A stretch of DNA of 64,000 nt from Rebecca billardiae RCC1528. Lineage: Eukaryota > Protista > Haptophyta. Shown in pieces: positions 1-64,000 of this stretch. Numbering within the stretch: the first letter of the stretch is position 1; each line of letters starts with the position of its first letter. Below the pieces are notes generated by a model. It was not told the origin of the DNA, ran no database searches, and saw only the letters and a program-made list of their open reading frames with translations. The position numbers were made by a program, and so were the translations under genes. The DNA lies in the NCBI GenBank assembly GCA_965240325.2, contig OZ251224.1, forward strand, positions 682,001-746,000, in the 5' to 3' direction.

Positions 1-231
1 CAGCACGGCCGTCACGCGCCGCGACAGGATGAGACTCGTCACGGAGAGTAGACGACTCTGAGACTCAGACCTTATTAATATAACGACTAGTCATCAATAT
101 AGCAGTCAGACGGTAGCTTGATGCAAGTGCAATTTGAATTACGTAACTCACTACGCTCAGCCGCCGACGAATAAGCTTTCCTTTCTGTGATGAGTCGAAG
201 TGCGGAGACCGAGACGTACTAGTGCGGAGTA

Positions 232-376
232 TACTCATTCTATGACGATTTAACGACACAGGTAGGACGACGCGGGTCTCCTGATTCGTCGGCGGTAGTG
301 CCCGATCGTCGACACGAAGTCGGCGTTGGTGGCAGAGCATAGCCTGCACCGCGATCGAAAAGCTTGAGCGCGGCCT
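232..376 (-). repeat. Dispersed repeat family A, copy 1 (inverted relative to 1787-1939)
   Basis: 232-376 (TACTCATTCTATGACGATTTAACGACACAGG...CTTGAGCGCGGCCT) is the near-perfect reverse complement of 1787-1939, differing by a few substitutions and two short indels. Confidence 0.9.
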
Positions 377-1262
377 GCGCGTACGTCGTCGTCGTCTTTC
401 AAATTGCGCGCGCGTCGCCGTACGACTACGAACGCCCACAGTCACCCCTAGTGAGGCCCTGACAAGCGGGCAGGCTCCGAAGGGCCGGCACGGGCGGACA
501 CGCTGCACGCACGCGGCACGTGGAAATGACCTTATTGACCTATTACTCCTTGCGCCGGTTGCGGGGGCACCCACAAGACGACTCGGGCTGATTCCGCTGA
601 TGATGATGCGATGCACGAGCTGCGGTCATTACTAGTGACGTATGCGCGAAGAGGCTTCATATATATGCATGATATTGTGTAAGCTAGCCAGACCCATGCG
701 CCGCGAGCAGCTCGGCGCGCGCAAAACGACCAAAAGACAATATCAACAATCAATATCGACGGCTGACGACGCGTGGCACCGCGACCACCGCGGTGGCGCG
801 CGCGGGCGTCGACGCCAGACGGTGCGCCTGGCTTCCGCTCGGCGATGGAGTGATGGGCGACTACGAGGGGGGGGGGGGACGACGGCGAGGAGCGCTGATC
901 CTGGTGCTTGTCCCTGCTGCCCGATCTGCTGCTACAGCTTGCTGACTCTGACGCCTGCCCGTTGCATGCGCCATCACGCCGTTAAATATAATAAACAATA
1001 AGGTTAAACAGCCTTGGCAAACATTTTTCTCGTCCGTCTTTGCTCTCAGACGCCGCCCGCAGGTCGGCCGGCCGGCGGGCCTCCACTGAGTCCACGGTCA
1101 TTCGGACAATACGACCAAGGGGACCTCCTAGCAGTTGGCTAATTGCTGCTTGCTGTGTGAATTTAGAATTGCTGATTGTGTAGGCTTCGTGCTCCCCCGC
1201 CGACCGCCCAGCGCGCAGCGCGCAAGCCGGCCCCGCCGGTTCGCCCGCCCGCCGCGCAGGGC

Positions 1263-1685
1263 ATGGACGCTGAGGTGCCGCAGGCAAACGACGAGCAGCA
1301 GCACTCTCAGAAGCGGAAGAAGAAGCCCCGGCGTGGGAAGCGCGGGCAACGGCGCGACGCCGAGGGCCGACGGATTCGTTCTCCATCGAGCCATCGCTCC
1401 TCGGCGAGCCGCGCCGTCAAGGAACGCCAGGCGCGCAAGGCGGCGCGCCTGGCGCCGACCGCTGCACCCAAGCCAGCCCCTGCTGCCCCCCTCCACGATG
1501 ACCGAGACTCGCCCCCGGGCGACGACTTGGACGACGAGGAGGCGTCGCCGCAGCGGGCGAAGCGCACCCTGGACGACGCCGCAGCGCCAGCCGCCGCCAG
1601 CCAGCCAGCTGGCTCGAGCAGCAAGCGCGTACGCGACCGCCCGGGGAGCACGGGGCAGGCTCGACCAGCTGCTACCAGCGGCTGA
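1263..1685 (+). CDS. Hypothetical low-complexity basic protein between the family A inverted copies (possibly element-derived)
   Basis: ATG 1263, 140 aa: MDAEVPQANDEQQHSQKRKKKPRRGKR... with an NLS-like basic cluster and an acidic DDLDDEE stretch. No recognisable domain. Confidence 0.3.
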   Translation: MDAEVPQANDEQQHSQKRKKKPRRGKRGQRRDAEGRRIRSPSSHRSSASRAVKERQARKAARLAPTAAPKPAPAAPLHDDRDSPPGDDLDDEEASPQRAKRTLDDAAAPAAASQPAGSSSKRVRDRPGSTGQARPAATSG

Positions 1686-1786
1686 GACTGCCAGCTGACA
1701 TCCGGACCTGCACTTTCGCCCTCGCTCGGGGCACAGCAGGTCCATGCGAGCCGCGCAGCGCGGGTGGATCGCGCTTCAGCAGCTCA

Positions 1787-1939
1787 AGGCCGCGCTCAAG
1801 CTTTACGATCGCGGTGCAGGCTATGCTCTGCCACCAACGCCAACTTCGTGTCGACGATCGGGCACTGCCGCCGACGAACGATCAACGAATCAGGAGACCC
1901 GCGTCGTCCTACCTGTGTCGTTAAATCATAGAATGAGTA
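1787..1939 (+). repeat. Dispersed repeat family A, copy 2
   Basis: Ends GAATCAGGAGACCCGCGTCGTCCTACCTGTGTCGTTAAATCATAGAATGAGTA. The same motif recurs at 232-290 (inverted), ~13335-13385 (inverted) and 13636-13650 (fragment). Confidence 0.9.
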
Positions 1940-2219
1940 GTACGTTGATGATCTCTTCCCGAGCGCCTGCAGAATTTCTTTAGGGGGGTATCCGAGGGGG
2001 AAAAACCGCATACGCCGTGTGCGTCTCTATAAATACGGCCCGCCATTCTGCTTAGTATGGGGGTCGTATAAATGTAGCTACGGGGAGCCAACTTTAATTT
2101 CTACTCGTCGTATCTTCGGGTACTCGAAATACTGCTATGGCAGGATATCGTAGCTGCTGCATCATGAACAGGCGCAGAGCGCAGGTACGCGCCGCTATCC
2201 GGCACCATCAGCATTCAGC

Positions 2220-2924
2220 ATGTGGATGGTGCTAGCCCCGCTCGTCATCGCCGCGAGCGCGTCGACGACGTGCCCGCCCGAGGGCTTCAAGTCGGTGGCT
2301 GACTTCGACCTGAACCGCTACGTCAGCGCACCGTGGTACCCGGTGGAGCAGCAGCCGCTGGGCTATCAGCCCATCTCGCAATTCTACTGCGTGCAGGCCA
2401 AGTACGAGCCGCTGAATCCTTCCGACTACTCCGAGGGCATCGCCGTGCTCAACTCGGCGCGCGACGGCTCGGTGACGGGGCCGCTGGTCGGCTCGACCGA
2501 TGCGACGGGTGGCGGCATCATCGCTTTTCCCGACGACACGTACTTTCAGGGCAAGCGCGCCGAGTCCAAGCTGCGCGTCGGGCCCTCGTTCTTCAAATTG
2601 CTCTGGGGCAGGCGCCGGCTGAAGACGCTCCTCTTCGGACCGTACTGGGTGGTCGCGGTTGACGAGGCCAACTACGACTGGGCAATCGTCACGGGCGGCC
2701 CACCGAACGCGGAGAGCAACGGCGCGTGCATCGCCGGCTCCTCGCTGAGCTTCCTGAACAACTTCAAGGTGAACGGCGTCGGGCTGTGGCTCTTCCACCG
2801 CAACCCGCAGCCGGGGTCGACGGCGGTGCAGGCGATGCGCGATGCGGCGACCGCGCTCGGGTTTGATGTGAGCGTGCTCCAGCCCGTCGAGCACGCCGGT
2901 TGCACCTATCCAGGCGACGAGTGA
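2220..2924 (+). CDS. Lipocalin-family protein (ApoD/Blc/CHL-like) with signal peptide
   Basis: Lipocalin motifs DFDLNRYVSAPWY, YCVQAKY, PYWVVAVDEANYDWAIV and GLWLFHR; hydrophobic leader MWMVLAPLVIAASA; single exon. Confidence 0.85.
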   Translation: MWMVLAPLVIAASASTTCPPEGFKSVADFDLNRYVSAPWYPVEQQPLGYQPISQFYCVQAKYEPLNPSDYSEGIAVLNSARDGSVTGPLVGSTDATGGGIIAFPDDTYFQGKRAESKLRVGPSFFKLLWGRRRLKTLLFGPYWVVAVDEANYDWAIVTGGPPNAESNGACIAGSSLSFLNNFKVNGVGLWLFHRNPQPGSTAVQAMRDAATALGFDVSVLQPVEHAGCTYPGDE

Positions 2925-3375
2925 GGCGAGTGACGATGATGGCTCGAGCGCGCGCTGCTGGGCGCCGTGCTGCCTTCATGACAAGGCTGGGCGTGTGTGA
3001 CGCGTTATGACGTGACGTCACGTCATGACGTCATGCCGTGACGCGAGGAATGGCGTAACGTGACGCCCGGACAGCGCCCTGCCCACGCCTGGCACACCCG
3101 GACTCACAGTAGTGCCACAGGCGACTGCGCGCGCGCGCGCGCGCGCGCGCCGCGTCGGCGCCGCGGTGCCGGGCGGCGGTGCAGCTCTGCCCCAACACCA
3201 GCTCGTGGATCCTCCAGCTCCACGGCCACATGGGTGCGGGAGCGGGAGCCCTCGCCTTTGGGCGACGAGCCCACCTCCTCTGTGCGGTCCGGCCAGCCGG
3301 AACCCGGCGCACTGGCCCTTACCCCTACCGCCTGGCGGGAAGGGAACCCCGATAAAACCGGTCAGCAACCCATTA

Positions 3376-3890
3376 CAGGCAATCGCGGGCAATAAGAAGT
3401 CAGAGATCTCACGGCTAGCCTCGGTTTCTTAGCCGTTCGGTAGCCCGAGCGCCTACGGAGTCTCAGTTTCTTAGCTAGGTCCGCCCGCCGCGCAGGCGCG
3501 GGGGGTGCAGGGGGGCAGAGCCCCCCGCTGAGTCTTTAGGCCCGGCCGGCGAGGCCGAAGAAAATTTTGGGCCTTTTTGGAGCAAATCTGGCATGATGTT
3601 GCATGGATGCTGCGGTGCACTGGCCAGGAGTCAGTCATCAGGAGAAGTCGGGACTTGGCCTGTACTCGTAGTCGGGCCGCGCGCCGGCGTCCCCGACGCG
3701 GGCCGACTGCGCCTCGCCCGCTCGGCGGACGACCACTCATCATCAGCCGGGACGACGTAGTCCCGGTTTCTTAGTGTGACTATGCGTATAGCGAACCAGC
3801 CAATCGCTAGTCTCAGTTTCTAGGCCAGATCCGCAGATAGCAAGCCCCAGTTTCTTAACGTGACAGCTCCTTATTGCCCGCGATTGCCTG
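3376..3890. mobile_element. 515-bp Tc1/mariner-type MITE
   Basis: Perfect 21-bp TIR CAGGCAATCGCGGGCAATAAG (3376-3396 / 3870-3890), with TA on both flanks (3374-75, 3891-92). Internal repeated GTTTCTTAG-like motifs; no transposase ORF. Confidence 0.85.
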
Positions 3891-4130
3891 TATCAGTATG
3901 AATAAAACTACCAATATTACAAGAATACATGCGTAATAACGGACGAAACGGTCCCCGCCAAAGGACGTGTTGCTATGCATGACGCGTAAATTACTATACG
4001 CGTAAAACGCATGACGTCGTCATGACTACGTGACGGCTAGAAATGGGCGTCATGACGCGTCTCGGCATAGCCCTGGCCTGCTTCATGATGATGATTGATT
4101 GATCATGATGCATGCGGCGCACTCGACGAT

Positions 4131-4134
<4 letters not shown>

Positions 4135-4218
<84 letters not shown>
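4135..4218. repeat. (GA)n microsatellite
   Basis: About 40 GA units with one interruption, just 3' of the ClC stop codon. Confidence 0.95.
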
Positions 4219-4267
4219 TCAATATACTACTGTACCCGTCCTAAGCTAAGTGAGAAAGTGCTGGCGA

Positions 4268-7200
4268 CTAGCTCATAGCTGCGCCTGATGATGAACCGTC
4301 CGCCACGGCCGCTGCCAGCGGCGCCTTCGGCTTGGCACGGCCCTGTCGGCGGCGCTCTGTGCACGCCTCGACCAGCTCGTGCAGCGTGATCACGCCCCGC
4401 AGGCGGCCCTGCGTCGTCACCCACACGTGCGTCGGCGCGAGCAGCAGGAAGAGGGCATGCACGTCGCGCAGCGGCGCCACGTGCGTTACCTGCAGCGGCG
4501 CGCCGTCCAGCTCGATCGACTCCCAGTCGGGCACCCGGCTCAGCTGGCTCGCCACGCCCTCGACGGCCTGCCCCGGCGGCGTGGGCGAAGCGTCCAGGCT
4601 GACGGGATGTGCGGTGGCGCACTGTGCGCACCCCGCACGTTCGGCGTCATGGCACGAGCAGGTGGGGCTCGCGCGGCCGGAGTGCTCGCGCTCGGCGTTG
4701 GTGTGCGCGTCGTGTTCCCCGTCCACGCTGCCGCCCACGCCCGCGTCGTCGTCGACGAGCTGCACGTACGCCGCCGGTGAGCCGCACGGGGTGCCGGGGC
4801 TGTGCATGCAGGCGTGCGCGCGCATGCTCTCGCGCACCGCCTCGTCGGACGAGGAGGTCGAGGCGGAGCGCGAGCGGCGCGTGACGGGCGTGCACGACGC
4901 GGACGCGCACGCGGACGCGCTTGCCGACGAGCACCGGCTGGCGCGCGGGGTGTCGTCGGCGACGGACGCGGCATCTCCGGCGCACAGCGCGCGCCACCAG
5001 CCATGACCTGTGGACGCCGCACTAGCCGCGCTCAGCCGCGCGCTCGGCGCCGCGCTCGACGTGCCGCTCATGCCTGCCATCGATGCGCCGTCCTCAGCGG
5101 CCGCGCACGCCGGCGGCGTCCCGAGCGCGCGGAGCACGGCGTTGCGCGGCGAGGGGAAGCGCGGCGCAGTGGGCGTGGCGCAGCACGCGCTGAGCTGCGG
5201 GTACGTCACCGCCAGCTCGTCTGGCGCGGCGAGCAGCAGCGCCTTGCGCCGCACCGTCGCGACCAGCTGCCCTCCGCGTGCCGAGTCGACCAGGGCAAGC
5301 ACCGAGTCGCGCGGGTGGGCGGCAAGCACCTCGGCGCAGCGCGCCCACGACATGTGCCGGTGGATGACGGGGAGGTGGCGCGCGTGGCGCATCGCCTCGG
5401 CGGCGCTGAGCGCGTGCAGCGCGTCCGTCTCGAGGTGCGGCATGAAGGGCAGCTTCTTGAGCACCAGGATCTGGTCGTACAGGCTGAGGGAGAGCAGGGA
5501 GGCCACGCCGTTGGCCACCACGACGGTCGTGAGGGCGAGGGGCAGCAACGGCTGCTGACCGAGCGCCTCGGCGATGACGAGGGCGGTGGAGAGCGTGCCC
5601 GTCGTGGCGGATGCTATGCCCGCGGTGCACAGCACGGCGATCAGCGCGGGCGACGCGTCTGCCGCCGCGAGCACGGCCGGCGCCGCCCGCTGCAGCAGCT
5701 CGCCGGCCGCGCGGCCGAGCAGCGCGCCGATCGCGCAGATCGGCGAGAAGCAGCCGGAGGCGACGGGCAGGACGAGCGAGACGCAGGTGAGGGCGAGCTT
5801 GGCGCACAGCAGCGCGAGGAGGATGGGGAGCCGCGCGGCGCTGCCCACCGGCGGCAGCCCCGCCTCGCCGGCCACGGCCGCGCCCTCCGCCCCGTCGAAG
5901 AGGTCGCGCAGCAGCGCCTCCGTGGGCGCGCGCAGGGGCGCGAGCCCGAGCGTGCCGAGCGCGCACGCGCATGCGACGGCGGGGACGAGGATGAAGCGCG
6001 CCGGCGGCTTGCCCAGCCGCAGCCGCGTCACCGTCGTCGCCAGCCGACGGAACGCCGCCACGAAGAGCGCCGCGCACAGGCCCATGCACACGCCGACCGC
6101 GGCCGCGAGCGCGAAGCGCGCGCACACGAGCCGCGCGCCGCGCGCCGTGCCCAGCTGCGCCGCGTCCGCGCCCGCGGCGACGAGCGGCGCGCGCGGCGCG
6201 AGCGAGAGGTGGCGAGAGGCGCCGGTCAGCTGAAACAGCCCTACCGTGCACAGCGCGCAGAAGAACCCGCCCCACAGCGACGGCACCAGGTAGTGCGTCG
6301 CCGTGACCTCGATCGAGAAGAGCACACCTCCCACCGGCGTGCCGAACGTCGCCACGACGCCCGCGGCGCTCGCCGCGGCGAGGATGGCCTTGCGCGCGGC
6401 GGGCTGCGCGCCGATCGAGCCGAACGCGCGCGTGCCGAGTAGCGCGCTCGCCGCGCACGCCGTGAGGTGCACGAGCGGCCCCTCGATGCCGATCGAGAGC
6501 CGCGCCGCGCGCGCGAGCACGAGGGCGAGCAGCTTGGTGCACAGCGTGCGCGCGCTGAGGTAGCGGTGCAGGTGGACGCCCGAGAGGATGGCGCGGATCT
6601 CAGGGATGCCGGAGCCCGTGGCGTGCTTTGAGAGCGTGAACGGCACCGCCGTCGCCGCGAGGCCGAGCAGCGCGTGCGCGCCGACCCACACGGGCGCGCT
6701 GCGCGCGCCCGCCGCGTCCACTGCCGAGTGCACAAGCACGGTGCCGACGCGCACGACGAGCGCGAGGGAGGAGGAGGCGAGGCCGATGAGCGCGAGGAGC
6801 GCAAGCGTGCGTGAGTGGTGTGGGTCGCCGAGCGAGTGCTGGAGCCGCTCGCTCCACGAGCCTCGCGCGAGGAAGCGGCGCGGCCGGCGCGCCTTTGGCG
6901 GCGGCAGCTCGTCCGCCTCGCGCTCGCGGTGCTCGATGATCTGCGTGATGGCGTCGAGGTAGCCGCTGGTGACCCAGTTGTGGGAGGGCGTCGGGCGGGC
7001 GCGGGCACGGATGAAGAAACCCGTCGGGCTCATGGGCGGGCTCGCGGCCGCGCCTGAGCACGAGCGCGCCCACGCAAGCCGCGCGCCGCGCCCCTCGGCC
7101 GGTGTGCTCGGCGGGGTGGGCGGGGTGGCGATGGCGCTCAACTGGGCATGCGCGACCACCGCCGCTGCAGCGTGAGCCACTTCGACAAGCTGAGCGCCCT

Positions 7201-7432
7201 CGCCCGCCTCGGCGAGCCGCTCCGCCCTCGGCGCGGGCGTCGGCTCGGCAAAGCTCACCTGTGCGCTTGCGCGCGCATGCGGGTGCACGACCGCCCTGCA
7301 CCCACGCAGCCCGCTGCCGGAAGAGCGGCTGACGCGCACGCCGGGCAGCTTGGGGGGAAGCTTGAGCACTCGCCCCCCGGCCTTGTCGTCCGGCGTCTTG
7401 CGGCGAAGGATCGAGCGTCCTGGAAGCGGCAT
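4268..7432 (-). CDS. ClC-family chloride channel with C-terminal CBS domains (ClC-1/2-like)
   Basis: Motifs GSGIPE, GIEGP, FGTPVGGVLFSIEV, SGCFSP and SLYDQILVLKKLPFMP, plus a split CBS pair. First in-frame ATG at 7432 (the ORF track starts at GTG 7528). Confidence 0.9.
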   Translation of the reverse strand: MPLPGRSILRRKTPDDKAGGRVLKLPPKLPGVRVSRSSGSGLRGCRAVVHPHARASAQVSFAEPTPAPRAERLAEAGEGAQLVEVAHAAAAVVAHAQLSAIATPPTPPSTPAEGRGARLAWARSCSGAAASPPMSPTGFFIRARARPTPSHNWVTSGYLDAITQIIEHREREADELPPPKARRPRRFLARGSWSERLQHSLGDPHHSRTLALLALIGLASSSLALVVRVGTVLVHSAVDAAGARSAPVWVGAHALLGLAATAVPFTLSKHATGSGIPEIRAILSGVHLHRYLSARTLCTKLLALVLARAARLSIGIEGPLVHLTACAASALLGTRAFGSIGAQPAARKAILAAASAAGVVATFGTPVGGVLFSIEVTATHYLVPSLWGGFFCALCTVGLFQLTGASRHLSLAPRAPLVAAGADAAQLGTARGARLVCARFALAAAVGVCMGLCAALFVAAFRRLATTVTRLRLGKPPARFILVPAVACACALGTLGLAPLRAPTEALLRDLFDGAEGAAVAGEAGLPPVGSAARLPILLALLCAKLALTCVSLVLPVASGCFSPICAIGALLGRAAGELLQRAAPAVLAAADASPALIAVLCTAGIASATTGTLSTALVIAEALGQQPLLPLALTTVVVANGVASLLSLSLYDQILVLKKLPFMPHLETDALHALSAAEAMRHARHLPVIHRHMSWARCAEVLAAHPRDSVLALVDSARGGQLVATVRRKALLLAAPDELAVTYPQLSACCATPTAPRFPSPRNAVLRALGTPPACAAAEDGASMAGMSGTSSAAPSARLSAASAASTGHGWWRALCAGDAASVADDTPRASRCSSASASACASASCTPVTRRSRSASTSSSDEAVRESMRAHACMHSPGTPCGSPAAYVQLVDDDAGVGGSVDGEHDAHTNAEREHSGRASPTCSCHDAERAGCAQCATAHPVSLDASPTPPGQAVEGVASQLSRVPDWESIELDGAPLQVTHVAPLRDVHALFLLLAPTHVWVTTQGRLRGVITLHELVEACTERRRQGRAKPKAPLAAAVADGSSSGAAMS

Positions 7433-7736
7433 GCCGCCGTGCGCCCGCGAGTACGTTCGAGGACCGGTCGACGCGAGTCGGCGAGGGGCGAGCAACCGCG
7501 CGACGAGGTGAATGCCAAATTCCTCCACGTTTGCTCATGAACAGCCAACGGGCAGAGCAAACGGGCCAGCACCGCACGCCTTGCGGAACGGAACTCGTCG
7601 GAAGTTCACTTGAATCACTTCGTTCCGCCTAAAGTGATAGGCGGGTAGACACCGCTTCGTCCGCTCCGCGTCAAAACTGAAAGGGAGGCGGGAAGCGCAT
7701 CACAGCAGCCAACCTGCCTGAGTGCCTGACGAAAGC

Positions 7737-9385
7737 ATGGGTGGTCTCCTCTCGACAGCTGTGGCGGGCGGTGGCAGGTACGTGGTGGAGCGCGGACGCT
7801 CGTGCCATGCGAGGGGCATGCCGGCCATCATCCAACGCGTCTATGCGTGCGCCTGACGCGTGCCTCCCTCCCCCCCCCCTCGCCCCTGCCCCTTCACGGC
7901 TGCCCGGCTCGGCGACCGCCCCGTGCGCAGCCTGGCGGGCTGCTTCGCGATGCGCGGCGTGCTCGCGCTCGTTGGCACGACGCTGGGCTCGTGCTTCGGA
8001 ACATGCTGCGCCAGCTGCGCGTGCAGCGCGTGCACGATGGCGTGCAAGGGCTCGGCCCAGGGCGCGCGCATCACATACCTGCTGCTCCTCGGCGCGGGCG
8101 TCGTGCTCGCACTCGTGCTCCGGTTCGCGCTCTCGCCGTCGATGGCGGCATGGCAGGGCGTGCAGCTCGTGGACGAGTGTGAGGGCGCCGTGGAGTGCAC
8201 AGGGAACGAGGCGGTGTACCGCGTCGCCGGCACGCTCTCCGCCTTCTTCCTCGCGCTCGCCGCCCTCTGCGCGTGCCCGGGCAACGTGGGCGCGTCGGCG
8301 CACCGCGGCTTCTGGGCGATCAAGCTCTTCGTGCTGAGCGCGGCGATCACGGGCTCGTTGTGGGTGCCGAACGGCGCGTTCGACGCGTTCGCCTCGGTCT
8401 CGCGCGTCGCGTCGGTGCTCTTCGTGCTGTACCAGGGCCTGCTGCTCATCGACTTCGCCTACATGTGGAACGCCAAGTGGGTGGGGCTGGACGAGGAGGC
8501 GGACGGCTTTGGCTGGCGCGCGGCCATCCTCGCCATCTGCGTGGCGCTGTTTGTGGCGAGCTTCACGGGGATCGGGCTGATGTACTCGCTGTACGCGGGC
8601 GAGGACTGCGGCTTCTCGAGCGCCATCCTCACCGTCACGCTGCTCTCCATCCTCCTCTTCACCGGGCTGGGCGTCTCGCCGCTCTCGCCGCACGGCGCGC
8701 TGCTGCCGTCCGCCATCATCGCCGCGGACTGCGTCTACCTCGCCTACTCGGCGCTCGCCTCCAACCCGATCGCCGCGTGCAACCCGTTCTCGGCGCGCGG
8801 CGACGACGAGACGACGGGCGGGCACGAGACGTTCCACCTCGTCGTCGGCCTGGCGATGGCGGGCGTGTCGATCGCGTGGAAGGCCAACTCGGCCGCGACG
8901 TCGGCACACCTCCTGCACGCGCCAGAAGCGCAGGTGCGCGCTCGCCTCGCGATGCGCGCGGGGCGCCGCGCCGCGCGCGCGCCGTGGCGCGACGCTGACG
9001 CGGGCGCGCGCCCGCGCGCGACGCGCGCGCGCAGGCAAGCACGCTCTTGCCGATCACGGTGAGCGGCGCGGCCGTGCAGACGAGCGAGGTGGCCGCCGCA
9101 AGCGAGGGCGACGGTAGCGCGGCGGCCGCGGCCGATGCGGACGAGGAGCCGCTCGAGTCGGACGCGGCCTTCTTCCACGTGATGATGGCGGTCTCGTGCA
9201 TGTACTTTGGCACCCTGCTCACGGACTGGGGCACCGCCTCGCCCGATCACGGCGACATCCGGCAGTACGACGTGAGCTGGGCGTCGGCGTGGGTCAAGGT
9301 GGGCACGCAGTGGTCGATTGTGGTCATGTATGTGTGGACGCTCATCGCGCCAGCGCTGTTCCCGGACCGTGACTTTGGCGCTTGA
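7737..9385 (+). CDS. SERINC: SERINC/TDE/TMS1 membrane protein; exons 7737-7777, 7931-8933, 9035-9385
   Basis: MG start, Cys-rich N-terminus, CTGNEAVYRV, HRGFWAIK, LLLIDFAYMWN, FFHVMM..SCMYFGTLLTDW, WVK and YVWTLIAPALFPDRDF. GT-AG introns 7778-7930 and 8934-9034 join the exons in frame. Confidence 0.9.
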
Positions 9386-9953
9386 CTCGTAACTGTACAT
9401 ATCACGGTTACGACGAGTCAGTCAGTCTGACAACTCCAAGGTGTACCCGCAGTCAGTCAGCGAGCTTAGCAGGGATGCCACCGTCGCTGATAATAAGCTG
9501 TCAGCCTGACAGGCCGCACTCCGCGGGGACGCGGCGCGGACCGCGCCCGGGGGCCGCACGGGCGGGCCACTCAACGTGGCTACTCCGTACTGCCGTCGGG
9601 TCTAGTCGGTCAGGCAGTCAGTGACTAGTGACACAGTGGGCTCCGGCGAACGGCGGCAAACCGTGAGCCCGGGCACTGCCTGTCCCCTCACTGACGACTT
9701 ATTTTGATGGCTTGATTAGGTCATCGTCACTCATTGATTACGCTTAATGCTCCTATTTACGGGTGACGGGTGTAGTCAGAATCAGATTGACTGATTATGG
9801 CTCGCTCCGCCAGCTTATTCCGAAATACCCCCTATGATCATAGTGCGACCGTTGGCCCATCAGGCTGACTGCGAGATTGAGTCATATTTCAGGGCTAGCT
9901 TCGTCTCTCTGCGATTCTGAGATGATTTTAAAAAGTACCCCTAATCCCTATAC

Positions 9954-10152
9954 CAGGGGCGTTCCCCGCACTGGTCCTACGCCAAATCGAACTGCCGCGT
10001 TCCTATTGAAATTGGCTTTCTCTATTTCAAGCGGGTAGTACATTTGATATTACGGCCCGCGCCAGTCCGGCCCGTACGGCCATGCCCCGGCCCCAGGGCC
10101 GACGGGGGGCATGCCGTTCGGAGCGTGAGTGGCAGGATCTGCCGGGAACGCC
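9954..10152 (+). mobile_element. Repeat family B, shorter copy (inverted relative to 13259-13619)
   Basis: 9951-10064 matches the reverse complement of ~13513-13622, and 10064-10152 matches the reverse complement of ~13263-13333. Ends are CAGGGGCGTTCCC...GGGAACGCC. Confidence 0.75.
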
Positions 10153-10565
10153 AGTGCCCAGTTGGTGCATACCCGCTGGGCCCCAGCCCGGTGCCGTCCA
10201 CTCGACCACGTCCCGCAACCCCGTGGGCCCTCGGACGGGCCGCGGGGCTAGTGAAAATGGCCTGGCTTCGTGCCAGAGCCCGCGGCAGGCCACTCCGGGG
10301 CCCGAGCGGCGAGCTAATGCGGCGCTGTGCCGCGCATCAGTACCTGAGACCAGAAATGGCAGTAGTGAGTAGAATTCAGAATAAGTTATTCACATCCGAA
10401 TACATTTCCCATAATAATCATCGTGACCCGGCTCAGTCACGATGGGCGCTGCCAGTACGAGTCGCCGTCTGGTCGCGCGCAGATCTCTCGGTCGGCGCGG
10501 CGGCCGCGGGGCGCGGCGGTGCCTCCTCAGTCATATGACACTGAGCCACCGGGGCGCGGCGCGGC

Positions 10566-10885
10566 CGCCCGCCGTCCGAGAAATCAGAATGCAGTCTTCA
10601 GGGCTCACGGCGCGGCGCTTGTCGGGCCTGGCCTCGCGCAGGGGCAACAAGCGCGCGAGTAGTGCGACCGTGCCCTGTCCACGTAGAGGGAGTAAGTCGA
10701 GTCACCAGAACTCGTCGTGCGTGATGATGACAGAATGTGTCCGGTCGAGCGGGACGCCCGCCGTCCAAGAAATGAGAATGCAGTCCTCCGGGCTCACGGC
10801 GCGGCGCCTGTCGGGCCTGGCCTCGCGCAGGGGCAACAAGCGCGCGAGTAGTGCGACCGTGTCCCGTGTCCATATGCAGGGAGTA
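10566..10885. repeat. Direct duplication of ~128 bp (10566-10694 and 10755-10885) downstream of the Myb gene
   Basis: Two near-identical copies of CGCCCGCCGTCC..AGAATGCAGTC..GGGCTCACGGCGCGGCGC..GGGGCAACAAGCGCGCGAGTAGTGCGACCGTG, 189 bp apart. Confidence 0.85.
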
Positions 10886-10972
10886 GAGAGCAGTGTCGTG
10901 GGTGGGGATGTCGTCGTTCGCCTCGCGCCAGCGGGCTTGCGCGCCGCCGCGCGACCCGTCAGTCCCGCGGCG

Positions 10973-12264
10973 CTACATGTGGCTGCTCTGCACGCCCCCT
11001 GCGCGCAGCTGCTGCTGCATGTAGAGCCGGTGCGCGAGCATGGCGAGCATCGCCTCGTCGCCGCCGCCCGCGCTCGAGACCGGCGCCGCAGACGACGGCA
11101 GCGCGGCGGGCTGTTTCCACACGCTCGCAGGTGCGCCCGCAACCTCGGCGTGCGCCTTGCTGGGCAGTCCGGCCAGCGAGGCCGCGCCGAGCGCCGGGTT
11201 GAATGACTGCGCCCCGAAGAGGTCGAGCATGTCGGGTGCGCGCGAGTTGAAGCCCGACATCCCGACGGGCGTGTCCATCTGCGGCAGGTCATGCAGCATG
11301 TGCAGCGCGCTCGGCGTCGTCTCGGGGACCGACGGGATGCTCGGCAGGTGCTGGGCGAGCAAGGGGTTGGCGCTGCTGGCCGTCTCCGCCCACCGCGGCA
11401 TGTCTGCTGCCAGCTGCGGCGCAGACTGCGCGGGCGCGGCGGTGCGCGGCGCGTCGAGCGCCACCTGCCGCATCTGCGTGAGCATCAGCTCGACGAGGCT
11501 GGCGCGGTACGCCGATTTCGTCGGCAGCGCGTCGACGAAGAGCATCTGGTTGACGAGCTGGTCGACAAAGTGCGAGCTGTGCTCGGCGCCCGACGCCTGC
11601 GCGAGCGCCTCGAGGGTGGAGCCGAGCGCCGGCGTGCTGGCCGCGGGCATCGCGGTGGCGGCGGGCGGCACGATGGGCATCGAGCCGAGGCCGAGGCCGA
11701 GGCCGGAGGGGAGGCTGCTCGCGCCGGACACCTCCGCGGGCGCCGGGATGGTGCGGAGGTGGATGGCGCGGTAGCGGTTCTTGATGGCGTGACTCGACCG
11801 TCCGGGCAGCAGGGGCTGGAGACGCGACCAGTGCTGGGCGGCGGCGGCGGAGGGCGAGCGGGCGGGCGTGGCGCGATGTGCACCGGCACGCGCGAGGGGC
11901 GAAAGGGACGTGAGCGCGCGCGCGCGCAGACGTGCTGTGGGCGGGCGCGGCGCTCGCACGAGCGAGCTGCACACACCTTGCCGATCGCAGCGACGCCGCG
12001 AAGGATGAGGGCATCCTCCTCGTCGGACCACGGAGCGCGGTTGAGGTCGGGGCTGAGCGCGGTCTGCCAACGCTCGCGGCACTGCGCGTGTGAGCGCGTG
12101 CCGTGCTGCTGCGACACGAGCGCCCACGCGTTGGTGCCGTGGCGCATGACGAGCGAGCGCAGGCGCTCGTCCTCCTCCGTCGACCACGTGCGGCGCTGGT
12201 GGCGCCGGCGGGGTGGCCGGTCGGAGACATGATCAGATACTCGGGGTGCGGGTGATGGCGCCAT
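10973..12264 (-). CDS. R2R3-Myb transcription factor; exons 12264-11977, 11833-10973
   Basis: WSTEEDERL..HGTNAW..RSHAQCRERW..LSPDLNRAPWSDEED..GK|HWSRL..LLPGRSSHAIKNRY. GT-AG intron 11976-11834 restores repeat R3. Confidence 0.9.
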
Positions 12265-13258
12265 GGGCGCGCGGTCGGCTGAGTTGGTGGTGGCGGGCGC
12301 AGGAGTTCCTGGCGCACGCGAGTGTCGAGACCACTCTCGGTGGGCAGCGGTGGAGAGCTCTGTGCGAGTCGCGGTTGATCGCGGTTGAGAATCGAAGGCA
12401 GGCAAAAGGTCGCATCAAGCTGGCCGGCGGAAGCGCGTAATATTTGGTGATGCAGACCGGTGTGCCCTCTTTTACTCTTTTACTCTGCCTACTCATACTC
12501 AGCGAAGACGCCGGAAGAAATCCACACTGCGGACGAAACCCATTTGGATAGCGTTTGACCGCCCTACCCGCGCTGGCCATCTCCTTGCGCTGAGATCCAC
12601 GAGAAAATGGAACACGGTTCGGGGCGGGAGCCCCGTCATACCGCTACTGGGCTTACTTGAATCTTACTTGCAAAGTAAATGACTACTGGGCCGTGCAAGC
12701 CACACCATACTTCCCGCCTCGAAAGGAATCCAGGCTCCGGAAGGCACGATTTCTGGGATCCGCGAAACGTCAGTATTGGCGGGTTGCACGAGAGCGTGCG
12801 TACAGGCCTGATGAACCCGAGACCGGCTCAATCTCGCTTCTCTGCCACACGGCCTGGGCCATCATTTATGATAAATCATCACTCATCGATTAGAGGTGCG
12901 CGGCCTTTGTACAGTTTACTATGTTTTAACGTGCAGTACGACTCCGCGGCCCTTTGGCTTTCGGTAGTCGCTCATGATGATCAGGAAGGCGCAAGTCAAC
13001 AACTACTGGTATTCGGCAGTACTTGCAACCGCCCTTGGTACTTGCATCCCGTTGGGACGACCACCCGCTTGCAAGCTTCTCTGATAATGTTGCCAAAACT
13101 TCGCAAGCCAGTAGCACCGAGTTGAAAGTATAGTACTAGTAACCGCTCGAACCGTTTCATTTCCATGGCGGTCGATTTTCTGGCGTAAATCGAGTCGCGC
13201 CATAAATACTGGGGTGCCTTCCGAACTGTTGCCTGAGCTGTGTGCGTCTCTTATTCTT

Positions 13259-13619
13259 CAAGGGCGTTCCCGGGATCCTGCCACACGCTCCGAACGGCAT
13301 GCCCCCCCCTGGGGGGGGCATGGCTACCGGACTAATTCTATGATTTAAAGACACAGGCACGAGGGCGCAGCTCTCCTGATTCGTCTGTCGAAGTACTGAA
13401 TGGAGTTAATGGAGGATGTCGGAGCGCGTTGGCCGCGGGTGAGGGAGTCGTCGTAACCGATGCTGATCACACGGTCACTGAGGTAGTAGGCGCCCGGGGA
13501 TGCCGCTGTTTTTGGCGTGGGCCGTAATATCAAATGTACCCGCTTGAAATAGAGAAAGCCAATTTCAATAGGAACGCGGTTCGATTTGGCGTATGACCAG
13601 AGTGCGGGGAACGCCCCTG
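13259..13619 (-). mobile_element. Repeat family B, 361-bp non-autonomous element with short TIRs, inserted in repeat family C
   Basis: Ends CAAGGGCGTTCCC / GGGAACGCCCCTG (13 bp, 1 mismatch). Internal perfect hairpin CATGC8-T-G8CATG (13298-13322) and a family A motif (13335-13385). Flanks TTATTCTT|...|GTAAACTGT match the uninterrupted site at 37263-37280. Confidence 0.7.
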
Positions 13620-13966
13620 GTAAACTGTGAATGCAGTGTCGTTAAATCATTATCATCGCGAGAATGAGTGTGACTGTGACAACATGAACCTGCATGCCGT
13701 ACGCACCTGCACGGGGGCTGCGGGTCGGCCAAGAAACTTCCAAACCGTTTCTTCGGAACCCTGGACCGGGCCCCCGCCGCCCAGAACGGGTCCTGGTCGA
13801 TGCCGGTCAGGGTACCCAGTTTCAGCGAGCTCGACCGCGCCGGCGCCGCGGCCACGCGATCGGATCACATTCACACTCCGACAGGGGACCGGGGCGGTGT
13901 GATCAGGTCTCAGGTCCAGGACCGCTCCGTAGTAGGCAACGTGTAAGACCGGCGTGACCGAGCGGG

Positions 13967-15100
13967 TCAGAGGTCGCCGTTCAGCCCCGCGCCGTCGACC
14001 CGAAAGCCTCGAACGAGCGCGCCCACGATCAGGTTGGTGAGGAGTCGCGCGAAGCCCACGCGCGCGTCGCAGCGCAGCGGGCGGAGGCGCACAGACCAGA
14101 TGAGCTCGCACTGCGGCGCCAGCTCACCCCGCCCACGCGCTGCCGTCCACGCTGCGGCCCTGGGATGCTCCATGTCGCGGAACGCGACCACGCCCTCGTG
14201 CTCGCTCACGGGGTAGAGCGAGAGGACGCCTGGGTTGAGCACGGTGTACACGTGCCGCAGGGTCGGCCGATCGCTCACGAGCACGCGCTCGAGCAGGCCG
14301 GGGGGCAGCACGAGACGCGTGCCACCGCCCAGGTCGACGGGCGGCGGGAGGGGGAGGCCGCCGCCGCGCTGCCAGAGCTGCGTGCGCCAAGCGTGCCACG
14401 CGTCGGGCGCGCTCGCGGCGAGCGTCCGCCTGAAGACGACCTCCACCTCCGGCGCGCGCGACTCGATGTGCCGGCGCAGATCCGCGACTGTCGCGCCGAG
14501 CGCCGCCTCGGTGATCCGCTGCCAGCGCTCGACGCCGCACCCGTGCGGCGGCGCAAACGCCACCGCCCACTCGAGCTCGCACCCGTCGTCCGAGCCGCGC
14601 GCGGAGGAGACGAAGCGCACCTCCCCCGAGTGGCGGATGTCCTCCCCGCCGAAGCACCACCCCGACTCGACCACCGCGTAGCGCACGCTGGCCTCCGAGC
14701 CGTCGGCGCTGACGCGCACGCCCTCGACGCGCTCGCGCAGCCCAAAGGGCCATAGTGTGCGCGTCGAGCCGTGCCGGGTGTGCACGTCGCCGTAGGCGTC
14801 CAGAAACACGAGCGGGAGCGCCAACGCACCTCCACGGAGCCATGTGTGCGCCCAGAACGTCGAGAGCGCCTCCGCCGGACGCGCTCTGAGCGTGGCGTGC
14901 GTGCGCGCGCTCACCACCGCCGCCGAGGCGCGCGTTGCCGAGAGCAACAAGACGAGCGCAGCGGCATGGAGGCGCTGGCGGTGGTTGTCCCGACGGCGAC
15001 CGGCGGGTCCACCAGGATGACGCCCACCAGCCTTGACCCGCGGGTCCGCGCGCTCGACTCGACCCGGCCGCGCGAGCCTCGCCGCGCACGCGGCCGCCAT
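13967..15100 (-). CDS. Tandem SRPBCC/polyketide-cyclase-like (START-like) domain protein; start uncertain
   Basis: Two similar halves (WLRGGALALP..STRTLWPFGLRERV..YAV..HSGEVRF..CELEWAVAF / WQRGGGLPLP..GTRLVLPPGLLERV..YTV..HEGVVAF..CELIWSVRL). A hydrophobic segment AAALVLLLSATRASA precedes them. Confidence 0.65.
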   Translation of the reverse strand: MAAACAARLARPGRVERADPRVKAGGRHPGGPAGRRRDNHRQRLHAAALVLLLSATRASAAVVSARTHATLRARPAEALSTFWAHTWLRGGALALPLVFLDAYGDVHTRHGSTRTLWPFGLRERVEGVRVSADGSEASVRYAVVESGWCFGGEDIRHSGEVRFVSSARGSDDGCELEWAVAFAPPHGCGVERWQRITEAALGATVADLRRHIESRAPEVEVVFRRTLAASAPDAWHAWRTQLWQRGGGLPLPPPVDLGGGTRLVLPPGLLERVLVSDRPTLRHVYTVLNPGVLSLYPVSEHEGVVAFRDMEHPRAAAWTAARGRGELAPQCELIWSVRLRPLRCDARVGFARLLTNLIVGALVRGFRVDGAGLNGDL

Positions 15101-16145
15101 CTCACGCCGATGCGTCCGGACCCCCCAGTAATTCGGTAGACTGGCAATAAGGAGTCCTGGAATTGTCGGAGGCTGTCCGGGCATTATGGCCTTACTTGAT
15201 TTACTCTCACTCCGCGGGCCTGGCAACAAAACACCCGAAGATTTGCCCATCTTCGACGAGTAGCGGTAGTTTCTAAAACTACCCGACGTACCCGGGCCCG
15301 GTGGAATTTGCCGATACTGTTTCAGAATCTCTCAACATGATTACACGGCCAAACCCTCCGCGTACCCAGATTTGAACGGCTGATTCCGCCTTGTTGTCCC
15401 GAACTGCCCGGGCTGCAGGGCAGTCTGGTGCACTTGACTTGAATCGGGCTTGTGAGTGTGGTGGCGAGAGATACCCCTGCCTGAGCAAAAAGCACGTGGC
15501 CAGGCTGCGCCCCGAGCGTATGAGAAACTTCCGTCTGAGCGTATGAGAAGCTTCCTCTCTCGAATTGTGGTGCTTGGGTGTCGAAGATTGGGGCGGGAGT
15601 TCGCCGAGAACCAGAATTGCCGTAGCTTTCGGCCATTCTCACCTACAAACTACTCACTCTCGTCCCGTGCACGAACTGAGAGAATCTGCGTCTCCACATT
15701 GTCATATATACATATATATATGTATATATATATATCATCATCACACGGACCTCATCCTTCGCCGACTACGATACTTCGTGAGTGCACCCGAACTGGAGAG
15801 GAGGCACGGCTGTCGGGTTGCGAGAAACCCGACTGTCCCAAAGCCCACCGGACCCTCCCCGGACCCGCCCGCTTTTTGTCCCGGCGGAGACGCCGTAGGA
15901 CGCGCTGCTCCGCCTACCAGCAACATGAACGCCATGAGTGCGCGACACGACGATGCCTCATGACAGTGCAAAGCAGCTGCGGCCACTTGGCCAGGATCCA
16001 CTGCCACCGACCCTGTGATGAGTGCGAGAGCCCCGCGTCACTCCGCCACCTGGGCTTTCCGCGTCCGAGATGATCTCTGCTGCCTGACCGGCCAGGCGGC
16101 CAGTGTCATTGCCATTGCGGGTACCGTCCGACTCCGAGGTAGCAT

Positions 16146-17528
16146 CTAGTCCTCCGACTGCGGTGCGGGCGACGTCTTCTCGGGCGGCGAGCGCCCAGCT
16201 GCTGCCTTCTTGCGGAACGCGGCCATCCTGGCCTCCATCGCCGCCAGCTTTGCCGCCTTTCGCTCCGCCTCCGCGGCCGCTGCAGCCGCGTCGCGCTGCG
16301 CTTCAGCCGCAGCCTGCGCATCGCCGTCGGCCGGCCGGCCGGTCGCGCTCGCCTCGCGCGGCCCGGCTGACTCAGCCTCGGTGCGGGAGGCGAAGGGCAC
16401 GTCGAGCAGCGCCCCGTGCGCATCGTCGCCGGCGCGCACGCGGAGCCCCGCGCCGCCAGCGGCGGTGCGCACCAGGGCGAGCCCGCGGCCCGACTGGAGC
16501 ATCGACGTGACGCGCCCGGCCCGCATCGGCGCGCCGCCGTCCGCCGCGTCCACGTGGAGGATCGTGCCCGCGGGCGCCGCCGAGTCGAGTGCGACGCCCC
16601 ACAGGCGCTGCTTGGGCGCGGGCGCGTTGTTCACCTTCGAGACGGTCTCCTGGCCGAGGTAGCACCCCTTCGTGAACGAGATCGTGTGGTACAGCCCCGC
16701 CTCGAGCGGGTTCACCTCCTTTGTCAGCTCGGCGCCCGCCGCCGGCCGGCCCGTCGCGATGCGCGCCGCCTCCCAGCCGACCTCCCCCACCGGCTGCAGG
16801 GCCTGCGCGCCGTCAGGCCGGGTGCAGAGGGCGCACCACACCTCGGCAGCCGCGGCGCCCGGCACCACCAGCGTGAGGCTCCGAGGATGCACCCGACCGA
16901 GCGTGCCGCCGCCCAGCACGAGCACGTCGCCATCGACGAGCGCCCCCTGCCCGTCGGGCGGTGCCGTGCCGAGCGCGCGCGACACGGCGTCAGCGGCGCC
17001 ATCGCCGACGGCTTCGAAGACGGCGAGCTCGCCCGGCGGCACGAGGCTGGCGCACACGTCGTCGAGCGGGAAGATCACCTTCTCGAAGTGCGCCGCGAGC
17101 TGCGCGCCACGGTTCGGAGAGGCGAGGATGAGCAGCTCGTCGCGCGGCGTGCCGACGTCCGCGACCAGCACGAGGTCGACTACGCGCCCGTTCGCGTCGA
17201 GCACGCACGCGTCGACGACCGCGCCGTCGCAGCGCGGGGGCTCGATCGCGTTCGTGCACTGGCCGTGCAAGAAGCGCCGACGGTCAGCGCCGCCGAGGCG
17301 CAGGACCGCGGCGTGCGAGCGGTCGAACAAAGCCGACGCGCCGCCGCCCGCATCCAGCGGCTGCGGCGCGGCCTCGCCAAAGTCGAGCGGCACGCCGTCG
17401 CGGGTGCTGTGGCCGTCGGCATAGCTCACGCGACCCAAACGAGCGCCGTAGCGGCTGACCTGCACCGCTCGCAGTCCTTCAAGGCTCGACTCCACTGCCA
17501 AGAGCGAGAGCAGCGCGAGAGCGGCCAT
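16146..17528 (-). CDS. ygfZ: YgfZ/IBA57/COG0354 folate-dependent Fe-S cluster maturation protein, probably plastid-targeted
   Basis: Signature KGCYLGQE; GcvT-like DRS..LRLGGADRRRFLHGQCTN; NPLEAGLYHTISF; N-terminal signal MAALALLSLLA. Confidence 0.9.
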   Translation of the reverse strand: MAALALLSLLAVESSLEGLRAVQVSRYGARLGRVSYADGHSTRDGVPLDFGEAAPQPLDAGGGASALFDRSHAAVLRLGGADRRRFLHGQCTNAIEPPRCDGAVVDACVLDANGRVVDLVLVADVGTPRDELLILASPNRGAQLAAHFEKVIFPLDDVCASLVPPGELAVFEAVGDGAADAVSRALGTAPPDGQGALVDGDVLVLGGGTLGRVHPRSLTLVVPGAAAAEVWCALCTRPDGAQALQPVGEVGWEAARIATGRPAAGAELTKEVNPLEAGLYHTISFTKGCYLGQETVSKVNNAPAPKQRLWGVALDSAAPAGTILHVDAADGGAPMRAGRVTSMLQSGRGLALVRTAAGGAGLRVRAGDDAHGALLDVPFASRTEAESAGPREASATGRPADGDAQAAAEAQRDAAAAAAEAERKAAKLAAMEARMAAFRKKAAAGRSPPEKTSPAPQSED

Positions 17529-17722
17529 GCTGTCGCATTCGATTACGGGGCCGCGTGTGGAAAAAATTTGTGGATTGAGATCGTCACGCGAACCGTTCGC
17601 GTTCGTGATCGTTTCATCGAGAATGAAACGTTCAGAACCTGCTGAAGCACTGAGGCCGCCCGGCTCGGCTCGAGTAACTGGGGAATGGGGGAGCAGTGAG
17701 GGGGCGAGTTTCGAGAGGCGGG

Positions 17723-20700
17723 ATGGCGACGAACGCGGCGACGTACAAGCAGGTGACGAGGCGACCGCCGGGAGACGTTGGCTCTGTCCTCACCGAGTCT
17801 GGCCTGGTGTCGCTCTCACGCCTGTCCGCGGGCAGCGGCTCGCTCTCCCCGCTGCCCGCCCTCGGCAAGGACAGCTCATACACATCGACGGTCTCGGGCC
17901 GCTCGCCGTCGCCGCCGCGCGCGGCGAAGCAGCGGACCCCGGAATCGCGTGGCTCGCGGATGGCGGTGCTGCCGCCCGAGGTGATCCGCACCCACGTGGT
18001 CGAGGTCGAGACCGGCCGCCTGATCAAGCCACGCACCGCGGGCTCGGCGGGCACGAGCGCGACCTCGTCGTCGCTCCGGCGCGCGCTCGGCGCCCCGCCG
18101 TCTACGACGGAGTCGCGCGCGCTCAGCCGCGACTCGACGGTGTTCGCGCCATTGCCGCCGCCGCGGCGCAAGTCGTCGCCCGGGGCGCCGCTGCCGCCCG
18201 CCAGGTCGCCGTCCGCGGGCACGGGCAGCGGCGGCGGCGGCGCGCACGCGTGCGCGTCCGCTCTCTCGTCGTCCGAGGGCTCGGCGCTGCAGCGCGAGTC
18301 GATGCTGTCGGCGGGCACGGCCGTGTCGGCCGAGCCGAGCGGGCTCGAGCCGTCGGCAGGTCCGAGCGCCGAGCCGAGCGCGGTGAGCACCGTGACCGAT
18401 CCGAGCGCCGAGGCGAGCGCGGTCAGCACCGTGCCCGCCGCGGACGACGACGACGCGCGCGCCGACGCGGCCGCGGCCGCGGCCGCGGACTCGGCCGCGC
18501 GCGCGCCGCCGCCGGCCGACCCGCTGGCGGGCTGGGACCTCGACCCGTACGGCCCGGCGCTCGCGCCGCGCGAGCGCGCGCGCGGCGTGCGGCTCAACCT
18601 GCCCCAGAAGTTCCTCAAGGTCGTGCACTCGCCGCTGTTCGACGGCAAGGACATCGAGCCGGCCGAGTGGGAGCAGATCTTCCGCTGGACGGGTCGCGTG
18701 TGGCTCAAGAAGGACTTCCCGCCCGAGATCGCGCACTACCGGCGGAACGAGGCGGCGGCGCTCGGCCGGCTGCTCGATCTGATGATCCACGACACCGAGG
18801 CCGAGGTGACCGGCCCCTTCCTCATGAAGCGCTTCGAGGTCGAGCAGCCCGTGTACGTGACGGTGCGGCGCGCGCTCAGAGAGCAGGTGGCACTCAAGTG
18901 CCGCGAGCACGGCGAGGTGCTCGAGACGATCTTCCGGCGGTACGACGAGCACCTGAGCGGCGTGCAGCCGGTGTTCCAGTCGCTGCACGGGTACTACGTG
19001 CGCGAGCTCGCGTGCACGCGCGCGATGGTCTCCGCCATGCGCGACGCCGACTCGCAGCTGTTCGACGTGTCGCAGGAGCTCGGGCTCGCGCAGCTCGCGC
19101 TCGTGCAGACGCGCGACGAGCTGACCAAGCTCAAGGTGGAGAACCGCCGGCTGGAGCTGGAGAAGGAGTCGGCGGAGACGCGGCTGCGCCGGCTGCAGGA
19201 CGAGGTGGACGACTCGACCGACCGCGAGGACGCGCTCCACGCGTCCGTCCGCGCGCTGCGCGCGCGCGCCGAGGCGGCGGAGACGTCACTTGCCAAGGAG
19301 TCGAAGCGCGCGGCCGTCGCCAACGAGCAGCTCGACCGGATGATCACCGAGCGCGAGGAGGTGGACGAGGACGCGCACGACGCGGCGCTGCAGCTGCGCG
19401 AGGCGGTGGGGCGGCACCGCGAGCTGCACGAGCGCTTCCAGGACCTCGAGCGCAACCACGAGGTGCTCAAGGAGCGGCTGTTCACGATGCAGGAGGAGGA
19501 GGAGGCGGCGATGAACGACCGAGGCCACATGCGCGACGAGGTGGAGGCGCTGCGCAAGGAGGCGGCGGCGCGGCTGGAGGCGGCGGAGAAGGCGGAGGCG
19601 GAGGCGCGCGGCAAGGCGGAGCGGCTCGCCGCCGCCGAGGCCTCCAACGCCGAGCTCGCCGACGCCGCCTCCAAGGCCGACCGCCAGCGCGGCCAGCTCG
19701 AGTTCGAGCGGCAGCAGCTCGAGCGTGCGGTCGAGTCGGCGCGAGCCGAGGCGCAGGAGCGCGCCGCCGCGGAGCTCGAGCTGAAGAAGAAGGTGCACTC
19801 GCTCGAGATCCAGCTGCGCGTGAAGCCGAGCGTCGTGACCGAGCGCGCCGACCCGCAGGTCGTCCACCGCCGCGCACGCCCGAGCGGCACCGCCGGCAGC
19901 CGGCGCGCGTCGACCGAGACGGCGGGCTCGCACTCGCGCCCGCCGACCGCGCCCGACGGTGCGGCCGCGCCCGCCGCCGCGGGCGGCGAGGAGGGCGAGG
20001 AGGGGCGGCGCGGCTCGAGGGCGGGCTCGGGCTCGGCGAGCCGGCGCACCTCGCAGGACTGGCCGTACAACCGCCGGGCGTCGCACCAGTCGCGCGCCTC
20101 GGACGCGAGCGCGCCCTCGAGCCCGACCGCCGAGGCGCGCGCGCGCCGCGCGTCCGGCGCGCGCGGCGAGCGGAGCAGGCGCGCGAGCGAGCGCGCCGGG
20201 AGCGACGAGGAGGCGGGCGGCGGCGGCAAGGCGGGCGGCGGCGGCGCCGTCGGCCAGCGAGGCAAGCGCGCCTCCCGCCGGAGCACCGCCTCGCGCGCCG
20301 GCGGCGACGACTCGAGCGACGAGGGCGAGGGCGGCGGCGGCGCGGCCGGCGGCGCGGGCGCGCGCGGCAAGCGCCGCTCTCGCAAGAGCACGGAGCTGGG
20401 CGGGCGCGAGCCGCGCGTGCCGCACATCCAGCTCGCGAAGCTCGTGACGGGCGACGGCGCCGACGACGGCTCGGGCCCTGACGACAGCGGCGGCGCGGCC
20501 GCAGGGCGGCGCGCGCGCTCGACCCCGACCCCGGGCGCGCGCGCGTCGCAGCCCGGCTCGCCCGATTTCCGCAAGGGCGGGCCGAAGGGGAAGCGCGGGT
20601 TCGGCGGGCGGCCGAGCAGCAGCGGCGGCGCGCTGGGCGGCGGCGCGATGCACGCCGACGGCGGCGCCTACGACCCGCTCGGCGCCGAGTACGACCCGCT

Positions 20701-23339
20701 CGGCGCCGGCGGTGGCGGCGCGCGCGCCGAGTCCCCACTCGGCGCCGGGCTCGGGCTCGGGATGGCGACGGCGGAGCAGGAGGAGGTGATGGCGCAGGCG
20801 GTGGCGCAGGCGACGGCGCAGGCGGACGCGCGGCACGAGGCGCGCACGGTGGTGCTGCGCGAGGAGATCACGCGGCTGCGCGCCGAGCTCACCGCCGCCA
20901 AGACCTCGTTCAAGGGCGTGAAGGAGGCGATGGAGGCGGAGGTGACGCGGCGCAAGCAAAAGGAGTCGCGCGCCATCATGCTGCAGAAGCAGCTCGACTC
21001 GGCGATCGCCGCGCGCAGCGGCGCGGTGCGCGAGATGGACGCGGCGCGGCTGCACATGGCGACGCTCGCGGAGAGCAACGAGTCCCTCCAGACCGAGCTC
21101 AAGCTGCGCGAGGCCGCCGCCGCGCAGGTCGACTTGGCGCAGCGCGTCAAGGAGCTCGAGCGAGAGCTGGGGCGGCGCGTGCCGCTGGCCGAGCACGAGG
21201 ACGCGATGGCGGCGGCCAACGCGCGGCTCGAGGCGGCGGAGGCGCGCGGGGCGGAGCGGGAGGACGAGCTGCGCGAGAAGCTCGAGGCGGCGGAGGACGA
21301 GGCGCACCGCCGCGTCCTCGCCGCGCTCGACGAGGCCGAGCTCCGCTTCCGCTCGCAGCTGCAGCGCACCAACGCGCGCGCGGACATCGCCGAGCAGGAG
21401 GTGCGGCTCAAGGACCGCCGCTTCGACCGGCTGGACGAGCAGCTGGCGGAAGCGCTCAAGTCGCGCGACTTCTTGCGGAAGCGGCTGCACGAGGCGAAGG
21501 CGCAGGCGCGCGAGCGCAACGCCGAGCTCACCGAGACCATCCGCAAGCGCGAGGAGGCGCTGCGCGCGCTCGCGGGCGCGCACGCGCTCGGCTCGGTGCA
21601 CGGCCTGCTCGAGCAGAGCGGCGTGTACGCTGCCAAGGCGGTGCCCGCGACGGCGCAGCTGGCGGAGAAGACGATCCAGCTGGCGGTCGCGCTGGACGAG
21701 GCGCACGAGCACAACGAGAGGCTCACCGCGATGCTCCTCGGCCTCAAGGACGAGGGCGGGCAGCTCCACTCGCAGACCAACAGCATGGTCGCCCTGCAGC
21801 TCGACTCGATCGAGAGCGGAGGGATGGGAGGAGGGCTGGCGGCACCGGCGGCCGCTGGGCAGGGCGCGGCGGCGGCGGGGGAGGCGGGCGGCGCGGCGCC
21901 GACGGCGCCCGCGCTCAGCGTGCAGCAGCCCGCGGAGGAGGACCCCGACGGCGAGGTGGGCGCCGCGCTCGGCGCCGCCTTCGCCTCGGTCGCCGCGGGC
22001 GCGGCGCGGCGCAGGCGGCTGCTCGGCCGGCCGGAGAGCGTAACGACGGCCGTGCCTGGCGCGCCCGCGGCGGAGTCGGAGGCGGGGGCGAGCTCGGCGG
22101 GCAGCGAGGTGGAGGGCGAGGCGGAGAGCGCGGTCGAGGACGCGGACGGCGCCGACTCCTTCGACCACGGCAGCTTCCGCAGCGGGCGCGGCGTGCGCAG
22201 GCTCGTCGCCGCCGCGCGCCGCGTGATGTCTGACGAGGTGGCGACAGAGGTTGCAGCCATCCACAAGGGACACCAGAAGGTGTCCAGCATGCTGCGGCAG
22301 ATGATCAAGGAGCTGCAGGCGAAGAAGCCCGCGACGCCCGCGGAGATCCTCGCGCTCGACGCGGGGCACACGGCGGCCAGGGCGCGCGAGGAGGTGCGCC
22401 CGCCGCGCCCGGCCGCGCGCGCGCCCGCCTCGGCGCCCGCTGCGCGTTCGCGCTCCGCTCGGCGCCTGACCGCGGCCGCGCGCGCCGCGCGATGGCTCGC
22501 GCGCGCAGGCGGCCGAGGCCATCATGCGCGCAAAGACGGACGCCGAGGCGATCGCCGCGCTGCACAAGCAGCTGCGCGAGCTGCAGGTGCGCGCCGGCCC
22601 GCACGCGCCCCGCGCATGCGCCCCCCCCGCGCGCGCTCACGTGCGCTCACGCGGCCCGCGCCCGCGCGCGCGCGACACACACGCGACGCGCGCGCGTGCG
22701 ACGCAGGCGCGCACGGCGGTGGAGCAGCTCGAGCTCGGCACGCGCGTGCGCGAGGCGATGGCGGACATCAAGCGCAGCGCCCTGCAGCGCGTCGCCGACG
22801 AGGGCGAGTGGCTCAAGATGTGGGCCACCCGCCGCGTGCACGTCGAGCAGAGCGTGCAGCGCGCGCTGCCCCTCGTCCTCGACGACATCGACCGCGCGAC
22901 CGAGCGTCTCTCCAGGCTGGTCACCGAGCTGGCGGTGCCCGAGGGGGCGCTGTCGATGCCGGAGAGCGTCGCGCGGCAGCCCGTGCCGCCGCCGCCGGAC
23001 GTGCTCGAGGGCGGCGACTTCTCGCTCATCCTCTGCTACCGCTCCGCCTTCGCCGTCGACCGCCACCGGCAGCACGTGTTCAACTACTCGGCGCGCGACG
23101 GCGACGGCTACGACGACTCGACGCGCGCCATCCTGCGGCACATGTTCTCGCTGCTGCAGCTCAACCCGGCGAGGGACGCGCAGGAGCGCGAGTGGATGCT
23201 CCGCGCGGGCGGGACGGCGCGGCCGACCAAGCCCGCGCTCCGATGGCGCCCCCCGTCCGAGAGCGCGCGCGCCGATGCCTCGCCCACGGCACCGCGGCCG
23301 CGCACCTCGGCGGCGCCCCCAGGCCGCCGACGGCGCTGA
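17723..23339 (+). CDS. Large coiled-coil protein with an axonemal dynein light chain (p28/AXDND1-like) segment; exons 17723-22393, 22509-22586, 22707-23339
   Basis: EQPVYVTVRRALREQVALKCREHGEVLETIFRRY resembles the ELIRQV..C.ERG.LL motif and is followed by long heptad regions. Two GT-AG introns (22394-22508, 22587-22706) join in frame. Confidence 0.7.
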
Positions 23340-23647
23340 CGGCGACGATGCCCGCGGGGCCGCCGCCGACTAGGCTCTGACACTGACGGTGGTCGTGACA
23401 CCTGAGGCGGATGAGCGGTCGTAGACTGTGCGTCCGCGTACTGTCAGTTCTGGATGCCAAGGTTTGCCCGGTCCGCGGCTCCGGCTTGGCTCCGGGCCAC
23501 CGAGTGGTTCACTGCACTGCCGGCCTGGGCAAGTGGGCAGGGAGCGCTGCCTGCTGCTCACCAGCTGCCGCTGGCTGCCTGGCTGCCAAGCGGTCCGGTA
23601 GCAAATGACCCGGACAGGGGAGTTGGCGGCTGGGCGTGCCGGTGAAC

Positions 23648-24889
23648 ATGGCGGCGGAGGATGCGTGCGCGCCCTTCACGTGTGCGCAGCACGTCGCGCT
23701 GCAGGCGACGGCCTCGACGACCGCGAGCATCTCGGCGCTCGCCTCTGGCACGATCGTCACCCTGTACGCCTACGAGCGCTTCGTAGGCCCCATCCGCTGG
23801 GTCGGTGCGCGCTGGAGCTCGGACGGGCTCGCGCACCGGCTGGTCGCGTTCCTCGCCTTCTCCGACTTCTTCGCGTCGATCTTCTTCGCGATCGGGCGCG
23901 CGGGCGCGCGGGACCCTGGGCTGTGCGGCGTGCAGGGCTTCGGCATCCAGTTCTTCGCGCTCGCGACGGTGCTGTGGACGTGCATGATCGCGGTGAACCT
24001 GTTCGCCACCGTGATGATGCGCTCGCCCATCGGCGGCTCAGCGCGCAAGTGGGACGGGCTGCAGCGGCACGAGTGGGGCTACCACGCCGTCGTGTGGGGC
24101 CTGGCGCTCTTCCTCGCGTGCCTCGTGTACGCAGTCGGCGGGTACGGCGACGCCGACATCTGGTGCTGGGTCGCCGACCCCGTCTCGCGCATCGGCGTCT
24201 TCTTTGTGATCGTGATCTGCGCGTGGCTCCTGTGCGCCACGCTGCACGCGCGCATCCTGTACGAGGTGGTGCAGCAGCTGCGCGCGACGCACGAGGCGCA
24301 GAGCCGGACGCAGCCCATCCTCACGCGCGTCTCCACGCGGCTGGCCATGTTCGTCATGGTCTTCATCGGCACGTGGCTTGTCGGGCTGATCAACAGGCTG
24401 ATCAATCTGACGGCAGGCGCGGCGTTTGCGCCCGCGCTGCTGCACGTCCTCGTCGTGCCGCTGCAGGGCTTCTTCAACGGCTGCGTGTACGGCGGCCTGC
24501 TCGACCGTGTCCCCGTGGCGATCTCGCAGTGCCTCACCGGCACCGACGAGCTCTTCGCTGCCGGGGAGCCCACCGAGCCGCCGCCGCAAGCGTCAGCGAC
24601 GAGCGCGCCGCGCGGCGGCGCAGACGGGCGCGACCCGGCTCCGGAGCATGGGCCTGCCGGCGCCAGCGCAGGAGGCCGCGCTCGAGCCGTGGGCAGTGCT
24701 GGGGACCCAGCGGGGGGCGCTCCAGCCGGCCACGAGACCATCGAGCTGGAGGTGGCCGACGACCACGCTGCGGGTGGGCGGGCGGCCGCTGGCGCCGAGG
24801 CGGTGGCCGACCGCCCTTCTCGTCAGCATCCAGCCTCATCTTCAGCAAACAATGCTGCTTACACAGGAGCAAAGCCACTGAGCCCGTGA
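23648..24889 (+). CDS. cAMP-receptor-like (CAR/GCR1-type) 7TM GPCR
   Basis: Seven hydrophobic segments; RLVAFLAFSDF, LCGVQGFGIQFF..ATVLWTCMIAVNLF, YHAVVWG, YGDADIWCWV and PLQGFFNGCVYG. Confidence 0.85.
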   Translation: MAAEDACAPFTCAQHVALQATASTTASISALASGTIVTLYAYERFVGPIRWVGARWSSDGLAHRLVAFLAFSDFFASIFFAIGRAGARDPGLCGVQGFGIQFFALATVLWTCMIAVNLFATVMMRSPIGGSARKWDGLQRHEWGYHAVVWGLALFLACLVYAVGGYGDADIWCWVADPVSRIGVFFVIVICAWLLCATLHARILYEVVQQLRATHEAQSRTQPILTRVSTRLAMFVMVFIGTWLVGLINRLINLTAGAAFAPALLHVLVVPLQGFFNGCVYGGLLDRVPVAISQCLTGTDELFAAGEPTEPPPQASATSAPRGGADGRDPAPEHGPAGASAGGRARAVGSAGDPAGGAPAGHETIELEVADDHAAGGRAAAGAEAVADRPSRQHPASSSANNAAYTGAKPLSP

Positions 24890-25222
24890 TGATATGATGC
24901 GACGACGCGCGCATTATTTTCGTGATGACATGCGCACGCAGTCTCGACGGTGCGCGCCATATATGATGCGCGGTGATGCGCATCATCCGTCCGAATCTTG
25001 CGCGCTAGCTACCTGTGGTCGTACGGACGTGAACTCTGTCGTAGTAGTTCCCGCGCGCCCGCGACGGGCACTATATACTACGCACGCGGCACTTCCGTCG
25101 ACGACGTGACGCTATTATACTCGGCTATGAGTAGTCGTACAGTATTGCTGATGCTACTACGGCTTGGCTGTTCATCAGCGGCGTTACGAAGTAGATATGT
25201 CGTCCTCGCGAGTTGCTCGTCG

Positions 25223-28200
25223 TCAGCGCTTCTGCCGCTTGGGCTTGGCGGCGTCAGACACACCCTGTCGCACGGGCGGGGCCAACGCGGTGCATACATC
25301 CGGGGATCAAGCGCGCATGCTCAGCCAAGCCACGCCCGCGCGGCGGCGCACACACGCGAGTCTCGCTCGGCGATGCGACGAGTCGGCGTGCTGGCCGCGC
25401 GCGCAACGCGCATCGTCGGCCGACGGAGCGCGCGTTGCGGGGCGCGAGCGCGGGCGCGGCGAGCGCGCACGTTTGACGCCGCGGGCCACTTGAAGCTGAG
25501 CACCTCGGGCATGTCATCGCCGTGCTCCCAGATGTACTCGGCGTGCTCCTTGAGCTTCGACTCGAGCTCGGCGATCAGCGGCGCGTCGTTGGTCGTGCGG
25601 CGCAGCACGTCGAGCGCGAGGTGCCAGCGCGACATCTCGTTGACGACCGTCATGTCGTACGGCGTGGTCGTCGAGCCCTCCTCGATGTACCCGTGCACGG
25701 AGAAGCGCGCCGAGTCCGGCCGCTCGTGCACGAGGCCGGGGACCAGCGTCGGGTAGCCGTGGAACGCCATCACCACCGGCACGCCCGCGCCGCCGAACAG
25801 CGCCTCGAACTGCTCGGCGGGCAGCCCGCGCGGGTGGAGGTGCGGCACGCGCAGCCGCAGCAGCTCGAGCACGTTCACGAAGCGCAGCCGCACGGCCGGC
25901 GCCTTCTCGCGGAGCCACGCCGCGGCGGCGAGCGCCTCGAGCGTGGGCACGTCGCCCGCGCTCGCGAGCACGACGTCCGGTCCGCGGCCAGCCCCGCCGC
26001 CGCCGAGCGAGGGCGAGGACGCCCACGCCCACTCGCTGATGCCGGCCGCGGCGTGCGCCTCTGCGGCGGCGGGCTCGAGCCACTGCGGCATCATGTGCTT
26101 GCCCGCGACGATCGCGTTGATCCGGTGCATCGAGCGCAGGCACGCGGCCGTGGTCGCCAGCAGCGTGTTCGCGTCCGCGGGCAGGAAGATGTTCGCGACC
26201 GAGCCCTTCTTGCTCGCCAGCTGGTCGAGGAAGCCGGGCGCCTGGTGCGTGTACCCGTTGTGGTCCTGCCGCCACGTGTGCGAGGTGAGGATGTAGTTGA
26301 GCGACGGGTACGGCCGGCGCCACTCGAGCTCGGCCGTCGCCTTGAGCCACTTGGCGTGCTGGTTCATCATCGAGTCCACCACCTGCGTGAACGCCTCGTA
26401 CGTGGGGAAGAGGCCGTGCCGGCCCGTGAGCGTGTACCCCTCGAGCCAGCCCTGGCAGCAGTGCTCGGACAAGATCTCCATCACGCGCCCGTCCGCGGAC
26501 ATGTTCGCGTCGCCCGGCGCGCCCTCCCACGTCGCGACGCGGCCCGTCGCCTCGAAGACGCTCGCCAGCCGGTTGGACGTGATCTCGTCCGGGCACATGA
26601 TCCGGAAGTTCTTCGCCGCCTCGTTGCGCCGGAACGTGTCGCGCAGCAGCGGGCCGAGCGCGCTCGTGCACTCGGCCTCGACCGCGCCGGGCGCGGGCAC
26701 GGGTAGCATGTACTCGCGCGGCGGCGGCACGTCGAGCGGGACGACGAGCTCGCCGCCGTTGGCGTGCGGCGTCGCGCTCATCCGGAGCGTGCCGCTGGGC
26801 GTGAGCGCGCGCAGCTCGGCGATCGGCGCGCCCGTGCGCGGCTCGAACAGCTCGGCGGGGCGGTAGCTCTGCAGCCAGCCCTCGAGGATCTGCAGGTGCG
26901 CGCCGCCCTGCTTGCACTTGGCGGCTGGCACCTGGTGCGCGCGGAAGGTGCCCTCGACGAGCACGCCGTCGATCTCGCGCGGGCCCGTCCAGCCCTTGGG
27001 CGTGCGCAGCACGATCATGGGCCAGCGCGGGCGCACGGCCTCCGCCGCCGGCCGCGCGCGCGCCGCGTGCCAGATGGCGTGCACGCGCGTCACGCAGTGG
27101 TCGAGCGCACTCGCCATCAGCTGGTGCATCGTCGCCGGGTCGTCGCCCTCGACGAAGACGGGCTCGTGGCCGTAGCCGATGAGCAGGCTCTCCAGCTCGG
27201 CGCGCGGCAGTCGCGAGAGCAGCGTCGCGCCGCCGATCTTCGCGCCGTTCAGGTGCAGCACCGGCAGCACCGCGCCGTCGCGCGCCGGGTTGACAAACTT
27301 GGTCGAGTGCCAAGACGCCGCGCACGGACCCGTCTGCGCGCGCGCGGAGGGAGCGGGCGGCGGCGAGCGGGGGCACGCGCGCGCGGGCCGCGCATGAGCG
27401 TCCGCTTGGGCGGCTGGGGCGTGGCAGGGGCGAGCGGGCGGCCGGCAAGGGCGCGCGCGTGGCCGTCGTCGGTGCCGCGCGGTGGGCGCGCGGCTGGCTG
27501 CCCAAACCAGCGGCGGCGCGCGACAATGTGCGCACACCTCAGCCTCGCCATCGCCCACGACGCAGCAGACGATGAGCTCGGGGTTATCCAGCGCAGCTCC
27601 GTACGCGTGGAGCAGGCAGTAGCCCAGCTCGCCGCCCTCGTGCAGCGAGCCCGGACAGTCCGGAGAGACGTGCGAGGGGATGCCGCGCGGCCATGAGAAC
27701 TGCTTGAAGAGGTGGCAGAGCCCATCGTAGTCCTGGGTGATCTTGGGGTAGCGCTCGGTGTACGAGCCTTCCAAGTAGGCGTTCGCCACGATGCCTGGCC
27801 CGCCGTGCCCCGGACCGCACACCAGCAGCATCTGCGCCGAGCGCGCCGTGATGATGCTGCGCGCCAAGCGGGGCGCGCGACATGCGCGCGGGCCGCTGGC
27901 CGTGAGCGGCGCGGTGGAGGCTTGCCAACGCGTGCGCACGGGGGCTGGGGGGGAGGGGCACGAATCGCCACCAACGCGCGCGCAATTTTGCAGCCGCTCA
28001 TGTCGCGCTCTTCCCCCCGCCGTGAGCTGCACGCACCGATTCACGTGCGCATAAACGAGGTTCAAGCCCGGGCACGTGCCCCAGTGACCGAGCAGGCGCG
28101 TCTTGATGTGCTCGGGCTTGAGCGGCTCGCGGAGCAGCGGGTTTGCACGGAGGTAGATCTGCCCAACCGTGAGGTAGTTCGCCGCGCGCCAGAACGCGTC

Positions 28201-28245
28201 GATCAGGCGCAGCTGCTCGGCGGAGAGCGGGCCCACTGTCGTCAT
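25223..28245 (-). CDS. xfp: Xylulose-5-P/fructose-6-P phosphoketolase; exons 28245-28037, 27856-27538, 27333-25471, and predicted 25264-25223
   Basis: WRAANYLTVGQIYL, GHWGT, GPGHG, HEGGELGY, GDGEAE|TGP, LHLNGAKI, LSEHCCQGWLEGY and WRQDHNGYTHQ. Two in-frame stop-free introns. The last exon is inferred. Confidence 0.92.
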
Positions 28246-28599
28246 CGCGTCGTCGTTGGGGAAGTCAGGGCGGCCGGCGGCGGTGCTGCATCCACGGCGG
28301 CTGATTATCAAGCCCGGCCGGTGGTAATTCGGCCCACAACAAAGGCCGAAAAAGGCGCCCGCCGTTTTTTACTTTGTTATGGCCCATCTTTTTCCTAAAC
28401 GAACTCGATATCAATTACTGACGACGTCTTATAGGCGCGGGCAAGCTGTCTGCAAAACGTCATATGACTACATGGGTAAGTGGTTCGTCTGCCACGAAAC
28501 AGCTTGGAAGCAGCGGCAGCTGCCGCCGGAGCGGCAGCGCGCGTGCCTGCCCATCGTGAGCTCGGCCAGCGGGCGAGCACGCCTGGCCGGCAGGCAAAC

Positions 28600-30345
28600 A
28601 TGTCGAGCGAAGTTCTCCTTGCCGAGGAGAAGCGCACGGACTCGCCGGCCAGCGGGCGGGGGCGGCCAAAGCTGCGCACGGCGCTACGAACCGCGGCGAT
28701 GCTGGAGTCGGGTCGCACCACCGGCGCATCGGCCATCCAGGCGGTCGGCATGTACCACATCGAGCGCACGGAATCGGAGCGCTCGATCAGCACGACGCTG
28801 AACGTAGTCAAGTTCATGTCGGTCCTTCGGCTGCGTCGCGCCGCGCGCATGGCCATCACGCGCGATGCGGCCAGCACCGATCACATGAGCTCGATCCACG
28901 AGGCTCCGGGCACCGAGCCCGGCGCCACCGAGCTCACGCTGATGAGCTCGCTCAAGCACGCGGTGTTTGGCTCGACCCTCAACGTGCTGCTGCCGGCCAT
29001 CGTGCTCGGGCTCGCCGCGCCGGCGCTCGGGCTGCCGCCGGCGGTGACCTTCATTGCCAACTTCGTCGCGATCGTGCCGCTCGCGCAGCTCCTGGGCCTC
29101 GCCACCGAGGAGGTTGCCATCTACTCGAACGATATCATTGGCGGGCTGCTGAACGCAACCCTCGGCAACGCGACCGAGCTGATCATCTCGATCTTCGCGA
29201 TCAAGGCGGGGCTGCTGCGCGTGGTGCAGCTCTCGCTGCTCGGCTCGATCCTCTCCAACCTGCTCCTCGTGCTCGGCTGCAGCTTCATCGCCGGCGGCGT
29301 GAAGTACCGCACGCAGACGTACACGCAGAAGATGGCGTCCATCAACGCGTCGCTGCTCAAGATGGCGGTCCTCGGCCTCTCCGTGCCCACGGCGTACGTG
29401 ACGACGATGCGCTCGCTCTGCGCCGTGCCGTGCCACGTCGCCGAGGTCAAGCAGATCTCGCACGGCACCGCCATCGTCCTCTTCCTCACGTACGGCGGGC
29501 TGCTCATCTTCTCGCTCAAGACGCACTCGTACCTGAGCAACGAGGGGCCGGCCGAGAAGAACGAGAGCTACCACCACCACTCGTCCGCGTCCGCCGCGCC
29601 CAAGCCGGCGTCCCGCACGGTGTCGCAGGGCTCTGCGTCGGCGGGCGGCACGTCGGCGGCCGCCACGCCGACCGGCACGGCACCCAGGCCACACGCGCTC
29701 TCTGTGCCCACCGCCGAGGAGGAGGCGCAGGCGAGGTCGCAGGCGGATGCGATCGCCGCTGCGCAGAGCAGCGAGTACGAGTACAACGGCCCGGAGGGCG
29801 TGGATGAGGAGGAGGAGGAGCCGAGCATGACGTTCTGGTCGGCGATCCTGCTGCTCACGATCGCGACGGGGTTCATCGCGGTGTGCTCCGAGTTCCTCGT
29901 CGACACCCTCGAGGTCGCCGCCGAGTCGCTGCACCTCACCGAGCTCTTCATCGGCCTCATCCTGCTGCCCATTATTGGCAATGCGGCCGAGCACGCGACG
30001 GCCGTCGTGATGGCGTACAAGGGCAAGACTGACCTCGCGCTCGGCGTGGCGCTCGGCAGCTCGATCCAGATCGCGCTCGGGGCGATCCCTGCACTGATCC
30101 TGGTCGCGTGGGCAATGGATGTGCCGCTCACGCTCGACCTCGGCGCGTTCGAGGTGATCATCCTGCTGATGAGCACGCTGGTTGCGGCGTCCACGCTCGA
30201 CTACCACGCCACGTATCTCGACGGCCTGATGCTCGTCGGCGCGTACATTATCATCGCCATTGCGTACTTCTACAAGAAGGAGGTGCTCCCGACGTCGAGG
30301 GCGGCGTGCATGTGCGGCACCGACTGCTGCAACTTTGCGGGCTGA
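28600..30345 (+). CDS. CAX: Ca2+/H+ antiporter (CAX family)
   Basis: Alpha-repeats GGLLNATLGNATE and IIGNAAEH; LLGSILSNLLLVLG; acidic loop EEEEE; GSSIQIAL. Confidence 0.92.
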   Translation: MSSEVLLAEEKRTDSPASGRGRPKLRTALRTAAMLESGRTTGASAIQAVGMYHIERTESERSISTTLNVVKFMSVLRLRRAARMAITRDAASTDHMSSIHEAPGTEPGATELTLMSSLKHAVFGSTLNVLLPAIVLGLAAPALGLPPAVTFIANFVAIVPLAQLLGLATEEVAIYSNDIIGGLLNATLGNATELIISIFAIKAGLLRVVQLSLLGSILSNLLLVLGCSFIAGGVKYRTQTYTQKMASINASLLKMAVLGLSVPTAYVTTMRSLCAVPCHVAEVKQISHGTAIVLFLTYGGLLIFSLKTHSYLSNEGPAEKNESYHHHSSASAAPKPASRTVSQGSASAGGTSAAATPTGTAPRPHALSVPTAEEEAQARSQADAIAAAQSSEYEYNGPEGVDEEEEEPSMTFWSAILLLTIATGFIAVCSEFLVDTLEVAAESLHLTELFIGLILLPIIGNAAEHATAVVMAYKGKTDLALGVALGSSIQIALGAIPALILVAWAMDVPLTLDLGAFEVIILLMSTLVAASTLDYHATYLDGLMLVGAYIIIAIAYFYKKEVLPTSRAACMCGTDCCNFAG

Positions 30346-31076
30346 GTGACTGACCGAGTCGGATTATGATTGTGACAGATTGATTCGCGGCGCGGCGGCG
30401 GACTGCCGGTGTGACGCCGCGGCGCGCGACGCGCTTTGATTATTCATTCATCAATAAAGCGTAGTTATAATATATACTTTCGGCGGCCAAGATGATATAG
30501 CAGTCACTGGTCGAGTAGTGCCCGGGCCACTTTAGGCATTACGTGATTTATGAGCTAGTATACCTACGGCCGATCGCTGTAACTCCACGGACGTCGGAAT
30601 TGACGACGCATGACTGAGTAGACTGTAGTCTGAGTTAATTAGTACGACGACTAACTTCGCAGCAGCCTGCAGCAGTAAGTTATTTTATACTGTCAGATAT
30701 ACTATATATATATACGTCAAATTACTACTACGTAGTAAATATTCTGACGAGTAGCTATACCGGTCACTCGGACTGGCGGCGGAGTCCGCGGCTAACCGCT
30801 TAGTAACTAACAATATACCGCCGATTGAACGTACGACGCCTGAGTGGCACCCTGACGGCATTCAGACCGCGATTCGCAGTTGCCTACTACGCGCTCGATC
30901 TCTTTGAACTTACGCCGCGCTTGCCATGCTGTGGAATTATTGTACGGAGGCAGCCTAACTAACCGAGCAGGACGCCAGGACTGCAGGAGTCGCCGAGTCG
31001 GGCTTTATTTTTCTGTTTTCATATATATATACATCACTGATGATGCAGTAGTCGGCGCGGTTTAATTTACAGCGCG

Positions 31077-31192
31077 CAGTTTACTAATACTCATAGCAGT
31101 AGTATAACTAGTAGTATATAAGAACAAGAGACGCGCACAGCTCAGGCAGGCGAGATAATGACGCCCGCCAAGTGTCACCGCCCATGAAGCCG
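31077..31192 (-). repeat. Repeat family C copy (inverted relative to 37200-37279) with a 31-bp AT-rich insert
   Basis: 31120-31192 is the reverse complement of 37200-37270. The TTAGTAAACTG continuation resumes at 31087-31077. Confidence 0.8.
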
Positions 31193-31853
31193 CCCGGCTG
31201 CGATGGTACAGTACGCTATAGCTTAAAGTCACGGAGTCGGAGAGTCTTGAAGTCTAACTCGCGCGGAGCAGCCCGCCCGGAAACTCGATCCCGGAGGGCG
31301 GCCGGTCACGCGCGGACGCGAGAGTAACGAGACGGTCGGCGGCGGCGCGCCGGTGGCGCCCTCACTCACGGCTCACTCCTGACGACCTCAGAGTCAGACG
31401 TTACGAGTGACGCGGCGCGGTCGCGGCGCAGCCGCCTGTCCGCCGAGACTCGGTCACTAGCTCTACCGGACTGGCAACGGCTGCGCCGGATCGCCCCCGC
31501 GCGGCCCCAGGACTCGGCAGTCGACGGCCGCGGGCCGCGGGCCCGTGACGCGGAGACGGTGGGCACCGCATCATGCCGCTGCCAGCGGTCCGACGACCGG
31601 CCGCCGCGGGCGGACCGGGTACTGCGGGCCCGACTGGAGTCAGGACCGCAGGTTCAGCCTTCAGGTACTACTTAGGTATACCTACGGTACGGTCGTAGTA
31701 GTAACTACTAACCGCCAGTAGCCCGGTCTCATCAGTGATGATGTCAGACTGCGCCGCGACAGCGCGGCCGCGGTCTCGCCGAGCCAGTGACGGTTACAGC
31801 GCGTGGAGTTACACCTTCTTTCTTAGCCGCCGTGCCGGGCAGTGCCAGTGAGC

Positions 31854-33002
31854 TTACTGAGCAGCGCATACAGGTGCCGGTTGCCAGGCGGCCTCACGCG
31901 GCTCGCACGTACGAAGCGCAGGTAGGCTTTGGGTCGAATCTGCAGCGCCTTGCGGGCCCGAGTGCATGCGAGGAGCCTTGCTGCTCAGCCTGGCAGAGGC
32001 GGGGGTGCTTGACGGCGGCTCCCGCCATGCGCTCGACGTCGACTCGGGCTGGACCCGAGGACAGCTTGCCATCAAGGATGGCACGCAGAAGGTAGGCCTT
32101 CTGCGTGTGGCGGCCTTGATTGCGTATAGCTGACGCTGCTCGTCGAGAAACGCCTTGCACGCCGGGTCCTTGAGCGCCTCGATGAGGTAGCCGTACTCCA
32201 CATCGTACCGCTCAAAGTCCCTGGCGTGGAACGTGCCAAACAGGAAGCCCGGCAGCCCGGTGAGCCGCTGGAAGATCTGCCGCTTCTTCTCGAGGTCGCA
32301 GCCAAACTGGCGGTGGAAATGCGGCGCGTCGATCCAGACGAATTGCCGCGCCATCTCACGCTCGATGTGCTGGTAGTCTGACGGCGTAAACTTCTTCATC
32401 AGCCCGGGCAGCAGCGCGACCTCCTCGTCATGCATGTGCGGCAGCATGATCTCCTGCACGTGCAGCACCTCGGCGAGGCAGTCGTCGACGGTCGTACTCA
32501 CGCCAAAGTACTCAAAGGTAGCGCTCGCAGACGCGATCGTGCGGCTGAGCCGCCGATGATCGCTCGAGATCTTGAGCGGGATGCGCATGCGGTGGCACAG
32601 AATCGGGAAGATGATCTCCTCCTCCTGATCCTGGTGAAGCGTGATGTTGCTGACGACGCGCCGCCACCACATCCGGATGCCTTCGACCTCCCACGGGTGC
32701 ACGGTACCCGCCGCACGCATGCGCTCAAGCGCTCGAACCGTGTCTTCCAGATCCAGCGCGATCGTCCGGTGCGCGAGCACCCACAGATGTTCACGGAGCT
32801 CGGGGCACTTCTCCGCGGACGCACTGCGCTCGCTCGGTGCGCAGTGGTTGCGTCGCTCAAACAGCGGGTGGCCGTCGACCACAGGCTCGAGAGCTGCTCG
32901 CGAGTGCTCTGACGACGGCTGCCGCAGTATCGCCCACATCCCCGTCGCCGAGGGAGGTGTGAGACATGTGTTCGTAGTGTCGTTGGTGGATGGCTTAGCC
33001 AT
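31854..33002 (-). CDS. Hemerythrin-like (HHE cation-binding) domain protein
   Basis: WVLAHRTI..DL, LHQDQEEEIIFP, SDHRRL and PHMHDEE..LLP give the H / HxxxE / H / HxxxE pattern. Intronless ORF of 382 aa. Confidence 0.75.
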   Translation of the reverse strand: MAKPSTNDTTNTCLTPPSATGMWAILRQPSSEHSRAALEPVVDGHPLFERRNHCAPSERSASAEKCPELREHLWVLAHRTIALDLEDTVRALERMRAAGTVHPWEVEGIRMWWRRVVSNITLHQDQEEEIIFPILCHRMRIPLKISSDHRRLSRTIASASATFEYFGVSTTVDDCLAEVLHVQEIMLPHMHDEEVALLPGLMKKFTPSDYQHIEREMARQFVWIDAPHFHRQFGCDLEKKRQIFQRLTGLPGFLFGTFHARDFERYDVEYGYLIEALKDPACKAFLDEQRQLYAIKAATRRRPTFCVPSLMASCPRVQPESTSSAWREPPSSTPASARLSSKAPRMHSGPQGAADSTQSLPALRTCEPREAAWQPAPVCAAQ

Positions 33003-34021
33003 CTTTGCTGGTTTCGTCGGACGTGTTCCCCAGTCAGGTTCACGCTATCAGCGCGGGAAAAATCTGGGAACAAGTGGAATGGAAGAGCGGTCGTTGATTA
33101 CGGTATTTGACGATGGTCCGGAACCGGAATTACTCTGATTCTACTATCCATTGCACGCATTGAACAATCGAACCGGTATTTTGGTCTTGGCTCTTTTATA
33201 CGGTACGGCCAGATGGTGGCGGGTACTTCGATGGTGGCTGGCCAGGTAGTGCGGCACGTCCGTGCCTCTGGACGGGCATTGAGCCGTGGCGAGGTCGCCA
33301 AATCGCGCGGCGTGGTCCCAGAGAAGGCTGCTACTACCCCTGACCAGCTTGCTAGCCATGCCGGTCGTTGATCACCCCGCCGTTGACAGGCGCGCACACG
33401 CCACGCGTAATCGCATGGCAGCGACGTGTCGGACGGCGGTCGCACGACTACCGCGTAGCCAACATTGATCGTCAGACTCACGACTTGTGGGGTCAGGCAG
33501 AACATTGATAGGTCTGCACCCTCGCCTGGCATGCCCCAGAGGTCAACACAGCCATCAGAAGGGTGATCCTGCCCACTACTTGCCCATCCTTCCCATGCCC
33601 GCAGTCTCGCGCGTGCCGGTCACACGATGACGTGGACGTGGACGTGAGAGTGGTCGAAAAGTCGGAAGGGAAGCTGTCACTCACGCACGCGCGCTCGTAC
33701 GGCGACGCCGACCGGCGAGTGCAACGCCCCCCTGTCCCGGACGTTGCACTCGCGCCTTGGATCGCGGTGGGACGGCCATTCACGCCCGCCATGGCTTCCC
33801 TTCCGAAGTCCCCAACTTCACCTGGACCCCCTGTAGGCAGATCAAGGTAGCTCTGGAGGTGCCTCCCCGGTCCGGGCCGGGAGCTCCTGACCAGCGAGCG
33901 GCCCATAATCCACATCCAAATGTTTCAAGATTGTTGGCGTAGTGCCCCGTGCGCGCCGTGTCTGGATGTCTGCTCGGACGATTGCTCGTCCGAGACCTAC
34001 TCTGAAAGCGCACGCCAGCAG

Positions 34022-36361
34022 TCACTCCCACGGCTGCGATGAGCCCTCTGGCAGCATCAGAGGCACGGGCGTGTAGCGCGGCTCCCAGTCGCCGAGGCCA
34101 AGCTGCCCGTGAGCGTTGGCGCCAAACATCAGCACGAGGTCTTCTGCACCGCTGCGGCGACCCTCTTCCTCCGCCCCCGCTGCAGCCTCGTCATCCGCGC
34201 GGTGCGGTCGCAGCACGGCGGAATGGTCCCAGCCCACCGCGACTGCCACCACGCGGGCGCAGCCGGCGCCCGGTTCGCCTGGGCAGGCGGGCCGGAGTGG
34301 TGCCCCGCGCGCTGCTTCGCCGCAGTCGACTGCAACGGGCGCGAGTGCAGGCTCCGCCGAGCCACCCCCGAGCTTTCCCTGCTCACCATCGCCGAACGCA
34401 AAGACGCGCCCGTCCGCGCTCGCGAGGAGGCTGTGGAACGTGCCCGCGGCGCACGCGCGCAGCAGCACACCTTCTGGCATGCCGAGCATACGCATCGTGC
34501 GCTGCTTCGTCGCGCCCGTGCTGGCGCCGGCCGACGCGCCGCCCGCGCCTCCGAGCCGCCCCGGGCAGCGGCCGGAGAAGCCGCACGCGAATGCCCGGCC
34601 GCGCGCGGTCACGCACACCGTGTGGTAGTTCCCCGCCGCGGCGGCGATCACGCGCTCGGTGTCCAGCGGCGCGGAGCACACGCACACCGGCCGCAGCTCG
34701 TCCGCTTCGCCGCCGTGGCCGAGCTGGCCGTTGCCGCCAAAGCCCCACGCGTACAGCCGGCCGTCGACGCCCACGGCGACCGAGTGCGAGTCGCTCGCGC
34801 TCACGGCGCGGCACCCGGCGAGAAGCGCGCTCGCGCCGCCCCGGTCGGCGGCGGGAAGGCCCCTGGCGTCCCCGAGCACGCGCCTCGGCTCCGAGCGGCG
34901 CAGCGACCGATCGCCGTGCCCCAGCTGGCCGAGGTCGCCGAGGCCCCAGCTGAACACGCCGCCGTCGTCTACGCAGAGGGCGAGGCTGTGATGCGAGGCG
35001 GCGAGCGCGCACACGTGCACGTGGCGCAGCGCGCTCACCACTGTTGGCGTGGCCACGCGCTGCGCCTCGTCGAGCGCGTCGTCTGCGCCGAGGCCGAGCT
35101 GGCCGTGCTGGTTGTCGCCCCACGCGAACGTGACGCCCCGATCGCTCGCACACAGCGAGTGCAAAGTGCCCGCGGCCACGGCCACGACGCGCACGCGCGA
35201 GAGCGCGGGCACGCAGCGCGGCCGCACGCCGTCCGCGAGCCCGCCGTCGCCCATCCCGAGCTGGCCGCGCCGGCCCGAGCCGAACGCGACCAGAGCGCCG
35301 TCCGCGCCGCGCGCGAGGAGCGTGTGCGCGCCCACGCCGCGCATGCAGTCCGACACGGCGCCGTCCGAGCCGCCACCCGCGGACAGGCGGCGCGCGTGCG
35401 CGGCCCACGGCTCGAAGCGCTCCGCCCAGCGCTCGCGCCAGAGCAGCTCCTGCACGCAGCCGCGCGTGCCCGGCGCGGGCGGACAGCCTGGGTTGCTCCG
35501 CGCGAGCCTCGGCGAGCGCGCGCGCAGCCGCAGCGCGTGCTCCACCGGCGAGGCGAGCGCGCGCGCCGCGCACAGCAGCCGAGCGACGTCAGCAGCGCTC
35601 GGCGCGCTGGCGACGATGCGCGCGAGCGCGTCGAGCGGGAGGCCGAGCAGGCGCAGCGGCTGTTGATCCGGCGCGTCGGTCGGCGCCTGCCCCGCAGGCT
35701 GCGCGCCGGCCTCGTGCCACCACGCCGCCGCGTTCGGCACCGCGAGCAGCGGCGCGACGACGCTCCACCAGCCCACGAGCAGCGCGCCCTCCGCACCGGG
35801 CGCACCGCCGAGCAGGAGGCGCAGGAGCTCCGGCGTGTTGCACGGGTGCAGGCCGACGCACGGCGAGCCGAGGACGGGGTGCTCCAGCTGGGACAGGTGG
35901 AATGGCGACTCGCGCACCAGCGCGCCGTCCTCGCTCACGTGGAGCCACACGTCTTCGAGGCCGAGCGGTGCGCCGTCCGCGTGCGTGCCGCGGATCAGCA
36001 GCGTGGGCACGGCGTACGTGCGGTGGAGGGCGATGTGGAGCTCGAGGCTGTGGCCGGGGGCCTGAGGCGGCGCGTAAGCGCGCGAATGCTCGTCCTCCGC
36101 CTCAGCCGGGAGCTCGTCCTCCGCCTCGAATGCGCACGACGAGTCGTCGGCGTGCGCGCGCGACGCGCACCGCGCACACGCCCCGCGCGCAGGCTCGCTG
36201 GGAAACGGCGCCGTGCGCAGGAAGCCCTCCCCGTGGCTACCAGCCGCGTCGGTGCCTGCGACCCACGACCATGCCAGCGGCGAGCGCGTCGAGCGCACCA
36301 CGAATGCGCGCGCCTCGCGCGCGAACGCCTCTGAGCCCAGGGCGGGCCAGCTGTCCGCCAT
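34022..36361 (-). CDS. ATG10: ATG10 E2-like domain fused to an F-box-like motif and RCC1 repeats
   Basis: aa ~8-210 match ATG10 (HIALHRTYAVPTL..DGAPL.LEDVW..SQLEHPVLG..LHPCNT..WWSVVAP). aa ~238-275 read LLGLPLDALARIV..DVARLLCAARAL. aa ~345-770 are RCC1 blades (HSL..AWGDNQHGQLG, SWGLGDLGQLGHG, AWGFGGNGQLGHG). Confidence 0.88.
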   Translation of the reverse strand: MADSWPALGSEAFAREARAFVVRSTRSPLAWSWVAGTDAAGSHGEGFLRTAPFPSEPARGACARCASRAHADDSSCAFEAEDELPAEAEDEHSRAYAPPQAPGHSLELHIALHRTYAVPTLLIRGTHADGAPLGLEDVWLHVSEDGALVRESPFHLSQLEHPVLGSPCVGLHPCNTPELLRLLLGGAPGAEGALLVGWWSVVAPLLAVPNAAAWWHEAGAQPAGQAPTDAPDQQPLRLLGLPLDALARIVASAPSAADVARLLCAARALASPVEHALRLRARSPRLARSNPGCPPAPGTRGCVQELLWRERWAERFEPWAAHARRLSAGGGSDGAVSDCMRGVGAHTLLARGADGALVAFGSGRRGQLGMGDGGLADGVRPRCVPALSRVRVVAVAAGTLHSLCASDRGVTFAWGDNQHGQLGLGADDALDEAQRVATPTVVSALRHVHVCALAASHHSLALCVDDGGVFSWGLGDLGQLGHGDRSLRRSEPRRVLGDARGLPAADRGGASALLAGCRAVSASDSHSVAVGVDGRLYAWGFGGNGQLGHGGEADELRPVCVCSAPLDTERVIAAAAGNYHTVCVTARGRAFACGFSGRCPGRLGGAGGASAGASTGATKQRTMRMLGMPEGVLLRACAAGTFHSLLASADGRVFAFGDGEQGKLGGGSAEPALAPVAVDCGEAARGAPLRPACPGEPGAGCARVVAVAVGWDHSAVLRPHRADDEAAAGAEEEGRRSGAEDLVLMFGANAHGQLGLGDWEPRYTPVPLMLPEGSSQPWE

Positions 36362-37199
36362 CGCTGGCCGGAACTACACCCCCGGGGGTGTAGCCAAGGA
36401 GGTGCCAGCAGCAGCGCCGGCGCTCAAGCACCACCCGTCGCGCCGCGTGGCGACCCCCCTGCGGTGGGGCGTGGCCCGCCGGCCAAACGGAGCCGCCCGG
36501 ATTCCGATACCCTGAAGCAGCCTCTCTGGCCTGGCGCCCCCTCTCCTGACCAGCCCAGACCCCCGACGCCTGCGGGGCCGGACGCCCCGCCCCTACGCAA
36601 GTCTGCCAGGCTGTGCCAGAGCCGCACGCGCGGCGCAGGCATGACTGCAGCTCCACACCAGCACAACGACGCTTCGCGCGCACCCGGCGCGCCGACACAG
36701 CCTGCCCGGGAGAAGCCAGCAGGGGCTGACCTTGGGCAGCAGCCATACATGCAGGCCAGCATGAGCGGTGGGGTGGCATCAGTGCCGGCCCCGGCCCGCA
36801 AACGCAAACAGCCGGACGCCCCGGCCCACACAGCTGATGCGCCAGCAAACCCTGCTCCGGGCCACAGAACCCTGCCGCCGGCTTTGAGGCCGACTCGCCA
36901 CACTGGGGCACATATCACCTGAGGGCCAGGCCTTCTGTGTGATAAGCTACCCCAGTCATGCCGCTTGATACACACCTTCCCCAACCGACAGTGGGGCTCC
37001 ACGTTCCTTACTACATCCTCATCCTGTCGGCGCGCTGTTGCATCGGCGCCCAGTCGGCGAGTTCGGACGACGACGTTTTGTGGACGACGGTGGGGCGAGG
37101 ACGACGGGCGCTGGCGCGCCGCGAGGCGGCCGCAGCCCTCATCCAGGCCTCGCAGGCGGACGGCTGAACGAATTTTTCCGGCGGCGCTACCATCGGCGA

Positions 37200-37280
37200 C
37201 GGCTTCATGGGCGGTGACAGTTGGCGGGCGTCAATCTCGCCTGCCTGAGCTGTGTGCGTCTCTTATTCTTAGTAAACTGT
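37200..37280 (+). repeat. Repeat family C copy with uninterrupted site
   Basis: CGGCTTCATGGGCGGTGACAGTTGGCGGGCGTCAATCTCGCCTGCCTGAGCTGTGTGCGTCTCTTATTCTTAGTAAACTGT. Its 3' part is shared with 13230-13258 and 13620-13628. Confidence 0.8.
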
Positions 37281-37998
37281 ACAGTACCGTGAGCTTTCCA
37301 CCGAAGAAAGCTTTTACAGGTGGATACGGGCTAACTGGACACAGGGGCTATCTGGACACTCAGCGGGCGGCGGGCCTCGTGGCGAGGGCTCGTGGGCGAA
37401 CGAGCACGAGCGCCCACTGGCGGGTCGCCACGACGGCGCACGATGTTCGCTGAACTCACCTGGTCGTGAGACGTCGTCTGCGCACGCGCCAGGTCGCGCT
37501 TCTCGCCGCCTTCGCCTTGTTTCGTGAGTCCCGCGCACAAGGGCGAACGCCAGCGTTTCAAGCCGCAAGGCGCGTGCGCGGACTCAGGAAGGGCGGACTC
37601 CGAGGCAAGGCGCGGTTGCGCTGGCGTGGGTAGGTCCAAGAGCAACCGTCCGAGCCGCTGCACACGCTTTTCCTCCGCGCGCGCGTCTCTGAGCTCGATT
37701 CCCATGCCTCAGCCAGTGCCAGGGGCTAATTGGACAGTGCCATTGCGGCCGCCACGCGCGGAGACGGGCCCGCAGCGCAGAAAGCGCGCTGCGGCGGAAC
37801 TCCGGGAACCCCCTGAAGTCCGTCCCTGGCGCCCCTTCGACCCCAATGCTCCCAGGGAGGCCTCCGCGTGAGTTGGGTCGGCCACTGTCCAGATCACCCG
37901 TATCCACCTGTAATGTTTTCATGCAAGGACATCGCCTGCCGGCTGCCGTTGCCCTTTGAAGCTTCGGCCCCGTGGCACCTCCATCGTCATCCGCCGCG

Positions 37999-39447
37999 AT
38001 GATGGGCGTCGTCGCGACGGTGCGCGTCGCGATGGCGTGCAGCCTCTTGTTCACAGCCGCAGCCGGTGCGCGGCCGAGCATTGCACTGCCGCGTGCTTCT
38101 TCTCGCGTGACGACGCCGCGGGCGCGGCCCATGCTCAGCAGCGCGGCAGCAGCGGCAGGCGACCAGCCTCGCCCCGTGCGGCTGCCGTACCGGTCGCTCG
38201 GCGCCCTGTGGGCGGTGTACGTCACAAACCAGTGGTCGCGGGCGCTGCTGGCGCACACTGTGAGCTTCCCCGGCGACGGCCAGGCGGACCCTAACTCCTT
38301 CATCAACGCCGCCCTCGGCTTCGACGAGGAAGCCTACGCGGGCCTGCTCGCCGCGGTGACGACCACCTATGTACTCGCGTCCCTCCCTGCGGGCTTCGTG
38401 GCGGACAAGACGAGCCGACGCGTCAAGGTGCTCGCCGGCGTATGCGTCGCGTGGGGCATCGCCATGCTCATGCACGCGCTCGCGCCCTCTCTCGCCGTCC
38501 TCACCGGCGCGCGGCTGCTGCTCGGCTTGGCGGCTGCGTGCTGCTCGCCGCTGTGCAACTCGCTGATCGCGGACAGCTGCCCCCCGCAGCGGCGGGGCGA
38601 GGCGTTCAGCGTGTACGTGAGCGGGGTGTACGTCGGCGCGGCGCTGGCGACGCTCTCCGGCTCCAGCGCCGCCCTCCTCGCCCCCCTCGGCCTCCCGCTG
38701 CGCCTCGGCTGGCGCGCGAGTTACGTGGGCGCGGGGTGCGCCTCTCTGCTCGCGGCCGCGCTCGCGCTCACGCTGGTGAGAGAGCCGCCGCGAGAGCTCG
38801 ACCTGCGCGCGCGCGCGCGCGCGGCCCCGCTTGGGCTGCGCGGCGCGCTGCTCCCGATTCGCCGCGTGCTCGCCAGCCGCACCGCCGCGCTCTGCCTCGC
38901 CGCGTTCTCGGTGCGCTTTGTCGCCGGCTTCTCGATCCAGTCGTGGATGCCCGCGCTGTGCAAGGCGCGCTTCCCGGGCATGGAGGGCGCGTTCGCGTCC
39001 GTGTACGCGGTGACGGTGCTGTCGGGCGGGCTGCTCGGCTCGTTGTCGGGCGGGCTCCTCTCGGACGTGGTCTCGCGCCGATCGAGCAGGCCCAACGCCA
39101 AAGTCCTCGTCCCGATGATCGGCTCTGCGATCGCGGCGCCGCTGTTCGCGCTGGCGATCGCGCAGCACACGCTCGGCGGCATGATGGCGGCCTTCTTCGT
39201 CCACCTTGTCTTCGCGGAGTGCTGGTTCGGGCCGACGATTGCGACGCTGCTCGGCTCGCTGCCGAGCGACCTGCGCGGGACCGCACAGGGGATGGCCAAC
39301 TTCGCGCAATTCTTCGCCGGCCTTGCTCAGGCGGCGATCGCGCCGCTCGCGCGCACATACGGCATCGCCGCGGTCGTCTCAGCGGTTGTGCCGCTCGCCT
39401 GCCTGGGGAGCACGCTGCTCTTCCTCGCCGTGTACCTGACGGTGTAG
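37999..39447 (+). CDS. MFS transporter (Spinster-like) with signal+transit-like leader
   Basis: Motif A variant AGFVADKTSRRVK; RLLLGLA..SPL..SLIAD..PPQRRG; GWR; GGLLSD; about 12 TM segments. Leader MMGVVATVRVAMACSLLFTAAAG followed by an R/S/P-rich stretch. Confidence 0.88.
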   Translation: MMGVVATVRVAMACSLLFTAAAGARPSIALPRASSRVTTPRARPMLSSAAAAAGDQPRPVRLPYRSLGALWAVYVTNQWSRALLAHTVSFPGDGQADPNSFINAALGFDEEAYAGLLAAVTTTYVLASLPAGFVADKTSRRVKVLAGVCVAWGIAMLMHALAPSLAVLTGARLLLGLAAACCSPLCNSLIADSCPPQRRGEAFSVYVSGVYVGAALATLSGSSAALLAPLGLPLRLGWRASYVGAGCASLLAAALALTLVREPPRELDLRARARAAPLGLRGALLPIRRVLASRTAALCLAAFSVRFVAGFSIQSWMPALCKARFPGMEGAFASVYAVTVLSGGLLGSLSGGLLSDVVSRRSSRPNAKVLVPMIGSAIAAPLFALAIAQHTLGGMMAAFFVHLVFAECWFGPTIATLLGSLPSDLRGTAQGMANFAQFFAGLAQAAIAPLARTYGIAAVVSAVVPLACLGSTLLFLAVYLTV

Positions 39448-39734
39448 TGACCAGCTGGCGCGTGCGTTGGCGCGGAACATGCTTAACGCCGCCTGCTGCT
39501 CATGACGACGACGATGCGGCGGACGACCGATATCAGCCGTTCATGAATTCGACGATTTAAATAATTCGAATATTTTGAATATATATATATATATATATAT
39601 AATAATCTGAACTCACGAATAGCGTCTATATCCTCCGATTCATCCGCCGAATAATTTCGATGCGGCGCGCCTCCGACCTCGGCGCATCGCTGCTGATCGA
39701 CCATCACGTGACGACAGTAGCTATCTTCATTGGA

Positions 39735-41643
39735 TCACTCGATGGTCCTGCCGTCCTCGCTGATACCAAGCCTGCGCATGTCCTCGAGATCCTTCTCGCG
39801 CCACTGCCGCTCTGTCTCCGAGCTCACCTGTGCGCGGCGCAGCGAACGGCACGCGCAGTGCGCGGGGCGCAGCGAGACTGAGAGCGTGGCAGCGCACGCT
39901 GCCAGTGAGTGCCGCTTGGCAGCATCGATGGAGCGAAGCGCAGGGCAACCGGCGACGGCCGCCGCCCTTCCTCACCTCGACGTACTCCACGTCATCCTCC
40001 TTGCGAGGCGGCGCTTGTGGAGTGAGCTTGCCGTGCTCGCGCGCGTGCTTTGTGGAGAAGTGCGCAATGTGCTGCCGCGCCTCCGCCTCCGCCTTGTCGC
40101 GCTCCATCTTGGGCTTGGTCTGCGCGCGCCAGGCCCCGCGCGGCGCGATGCACCCGCGCGCTCCTCAGCCCGCGCAGCGTGGCGGCACGCGCGCACCGTG
40201 CGCGGTGCAGTGCGCGCGCACACGCATGGAGGCATGGGGACATGCATGGGGGCGCACCTGGTTGTAAGCCGTCTTGCCCCCTCCCCGCACGAGGAAGGTC
40301 TTCTGCTTGGCGGCGCGCCGCCGTCGCTCCTCCTCCTCGGCACGGCGCGCCTCCTCGGCTGCTCGTCGGGCCTCGTCCTCCGCGCGGATCCGCTCAGCCT
40401 CGGCCGCTTCCTCCGCACGGCGCCGAGCCTCCTCCTCTGCGAGCCGCCTCGCCTCCTCCTCCGCTGCCCTGCGCGCCGCCTCCTCCTCCGCCGCCCTGCG
40501 CGCCGCCTCCTCCTCCGCCGCCCTGCGCGCCGCCTCCTCCTCCGCCGCCCTGCGCGCCGCCTCCTCCTCCGCCGCCCTGCGCGCCGCCTCCTCCTCCGCC
40601 GCCCTGCGCGCCGCCTCCTCCTCCGCCGCCCTGCGCGCCGCCTCCTCCTCCGCTTGACGGCGCGCCTCCTCCTCCTCCGCGCGCCGGCGGGCCTCCTCCT
40701 CTGCCGCCCGGCGCGCCGCCTCCGCCTCCTCTGCAAGTCTGCGCGCCTCCTCCTCTGCCGCCCTGCGTGCCGCCTCCTCCTCCGCACGCCGCCGCGCCTC
40801 CTCCTCCGCGGCTCGGCGAGCGGCTTCCGCCTCCTCGGCGAGCCTACGCGCCTCCTCCTCGGCGCGTCGCCTCGCCTCCTCCTCCGCGCGCTGCCTCTCC
40901 AGCTCCTCCGCACGCTTCCGGGCCTCCTCCTCCGCCGCCGCCCTGCGTGCTGCCTCCTCCTCCGCGCGCTTGCGCGCCTCCTCCTCCTCCGCCGCCCTGC
41001 GTGCTGCCTCCTCCTCCGCGCGCCGCCGCGCCTCCTCCTCCTCCGCTTGACGGCGCGCCTCCTCCTCCTCCGCTTGACGGCGCGCCTCTTCACGCAGACG
41101 GCGCGCCTCGTCCTCCGCTGCCTTCCTCTGCCGCTCCGCCTCCTCCTCCTCGCGGCGAATCCGCTCCTGGTCGATGCAGTAGGCGCACTTCTCAGCGTGC
41201 TTGGAGTAGATCTCCGAGGCGAGCGCGTTGAACGTGTCGAACACATCCTCACCATCGCCGGTTTTTGGGTGCGGCAGCTCGGGCGCGTCTGGCAGCGGCA
41301 CGCGCTTCTTGGGCGGCAGCTTGTCGAGGCCCCACGCGTGCTTCTTGACGCACGTCTTCTGGTGGATTGCGAGCGATGCGGTCCCGTACTGCCGGTTGCA
41401 CATGAAGCACGTGATCTGGAGCGGCGTGTGCCCGAACGAGCGCGGCGACTTCTGAGGTCCGTCTTGCTGGGGCGCGCGGAGCGAGCTCGGCGAGGTGCGA
41501 GGACCGCCCCCTTGAGCAGGTGCGCGGAGCGAGCTTGGCGATGTCCGCGGGCCACTACCTTGGCTCGGTGCCCGCAGCGCACTCGGCGACGCGCTTGGTG
41601 ATCGGGCCTGGTTGCCCCCGCTGCGCGGTGGGCGCAACTCCAT
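39735..41643 (-). CDS. C2HC-type zinc finger protein (ZNF474/475-like finger) with an E/R-rich single-alpha-helix region; exons 41643-40258, 40119-39976, 39827-39735
   Basis: TCFMCNRQYGTASLAIHQKTCVKK..LPPKKRVPLP followed by (EEEAARRAA)n. Two GT-AG introns give an open frame to TGA at 39737-39735. Confidence 0.75.
40440..41090. repeat. Coding 27-bp tandem repeat (EEEAARRAA) and variants
   Basis: CTCCTCCTCCGCCGCCCTGCGCGCCGC repeated perfectly about 6 times at ~40480-40650, degenerate on either side. Confidence 0.9.
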
Positions 41644-41751
41644 CGTACACTCGCCGGGGCGCCAACTCCGCTGCACGCCGAGCCGTGGCGGCTTCTCGAG
41701 GTTCGGCGTCCGAGACGACTCGGCGCGCGCGCTGATCGCACTCGGCTCGTG

Positions 41752-42879
41752 ATGTCGAGCGAGCGGCCGTCGCCGCTCGCACGCAAGCTGCCGCGCTTTG
41801 CGCTGGTCAACTTGATCGTGTGCACCGTCGCGGCGGCCTCTCACGGCATTGGCACCCTCGCGGGCGACGGCTTTGCGAGCCTTTGGCTCAGCTCGTGCAT
41901 CAGATGCGCGCTCAGCGTGGGCGTGATCACATGGCTCACGCGGCGCGCGGCGCCGATCGGCCCGCGTCGTGATGGCCCGACACGCGCCGAAGCCCGCATC
42001 ATCTGGCTGAAGGTGGCGCTCCTGTCCGCCCCTTCAGACGCGCTCGCGCTCACGCTGGCGGCCCGCCTGGCGTTGGGCGGCGGCCGGTCAGCGACTCCCG
42101 CTCTCCTCATGCGCCCGGCGGTGTTCGTGCTGCAGTCGTTCGTCTGGGAGCTGGTGTTCGACTTTTTCCACTACTGGGTCCATCGCGCCTGCCACAGCTC
42201 GCCGCTGGCCTACCGGCTGGTGCACAAGGCGCACCACCGGTACGCGGCGCCATCGCCGCTCACGACGTTTGCGCACGCGCCGCTCGACGTGCTCGCGTCC
42301 AACCTCGTGCCGGCGCTGCTCGCGTTCTGCACGCTCGCGCTGATGGGCGCGCCCATCGTCGGCGTGTCCGAGCGCCAGCTCCTCTTCGCCTACAAGTCCT
42401 ACGTCGAGGTCGCCGGTCACGCGGGCGTGGACGCGCGGCCGCGCTCGTTCCCGCAGTTCACGTGGCTGCCTTCCGCCATCCCGGCGCGCGGCGTGACGGG
42501 CAGGGGCGGGATCACGGCGCACACGCGGGAGCACGACTGGCATCACGCGGTGCTCCGGTGCAACTTCTCTAAGCGCTTCCGCGTGTGGGACATCCTGTTT
42601 GGCACGTACGAGGAGCCGCCACCGCTGGCAGCGGCATGCGAGCCGGCGGCGCCGTGCGACAGCGGCGTGCGCCCACTCAAGGCTGCTGGGGCGGCGGCTG
42701 GGCCTGAGCCGCGGCCGTCCTCGGCGGCTGGCGGCGCGCGCATGGCGGCCGACGGGCCGGCTAGCGCGACTGAGAGAGAGGTCGCGCTCGCAAAGGCGGC
42801 GCCTCGCTCGCGGCTCCACGCACCATCGGCCGGCCGAGCACTCCGGCACCGCGTGTGCGAAGTGAATGGTTTTGGTTGA
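41752..42879 (+). CDS. Fatty acid hydroxylase / sterol desaturase superfamily protein
   Basis: His boxes FDFFHYWVHRACH, VHKAHH, GHAG and HDWHH, then NFSKRFRVWDILFGT. Confidence 0.88.
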   Translation: MSSERPSPLARKLPRFALVNLIVCTVAAASHGIGTLAGDGFASLWLSSCIRCALSVGVITWLTRRAAPIGPRRDGPTRAEARIIWLKVALLSAPSDALALTLAARLALGGGRSATPALLMRPAVFVLQSFVWELVFDFFHYWVHRACHSSPLAYRLVHKAHHRYAAPSPLTTFAHAPLDVLASNLVPALLAFCTLALMGAPIVGVSERQLLFAYKSYVEVAGHAGVDARPRSFPQFTWLPSAIPARGVTGRGGITAHTREHDWHHAVLRCNFSKRFRVWDILFGTYEEPPPLAAACEPAAPCDSGVRPLKAAGAAAGPEPRPSSAAGGARMAADGPASATEREVALAKAAPRSRLHAPSAGRALRHRVCEVNGFG

Positions 42880-43450
42880 GGCGCCGCGGGGCCGCATGGG
42901 CAGCAGCGCTGCAGCGCGCGGCAATCTTCTTATGGATGGCTTCGGTGCGCAAGGCGCGCGGGCAGGGACGATGCCCGATCAGGAGCCGACCCGCGGGATG
43001 GCACCCAGGCCCAGGCCTGGCCGGGCTGGCCTGGCATGAGCTCGCGTCGCACGACTCGGCGAATCGTGCGGATGATGAGTGGACTGAGACGATCGGCCCG
43101 AATCCGATGCCGATCGGTCATCGCCCCGTGCAGCATCGCGGCATCATATCCCGACCTCGGGCGAGGGTACTGTAACGCCGGTTGCACATGATCGCCACGC
43201 AGTGATGATTGATGGGGCCAGGCTGATACTGTCGTGCCTCTCGACTCAGTCTCGAGCAGTGGCCTCGGAACTGTCACGGGTGACAAGCGAAAGACGAGGC
43301 GGCGCGTGCGGCGAGACGCCGTGCGGGCGTGCCCGGTCCGGGGTTGCAGCCGCTTGAAGCTGAGTTGCTGGGGAGTGGGGTGGCACGCGCTCCAGGCCGC
43401 CATCGTGGACGTGGATCCAAAGCACGAGCTTGGTGTGTGCCCAGGGCTGA

Positions 43451-45382
<1,932 letters not shown>

Positions 45383-47292
45383 TGACCGTTGTCCATGGGG
45401 CGGACCTGTGTCATCGGACCGCAATCCGCATGGTCGATCCGCGAGATGATCGTTGTCCGGACCGACTACAGGCTGCCCCGCCCCGCGTTCATTACAGACA
45501 TTAATTTCATCATCGATCATGCTATATATATTCACGACGATGGGTGGAATTCCCATTTTCTGGCGCACTTCCGCACTGGGGAGGCGGAAAAGCGGCATTT
45601 AATACGCGAGTAAGGGATAAAATAATAATGGGAATAAAGCGCACGCAGTGCGAAGAAATTTTTTCGGGTTACAGTAGTATCAGCGTAGTTACTATGCGAA
45701 GCACCATCTGCTGCGAGGCGGCCTGCTTGCGCACGCGGCGTCCCGAGCACCCTCGGGGCTCAGCTGCGGCTCGGCCTGCGCACGCTCAGCAAGCTCGCGT
45801 GCGGCCTGCACCTTGCCCGCCGCCTTGACTCTCGAGCAAGAGGATTTGGCGACGTAAGAGTGAGCGTGTGCCGCCGAGCTGCTGTCCGGCAGCCACCCGC
45901 GACTGCAGCCGCTGGCCGCGGTGCCTGGCCTCGGCGCGGCCCCACAGGCTCAGCGCTGGGAGCTCATCCTCCTCCTGCGCTCCTCCTCCAGGCGTTTGAG
46001 CCGCCGCCGCCTTGGCCGCCTCGTCCTCGTCGATCAGCTGAACGGCGGGAGTGATGTCTCTGCTCAGCTGAGTGTGACGTGACAAGCGAGGCGACGAGCG
46101 ACAGCAGCCCGATGACCAAGCCGACGAGCTCATCGTACGAGCCGTCACGCGTGCGCTCGTGCCGTGTCTGAGCTGGCTCGCGCTCGTACGCCGACCAGGC
46201 TTTGCTCGGACTGAACGCGTGTGCTCAGGCGTCCTTGCGTGTGCGCTTGGACGGCCGCGGGCCGTCATCTGGTCCGACCGCGCGCAGCTCGATCTCGGAA
46301 GCGTTGAGCTGCTCCGCGGTTGACTCACCCTCTGCCTCAGGTTCGACCACGGCAGCAGGCCCCGCAGCAGCCGCCAGGTAGCATCGGCAGGAGCCCCTGC
46401 GCCACCCGACGCCGTCCGCACATCGGCCAGCTTGCCGCACACGCGCTGGACCACGGCCTCGCCGCGCTTGACGCGGATGTGGTGCCAGGTCGTGGGTGGA
46501 CGGCGCACGCCATCGCGGCCGTGGGCGCAAGTGTCTCGTGAATTGTTTTTTTATTCACTAATTCGCCCAGCCGCTACATCGAACTCGACAACGGTTGCTT
46601 TTACACCCGCGGTCTTTTGACTGTGCAAATGGGGCGCCGCCCCATGCTCAAATCCGAAGAGAACGAAGATGTAAAAGTGTCTGGTCCCTAGATACTGTGC
46701 TGTCCGGGTCCCGGTCCGGTCAGATCTGAGCAGCCGGATTTTCCGCCCGGACAGGCCAGAAAATGGGATTTTCACCCCGATTGAATTGGAGACTCGGAAG
46801 ATCCACCACGCGCGCACTCGTAACTATACTGCTCGTCATCACTTCGGTTATTACGACACGTCGTCCCGCTCACATGACATTCATCCGCGACCGCGGTACG
46901 TCGGGTGTGATGAGTCACATACAAATAATCGCCGGGCACTGCGCCGGCCCGCGCCGCGCCGGGTTGAGTTGTCAGTTGACGTAACATCGGCCGACGTAAC
47001 TTGTTGACGACTGACTAGCGCGCGCATCAGTTATAGCAGCAGTAGTTAGTCAGAGTCGTGTCTGATGAGCCACGGTGACGGTGCCAGCCGAGTCCCGGAG
47101 TCATTCGGGAGTGATGCCCGCGCGCTCCGCCTGAGTCGCCACGTCGCCCGTGCTGAGTGCGGCGGATATACCCTCATCAGCACGTGCCGTCGTCGCGATA
47201 TAGCGACACCTACGGGAAGCTCGAGTCTCAGAGTAAGCTAGCACAGCTCGTCGGAGCGGAATCCCACGCCGTCCATCACACTCGCGCCACTG

Positions 47293-49071
47293 CTAGCTCA
47301 CGGTCGAGCGGTGCATGAACTGGTCGATGCGCATGGAGCCATTGGCTGCTGCGTCGGCGGCCGCGCCCTTCGGCCGCTTCGTGCCACCCGCCGCCGCGCC
47401 GCCGCCGCCGCCGCGCTTCCCGCGCGCTGGCGCGCCCTCCGCGTACGCGCGCGCGCACTCGACCGCCTTGCCCACCGCGCTGGACGTGCCCTTCGAGTCG
47501 AGCTCGGCCAGCGGGAGCCAGCAGCTCTCGACGGCCGCGGCGCCCTTGGCGGCCCGGGCACGCGGGGCGGGCTCGGCCTCGAGGGCCACCCACTCCACGT
47601 GCATGATGTGCTTGAGGTGGGAGAAGGTGTGCACCAGGCAGCGCTCGGCGCCCGCGCCGTCGACTGTGAGCAGCCTGCGCTGCAGCACGCGCGAGTCGCG
47701 CAGCTCGACGCCCAGCGGCCGCAGCACGCCGTCCAGCGCCGCCGAGGGCTCGTCGGCGGCGGACGCCGGCTCGGACGAGAGCGCGCCGTCGGGCGTCGCG
47801 CCCTCGCCCGCGCCCCCGCCGAGCTCCGCCGTGGGCAGCTCCCAGAGCCCGGCGAGCAGCTTTGGGTTCTTTGCGCCCGCGCCGCGCGTCTCTGGGCGCT
47901 TGAGCAGCAGCAGCTGGCCGGCGCGCCAGAGGGCCGCGCGGCGCGCGCCCGCGGAGGGGAGGGCGGCCGCCGCGCGCGCGGCCTCGGGTGTGACGCGCTG
48001 GAGCACGCACACCGCCAGCCGCGTCTCGCGCGGCGCACTCTTGGGCGCCACGCTCGGGAAGCGCGTCACCGGCCTGTGTGCGCGCGCGAGGCCGGCAGCG
48101 GGCGGGTTAGGGTTGAGGGTGTGAGGGTTAGGGTTGAGGGTGTGAGGGCGCGGGGCGGAGCACGCGCCGCTGCCCCTGGAGTGCGCGGCGCGGCCGCCGT
48201 CGCGCACGAGGCGCGCGCACCCGTCGCCGGCGTCCGCCTGCGCGCGCGCGCGGCAGTCCGCCCTGAGCGGGCACTCGCCGCACGCCGGCGCCGCCTTGGC
48301 GCACAGCGTGGCGCCCAGCTCCATCATCGCCTGGTTGAACGCGCCCGGCCGCTCGCAGCCCGCCATCAGCTCGGCGCCGAGCCGCCACCACAGCTTGGTG
48401 GTCGAGGTGGCCTTCGGGTTGGCGTCGACGGCGCGCAGCCGCGCGAGCACGCGGATCACGTTGCCGTCGACCACGGCCTGCTGCTCGCCGTACACGATCG
48501 ACGAGATGGCCGCCGCCGTGTACGGGCCGACGCCCTTCACCTTGGCCCAGCCCTCGACGCTACACGGGGGCACGCCGCCGCGCTCGCGCACGATCTGCTG
48601 CGCGCCCTCGAGGAGGAAGGCGGCGCGGCGGTAGTACCCGAGCCCGCTCCACACCTGCCGCACCTCGTCGATGGACGCCTCGGCCAGCGCCCCCAGCGTG
48701 GGGAAGCGAGCCATCCAGCGCTCGAAATACGGCACCACGCGATCCACCTGCGTCTGCTGCAGCATCACCTCGGAGACCCACACGCGATAGGCCCACTGCG
48801 CGCGCTCGTCGTCGTCAATGCACGCCGTGTCCGCCTCCTCGCGCCGCCAAGGCATCTGCCGGTGGCCGGCGTCATACCAGGCCAGCCAGCTCGACTGCAA
48901 GCGCCGCGCGTCGCGCCCAGAGCCAAACGTGTGCGCCGCATGCAGCTCCTCGAGGTCGGGGGCGGGCGAGGCCATGAGGGTGGAGCGCGCGCGCGCTGCG
49001 TTCGACGCTGGCGGGACGAAGGCGTGACGCGCCACGAGCCCGCGCGAGAGCAGGCAGAGCACGAGCGCCGT
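47293..49071 (-). CDS. MUTYH: A/G-specific adenine DNA glycosylase (MutY/MUTYH); intron 48220-48074; first AUG 48975, candidate ACG start 49071
   Basis: YRVWVSEVMLQQTQV, WSGLGYYRRA, GVGPYTAAAI, VDGNVIRV, FNQAMMELGATLC..P.C..CPL...C (4Fe-4S), LAGLWELP and HTFSH. Confidence 0.93.
   Translation of the reverse strand, partial: TALVLCLLSRGLVARHAFVPPASNAARARSTLMASPAPDLEELHAAHTFGSGRDARRLQSSWLAWYDAGHRQMPWRREEADTACIDDDERAQWAYRVWVSEVMLQQTQVDRVVPYFERWMARFPTLGALAEASIDEVRQVWSGLGYYRRAAFLLEGAQQIVRERGGVPPCSVEGWAKVKGVGPYTAAAISSIVYGEQQAVVDGNVIRVLARLRAVDANPKATSTTKLWWRLGAELMAGCERPGAFNQAMMELGATLCAKAAPACGECPLRADCRARAQADAGDGCARLVRDGGRAAHSRGSGACSAPRPHTLNPNPHTLNPNPPAAGLARAHRPVTRFPSVAPKSAPRETRLAVCVLQRVTPEAARAAAALPSAGARRAALWRAGQLLLLKRPETRGAGAKNPKLLAGLWELPTAELGGGAGEGATPDGALSSEPASAADEPSAALDGVLRPLGVELRDSRVLQRRLLTVDGAGAERCLVHTFSHLKHIMHVEWVALEAEPAPRARAAKGAAAVESCWLPLAELDSKGTSSAVGKAVECARAYAEGAPARGKRGGGGGAAAGGTKRPKGAAADAAANGSMRIDQFMHRSTVS
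48104..48148. repeat. Telomere-like degenerate repeat inside the MUTYH intron
   Basis: (GGGTTAGGGTTGAGGGTGTGA)x2 + GGG on the + strand. Confidence 0.85.
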
Positions 49072-49263
49072 GGCTGTCGGTGATCGGTCCGATATCGCGT
49101 GCGCCGCGGGAAAGCGCGCGAGCCCGCCGGTCGCTCCGGAAGCGAAAGTCCGGAGTGCTCAGCTTCAAGCTGGCTGGCGCTCAGCTGGCGGAGGAACCAC
49201 AGTCGGCACTCCGCAAGTCCACTTGATGTCTGCCGGCGGCGGGCGTCGGCTGGCGGAGCTTCC

Positions 49264-50430
49264 ATGGCCACCTCGGACGAGTCAGAGCACGCGGTGCTCC
49301 TAGGCCTCGACGACGATCTCCTGCGGGCGATCGTCGAGGCCACTCCGCGGGAAGACGAGCTCGCGTGCGCGCTCGTTTGCAGGCGGCTGCGTGACCTCAA
49401 CACGCGGCGCCCTCTGCGCACGCCACTATGCGCCCTCGTGCGATCGGCAGCGCGGCTGCAGTGGGGCCTGGGGCTGGGGGCGCCGGTGGGGCCTGAGCTC
49501 TGCGCGGCGGTGGCGTCAACTGGTAGCGTGGATGACCTCCAGCTCGTCCTCAGCCGCGCCAGCCCAGACACCTCCGAGCCACTCCTCACGCAGCACGTGA
49601 GCTATGCGGCCGCACTCGGAGGGCACCTCGGCGCTCTGCGCTGGCTCAGGTGGCGCGAGTGCCCAATGGGGAAGTCGACGTGCCGAGCCGCCGCGCTCGG
49701 CGGGCACTTACACACGCTGCGCGTCCTGCGCGAGGAGTTCGCGCTCCCGTGGGGCGAGGGCACCGTGAACGCAGCCGCAGCCAGCGGCGTGGTCGAGGTG
49801 GTTGACTTTGCGGTCGCGAGCGGCTGCCCGTTCGAGGAGCATGCGTGCCTGCTCGCGGCGCGCGGTGGGCATCTGCCCATCCTCGAGTACCTCCGGGCTC
49901 GCTCGTGCCCGTGGGAGCCTGACCGGTGCGCCAGCGCGTGCGCCAAGGGAGCGAGCGCGGGTGTGCTCAGTGCGCTGGCGCGCCTGCTGGACAGGCCGCA
50001 TGCGCACCTGCTCCGCTCGACGCACGCGATGCAGCTCGCGGCAGAGTGCATTGGCTACGTGCAGACGATGGCGTGGCTGCATGCCAATGGAGGCCCTGCG
50101 TGGTGCCGGGGATGGGTCGTCGCTCGGCTTGGATCCAGCCCGCTCCTGCACCTGGCCCGGCTGCTTGGCATCTCCGCCTCTGCCCGTCCCTGCAGCCTTG
50201 TAATGCCATCGCAGGCGGTGCACGACACCGTCGGCGGGCTCCTCAGCAGGCGCCGGACTCACACCGACGCGCCGCGTGAAGCATCACGGGGCGACACGCA
50301 TCGCAGCACGTCACCCGGAGGGCGCCCACCACACGCAGACGATCGTCCTGCTGCTGTTGAGACGCTGGCAACCGCTCTCAGGAGCTTGGACAGCCTCGTC
50401 AGCATTCAGCAGAGTCGTTGCCAATGCTGA
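49264..50430 (+). CDS. F-box-like + ankyrin-repeat protein (algal/giant-virus-type ankyrin repeats)
   Basis: N-terminal LLGLDDDLLRAIV..ACALVCRRLR; repeats AALGGHLGALRWL..CP, AALGGHLHTL..PW and AARGGHLPILEYL..CPW. Confidence 0.75.
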   Translation: MATSDESEHAVLLGLDDDLLRAIVEATPREDELACALVCRRLRDLNTRRPLRTPLCALVRSAARLQWGLGLGAPVGPELCAAVASTGSVDDLQLVLSRASPDTSEPLLTQHVSYAAALGGHLGALRWLRWRECPMGKSTCRAAALGGHLHTLRVLREEFALPWGEGTVNAAAASGVVEVVDFAVASGCPFEEHACLLAARGGHLPILEYLRARSCPWEPDRCASACAKGASAGVLSALARLLDRPHAHLLRSTHAMQLAAECIGYVQTMAWLHANGGPAWCRGWVVARLGSSPLLHLARLLGISASARPCSLVMPSQAVHDTVGGLLSRRRTHTDAPREASRGDTHRSTSPGGRPPHADDRPAAVETLATALRSLDSLVSIQQSRCQC

Positions 50431-51159
50431 TGCCGATCCGCAGGATGGCGCAGCTGATGATGCTCATCGTGGAATCAGAACATTCAGAACTGTAATCATC
50501 CTTCAGTTAAGCCTATATCTACTACAGTACGTGTCAAGCTGCGCTCGCGTACGACAGTCGACAGCGTACGTCATCGCCAGTCTCGGGCCGGGCGGGGCCC
50601 CGGAGGCCCGCGGACTGCGTCACGGGCCCCGTCGCCGTCGGGCCCGCCGGCGCCGCGGCCGCGCCGTCCGTGGCGCAGCGTCTCACGGGCGCAGTGCGCG
50701 GCACCATCAGCCCTGCTGCTGCTAAGTAAACGCTACTACTAGTGAACCTATACACATATTCGGATCGGTCGGACGAAGCCTGGATCACTGTCAATCTGAC
50801 TGTCCGCCGCCGTGTCCGGGGCCCGCGGCCTGGCGGCACTTGGCGTGTGACTGGGCCTGGGCCTGGGGCCGCGGCCCGCGGCGCGCGCCGGCGGGCCGGC
50901 ATCAGGCCTGCAGCCTGCAGGGGCGGCGGAGCACGCAGTGCCGGCCCATCGGGCGGGCGATTGGGCGTAAGTCTTGGTGGTATCCGGACACGTACGAGCT
51001 GCACCTGCCACTTCAGTAGCGGAATGCCGCCCTGTCTGTGACTCACATCGATCGAACACAGCCGTGCTCATGATGTACTCGCGATGCTGCAACGGCCTGA
51101 TCAGCTAGCCCGGGCCAACGCAGCCAATTGCATTTCTATCGCGATGGCCGCGCCGAATC

Positions 51160-51420
51160 CTATGCGCCACGCCCGCTGCGAAGCATGGCCTCGAGCATAT
51201 CGAGCTCTTTCCGGCCGTCTGCGAGCAGCCGACGGATGACGGCAGTGTCGGCGAGCTCTGCATGCTGATCGAAGCGCGAGCGGATCTCTCTTCTGAGCTC
51301 TGGAGCAGCGTGCTCTGCGGCAAGCCCGCGCACGACGCGCAGCGCGTCGCGGTAGAGCTGGCGCACGCTCGACCGCAGAATAAACCATTGCAGCTCGCCC
51401 TTGAAAGCCTTGGCCGCCAT
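51160..51420 (-). CDS. LYR-motif protein (LYRM2-like)
   Basis: 86 aa: FILRSSVRQLYRDALR..ELRREIRSRF..IRRLLADGRKEL; ATG 51420. Confidence 0.85.
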   Translation of the reverse strand: MAAKAFKGELQWFILRSSVRQLYRDALRVVRGLAAEHAAPELRREIRSRFDQHAELADTAVIRRLLADGRKELDMLEAMLRSGRGA

Positions 51421-51559
51421 GCTGGTCGTGCGGATTTTGCCAGCTGAGAAGTTGAAAAGTGCTGAACGCGGCCCGCTCCGCCTGGGCAGCCCCAGCAGAC
51501 CGGCGGCATTTGAACCCCCGCGCGTCGACGCCCGCGCCGACGGCTCGCACCTGCGTGCG

Positions 51560-53948
51560 ATGAGCTCAGAGGGGCGCAGCACTCACTTCACCGGCTCGGG
51601 CGCGTTGGCGAAGCCCGTCCCACCCGCCGCGCCGGCGCCGCGCACGACGACCACTCGCGAGCATTTCACGGGCTCGGGCGCGGCCAGGCCCGACATGCGC
51701 CCGTCCGCCCTGGGGCCGAAGCCCGTCCTGGGCAGCGGCACGACGCCCGGCGCGCCGGCACCGCGCACGACGACCACTCGCGAGCATTTCACGGGCTCGG
51801 GCGCGGCCAAGCCCGACGTCCGCCCGTCCGCCCTGGGGCCGAAGCCCGTCCTGGGCAGCGGCACGGCGCCCGCCGCGCCGGCGCCGCGCACGACGACGAC
51901 TCACTACACGGGCTCAGGCGCGGCCAAGCCCGAGCCACGCACCGTCGCGCCCGCGGCGAAGCCCACCGTGGGCATCAGCGCGAGCGCGGCCCAGCGGCCC
52001 GCCGCCGCGGGCGCCGGCGGCGCGGCGCGCCGCACGCCGCTGCAGGTGTACGGCCAAGGGCAGGGCGCTGAGCGCGCCGCGCCGCCCAAGGAGTCGCCCG
52101 CCGCGCTGAAGAGCGCGCTGAGCGACCCGCAGCTGAAGCGCGTGCTGAGCAGCCCGACGAACAAGAAGGCCGTCACCGAGGTGCCCGGCGCCGCCGCGCG
52201 CTGCCGCCGCGCGCATGCGACCGCCGCGCGTCGCGCTCACCGTGCCGCCAACGCGTGCCGCGCGTCGGCCGCGTCCGCCTGCGCGCGCGCAGGTGCACCG
52301 CTTCTACGCGAACATGCAGGACGGCGGCGGCGGCGCGGAGCCGACGGTCTCGCTGCCCGAGTGGAACAAGCTCGCCAAGGACTTTGACCTGCTCGACCAC
52401 CCGCTCTCGCGCACCAGCCTGCAGGAGGTGCACCGCGCTTCGCTCGCCGACGCGCTCGGCGGCGTCGCGGGCGCGGCCAAGGGTCTGGCGCTGCCGCAGT
52501 TCGAGCGCGCGCTGGTGCGGCTGGCGATGCGCGCGGCGGCGGAGTCGGCGGACAGCTCGCTCCGCGCCGCGCCGGCGCACTCGCAGCTCCGCGCGCTCTT
52601 CGACGCGATGGGCCTCGACACGGCAGACGGTCCGAGCGGGTACCGCGCGCGCATGAGCGACATGCGGGGCGAGAGCCAGGAGGCCAAGCAGCGGCGGAAG
52701 GAGGCGGCCAAGGCGGCGGTGGCGGAGCGCGCGGCGCGCGCCTCGCCGGACGAGGCGGCGGCGACGCGCATCCAGGCGCTCACGCGCGCGCGCGCCGAGC
52801 GCAAGGCCCTCGCCACCGAGCAGCCCGCCGTGAGCTCGAGGCTGGAGGCGCACCGCGCGCGCACGGCCGAGCTGGCGGCGCGCGCAGAGGCGCGGCGCGC
52901 GGCGGCGGCGACGGCGATCCAGCGCGTCTCGCGCGGCAAGCAGACGCGCGCGGAGGAGCCGGTGCTCACGGTGGTGGTGCACCGGCTGCTGCCCGAGCCG
53001 CCCATCTCCGAGGGCGGCCCCCGCCACCTCTCCGTCTCCTCGCGCCACTTTGGCGGCGCAGAGATGTCGCCCCCCGCGGGGCGCTCGGGCCGGGAGGCGG
53101 TGCGCTTCATGTGGGAGCACGCGCACGCGGTGCCGCGCGAGTCGGCGGAGGCGGACGCGCTGCTCGCCGCGCTCACCTCGAAGCGCGCGCGCGACCCGGA
53201 GCTCGTGCTCGCGCTGTGGGACGCCTCGGGCGGCGCGCACGGCGCACAGCCTCGCGAGCTCGGGCGCGGCCGGCTCCAGCTGGACGAGGTGGCGCGCGCG
53301 GGCGGCGAGCTGTCCGGCGCGATGGTGCCGCTGCTCGGGCGCGACGGGCGCAAGCTTGGCAGCCTCGAGGTCTCGGTGCGCGGCGCGGCGGCGCTCAAGC
53401 CCGTCACACAGCTGTACGCTGCGTTCGCGCGCGCCGACACCAACCGCTCGGGCTCAGTGTCTGTGCGCGAGCTGGGCAACGCGGCCGCGCTGCTCGGCCA
53501 TCGGCCGCAGGCGGAGGTGCTGCAGCTCTTCGCGAGGGCGGACGCGGACGGCTCCGGCGAGCTCGACTGGCTCGAGTTCTGCGAGCTGATGGCGCAGGTG
53601 CGCGCGTTCGAGGCGGCGCGCTCGCGCGCGGCGCGCGCGGAGGCCGCGACGGTGGCGCGCAGGCGCGCCGCCGCGCAGCCGCCGCAGCCTCGCAGGGCAA
53701 GCCTGAGCAAGGCCAACGCACCTGCCTCGCGCACGGGCGGCGCGGCTGGCGCGGCGGCCGCGCGCTCGCGCGCCGCCGCGCGCGCGCCCGGCTCGAGCGC
53801 GGCAGCGCCCCGCGCGGCGGGCGGCGGCGGCGGGCTCGGCGGCGCGGCCGCGCCCGCGCCCGCGCGCATCTCCGGGCCGCGCGCGTTTGCGACAACCGTC
53901 GTGCGGCGGCTGCCGCTCAAGGCGCGCGCGCCGACGGCCGCGCCCGCG

Positions 53949-53979
<31 letters not shown>

Positions 53980-56045
53980 GCGGCATGGCGACCGCCGAGT
54001 TCGTGCTGCTGCCCAACCAGGCGCTGGAGATCGCGCACGTGCTGAACGCGCGCGCTCGGCTCATCCTCTCCGCGCGCCCCGCCGACGGTGTGGGCGCGCA
54101 GCTCGCTGATGGCGCGGTCGTCTTCGACGGCGAGTGCCACTTCGGCTCGGAACTCGGCGCGGCGGTGGACGGTGGCGACGCGTGGCGCTTCCCGGGGGGC
54201 ACGGCCTACTCGTTCTGGGCGCAGGCGCTCGAGCGCGGCTCGGGCGGCGCGCCGAGCGGCTCGCTCGAGGTGTGCTTCCGCGTGGTGTCCGTCTTCCAGC
54301 CGTCTGAGCAGCTGGAGAGCCACCCGCTGCTGCGAGGAGGAGGAGGGGGGGCGCACGGCGCGGAGGCGGCGGGCGCGCGCGGACGCGCGCCCGCCGCGGC
54401 CGCGCGCCCGAGCATCGTCGAGATGCGCGCGTCGGTGCAGAGCGCGCTCGGCGGCGCGCGCCCGCCCGCGGCCGACGGCCGCTCCGCGGTCGCGCGCTCG
54501 CTCGACGGCGCGCCGCTGCGGCCGGGCGAGGTGCGCGCGTACGGAGCGGGCGGTGCGCACACGACGCGCGCGCCGCTCGGCTCGCCTGCGGGCAAGGGCG
54601 TGCGGCCGGCGTCGGGCGGCGGCGCCTCGCCCGCGCGCCGCGCGCCGCGCTCGCCCGCCACCATCGCGCTCGACGCGCCCGGCGGCGGCGGCTCGCCCGC
54701 CTCGGCGCGCGTCGCGCGGTACGGCGCGCTGCGCGACGCGTTCAACGCGCACGACCGCGACCGCTCGGGCTTCGTCAGCCTGCGTGAGCTGAAGGGCGCG
54801 CTGCGCGCGGCGGGGCTGGCGGTGACGGACGCGGCGCTGCGCGCCTTCCGCGAGGCGGACCTCAACGCGGACGAGAAGCTGAGCTTTGCCGAGTTCTGCA
54901 GACTGGCCGAGCAGCTGCCGGCACTCACGGCCGCGGCCGGCGCGGCGGGCGGCGGCGGCGGCGGCGCGCACGCCGAGGGGGACGGAGCGGACGGCTTCGT
55001 GCCGCCGTCGGGCACGTCGCTCGCCGCGGCGTTCCTGGCGCACGAGGACGCGCGCACGCCCGGCCACGTCGCGCCCCGCGAGCTCGACGCCGCCATGCGC
55101 GCCGCGGGCGTGCCAGTCGACTCGCCTGCGGCTCGGTCGCTTCTCGCCTCGCAGCGGGTGCGCGCGCGCGCCCGGAGCGCCCGCGCACGAGGCGCGGCCG
55201 CGGCGGCCGCGCGGCCGCGCGCGCGCGCGTATGCCCACCGCCACCCGCCGCCGCCCCTCGCCCCTCGGCGCGCAGTCCGCCCCCGTCGACTTCGGCGCCT
55301 TCGAGGCGCTGGCGGCGCAGCTGGCGGCCGCGGCGCAGGCAGACATGACGGATGCGATGGCCGCGCCGAGGGCGGCGGCGGCGCTGGGCAAGGGGGCGGA
55401 GGCGCGCGAGCGCGTGGCGGACAGCAGCGTGCGCGCCGCCTTCACCGCCTTCGACCGCGATCGCAACGGCTTCCTCTCCACGCGCGAGCTCAGGGGTGCG
55501 GCGCGCGCGCCGCGCGCACGCTCGGGCGAGCGCCGGCGCGCGGCGCGTTCCGGCCGTTCAGCCGGGAGCTGACGCGAGCTCGAGCGCGCCGCGCCCGTGC
55601 GGCGTGGCCCCGCCCCTTCCCTCACCACCACCCCGCGCGCGCGCCCGCAGCGGCGCTCCGCGCCGCCGGCGCCGAGGTGAGCGATGCGCAATCACTTGCG
55701 CTCATCCGCGAGGCGGACGTGAACTCGGACGGGCGGCTCTCTCTGGGCGAGTTTGAACGGCTGGCCAAGCAGCTGCCCGCGGCGGCGCAGCTGGAGGCGG
55801 TGGCCATGCCGACGAGCTACGCGCGGCCGTCGAGTGGGGCAGGCCGGACGCCGGCGAGTCGGCCGGCGAGCGCGCGCTCGACGCCGGCCTCTGCGCGCGC
55901 GAACGGCGGCGGCGGCGGCTACAACGCGCCTGCGTCGACTGGCCGGCGTGGGCCGCTGACGGGCACGCCGAGCTCGCGGCCGGCGAGCGCGCGCGGCGGG
56001 GTGGACGCCAGGCTCCTTGCGCGCCGCCCGACGACCGCCGTCTGA
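51560..56045 (+). CDS. Multi-domain Ca2+-binding protein: 41-aa repeats, p25alpha-like region, 2 IQ motifs, C2 (RPGRIP1-C-like) domain, multiple EF-hand pairs; exons 51560-52180, 52293-55157, 55276-55495, 55651-56045
   Basis: EF loops DTNRSGSVSVRE, DADGSGELDWLE, DRDRSGFVSLRE, DLNADEKLSFAE, DRDRNGFLSTRE and DVNSDGRLSLGE. IQ motifs AATRIQALTRA and AATAIQRVSRG. Three GT-AG introns join in frame. Confidence 0.8.
51623..51935. repeat. Coding 123-bp tandem repeat, about 2.5 copies
   Basis: Encodes APAPRTTTTREHFTGSGAA.PD.RPSALGPKPVLGSGT. Confidence 0.9.
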
Positions 56046-56384
56046 CGGCCCGTGCGCGCCCCGCGTGCGCGCCCCGCCACCATGCGCGCCACCACAAGCT
56101 TCCGTGGCGGCCGTGAGTCCGCGCGGCCCACATTCACGACGCGATTGTCCCGGTGTCCCTCGAATGATCATATTGTACCTGTATGATTTCGGCGGCCAGA
56201 ATGATGACAATCTCACCGCGGCAGCCTCACGGGAGAGATTTGGGTCACGCTTCGCGCCTTGGCCGGGATTCGCCTCGCGTTCGTCGGAGAGGTCCGCCCT
56301 GTCCAACGCCGGTCATTAGGCGCATCTGTGCCACTCTCCGCGCGCCGGCTTCCCGCTCGTCTCGCTCCCGCGGCCTGCGCAGCG

Positions 56385-59300
56385 ATGCAGAAGGCCATCC
56401 GCGAGTGCAATGGCAAGCGGCTGATGAGCAAGTACATGCGCGACGAGGCGGGCGCCCAACTCTACCACTGCCAGGCCGCGCAGATCAAGTCCCTCGACGA
56501 CCTCGACGCGCTGCCGGCGCAGGAGCCGTGGCTGCTGTCGTCCAAGCTCGTCGTCAAGCCTGACCAGCTGATCAAGCGGCGCGGGAAGGCGGGGCTGGTG
56601 AAGATCGGGCTGGACTGGGACGGCGTCAAGGCGCAGGTGCGCGAGTGGATGGGCGCCACCATCGAGGTCGAGGGCGTGAAGGGCAAGCTCGACACGTTCA
56701 TCGTCGAGCCGATGGCGGCGATGACCAACGAGTTCTACGTCGCCATCTACTCGTCGCGCGAGGAGGACACGATCCTGTTCTACCACGAGGGCGGCGTGGA
56801 CGTGGGCGACGTAGATGCCAAGGCGAGCAAGCTCAACGTCGCCGTCGGCGAGGTCAGCAGCGTGACGGGCGCGCGCGTGACGGGCGCGCTGCTCGGCCAG
56901 GTGCCGGCCGAGCTCCAGCCGCGCCTCGCGACCTTCGTGTGCGCGCTGTACCGCTTCTACGTCGAGCTGGCGTTCACGTACCTGGAGATCAACCCGATCG
57001 TGCTCGTCGGCGACTCGGTCGTCCCGCTCGACCTCGCCGCCAAGGTGGACCTCACCGCGCAGCACGACCTCGCGGACAAGTGGGGCGACCTCGACATGCC
57101 CGCGCCGTTTGGCCGCTCGCGCACGCCGGAGGAGGCGTACGTCGAGGCGCTGGACGAGAAGACGGGCGCGTCGCTCAAGCTGACGGTGCTCAACCCGAAC
57201 GGCCGCGTGTGGACCATGGTCGCCGGCGGCGGCGCCTCCGTCATCTACGCCGACACGATCTGCGACATGGGGTTTGCCGCCGACCTGTGCAACTACGGCG
57301 AGTACTCGGGCGCGCCCACCAAGCAGCACACCTTCGAGTACGCCAAGACGATCCTCTCGCTGATGACGCGCGAGCCGGTGGACACGCCGGGGTACGTGCC
57401 GAAGGGGAAGGTGCTGATCATCGGCGGCGGCATCGCCAACTTCACCAACGTCGCCTCCACCTTCAGCGGGATCATCCAGGCGCTCAAGCACTTCCGCGAC
57501 GCCATCATCTCGCACAAGATCGCCGTCTACGTGCGCCGCGGCGGCCCCAACTACCAGGAGGGGCTGGACGCGATGCGCGAGGCGGGCGCGAAGCTGGACA
57601 TCCCGATGCACGTGTACGGCCCCGAGACGCACCTCACTGCCATCGTGCCCATGGCCTTCACCTACCTCGACCCCACGTTCAAGGCGAAGCCGACGCTGCA
57701 GCCGCTGCCGCGCCCGTCCGCGCCCGACCCGGTCAGCAAGATGAAGTCGGCGGGCTCGGGCACCTCGCTGCCCTCGCTCGCGACGGCGGGCAGTGGCGGG
57801 CCGCACACGGGCAACGTGCCCGAGTCGCCCGGCCCGCACACCCTCTTCACGCGCGAGACCCGCTCCGTGATCTACGGGCTGCAGGTCGGCGCCGTGCAGA
57901 ACATGCTCGACTTTGACTTCTCGTGCTCGCGAGAGACGCCGTCGGTCGCGGGCATGATCTACCCGTTCGGCGGCGACCACGTGCAGAAGTTCTACTGGGG
58001 CACGAAGGAGGTGCTCGTGCCCGTGTACAAGGACACGGCGAGCGCGCTCAAGGCGCACCCCGAGGTCGACGTGATGGTCAACTTCGCCTCGCAGCGCTCG
58101 GTGTACCCCTCGGTGATGGACGCGCTCCAGTTCCCGCAGCTGCGCGTGATCGCCATCATCGCCGAGGGCGTGCCCGAGAACAAGACGCGCGAGATCAACC
58201 GGCAGGCGAAGGCGAAGGGCGTGACGATCATCGGCCCCGCCACCGTCGGCGGCATCAAGCCGGGCTGCTTCCGCATCGGCAACACCGGCGGCATGATCGA
58301 CAACTGCATCACGTGCAAGCTGCACCGGCCGGGCTCGGTCGCGTACGTCTCGCGCTCGGGCGGCATGTCCAACGAGCTCAACAACATCATGGCGATGCAC
58401 ACGAACGGCGTGTACGAGGGGATCGCGATCGGCGGCGACCGGTACCCGGGCACGACCTTCGTCGACCACATCATGCGCTACGAGGCCAACCCGAACGTCA
58501 AGATGCTCGTGCTGCTCGGCGAGGTGGGCGGCGTCGAGGAGTACGTGATCGCGGACGCGATCAAGAGCGGCAAGCTCACAAAGCCGCTGGTCGCGTGGTG
58601 CATCGGCACGTGCGCCAAGTCGTTCGACTACTCGATCTCGTTCGGCCACGCGGGCTCGGCGGCGAACTCGATGACCGAGACCTCCGAGGCCAAGAACGCC
58701 GCGCTCAAGGCCGCCGGCGCCGTCGTCCCCGACTCGTTCAACGACCTGCCCGAGGCGATCAAGCTCACGTACGACAAGCTGGTCGCGTCGGGCGCGGTCG
58801 TCGAGGGGCCCGAGCCCGCGCCGCCGCACATGCCGATGGACTACAAGTGGGCGAGCGAGCTGGGGCTGGTGCGCAAGCCCGCGGCGTTCGTCTCCACCAT
58901 CTGCGACGACCGCGGCGAGGAGCTGCTCTACGCCGGCATGTCGATCACGCGCGTGTTCGAGGAGGACATCGGCATCGGCGGCGTGCTCTCGCTGCTGTGG
59001 TTCAAGCGGCGGCTGCCGCCGTACGCGTGCAAGTTCATCGAGATGGTGCTGATGCTCACGGCGGACCACGGCCCGGCGGTGGCGGGCGCGCACAACACGA
59101 TCATCACGGCGCGCGCCGGCAAGGACATGGTCTCGTCCCTCGTCTCCGGCCTCCTCACCATCGGCCCGCGCTTTGGCGGTGCGGTCGACGGCGCGGCCGA
59201 GTGCTTCTCCAACGCCGTCGACACCGGCCTCACGCCCTCGCAGCTCATCGACGTGAAGCGCAAGCAGGGCGAGCTGCTGATGGGTGCGCGCGCGGCACGA

Positions 59301-59915
59301 GCCTGCGCTTCGCGCGCGCACGCCGTCGCTGGCGCGCCCGACGCCAGACCCAACCCCGCCGCGCGCGCGCCCGCGCCCTGGCCCGCCGCGCAGGCATCGG
59401 GCACCGCATCAAGTCGCTCGAGAACCCGGACATGCGCGTCGTCATCCTCAAGAAGTTCGTGATGGACCACTTCCCCGACTGCTCGGTGCTGAAGTACGCG
59501 CTCGAGGTGGAGAAGATCACGACGCGCAAGCGCTCCAACCTCATCCTCAACGTCGACGGCACCATCGGCTGCGCGTTCGTCGACCTGCTGCGAGGCTCGG
59601 GCGCGTTCACGCGCGACGAGGCGGACGAGTACATCAAGGCGGGCGTGCTCAACGGCCTCTTCGTGCTCGGACGCTCGATCGGCTTCATCGGCCACTTCCT
59701 CGACCAGAAGCGGCTGAGGCAGGGGCTGTACCGCCACCCGTGGGACGACATCTGCTACATGTGCGTGCGCTGCGCCGCGCCTTCCGCGCCTTCACGCCCT
59801 CCGACCGCGACCGCGGCTGAGGCGCCTTTGGTGCGCGTGTCGCCCGGTCCCCGCCCCCAGGCTGCCCACCAACACGGTCGAGTCCGTGTGCGAACCTGAG
59901 TACAAGGGCAAGTGA
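56385..59915 (+). CDS. ACLY: ATP-citrate lyase, single-chain (fused beta+alpha); exons 56385-59283, 59394-59760, 59861-59915
   Basis: [66 protein letters not shown]|IGHRIKS and [11 protein letters not shown]|LP. Confidence 0.95.
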
Positions 59916-60535
59916 GCGCCGGATGGCATGCCTCAGCCCCAGCAGCGCATGCAAAAGAGGAGGTGATCTCTAAGACGACCTCGACTCGACCACGCCGGCG
60001 AGCGCGATGTCAGCATGATGACTCACAGCTTGCTTGCCAGATGACGCGGCGTGTGACACTGTCAGTGTCACTGGGTTTGCTGGCTGCGGCTGGCATCAGC
60101 CATCAGGCCTCCAGCTCAGCCTGCCTCGCAGCCGTCCTATGATGCCGGTCACTGGCCCCCGGTCTGTCGTCAATCAGCAGCAGTGATCTGTCGTCATCAT
60201 CACGAGTTCAACCGTATACACTACACACTACACAGTACACTGCGTGATCGCGGCTGATCGGCCGCAGTGACACTGCTAGACTGGCAGACTGCTAGTCGGG
60301 TCACTACTCACTGCGGTGTCAGTGACAGTGACACTGCTATATATGCTGTCGCTGATTAGATCGAATGCCGCCTGCTGACGCGATGATCGATTGATCGGAT
60401 ATGCGGACGATTAGAATTTAGACGATGACATGCATGACCATCATTGATGGCGCATTGGCAACTTATTTGATATATAATAAATGACGACGTCGACGACCGG
60501 ACAGCATATATGCTGATGATGATACTACTTACTAG

Positions 60536-60541
<6 letters not shown>

Positions 60542-60623
<82 letters not shown>
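60542..60623. repeat. (TA)n microsatellite
   Basis: About 40 TA units. Confidence 0.95.
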
Positions 60624-60624
<1 letters not shown>

Positions 60625-60960
60625 GATTCTGGCGCCCGCCGCCCCGTGGCCTGTCACAGACACAGTCTGCAGTATAACGTGTCTGCCACAGTCTCAGCGA
60701 GCACGCGGAGGACGTGGATGAGCAGGGCCTCTGCGTACTGTAGACTGTAGCGCGTCGGCAGCTCGCGCGCAGCCGCGGGGCGGCTGCGAGCGCACCCGCC
60801 GCAGCGCGCCGGCGGCCGGCGCGCCGCGGACCGTGCTGCCGACGGGCAAGCCGGCGGAGGTCATGCGACACTGCGATGGGTGCTGCTCGTCGGTGATTTT
60901 GCGGGCCTTGGGAGCTGCCGTCGAGTGGCGTGTGCTCCAGGTAGCGCGCCGGTGTTGCGG

Positions 60961-61842
60961 CTATTCCTGCGCCCGCGGCATAGGTGCCATGACACGATTC
61001 ATGTCGTGCCCTGCGAGCTTCCCGATGCGGTACTTGTGCTGAGCAGCCAGCCGACGGAAGCACTTGGCCACATGCCGCTGCTTGGTCTCCACCTGCACAA
61101 GCTGAGGCCTGTACGTCGCAAAGAGCTGCTGCCCACCCGCAAAGACATCGCACTCGGCACCTTCCACGTCGATCTTCACCACGTCCACGGTTGGCAGGCG
61201 AAGTCGTCGCAGCATCTCGTCGAGCGAGACCATCTGCACAACGTCGCAGTGCCTGGCCAAGAGGTGTGGATCGCTCGTTGCGCACGAAGTGGCCTTTGGA
61301 CCGCACTCCATGATGCCGTTGCCGAGGTTCTTATTGGTCGATGAGCGCACGATACACGTAACGGCACTATCGGCGGAAGCACCCGAGATCGCTCCAGGGT
61401 GGCCGATCGCGACGGGAAGCACGCGCACACGTTCGCGCAGGTCTGGATTCAGGCACAGGCTAGCGTTGATTGCTCGCCTGTTCTGATACATGGGTTCCAT
61501 CGCGACCACTTGGTAGCCAAACTTGGCGAATAGAAGCGAGTAGAAGCCCAGGTTGGCACCGATGTCGAGGAACACGGTTGCGTGCGCCGGAGGCGTGGTG
61601 CCCGCAAGCCGGGCGAGCTCAGCCGGATCATCGATCTCCCAATGGCCGTCGCGCATGATACTTTTGCTCACCTTGTCGTTCTCGGCGAAGACGGCCATGG
61701 GGAAGTCGCCTACTCTAGTCTTCACGGTCGCAATCGCAATCCCCGGCGGCACACAAGCCGGGTTGTACGCTGCCACCAGCGCCCAGCCGCAAGCATGCAG
61801 GGTGGCCACTAGGACTCGGGCCAACGGGCTGGCGGGCGCCAT
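60961..61842 (-). CDS. FkbM-family SAM-dependent methyltransferase with N-terminal signal/anchor
   Basis: [27 protein letters not shown] and [15 protein letters not shown]; ATG 61842. Confidence 0.88.
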
Positions 61843-61959
61843 CGTTGTCCGGTGAAAGGAGCTCAAGCCGCGTGCACACTGCACACTGAGCGGCTGCGTC
61901 GCGGCGACCGCGCCGACCGCGTAGTCGGGCCCCCACCTCACGGTGCGTGCCGGGGCGCG

Positions 61960-63114
61960 ATGGCCGGAGTTGGCGCCGGGCCCCAGAGTGACCGGAATCA
62001 GGAGGCCACGATCTACATCGGCGACCTCGATGGCCAAGTCGAGGAGCCCCTGCTGTGGGAGATCATGGTTCAAGTCGGACCAGTCGTGAGTGTGCACATT
62101 CCCAAGGACAAGCTCACGGCGCAGAGCATGGGGTTCGGCTTCGTCGAGTTCAAGTCTGAGGTTGACGCCGAGTATGCGGTGAAGGTGATGAACATGATCA
62201 AGCTCTTCGGCAAGCCCATTCGCGTCAACAAGTCGGCGCGGGACCGCGACGCGCTTGACGCCGGCGCCAACCTCTTCATCGGCAACCTCGATCCGGAGGT
62301 GGACGAGAAGCTGCTGTACGACACATTCTCCGCGTTCGGGACGATCATGACCACGCCAAAGGTCATGCGCGACCAGGAGACGGGCACCTCGCGCGGCTTT
62401 GGCTTCGTGAACTTCGACTCGTTCGAGGCGTCCGATGCGGCGATCGAGGCGATGAGCGGCCAGTTCCTGTGCAACAAGCCCATCACTGTGTGCTACGCAC
62501 TCAAGAAGGACTCGAAGACGGAGCGCCACGGCAGTGCTGCAGAGCGCCTGCTCGCGGCGAAGCGCCCGGCCGCTACGGCGGGGTTCAGCCTCCGACCTAA
62601 CCAGTACTTCGCCGCGTCCGCCGGCACCAACCCACTCGCGGATGGCCAGGCGTCAGCTGCGGCGCCACCTCCACCACCGCCGCCGGGCATGCCCCCGCCC
62701 GGGATGCTTCCGCCGGGGATGCCGCCGCCGCCAGGGATGCCGCCGCCGCCGGGGATGCCTCCGCCGCCGGGCATGCCGCCTCCGCCGGGGATGCCCCCGC
62801 CGCCAGGGATGCCGCCGCCGCCCGGCATGCCGCCACCGCCCGGCATGGCGATGCGGCCGCCCGGCATGCCGCCGCCGCCGGGGATGCCACCGCCGCCGGG
62901 CATGCCGCCACCGCCGGGGATGCCGCCACCTCGTGGCATGCCGCCGCCGCCAGGGATGCCGCCGCCGCCAGGCATGCAGCCAGGCATGCCGCCAGGCATG
63001 CCGCCACCGCCAGGGATGCCGCCACCGCCCGGGATGCCGCCACCGCCCGGGATGCCGCCACCGCCTGGGATGCCTCCGCCGCCGGGCATGCCCCCTCCGC
63101 CTCCAATGCGTTGA
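61960..63114 (+). CDS. SF3B4: Splicing factor 3B subunit 4 (two RRMs, PPPGM tail)
   Basis: [54 protein letters not shown] and [13 protein letters not shown], followed by a (PPPPGM)n tail. Confidence 0.96.
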
Positions 63115-63354
63115 CAGTTGACAACTTTGTCAATGACATGATTCTTGTCGTCGGGAAGGGCGCGCACCCGACGAAAGAAGTAATGGTAGCCGGGGACCGG
63201 CCTGCCCAGGAGCCCCTCCGTAGTGTCAATGTAGAGTAAGTACAGTATTGATGTATCCTCATGCTGTAGCAGTAGTTAGTAGAGTAGACCAGGAATCCCG
63301 CCAGAAATGAGAAATCTATTAGACGATGAAATCGACAAATCGTCTCCTGACAGC

Positions 63355-64000
63355 ATGGCAGCTGCGCGGCATAACCGGCATGCCGCAATCATCGTCCTTC
63401 TCATCATCGGCGCCATACCGGCTCAAGGCAGCGCCACGCGTCAGCCATTTGCCACTGTGAGGCGTAGCACGCCGCTTGTATCACGCCGCGTTGCAGTCGT
63501 CACCGGGGCCGCTGCCATATTGTCGGCACCAAATGCCCTCCTCGCTGCAGACGAGGAGGATGTCGACCTTCGGCCGACGGCTGTCTGCTTCCTCGACTTC
63601 GAGATCGACGCCGCTCCCGCAGGGAGAGTGACCATTGAGCTCTACGGAAATGCCGTGCCTCGTACTGTCGCAAACTTCAAGGACCTTGCCGTTGGTAAGC
63701 CTGGCTTTGGGTACAAGGTGAGCTCTTGCACCACGCCCTCCTTGCGGGCCCGACCTACTTGCACTCACACTGCGATCCCCATCACTGCTGCCACGCCGTG
63801 TGCGCAGGGCACGAGCGTGTATCGCGTCGTCAACGGGCTAACCATCCAAGCTGGCGACATCGTGCGCGATGACGGCACGAGTGGGCGCTCCATCTATGGT
63901 GAAAGCTTCGAGCGCGAGAGCTTCCGCGTACCACATTCTGGCGAGGGCTTCGTCTCCATGGTCAACTCGCCGGCCGGCACCGTGGACTCGCGCTTCTTGA
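63355..64000 (+). CDS. Cyclophilin-type PPIase with plastid/thylakoid-lumen-type leader (runs off window); intron 63718-63807
   Basis: CFLDFEID..AGRVTIELYGNAVPRTVANF..GFGYK|GTSVYRVV..IQAGD..GTSGRSIYGESF..H..G.VSMVN..DSRF. Leader is a signal peptide followed by SRRVAVVTGAAAILSAPNALLAA. Confidence 0.85.
   Translation, partial: MAAARHNRHAAIIVLLIIGAIPAQGSATRQPFATVRRSTPLVSRRVAVVTGAAAILSAPNALLAADEEDVDLRPTAVCFLDFEIDAAPAGRVTIELYGNAVPRTVANFKDLAVGKPGFGYKVSSCTTPSLRARPTCTHTAIPITAATPCAQGTSVYRVVNGLTIQAGDIVRDDGTSGRSIYGESFERESFRVPHSGEGFVSMVNSPAGTVDSRFL

What the first reader, a model, noticed from the sequence alone, without database searches (positions are those of the whole stretch)
34022..36361. ATG10 autophagy E2 fused in one exon to an F-box-like motif and an RCC1 beta-propeller
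Seen: one uninterrupted 779-codon ORF. aa ~8-210 follow ATG10 end to end, including the catalytic HPC (Cys174, codon 35842-35840). Next comes an F-box-like LLGLPLDALARIV segment, then ~7 RCC1 blades. There is no Met between aa 1 and ~aa 340, so the F-box/RCC1 part has no separate start. Established: ATG10 is normally a stand-alone ~200-aa E2-like enzyme that conjugates ATG12 to ATG5; F-box plus propeller is the layout of SCF substrate receptors. Inference: this protein could dock an ATG12-charged E2 on a Skp1/cullin scaffold, aim ATG12 conjugation at new substrates, or couple ATG10 turnover to SCF. I know of no described ATG10 with this architecture, but I cannot search.
Basis: partly seen in the sequence, partly recalled or inferred. 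Interest (0 to 1): 0.85.

Follow-up and report, generated by a model that had tools for sequence, protein, structure and literature searches.

The report
ATG10 fused to an F-box–RCC1 protein
One uninterrupted gene in this GC-rich algal genome joins the autophagy enzyme ATG10 to an F-box and a seven-bladed RCC1 propeller; a distantly related organism has the same join, which physically links the ATG12-conjugation machinery to a ubiquitin-ligase-type adaptor, and I found no published description of it.

Summary
Window 34022-36361 (-) is one 779-codon ORF. It encodes an ATG10-type E2 (aa 13-205, HPC Cys174), a flexible linker of about 25 aa, a diverged F-box (aa ~237-282), a helical connector and a complete seven-bladed RCC1 propeller (aa ~340-779). 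The fusion is not a chance ORF or a merged gene model. Two gene-sized contigs from two sequencing runs, probably RNA, cover the ORF without interruption. An exhaustive search of 1.84 billion proteins found a second protein, P0124 (739 aa), that is colinear end to end (36% identity, E=1e-93) and has the same three parts; its F-box passes Pfam thresholds. Both genes sit at the same orthologous locus, next to a divergent MFS transporter gene. Two related organisms carry an ordinary stand-alone ATG10 at that locus. The C-terminal halves of the two fusions are sisters within a family of free-standing F-box–RCC1 proteins, so one fusion event is the simplest history. The tree places the lineage beside prymnesiophyte haptophytes, which suggests a pavlovophyte. 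I found no paper describing this architecture. Function is inferred: most likely the cell's working ATG10 carrying a SKP1-docking, ligand-binding tail. It is a new variant of known kinds, of moderately high interest.

The parts
37276..37343 (-). Upstream 5'-UTR segment present in contig L001 (bases 1-68)
   Evidence: blastn of L001 against the window, 100% identity
36378..37275 (-). 898-nt stretch missing from L001: a 5'-UTR intron with non-canonical borders, or an insertion polymorphism. L002 runs 19 nt into it.
   Evidence: no GT-AG in any register; a 20-nt palindrome at its 3' border and a ~95-nt dispersed repeat at its 5' border
36362..36377 (-). 5'-UTR immediately upstream of the start codon; there is no upstream AUG in L001's 82-nt leader
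34022..36361 (-). Complete coding sequence, 779 codons plus stop, with no intron
35747..36325 (-). ATG10-type autophagy E2 domain (aa 13-205)
   Evidence: Pfam PF03987 E=8e-21; AlphaFold core pLDDT ~90; Foldseek hits only ATG3/Atg10 structures; clade with named ATG10
36062..36199 (-). Acidic, low-confidence loop inside the E2 domain (aa ~55-100)
   Evidence: pLDDT 51-62; variable in alignment A3
35840..35842 (-). Catalytic cysteine codon (Cys174 in LHPCNT)
   Evidence: invariant in A3, A4 and A6
35654..35716 (-). Pro/Ala/Gln-rich flexible linker (aa 216-236); 13 aa longer than in P0124
   Evidence: alignment A2; pLDDT <50 at aa 229-238
35516..35653 (-). Diverged F-box (aa 237-282): LP motif and three helices
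   Evidence: HHalign 96.3% against F-box profile A5; A5 hits only F-box proteins in the PDB; helices at aa 243-251, 256-265 and 267-282 with pLDDT 78-89
35345..35515 (-). Conserved post-F-box connector (SPVEHALRLR... and LLWRERW helix), shared with stand-alone F-box–RCC1 relatives
   Evidence: alignments A1 and A5
34025..35344 (-). Seven-bladed RCC1-like beta-propeller (aa 340-779) with Gly/Ala-rich loop insertions
   Evidence: Pfam; PDB sequence hits; AlphaFold pLDDT >90 and Foldseek to UVR8/HERC2/RCC1
33869..34021 (-). 3'-UTR as far as both contigs agree with the window
38056..39441 (+). Divergently oriented MFS transporter gene; the synteny marker that identifies this as the orthologous ATG10 locus
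   Evidence: tblastn with the MFS neighbours of L005, L006 and L007: 44-48% identity, E<=1e-84

Best explanation
This is a genuine gene, probably transcribed as one unit, that sits at the organism's orthologous ATG10 locus. An ancestral stand-alone ATG10 lost its stop codon and was joined in frame to a gene of the free-standing F-box–RCC1 family. Shown here: the N-terminal domain keeps the autophagy E2 fold and its catalytic Cys174; a ~25-aa disordered linker leads to a diverged but homologous three-helix F-box, a conserved helical connector and an intact seven-bladed propeller; a second, deeply diverged organism has the same arrangement. Inferred: the protein still serves as the cell's ATG10. 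ATG7 would charge Cys174 with ATG12, which is then passed to ATG5. The tail would dock the enzyme on SKP1, with or without cullin, through the F-box, and bind a partner on the propeller face. This would tie ATG12-conjugating activity to an SCF-type platform, either to control ATG10 abundance or to place it beside a particular target or compartment.
For: Domains. The join is real: the contigs cover the junction; the neighbouring gene also lies on its own gene-sized contig in both runs; GC3 is uniform. Orthologue P0124 is colinear over aa 13-777, 36% identity, E=1e-93, with HPC conserved. Its F-box passes Pfam cut-offs when scanned alone. The F-box begins ~10 aa after the ATG10 fold in P0124, leaving no room for a separate gene start. 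Synteny: MFS next to ATG10 in the window, L005, L006 and L007. ATG10 identity: a 100/97 clade with stand-alone 216-237-aa proteins, sister to a clade containing E. huxleyi proteins that UniRef names ATG10. F-box homology. Single origin: the C-terminal halves are sisters, SH-aLRT 99, and fusion monophyly is not rejected in the ATG10 tree, AU p=0.40. Structure. A known F-box+RCC1 protein, FBXO24, binds SKP1/CUL1/RBX1 (PMC10932545).
Against: No biochemical step was tested. This protein's own F-box misses every Pfam F-box model. Relative to the aligned F-box consensus it has Ala at two core Leu positions and Leu at the conserved Trp position (alignments), so SKP1 binding may be weakened or lost. 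RNA origin of the contigs is probable, not proven: the one 'splice' has non-canonical borders and contig ends coincide with a repeat. Whether the genome has a second ATG10 is unknown. The ATG10 tree as drawn places stand-alone ATG10s inside the fusion group (98/80), which requires either a later loss or two gains. Foldseek ranks ATG3 structures above fungal Atg10.
Confidence: 0.55

Rival explanations
1. Passenger fusion. The join is real, but the two halves do not cooperate. ATG10 works as usual, the propeller tail acts independently or merely localises the protein, and the F-box in this lineage is decaying and no longer binds SKP1.
For: This protein has no Pfam F-box hit. Core F-box positions are replaced by Ala and the conserved Trp position by Leu. 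Two related lineages manage with stand-alone ATG10 at the same locus. Other apparently unrelated C-terminal additions to ATG10 exist, such as aldose epimerase, SpoU and DUF4864.
Against: The F-box and its connector are kept at about the same identity as the enzymatic domains across a divergence where the neighbouring MFS gene is only 47% identical. P0124's F-box still passes Pfam thresholds. AlphaFold predicts the three helices with pLDDT 78-89.
Confidence: 0.27
2. One gene, two proteins. Internal initiation, an internal promoter or proteolytic cleavage in the linker releases a normal ATG10 and a separate F-box/RCC1 protein.
For: The linker is disordered and Pro/Ala-rich. P0124 has a Met (M224) about 24 aa before its F-box.
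Against: The window's protein has no Met between aa 1 and 340, so AUG initiation cannot yield an F-box-containing product. Both contigs are continuous across the junction. In P0124 the F-box follows the ATG10 fold by only ~10 aa.
Confidence: 0.1
3. Artefact. Two adjacent genes are read as one because stops are rare at 76% GC, or because of an assembly error.
For: Long spurious ORFs are common in this window; for example, a 741-aa ORF lies on the opposite strand of the same region.
Against: Independent contigs from two runs are 100% identical to the window. An orthologue from another organism keeps the frame through a linker of different length. There is no space for a promoter or start. GC3 periodicity is continuous.
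Confidence: 0.02
4. The N-terminal domain is an ATG3-type (ATG8-conjugating) enzyme rather than an ATG10-type enzyme.
For: PDB sequence and fold searches rank ATG3 chains above fungal Atg10. Pfam PF03987 covers both families.
Against: The best relatives are 200-250-aa proteins that are colinear over their full length, including E. huxleyi proteins that UniRef names ATG10. The longer ATG3-type hits (330-395 aa) match only the catalytic half and score lower. Solved Atg10 structures are from yeasts, whose Atg10 is short and diverged.
Confidence: 0.05

Closest known systems
Stand-alone ATG10 (E2-like enzyme for ATG12–ATG5 conjugation), e.g. Emiliania huxleyi XP_005758664.1 and the syntenic stand-alone proteins P0122 and P0123
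   Same: Same domain (PF03987), the same HPC catalytic cysteine, full-length colinearity over ~210 aa, and the same chromosomal neighbour (a divergent MFS gene) as P0122 and P0123.
   Different: Carries a ~560-aa C-terminal extension (F-box, connector, RCC1 propeller). The algal autophagy review I read (PMC11449223) mentions no ATG10 fusion.
Free-standing F-box–RCC1 proteins of marine protists (P0029, P0011, P0084, P0106, P0065) and animal FBXO24
   Same: An N-terminal F-box followed by a seven-bladed RCC1-like propeller. The protist relatives also share the post-F-box SPVE.ALR / WLER connector. FBXO24 co-precipitates with SKP1, CUL1 and RBX1 (PMC10932545).
   Different: Those proteins begin at or just before the F-box with their own start codon (P0029). 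Here the F-box is internal, preceded by an E2-like enzyme, and more diverged. No specific relationship to FBXO24 beyond the shared architecture was shown.
P0124 (Logan SRR30664517 contig, L005)
   Same: The same three-part architecture at the same locus; colinear, 36% identity overall and 43% in the propeller half.
   Different: Shorter linker (13 aa fewer), an F-box closer to consensus (it passes Pfam), lower GC, and a different downstream neighbour.
E2/E3 hybrid ubiquitin enzymes (UBE2O, BIRC6) – analogy only, from general knowledge
   Same: A conjugating-enzyme domain built into the same polypeptide as substrate-binding or ligase-type modules.
   Different: Those carry canonical UBC domains for ubiquitin and no F-box. 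Here the E2 is the non-canonical autophagy type for ATG12. No homology is implied or was tested.

Membership tests
ATG10 (autophagy E2-like enzyme) | Match to the Autophagy_act_C (PF03987) profile above the gathering score | tested here: met
   75.3 bits against a cut-off of 24.4, aa 13-205 covering profile positions 2-185 of 193
ATG10 (autophagy E2-like enzyme) | Catalytic cysteine in the HPC motif | tested here: met
   LHPC(174)NT aligns with the active-site Cys of ATG3 structures and with HPC in all close relatives
ATG10 (autophagy E2-like enzyme) | ATG10-type rather than ATG3-type: a compact ~200-aa core, colinear with proteins named ATG10 | tested here: met
   Top hits are 200-250 aa and match over their full length. 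The clade is sister to one containing E. huxleyi 'Ubiquitin-like-conjugating enzyme ATG10'. Caveat: the PDB fold search ranks ATG3 above yeast Atg10.
ATG10 (autophagy E2-like enzyme) | Autophagy E2 fold | tested here: met
   AlphaFold core pLDDT ~90. The only significant Foldseek hits are ATG3 (E ~1e-6, TM 0.5-0.65 on the target) and Atg10 (E ~5e-3).
ATG10 (autophagy E2-like enzyme) | Accepts ATG12 from ATG7 and conjugates it to ATG5 | not testable with these tools
   Requires biochemistry or genetic complementation
F-box domain | Match to Pfam F-box or F-box-like at the gathering score | tested here: not met
   No hit for this protein even at E<=10. The orthologue P0124 passes when its segment is scanned alone: 25.5 against 24.3 and 23.6 against 20.5.
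F-box domain | Homology to demonstrable F-boxes | tested here: met
   aa 232-314 against profile A5 of stand-alone relatives: 96.3% probability, E=1.5e-9, 49% identity. A5 itself retrieves only F-box proteins from the PDB, with the Skp2 F-box at E=2e-6.
F-box domain | LP motif, hydrophobic core and conserved Trp of the ~40-aa three-helix motif | tested here: inconclusive
   LP is present and three helices are predicted (pLDDT 78-89). Two core Leu positions are Ala, and the Trp position is Leu in both fusion proteins.
F-box domain | Binds SKP1 | not testable with these tools
   No multimer prediction or SKP1 sequence of this organism was available
RCC1-like domain (seven-bladed propeller) | RCC1 repeat profile matches and a complete seven-blade fold | tested here: met
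   PF25390 276.8 bits, PF00415 x6. Model pLDDT >90. TM 0.87-0.91 on UVR8 and 0.84-0.86 on HERC2 RLDs.
RCC1-like domain (seven-bladed propeller) | Ran-GEF activity or chromatin binding (RCC1 proper) | not tested
   Nothing suggests orthology to RCC1 itself; the closest relatives are F-box–RCC1 proteins
SCF substrate receptor | F-box placed N-terminal to a protein-interaction domain | tested here: met
   The F-box at aa 237-282 precedes the propeller at aa 340-779
SCF substrate receptor | Assembles with SKP1–CUL1–RBX1 and directs ubiquitination of a bound substrate | not testable with these tools
   Experimental question

The most novel reading that the evidence does not exclude
The fusion is a self-contained targeting machine for a ubiquitin-like modifier other than ubiquitin. 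The propeller selects substrates, the built-in ATG10 attaches ATG12 to them, and the F-box anchors or regulates the enzyme on SKP1/cullin. That would be a natural 'E2 plus substrate receptor' for ATG12ylation beyond ATG5. By the Rosetta-stone argument, it would also predict that free-standing F-box–RCC1 proteins cooperate with ATG10 in other protists.
Probability: 0.1. Interest if true: 0.9.

Novelty: new variant of a known kind. Interest (0 to 1): 0.62.

Why it matters
ATG10 is treated as a small, stand-alone core autophagy enzyme with essentially one job, making ATG12–ATG5. Cross-talk between autophagy and cullin-RING ligases is known only as separate proteins acting on one another. Here an ATG10 is covalently joined to an F-box substrate-receptor module, and the join is kept in two deeply diverged organisms. 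That gives a concrete, testable physical link between the two systems. It points to a specific candidate partner family, the F-box–RCC1 proteins, to test for a role in autophagy in other eukaryotes. It also offers a natural experiment, since fusion and stand-alone versions occur at the same locus in related lineages, on how conjugating enzymes acquire targeting domains.

Tried and rejected
Word-index searches for other fusions and for ATG10 relatives returned almost nothing because the E2 domain is so diverged; only the exhaustive phmmer search was informative. Two JGI metagenome scans (one search failed for lack of conserved columns) found only stand-alone ATG10 loci. Other long ATG10 hits (P0133, P0138, P0155, P0214, P0257) carry unrelated C-terminal domains. 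P0138 and P0155 show no F-box by HHalign or Pfam, so they are not further instances. PDB sequence and profile searches could not separate ATG10 from ATG3. Rfam found nothing in the window. Searching papers for the run and assembly accessions found nothing, so the organism is only inferred. I tried to read L001's 5' discontinuity as a canonical intron and could not: no register gives GT-AG, GC-AG or AT-AC. tblastn found no second ATG10 or F-box–RCC1 copy in the window, and no F-box–RCC1 remnant downstream of the stand-alone ATG10s in L006, L007 or L010.
Full report
OBSERVATION. At 76% GC, long ORFs arise by chance; the opposite strand of the same region carries a 741-aa ORF. So the ORF alone proves nothing. 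From its composition, the chance of 779 stop-free codons is about 6e-5, and the other two frames of this strand have 9 and 5 stops. GC at third codon positions is 0.88-0.93 and at second positions 0.58-0.65 in each of the three segments, linker included. Pfam finds Autophagy_act_C at aa 13-205 (E=8e-21) and RCC1 / RCC1-like domain at aa ~340-770 (E=4e-82), but no F-box. The HPC motif puts the cysteine at residue 174 (codon 35840-35842).

IS THE JOIN REAL? Three independent lines say yes.

First, the exact 779-aa product is encoded on two contigs of about 2.5 kb from two different sequencing runs (ERR14847148 and ERR14847151). Both are 100% identical to the window across the whole ORF and its short flanks. 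One of them (L001) joins window 37343-37276 directly to 36377, skipping 898 nt upstream of the start codon. The neighbouring gene (31854-33002) likewise sits on its own 2.1-kb contig in both runs, and the 640-nt intergenic stretch is covered by neither. This pattern fits RNA-seq assemblies, so the ORF is probably transcribed as one unit. I rate this as probable rather than proven, because the skipped stretch has no canonical splice borders and contig ends coincide with a short dispersed repeat.

Second, an exhaustive phmmer search with aa 1-340 against 1.84 billion representative proteins found one other protein that matches both the E2 and the F-box linker: P0124, 739 aa. Pfam gives it Autophagy_act_C (46-229), F-box-like/F-box (248-278) and RCC1 repeats. 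BLASTP aligns it colinearly with the window's protein from aa 13 to 777 (36% identity, E=1e-93), with HPC conserved. It lies on a 6.3-kb multi-gene genomic contig from an unrelated run (SRR30664517), again as one uninterrupted ORF. The linker there is 13 residues shorter, and the F-box starts about 10 residues after the last ATG10 element. That leaves no room for a separate promoter or start.

Third, synteny. In P0124's contig a divergently transcribed MFS transporter gene lies just upstream. The same is true of the two closest stand-alone ATG10 genes, P0122 (237 aa) and P0123 (216 aa), on their contigs. It is also true of the window, where the MFS orthologue is at 38056-39441 (+), 44-48% identical. 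So this gene occupies the orthologous ATG10 locus. Two of four sampled lineages carry the extended gene and two the ordinary one.

THE THREE PARTS. E2 domain: AlphaFold2 with a 42-sequence alignment predicts the core at pLDDT about 90, with a disordered acidic loop at aa ~55-100. The only significant Foldseek hits in the PDB are ATG3 (E about 1e-6) and Atg10 (E about 5e-3) structures. ATG3 ranks first there and in sequence searches, but I still assign the domain to ATG10, for the following reasons. The best relatives are 200-250-aa proteins colinear over their whole length. The tree puts this protein in a 100/97 clade with the syntenic stand-alone proteins. That clade is sister (100/98) to one containing a Prymnesium protein and E. 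huxleyi proteins that UniRef names 'Ubiquitin-like-conjugating enzyme ATG10'. The longer ATG3-type hits match only the catalytic half.

F-box: the window's own segment gets no Pfam hit even at E<=10. However, the C-terminal 555 aa retrieve a family of free-standing proteins that combine Pfam F-box-like with RCC1 (P0029, P0011, P0084, P0054, P0089, P0093, P0114). Their F-box aligns directly onto LLGLPLDALARIV..., followed by a shared SPVEHALRLR / LxWLER connector. A profile built only from those stand-alone proteins retrieves only F-box proteins from the PDB (Skp2 F-box E=2e-6, then MAX2, FBXL17, TIR1, FBXW7, FBXO22...). It matches aa 232-314 of the window's protein at 96.3% HHalign probability, E=1.5e-9, and P0124 at 86.9%. 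P0124's segment scanned alone passes both Pfam gathering scores. With the deeper alignment, AlphaFold predicts three helices (aa 243-251, 256-265, 267-282) at pLDDT 78-89. So it is a homologous F-box, but a worn one. LP is kept, two core Leu positions are Ala, and the usually conserved Trp is Leu in both fusion proteins. Whether it still binds SKP1 cannot be decided here.

Propeller: pLDDT above 90. It superposes on complete seven-bladed RCC1-like domains (UVR8 TM 0.87-0.91, HERC2 RLDs 0.84-0.86, RCC1 0.75).

HISTORY. In a tree of the F-box–RCC1 halves the two fusion proteins are sisters (SH-aLRT 99). They lie within a loose group of F-box-bearing RCC1 proteins from marine samples, one of them on a giant-virus-like contig. 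In the ATG10 tree the topology is (window,(P0124,(P0122,P0123))) with 98/80 support, but holding the two fusions together costs only 1.7 log-likelihood units (AU p=0.40). The simplest account is one fusion event in the common ancestor or in a sub-lineage of this clade, possibly followed by loss of the tail in the P0122/P0123 lineage. P0029, a stand-alone relative, has its own start 150 bp from a divergent Isy1 gene and no ATG10 upstream. That shows the free-standing state of the donor family.

The clade's position beside prymnesiophytes, the 64-70% GC of all four loci, their compact intron-poor layout, and the 73% GC streamlined genome reported for Diacronema lutheri (PMC8379373) together suggest a pavlovophyte haptophyte. 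This is inference only.

HOW IT LIKELY WORKS. Shown: an intact catalytic E2 domain at the orthologous ATG10 locus, a flexible linker, a retained F-box, a conserved connector and a complete propeller, all held at similar identity (about 35-45%) across a divergence where the neighbouring transporter is 47% identical.

Inferred from established knowledge of the families: ATG7 charges ATG10's cysteine with ATG12 for transfer to ATG5. F-boxes dock on SKP1, and the C-terminal domain of an F-box protein binds a substrate. FBXO24, an animal F-box+RCC1 protein, co-precipitates SKP1, CUL1 and RBX1 (PMC10932545).

I therefore favour (0.55) a bifunctional protein: the working ATG10 of the cell, tethered by its tail to SKP1 (with or without cullin) and to a propeller ligand. 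The consequence would be either regulated turnover of ATG10 or placement of ATG12-conjugating activity at a particular site.

The main rival (0.27) is a passenger fusion with a decaying F-box. Smaller rivals are separate products from one gene (0.10), an ATG3-type enzyme (0.05) and artefact (0.02).

KNOWN OR NEW. The full-text search returned only three general papers that mention ATG10, F-box and RCC1 together, and none is about such a protein. A 2024 review of algal autophagy lists ATG10 among the core Ubl-conjugation components and mentions no fusion (PMC11449223). Both instances come from unannotated assemblies. All three domains are well known, and so is the F-box–RCC1 pairing. What is new is their combination with ATG10, hence 'new variant of a known kind'.

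Limits: only 150 of the 447 hits could be inspected. Eukaryotic genome collections could not be searched by DNA. The rest of this genome is unseen.

Noticed in passing
window 36378-37275 (and 37276-37343): Contig L001 joins 37276 directly to 36377, but the skipped 898 nt has no canonical splice borders in any register (best reading GT...GT, with a 2-nt ambiguity). A perfect 20-nt palindrome, CTACACCCCCGGGGGTGTAG, spans its 3' border at 36376-36395. It could be a non-canonical 5'-UTR intron or an insertion polymorphism.
   Followed up: partly
window 37188-37272 (+), 31119-31208 (-), 13227-13258 (+): A ~95-nt dispersed element (core GCCTGCCTGAGCTGTGYGCGTCTCTT; 3 copies against 0 expected). One copy abuts the 5' border of the skipped stretch. 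The neighbouring gene's contigs L013 and L014 end inside another copy. No Rfam match. It may be a 3'-end element or a small mobile element.
   Followed up: partly
window 33869 / L001 and L002 3' ends: Both contigs carry the same 8 nt (TCCCTTGG) after window 33869, where the genome reads GGGGAGGC. This could be a 3'-UTR splice, a polymorphism or an assembly tip.
   Followed up: no
window 31854-33002 (-): The downstream neighbour is a 382-aa single-exon gene with a weak, sub-threshold hemerythrin HHE match (23.4 against 25.3 bits). It is found on its own 2.1-kb contig in both runs.
   Followed up: partly
window 40452-41088: A 27-nt tandem repeat of 24 copies (CCTCCTCCTCCGCCGGCCTGCGCGCCT) lies inside long ORFs on both strands with no Pfam match. 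The region has strong AT and GC skew (-0.40 and -0.16).
   Followed up: no
window 41749-42879 (+): An ORF with a fatty-acid hydroxylase domain (PF04116, E=6e-22).
   Followed up: no
L004 (ENA ERZ19571628 scaffold_102), 8366-11692: The F-box–RCC1 relative P0054 and a second RCC1 gene sit on a 32-kb, 50% GC contig that also encodes a Pox_VLTF3-like factor. This looks like a giant virus carrying the same F-box–RCC1 family.
   Followed up: no
proteins P0257, P0133, P0138, P0214: Other long proteins combine an ATG10 domain with aldose 1-epimerase, a SpoU methylase fragment, DUF4864 or collagen repeats. They may be real fusions or merged gene models. P0138 has an LPxEL-like string after its E2 domain but no F-box by profile.
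   Followed up: partly
L005, L006, L007 and window 38056-39441: The divergent MFS transporter / ATG10 gene pair is conserved across four deeply diverged organisms (MFS 44-48% identical), while downstream neighbours differ in every case.
   Followed up: yes

Follow-up and report, generated by a model that had tools for sequence, protein, structure and literature searches.

A putative N-terminal extension with a non-AUG start, as in yeast ALA1, on the MUTYH gene of a haptophyte alga

Dual targeting through upstream start codons

In yeast ALA1 and in ALA2 of Vanderwaltozyma polyspora (VpALA2), the mitochondrial alanyl-tRNA synthetase is translated from an upstream in-frame ACG and the cytosolic enzyme from an AUG (Tang et al. 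2004, pmid 15358761; PMC3245939), and the addition of a mitochondrial signal by an N-terminal extension from a near-cognate codon has been found to be widespread in yeast (PMC6582344). Nuclear and mitochondrial isoforms are known for human and rodent MUTYH (PMC3584444), the work of Takao 1998/1999 and Ohtsubo 2000 on these isoforms being taken here as it is cited in that article. For Arabidopsis organellar proteins, non-AUG starts have been reported for dual-targeting presequences (Christensen et al. 2005, PMC1242274, as cited in PMC4494062), and for the haptophyte POP DNA polymerase a dual targeting based on alternative AUGs has been proposed (PMC6523293). Our literature search found no described non-AUG case for any haptophyte nuclear gene.

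The MUTYH gene considered here lies in a stretch of 64,000 nucleotides of Rebecca billardiae RCC1528 DNA, hereafter the window. Judging from its sequence and that of its relatives, we put at about 60% the probability that this gene carries a non-AUG N-terminal extension of the ALA1 type, translated from an ACG. Most ribosomes would initiate at the AUG at 48975, and their product, presumably nuclear, would carry a basic cluster and a PIP-like box at its C-terminus. A minority would begin about 96 nt farther upstream at a near-cognate codon, of which the ACG at 49071 is the most likely; this would add a 32-residue leader, hydrophobic and then basic, without acidic residues. The longer form would be sent to a DNA-containing organelle, and leaky scanning on one mRNA may in this way serve two destinations, as with yeast ALA1. 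A sequence-only reading of this DNA had already proposed an organellar isoform from the ACG and a nuclear one from the AUG; the coding-like leader, the AUG-less relatives with an ACG and a C-terminus that would fit a nuclear form speak for it, and its use of the A|F motif as a sign of plastid import is not supported.

The MUTYH gene and the frame upstream of its AUG

The product of the gene is MUTYH, an adenine DNA glycosylase of the MutY type, and the host alga has a complex plastid of the red type. The first AUG of the gene (48975-48973, minus strand) is followed by an intronless remainder of the CDS (47293..48972, minus strand, including the stop codon at 47295-47293) with an HhH-GPD domain, a 4Fe-4S Cys motif and a putative MutT-like C-terminal domain. 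In Pfam, the protein matched PF00730 (HhH-GPD; 2.3e-22, 79.8 bits against a cut-off of 26.2) and PF00633 (helix-hairpin-helix; 8e-7, 29 bits against a cut-off of 24); PF14815 (NUDIX_4, MutT-like), which is present in full-length MUTYH orthologues, reached 27.3 bits in the window protein, below its gathering score of 35. The C-terminal MutT-like (NUDIX_4) domain of MutY/MUTYH recognises 8-oxoG. The catalytic Glu motif VSEVMLQQT (48751-48777, minus strand) and the catalytic Asp motif VDGNV (48457-48471, minus strand) occupy invariant alignment columns across the orthologues, and a motif search placed the 4Fe-4S Cys motif, a C-x6-C-x2-C-x5-C loop, at 48253-48303 of the same strand; VSE-x-MLQQT, VDGNV and the iron-sulfur Cys loop contain the defining residues of MutY. 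The best matches in protein searches were Pavlovales haptophytes, with orthologues reaching E=9e-146. The window protein itself was absent from the protein collection, a word search with its N-terminus retrieved no identical fragment, and a metagenome scan for nearer relatives returned only bacterial-type MutY with at most 50% identity. In the alignment the first AUG coincides with a Met, annotated as the start or internal, in every orthologue, and it is presumed to start the main (nuclear) isoform; this Met stands just before a conserved D-[ILV]-E-[DE]-L motif, and its codon has a pyrimidine at -3 (ctcATGg).

Upstream of this AUG the frame is open for 61 codons, back to an in-frame stop at 49161-49159. 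Within it, the candidate near-cognate initiator ACG (49071-49069, minus strand; context ACA GCC ACG GCG) lies 32 codons 5' of the AUG in a GCC-ACG-G surrounding, with G at both -3 and +4, and is the first in-frame near-cognate codon that combines a purine at -3 with G at +4. The 31 codons that follow (48976..49068, minus strand) would specify a putative targeting peptide with a hydrophobic N-terminus, ALVLCLL, and then an acid-free R/A/S-rich part; it contains 0 D/E and 4 R, and its maximum Kyte-Doolittle 8-mer is 2.9-3.2. Translation of the minus strand bore out what had been read from the letters, namely the open 32-codon frame with its ACG in GCC-ACG-G and, from that ACG, a peptide with a hydrophobic start, an A|F (it reads HA|F) and an acid-free S/A/R-rich stretch. 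Between the ACG and a divergent gene, an ATG-free spacer (49072..49263, minus strand), in which the in-frame stop falls, must contain the MUTYH promoter and 5' end. The divergent neighbour (49264..50430, plus strand; GC by codon position 0.74/0.58/0.80), with Pfam matches to Ank_4 (8.7e-5) and, weakly, to F-box (0.0095 over residues 12-45), leaves little room for an upstream MUTYH exon.

As for RNA signals, structure prediction after the ACG revealed no unusual hairpin (z from +0.1 to +1.3), so that an initiation-enhancing hairpin is unsupported, Rfam had no match anywhere in the window, and a scan for bacterial promoters and terminators, which is not applicable to a eukaryote, found nothing. 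The MUTYH transcription start may lie at or downstream of 49071, which would count against use of the ACG. In the window and in the orthologue L003, a TCAC..ACAGCC motif resembling that at the transcript start of Pavlovales sp. CCMP2436 precedes the ACG by only about 10 nt; transcription beginning at this motif would leave the ACG very near the cap, which likewise counts against initiation at this codon.

Coding signal and related leaders

The DNA around MUTYH has 72% GC, the host being a very GC-rich haptophyte, and an open frame by itself is meaningless at this composition, since none of the three frames contains a stop across 48976-49071; 75% of leader shuffles are likewise stop-free. Frame openness and lack of acidic residues were accordingly rejected as stand-alone evidence, since at such GC the other frames, too, are open and frequently lack acidic residues. 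Above chance, on the other hand, are the codon usage and the peptide features taken together. GC by codon position is 0.75/0.62/0.91 in the leader and 0.74/0.59/0.95 in the MUTYH CDS, and under a codon model the leader has a log-likelihood ratio of +8.9 bits (z=3.6 against shuffles), the other two frames being negative. Upstream of codon -33 the sequence is non-coding (GC3 0.66, log-likelihood ratio -21.7), and by maximum likelihood the window's coding signal begins at -33, one codon upstream of the ACG at -32. When the 32 codons 5' of the start were scored for 20 window genes, MUTYH (+16.4) ranked second, the 19 others ranging from -38.6 to +19.6 and the top-scoring one probably being an internal exon. 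In its codon usage the stretch upstream of the AUG resembles coding sequence.

Orthologues of the Pavlovales type extend this picture. Four of them have an in-frame, acid-free, hydrophobic-then-basic leader of 30-38 codons, and the five leaders, that of the window included, each have 0 D/E, 3-5 R and a hydrophobic 8-mer, a combination for which the shuffles of the individual species give P = 0.005-0.027. The sequence-only reading had suggested that orthologues be checked for ATG or ACG at this position: D. lutheri (Diacronema lutheri), CCMP2436 and L003 lack an upstream AUG and each have one in-frame ACG, at -38, -37 and -30 respectively, with a purine at -3, and the leader of L001 starts with an ATG at -32, in weak context, and is followed by the conserved internal Met. 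L002 matches L001 exactly over its whole length and is uninformative on splicing. In four of the five species (the window alga, L003, D. lutheri and CCMP2436) no ATG occurs in any frame within 240-300 nt upstream. The frame-0 shuffle z-scores are 3.6, 4.1 and 3.2 in the window, L003 and D. lutheri, so that the codon signal is significant in three of the four AUG-less species; in all five species frame 0 outscores the other two frames. The signal boundary lies at -40 in D. lutheri, close to its ACG at -38, and in L003 the signal extends about 10 codons past the ACG. The signal is not significant in CCMP2436 (z=0.6), the sole species with transcript evidence; the codon test has limited power, because the AUG-bearing leader of L001 is not significant either (z=1.1). 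The combination of a stop-free and acid-free frame with at least 3 R/K and a hydrophobic 8-mer, with thresholds set after the data had been inspected, is found in 1.2% of window leader shuffles and in 0/57 control upstream frames of the window.

These data bear on the view that 48976-49071 is an ordinary untranslated 5' leader, whose Ala/Leu/Arg-rich frame comes from the 72% GC and whose likeness across species is chance combined with selective looking. Several observations speak for this view: GC-rich DNA alone gives Ala/Arg/Leu-rich open frames, stop-free shuffles are common and all frames are open, CCMP2436 and L001 have no significant codon signal, and the choice of ACG positions, like that of the feature thresholds, was made post hoc. 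Moreover, DNA and protein alignments of the leaders gave no reliable residue-level homology among species, and therefore no Ka/Ks test is possible; the conservation in the five species is one of features, not residue by residue. We nevertheless consider an untranslated leader unlikely, given that codon-position GC and log-likelihood ratio are coding-like in three species and fall just upstream, that frame 0 leads in every species while the control frames never combine the features, and that the MUTYH leader clearly outscores what is typical of 5' regions in this window.

A second possibility is that the leader is a decaying relic, in which an ancestral AUG-started leader lost its AUG and only the short form from AUG 48975 is still made. 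L001 and several more distant algal orthologues do have AUG-started leaders followed by the same internal Met, an observation that also counts for the main explanation, and the public annotations of the D. lutheri and CCMP2436 proteins begin at that Met, the D. lutheri protein being annotated on a genome record only, for which no transcript contig was found. Yet all four AUG-less lineages, whose enzyme domains share only 54-65% identity, keep the frame, the acid-free composition and the hydrophobic start, and three of them codon periodicity as well, despite leaders diverged beyond alignment; a relic would have lost such features. We judge this explanation improbable, about half as credible as an untranslated leader.

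The least probable alternative, to which we attach very little weight, is that the leader is coding and takes its AUG from elsewhere, either from an upstream exon spliced to CAG|CC at 49076-49074 or from an ATG hidden by an assembly error. In the window, and likewise in L003, the edge of the coding signal coincides exactly with an AG, and other window genes have coding-like stretches before their first ATG, which are probably internal exons. On the other hand, no ATG occurs in any frame across 48976-49263 of the minus strand, as far as the ATG of the divergent gene at 49264, and an upstream exon could therefore only be located within that gene, on its antisense strand. In D. lutheri the approximately 40 nt before the ACG contain no AG. 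In CCMP2436, two independent transcript assemblies have their 5' ends 171 and 175 nt before the AUG and match the genome exactly over more than 900 nt; they are unspliced over the leader and ATG-free 5' of the AUG, and they keep the ACG, which is preceded by at least 60 nt of leader in the mRNA. These transcripts also speak for the main explanation. The ACG pattern common to four species also argues against a sequencing error. Returning to initiation at the ACG, it is conceivable, at slightly less than even odds, that this start has been kept across Pavlovophyceae for an organelle-targeted MUTYH, in the window alga, D. lutheri, CCMP2436 and L003, and possibly in a distant alga with an ACG-ACG doublet.

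Predicted destinations and comparison with known systems

The C-terminus of the protein has features that would suit a nuclear enzyme. The basic clusters GKRG and TKRPK that had been pointed out earlier are present at 47368..47421 (minus strand) and are NLS-like, with KRK-type clusters at the matching place in orthologues. The motif SMRIDQFM, previously described as PIP-box-like, was recovered at 47314..47337 (minus strand) by motif search and orthologue comparison, but it is degenerate: relative to the strict pattern Q-x-x-[ILM]-x-x-[FY]-[FY], the Ile and first aromatic are present and the Q and second aromatic are absent. Orthologue C-termini come nearer to a PIP box (S-I-S-K-F-F, R-I-S-K-F-F, Q-S-I-T-R-F-F and similar I-x-x-F-F / Y-F boxes), and green-algal matches carry the canonical one (QSITRFF). 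An isoform started at the downstream AUG and bearing the NLS-like cluster and PIP-like box would fit a nuclear form.

For the leader, the ASAFind criteria for bipartite complex-plastid targeting call for a signal peptide with small residues at -3/-1 and F/Y/W/L at +1 of the transit peptide (PMC12136025). The leader has a hydrophobic core (maximum Kyte-Doolittle 8-mer about 3); its proposed site, ..A-R-H-A|F, has R instead of a small residue at -3, with two Arg in the c-region. An F at +1 is found in the window and in CCMP2436 (TS|FSF) and is missing or displaced in L003, D. lutheri and L001. The earlier suggestion that the A|F motif denotes plastid targeting is thus not sustained, an aromatic residue following the hydrophobic part in only 2/5 leaders. 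Because the motif is not conserved, mitochondrion and plastid are both candidate destinations, and we divide the probabilities roughly into 45% mitochondrion, 35% plastid or dual and 20% other; the other window genes were uninformative as calibration for targeting signals.

If the ACG is used as proposed, a single gene without introns would provide 8-oxoG:A repair for an organelle genome through start-codon choice, and non-AUG dual targeting, so far described in fungi, plants and animals, would extend to haptophytes, for which this would be the first case. The database entries for the D. lutheri and CCMP2436 proteins take the internal Met as first residue, and localisation predictors would therefore call these proteins non-organellar; organelle proteome inventories of complex-plastid algae could miss such proteins through this blind spot, and the current annotations of the Pavlovophyceae genomes named above, all starting at the internal Met, would systematically miss organellar isoforms of nuclear DNA-maintenance genes.

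Among photosynthetic eukaryotes, the Arabidopsis and haptophyte POP cases likewise concern a DNA-maintenance enzyme whose organellar form needs an alternative upstream start; plants, however, mostly use CUG and have primary plastids, and the POP proposal involves two AUGs. With mammalian MUTYH the algal gene shares the enzyme family and would share two N-termini for organellar and nuclear forms and, in putative form, the C-terminal PCNA-binding and NLS elements, but mammals rely on alternative first exons or transcripts with AUG starts, whereas the alga has a single unspliced 5' region without an upstream AUG. The nearest likeness is to ALA1/ALA2: a single mRNA would serve both forms, the AUG is preceded at a distance of about 25-38 codons by an in-frame ACG that has a purine at -3, the extension is acid-free and targeting-like, and the short form lacks it. 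The protein and the eukaryotic supergroup are different, a classic mitochondrial presequence is more amphipathic and not as hydrophobic as the MUTYH leader, and the algal case is known from sequence and the yeast cases from experiment; unlike yeast, moreover, the alga has a four-membrane plastid as a further possible destination.

The MUTYH gene and its neighbourhood

An uninterrupted ORF on the minus strand of the window, from a first AUG at 48975-48973 to a stop at 47295-47293, encodes a MutY/MUTYH adenine DNA glycosylase. The protein presents the Pfam domains HhH-GPD (2.3e-22) and HhH (8e-7), the catalytic motifs VSEVMLQQT and VDGNV, an iron-sulfur loop C-x6-C-x2-C-x5-C, and a weak match to the MutT-like NUDIX_4 domain (27.3 bits against a cut-off of 35). 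In the linker that joins its glycosylase and MutT-like parts, the protein carries a perfect tandem duplication, HTLNPNP-HTLNPNP (48103-48144, minus strand), which the orthologues lack. The best protein matches are from Pavlovales haptophytes, with 54% identity to a protein of Pavlovales sp. CCMP2436 and 65%, over the N-terminal half, to the cluster with Diacronema lutheri KAG8470314.1; the window protein itself has no entry in the protein collection searched. The window would accordingly stem from a Pavlovales-like haptophyte distinct from these two, an alga with a complex red-type plastid.

A convergent NUDIX hydrolase gene (166-167 aa) lies just 3' of MUTYH in the orthologue DNA records of D. 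lutheri (L012:3306-3809) and CCMP2436 (L004:5436-5936), an arrangement in which MutY and a MutT-like enzyme, both for 8-oxoG repair, could be a conserved gene pair; no such ORF was seen beside the window MUTYH. In L001, another orthologue record, a fatty-acid hydroxylase gene stands head-to-head with MUTYH (L001:1370-2092), and one also occurs in the window (41752-42879, plus strand) about 6 kb from MUTYH, a possible remnant of a common gene order. The window, whose GC content ranges from 59 to 80%, also harbors a full-length phosphoketolase with XFP N, central and C domains (25321-28245, minus strand) and a single-chain ATP-citrate lyase (56385-59462, plus strand).

Coding signature of the upstream frame

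The frame 5' of the MUTYH AUG is open for 61 codons, ending at a stop at 49161-49159. The sequence-only reading had placed in this stretch an in-frame ACG (49071-49069, minus strand) 32 codons upstream of the AUG, in the context ACA GCC ACG GCG; translation of the minus strand reproduced position and context, and the leader peptide had been quoted correctly. Since no minus-strand frame has a stop within the leader (48976-49071) and 75% of its shuffles are stop-free, an open frame is not meaningful by itself, and the coding signature was therefore examined. GC by codon position is 0.75/0.62/0.91 in the leader against 0.74/0.59/0.95 in the MUTYH coding sequence, with a GC3 of 0.66 in the 32 codons farther upstream. 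A codon model trained on the coding sequence scored frame 0 at +8.9 bits and the other two at -21.6 and -11.6; the frame-0 score has z=3.6 against shuffles, and none of 5000 reached it. Summed upstream from the AUG, the per-codon score peaks at -33, the codon immediately preceding the ACG.

With a second model, trained on 19 other window genes and applied to the 32 codons 5' of ATGs, these genes scored between -38.6 and +19.6 bits and the MUTYH leader ranked second (+16.4 bits). The gene above it has 184 open codons ahead of its first ATG, a stretch that is probably an internal exon; in this ORF (10973-12232, minus strand, ATG at 11680), GC3 reaches 1.00 over the 32 codons nearest the ATG. A RIO-kinase gene (plus strand, ATG 43890) is preceded by 34 coding-like codons (43788-43889, GC3 0.91). 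The coding-like stretches of these two genes probably reflect upstream exons or wrongly placed starts, and non-AUG starts may also be considered for them.

Leaders and transcripts in relatives

The DNA surrounding the closest MUTYH orthologues was compared. In CCMP2436 (L004-L006), D. lutheri (L007, identical upstream to L012) and the record L003, the called or annotated protein begins at the Met aligned with 48975, its own frame is open upstream, and no ATG occurs in any frame in the 240-300 nt upstream. L001 has a true ATG at codon -32, whose context is weak (T at -3), plus the same internal Met. Each AUG-less leader contains exactly one in-frame ACG (at codon -32 in the window, -37 in CCMP2436, -30 in L003 and -38 in D. 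lutheri), always with a purine at -3; a look for ATG or ACG in orthologues had been proposed as a check.

All five leaders (window and relatives) are 30-38 codons long, with no Asp or Glu and 3-5 Arg; each opens hydrophobic (maximum Kyte-Doolittle 8-mer 2.3-3.2) and closes with a basic, Ser/Ala/Pro-rich stretch. Under thresholds chosen post hoc, with the data already seen, the combination of stop-free, acid-free, at least three R/K and a hydrophobic 8-mer occurs, depending on the species, in 0.5-2.7% of shuffles, and none of the 57 upstream frames that served as controls in the window has it; the CCMP2436 leader shows it only with its first residue taken as Met. Frame 0 scores best of the three in all five leaders. 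Among the relatives, L003 (z=4.1) and D. lutheri (z=3.2) reach significance in the codon test, but CCMP2436 (z=0.6) and L001 with its AUG (z=1.1) do not, a sign of the test's limited power on leader peptides. The coding boundary of D. lutheri lies at -40, near its ACG, and the coding signal of L003 extends to about -40, ten codons past the ACG, which limits the ACG reading; an ATC at -36 is an alternative start there. In more distant algal orthologues the leader begins with an AUG, and the same internal Met comes after it, ahead of D-[IV]-E-[DE]-L. In L010 (region 425-505), a metagenomic alga (BPAM22-1_SAMN07482704_METAG-scaffold_74382) with a MUTYH 56% identical to that of the window and only 52% GC upstream, 55 open in-frame codons without an in-frame ATG precede the AUG, and an ACG-ACG doublet at -26/-25, which recalls the tandem ACGs that start yeast ALA1, directly precedes a hydrophobic run.

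That a hidden AUG supplies the leader start is very improbable. In CCMP2436, the one relative with transcript evidence, two independent assemblies whose 5' ends lie 171 and 175 nt before the AUG match the genome exactly over 915-919 nt, to the first intron, keep ACG at the candidate codon and have no ATG in the 5' stretch, which excludes in that alga both a spliced-in upstream AUG exon and C-to-U editing of the ACG in most of the RNA. For the species of the window itself, a search for sequencing runs listed none of RNA. In the window, the 288-nt spacer between the MUTYH AUG and a divergent gene (weak F-box plus ankyrin, start 49264, plus strand) has no minus-strand ATG in any frame, so that an upstream MUTYH exon would have to sit antisense within that gene. 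The AG at 49075-49074, on the window's coding boundary, might conceivably act as a splice acceptor for the leader, and ACAG|CC is also present in L003; however, D. lutheri lacks an AG at the matching place and the CCMP2436 leader is demonstrably unspliced.

The element TCACAGCC at the CCMP2436 transcript start (L004:2825-2832) has an exact copy in L003 (L003:2893-2900) and a variant in the window (TCAC..ACAGCC, 49073-49084), the latter two just 5' of their ACGs. The recurrence may reflect an initiator-like element or coincidence; two sequences of 300 nt are expected to share one 8-mer by chance. Should the element mark where transcription begins, only ~10 nt would separate the cap from the ACG, which counts against the ACG reading. 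That the leader is untranslated or a relic is judged rather unlikely. The observation is confirmed and its interpretation supported in part: the leader is a translated non-AUG extension with a probability of about 0.6, the ACG being its likeliest start, though not the sole candidate.

Destination of the proposed isoforms and known systems

The A|F motif (HA|F) advanced as an argument for plastid targeting does not hold across the leaders, since only those of the window and CCMP2436 have an aromatic residue following their hydrophobic part; the proposed window cleavage site has R at -3, contrary to the -3/-1 rule used by ASAFind (PMC12136025). The leaders have hydrophobic moments of 0.42-0.54 against 0.93 in P0006, a distant orthologue with a classic presequence; as they are more hydrophobic and less amphipathic than that presequence, they may be signal-peptide-like or an ambiguous dual signal. 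The C-terminal basic cluster and PIP-like box have counterparts in the orthologues, where a KRK-type cluster and an I-x-x-F-[FM] box are kept, although the window motif fails the strict PIP consensus; judged from these motifs, the protein would fit the PCNA-coupled nuclear role known for MUTYH (PMC3584444).

The literature searched yielded no report linking MUTYH to non-AUG initiation and no description of a nuclear gene of a haptophyte that starts at a non-AUG codon; for haptophyte dual targeting, it held only the alternative-AUG proposal for the POP polymerase (PMC6523293). Mammalian MUTYH reaches mitochondria and nucleus via alternative first exons (PMC3584444). The mechanism proposed for the window MUTYH is that of yeast ALA1/VpALA2, where an acid-free mitochondrial presequence begins at upstream in-frame ACGs with a favourable -3 base (PMC3245939, which cites Tang 2004 for such starts); analogous plant cases are attributed to Christensen 2005 in PMC4494062, and the MUTYH leader would fall within the broader group of N-terminal extensions started at near-cognate codons (PMC6582344).
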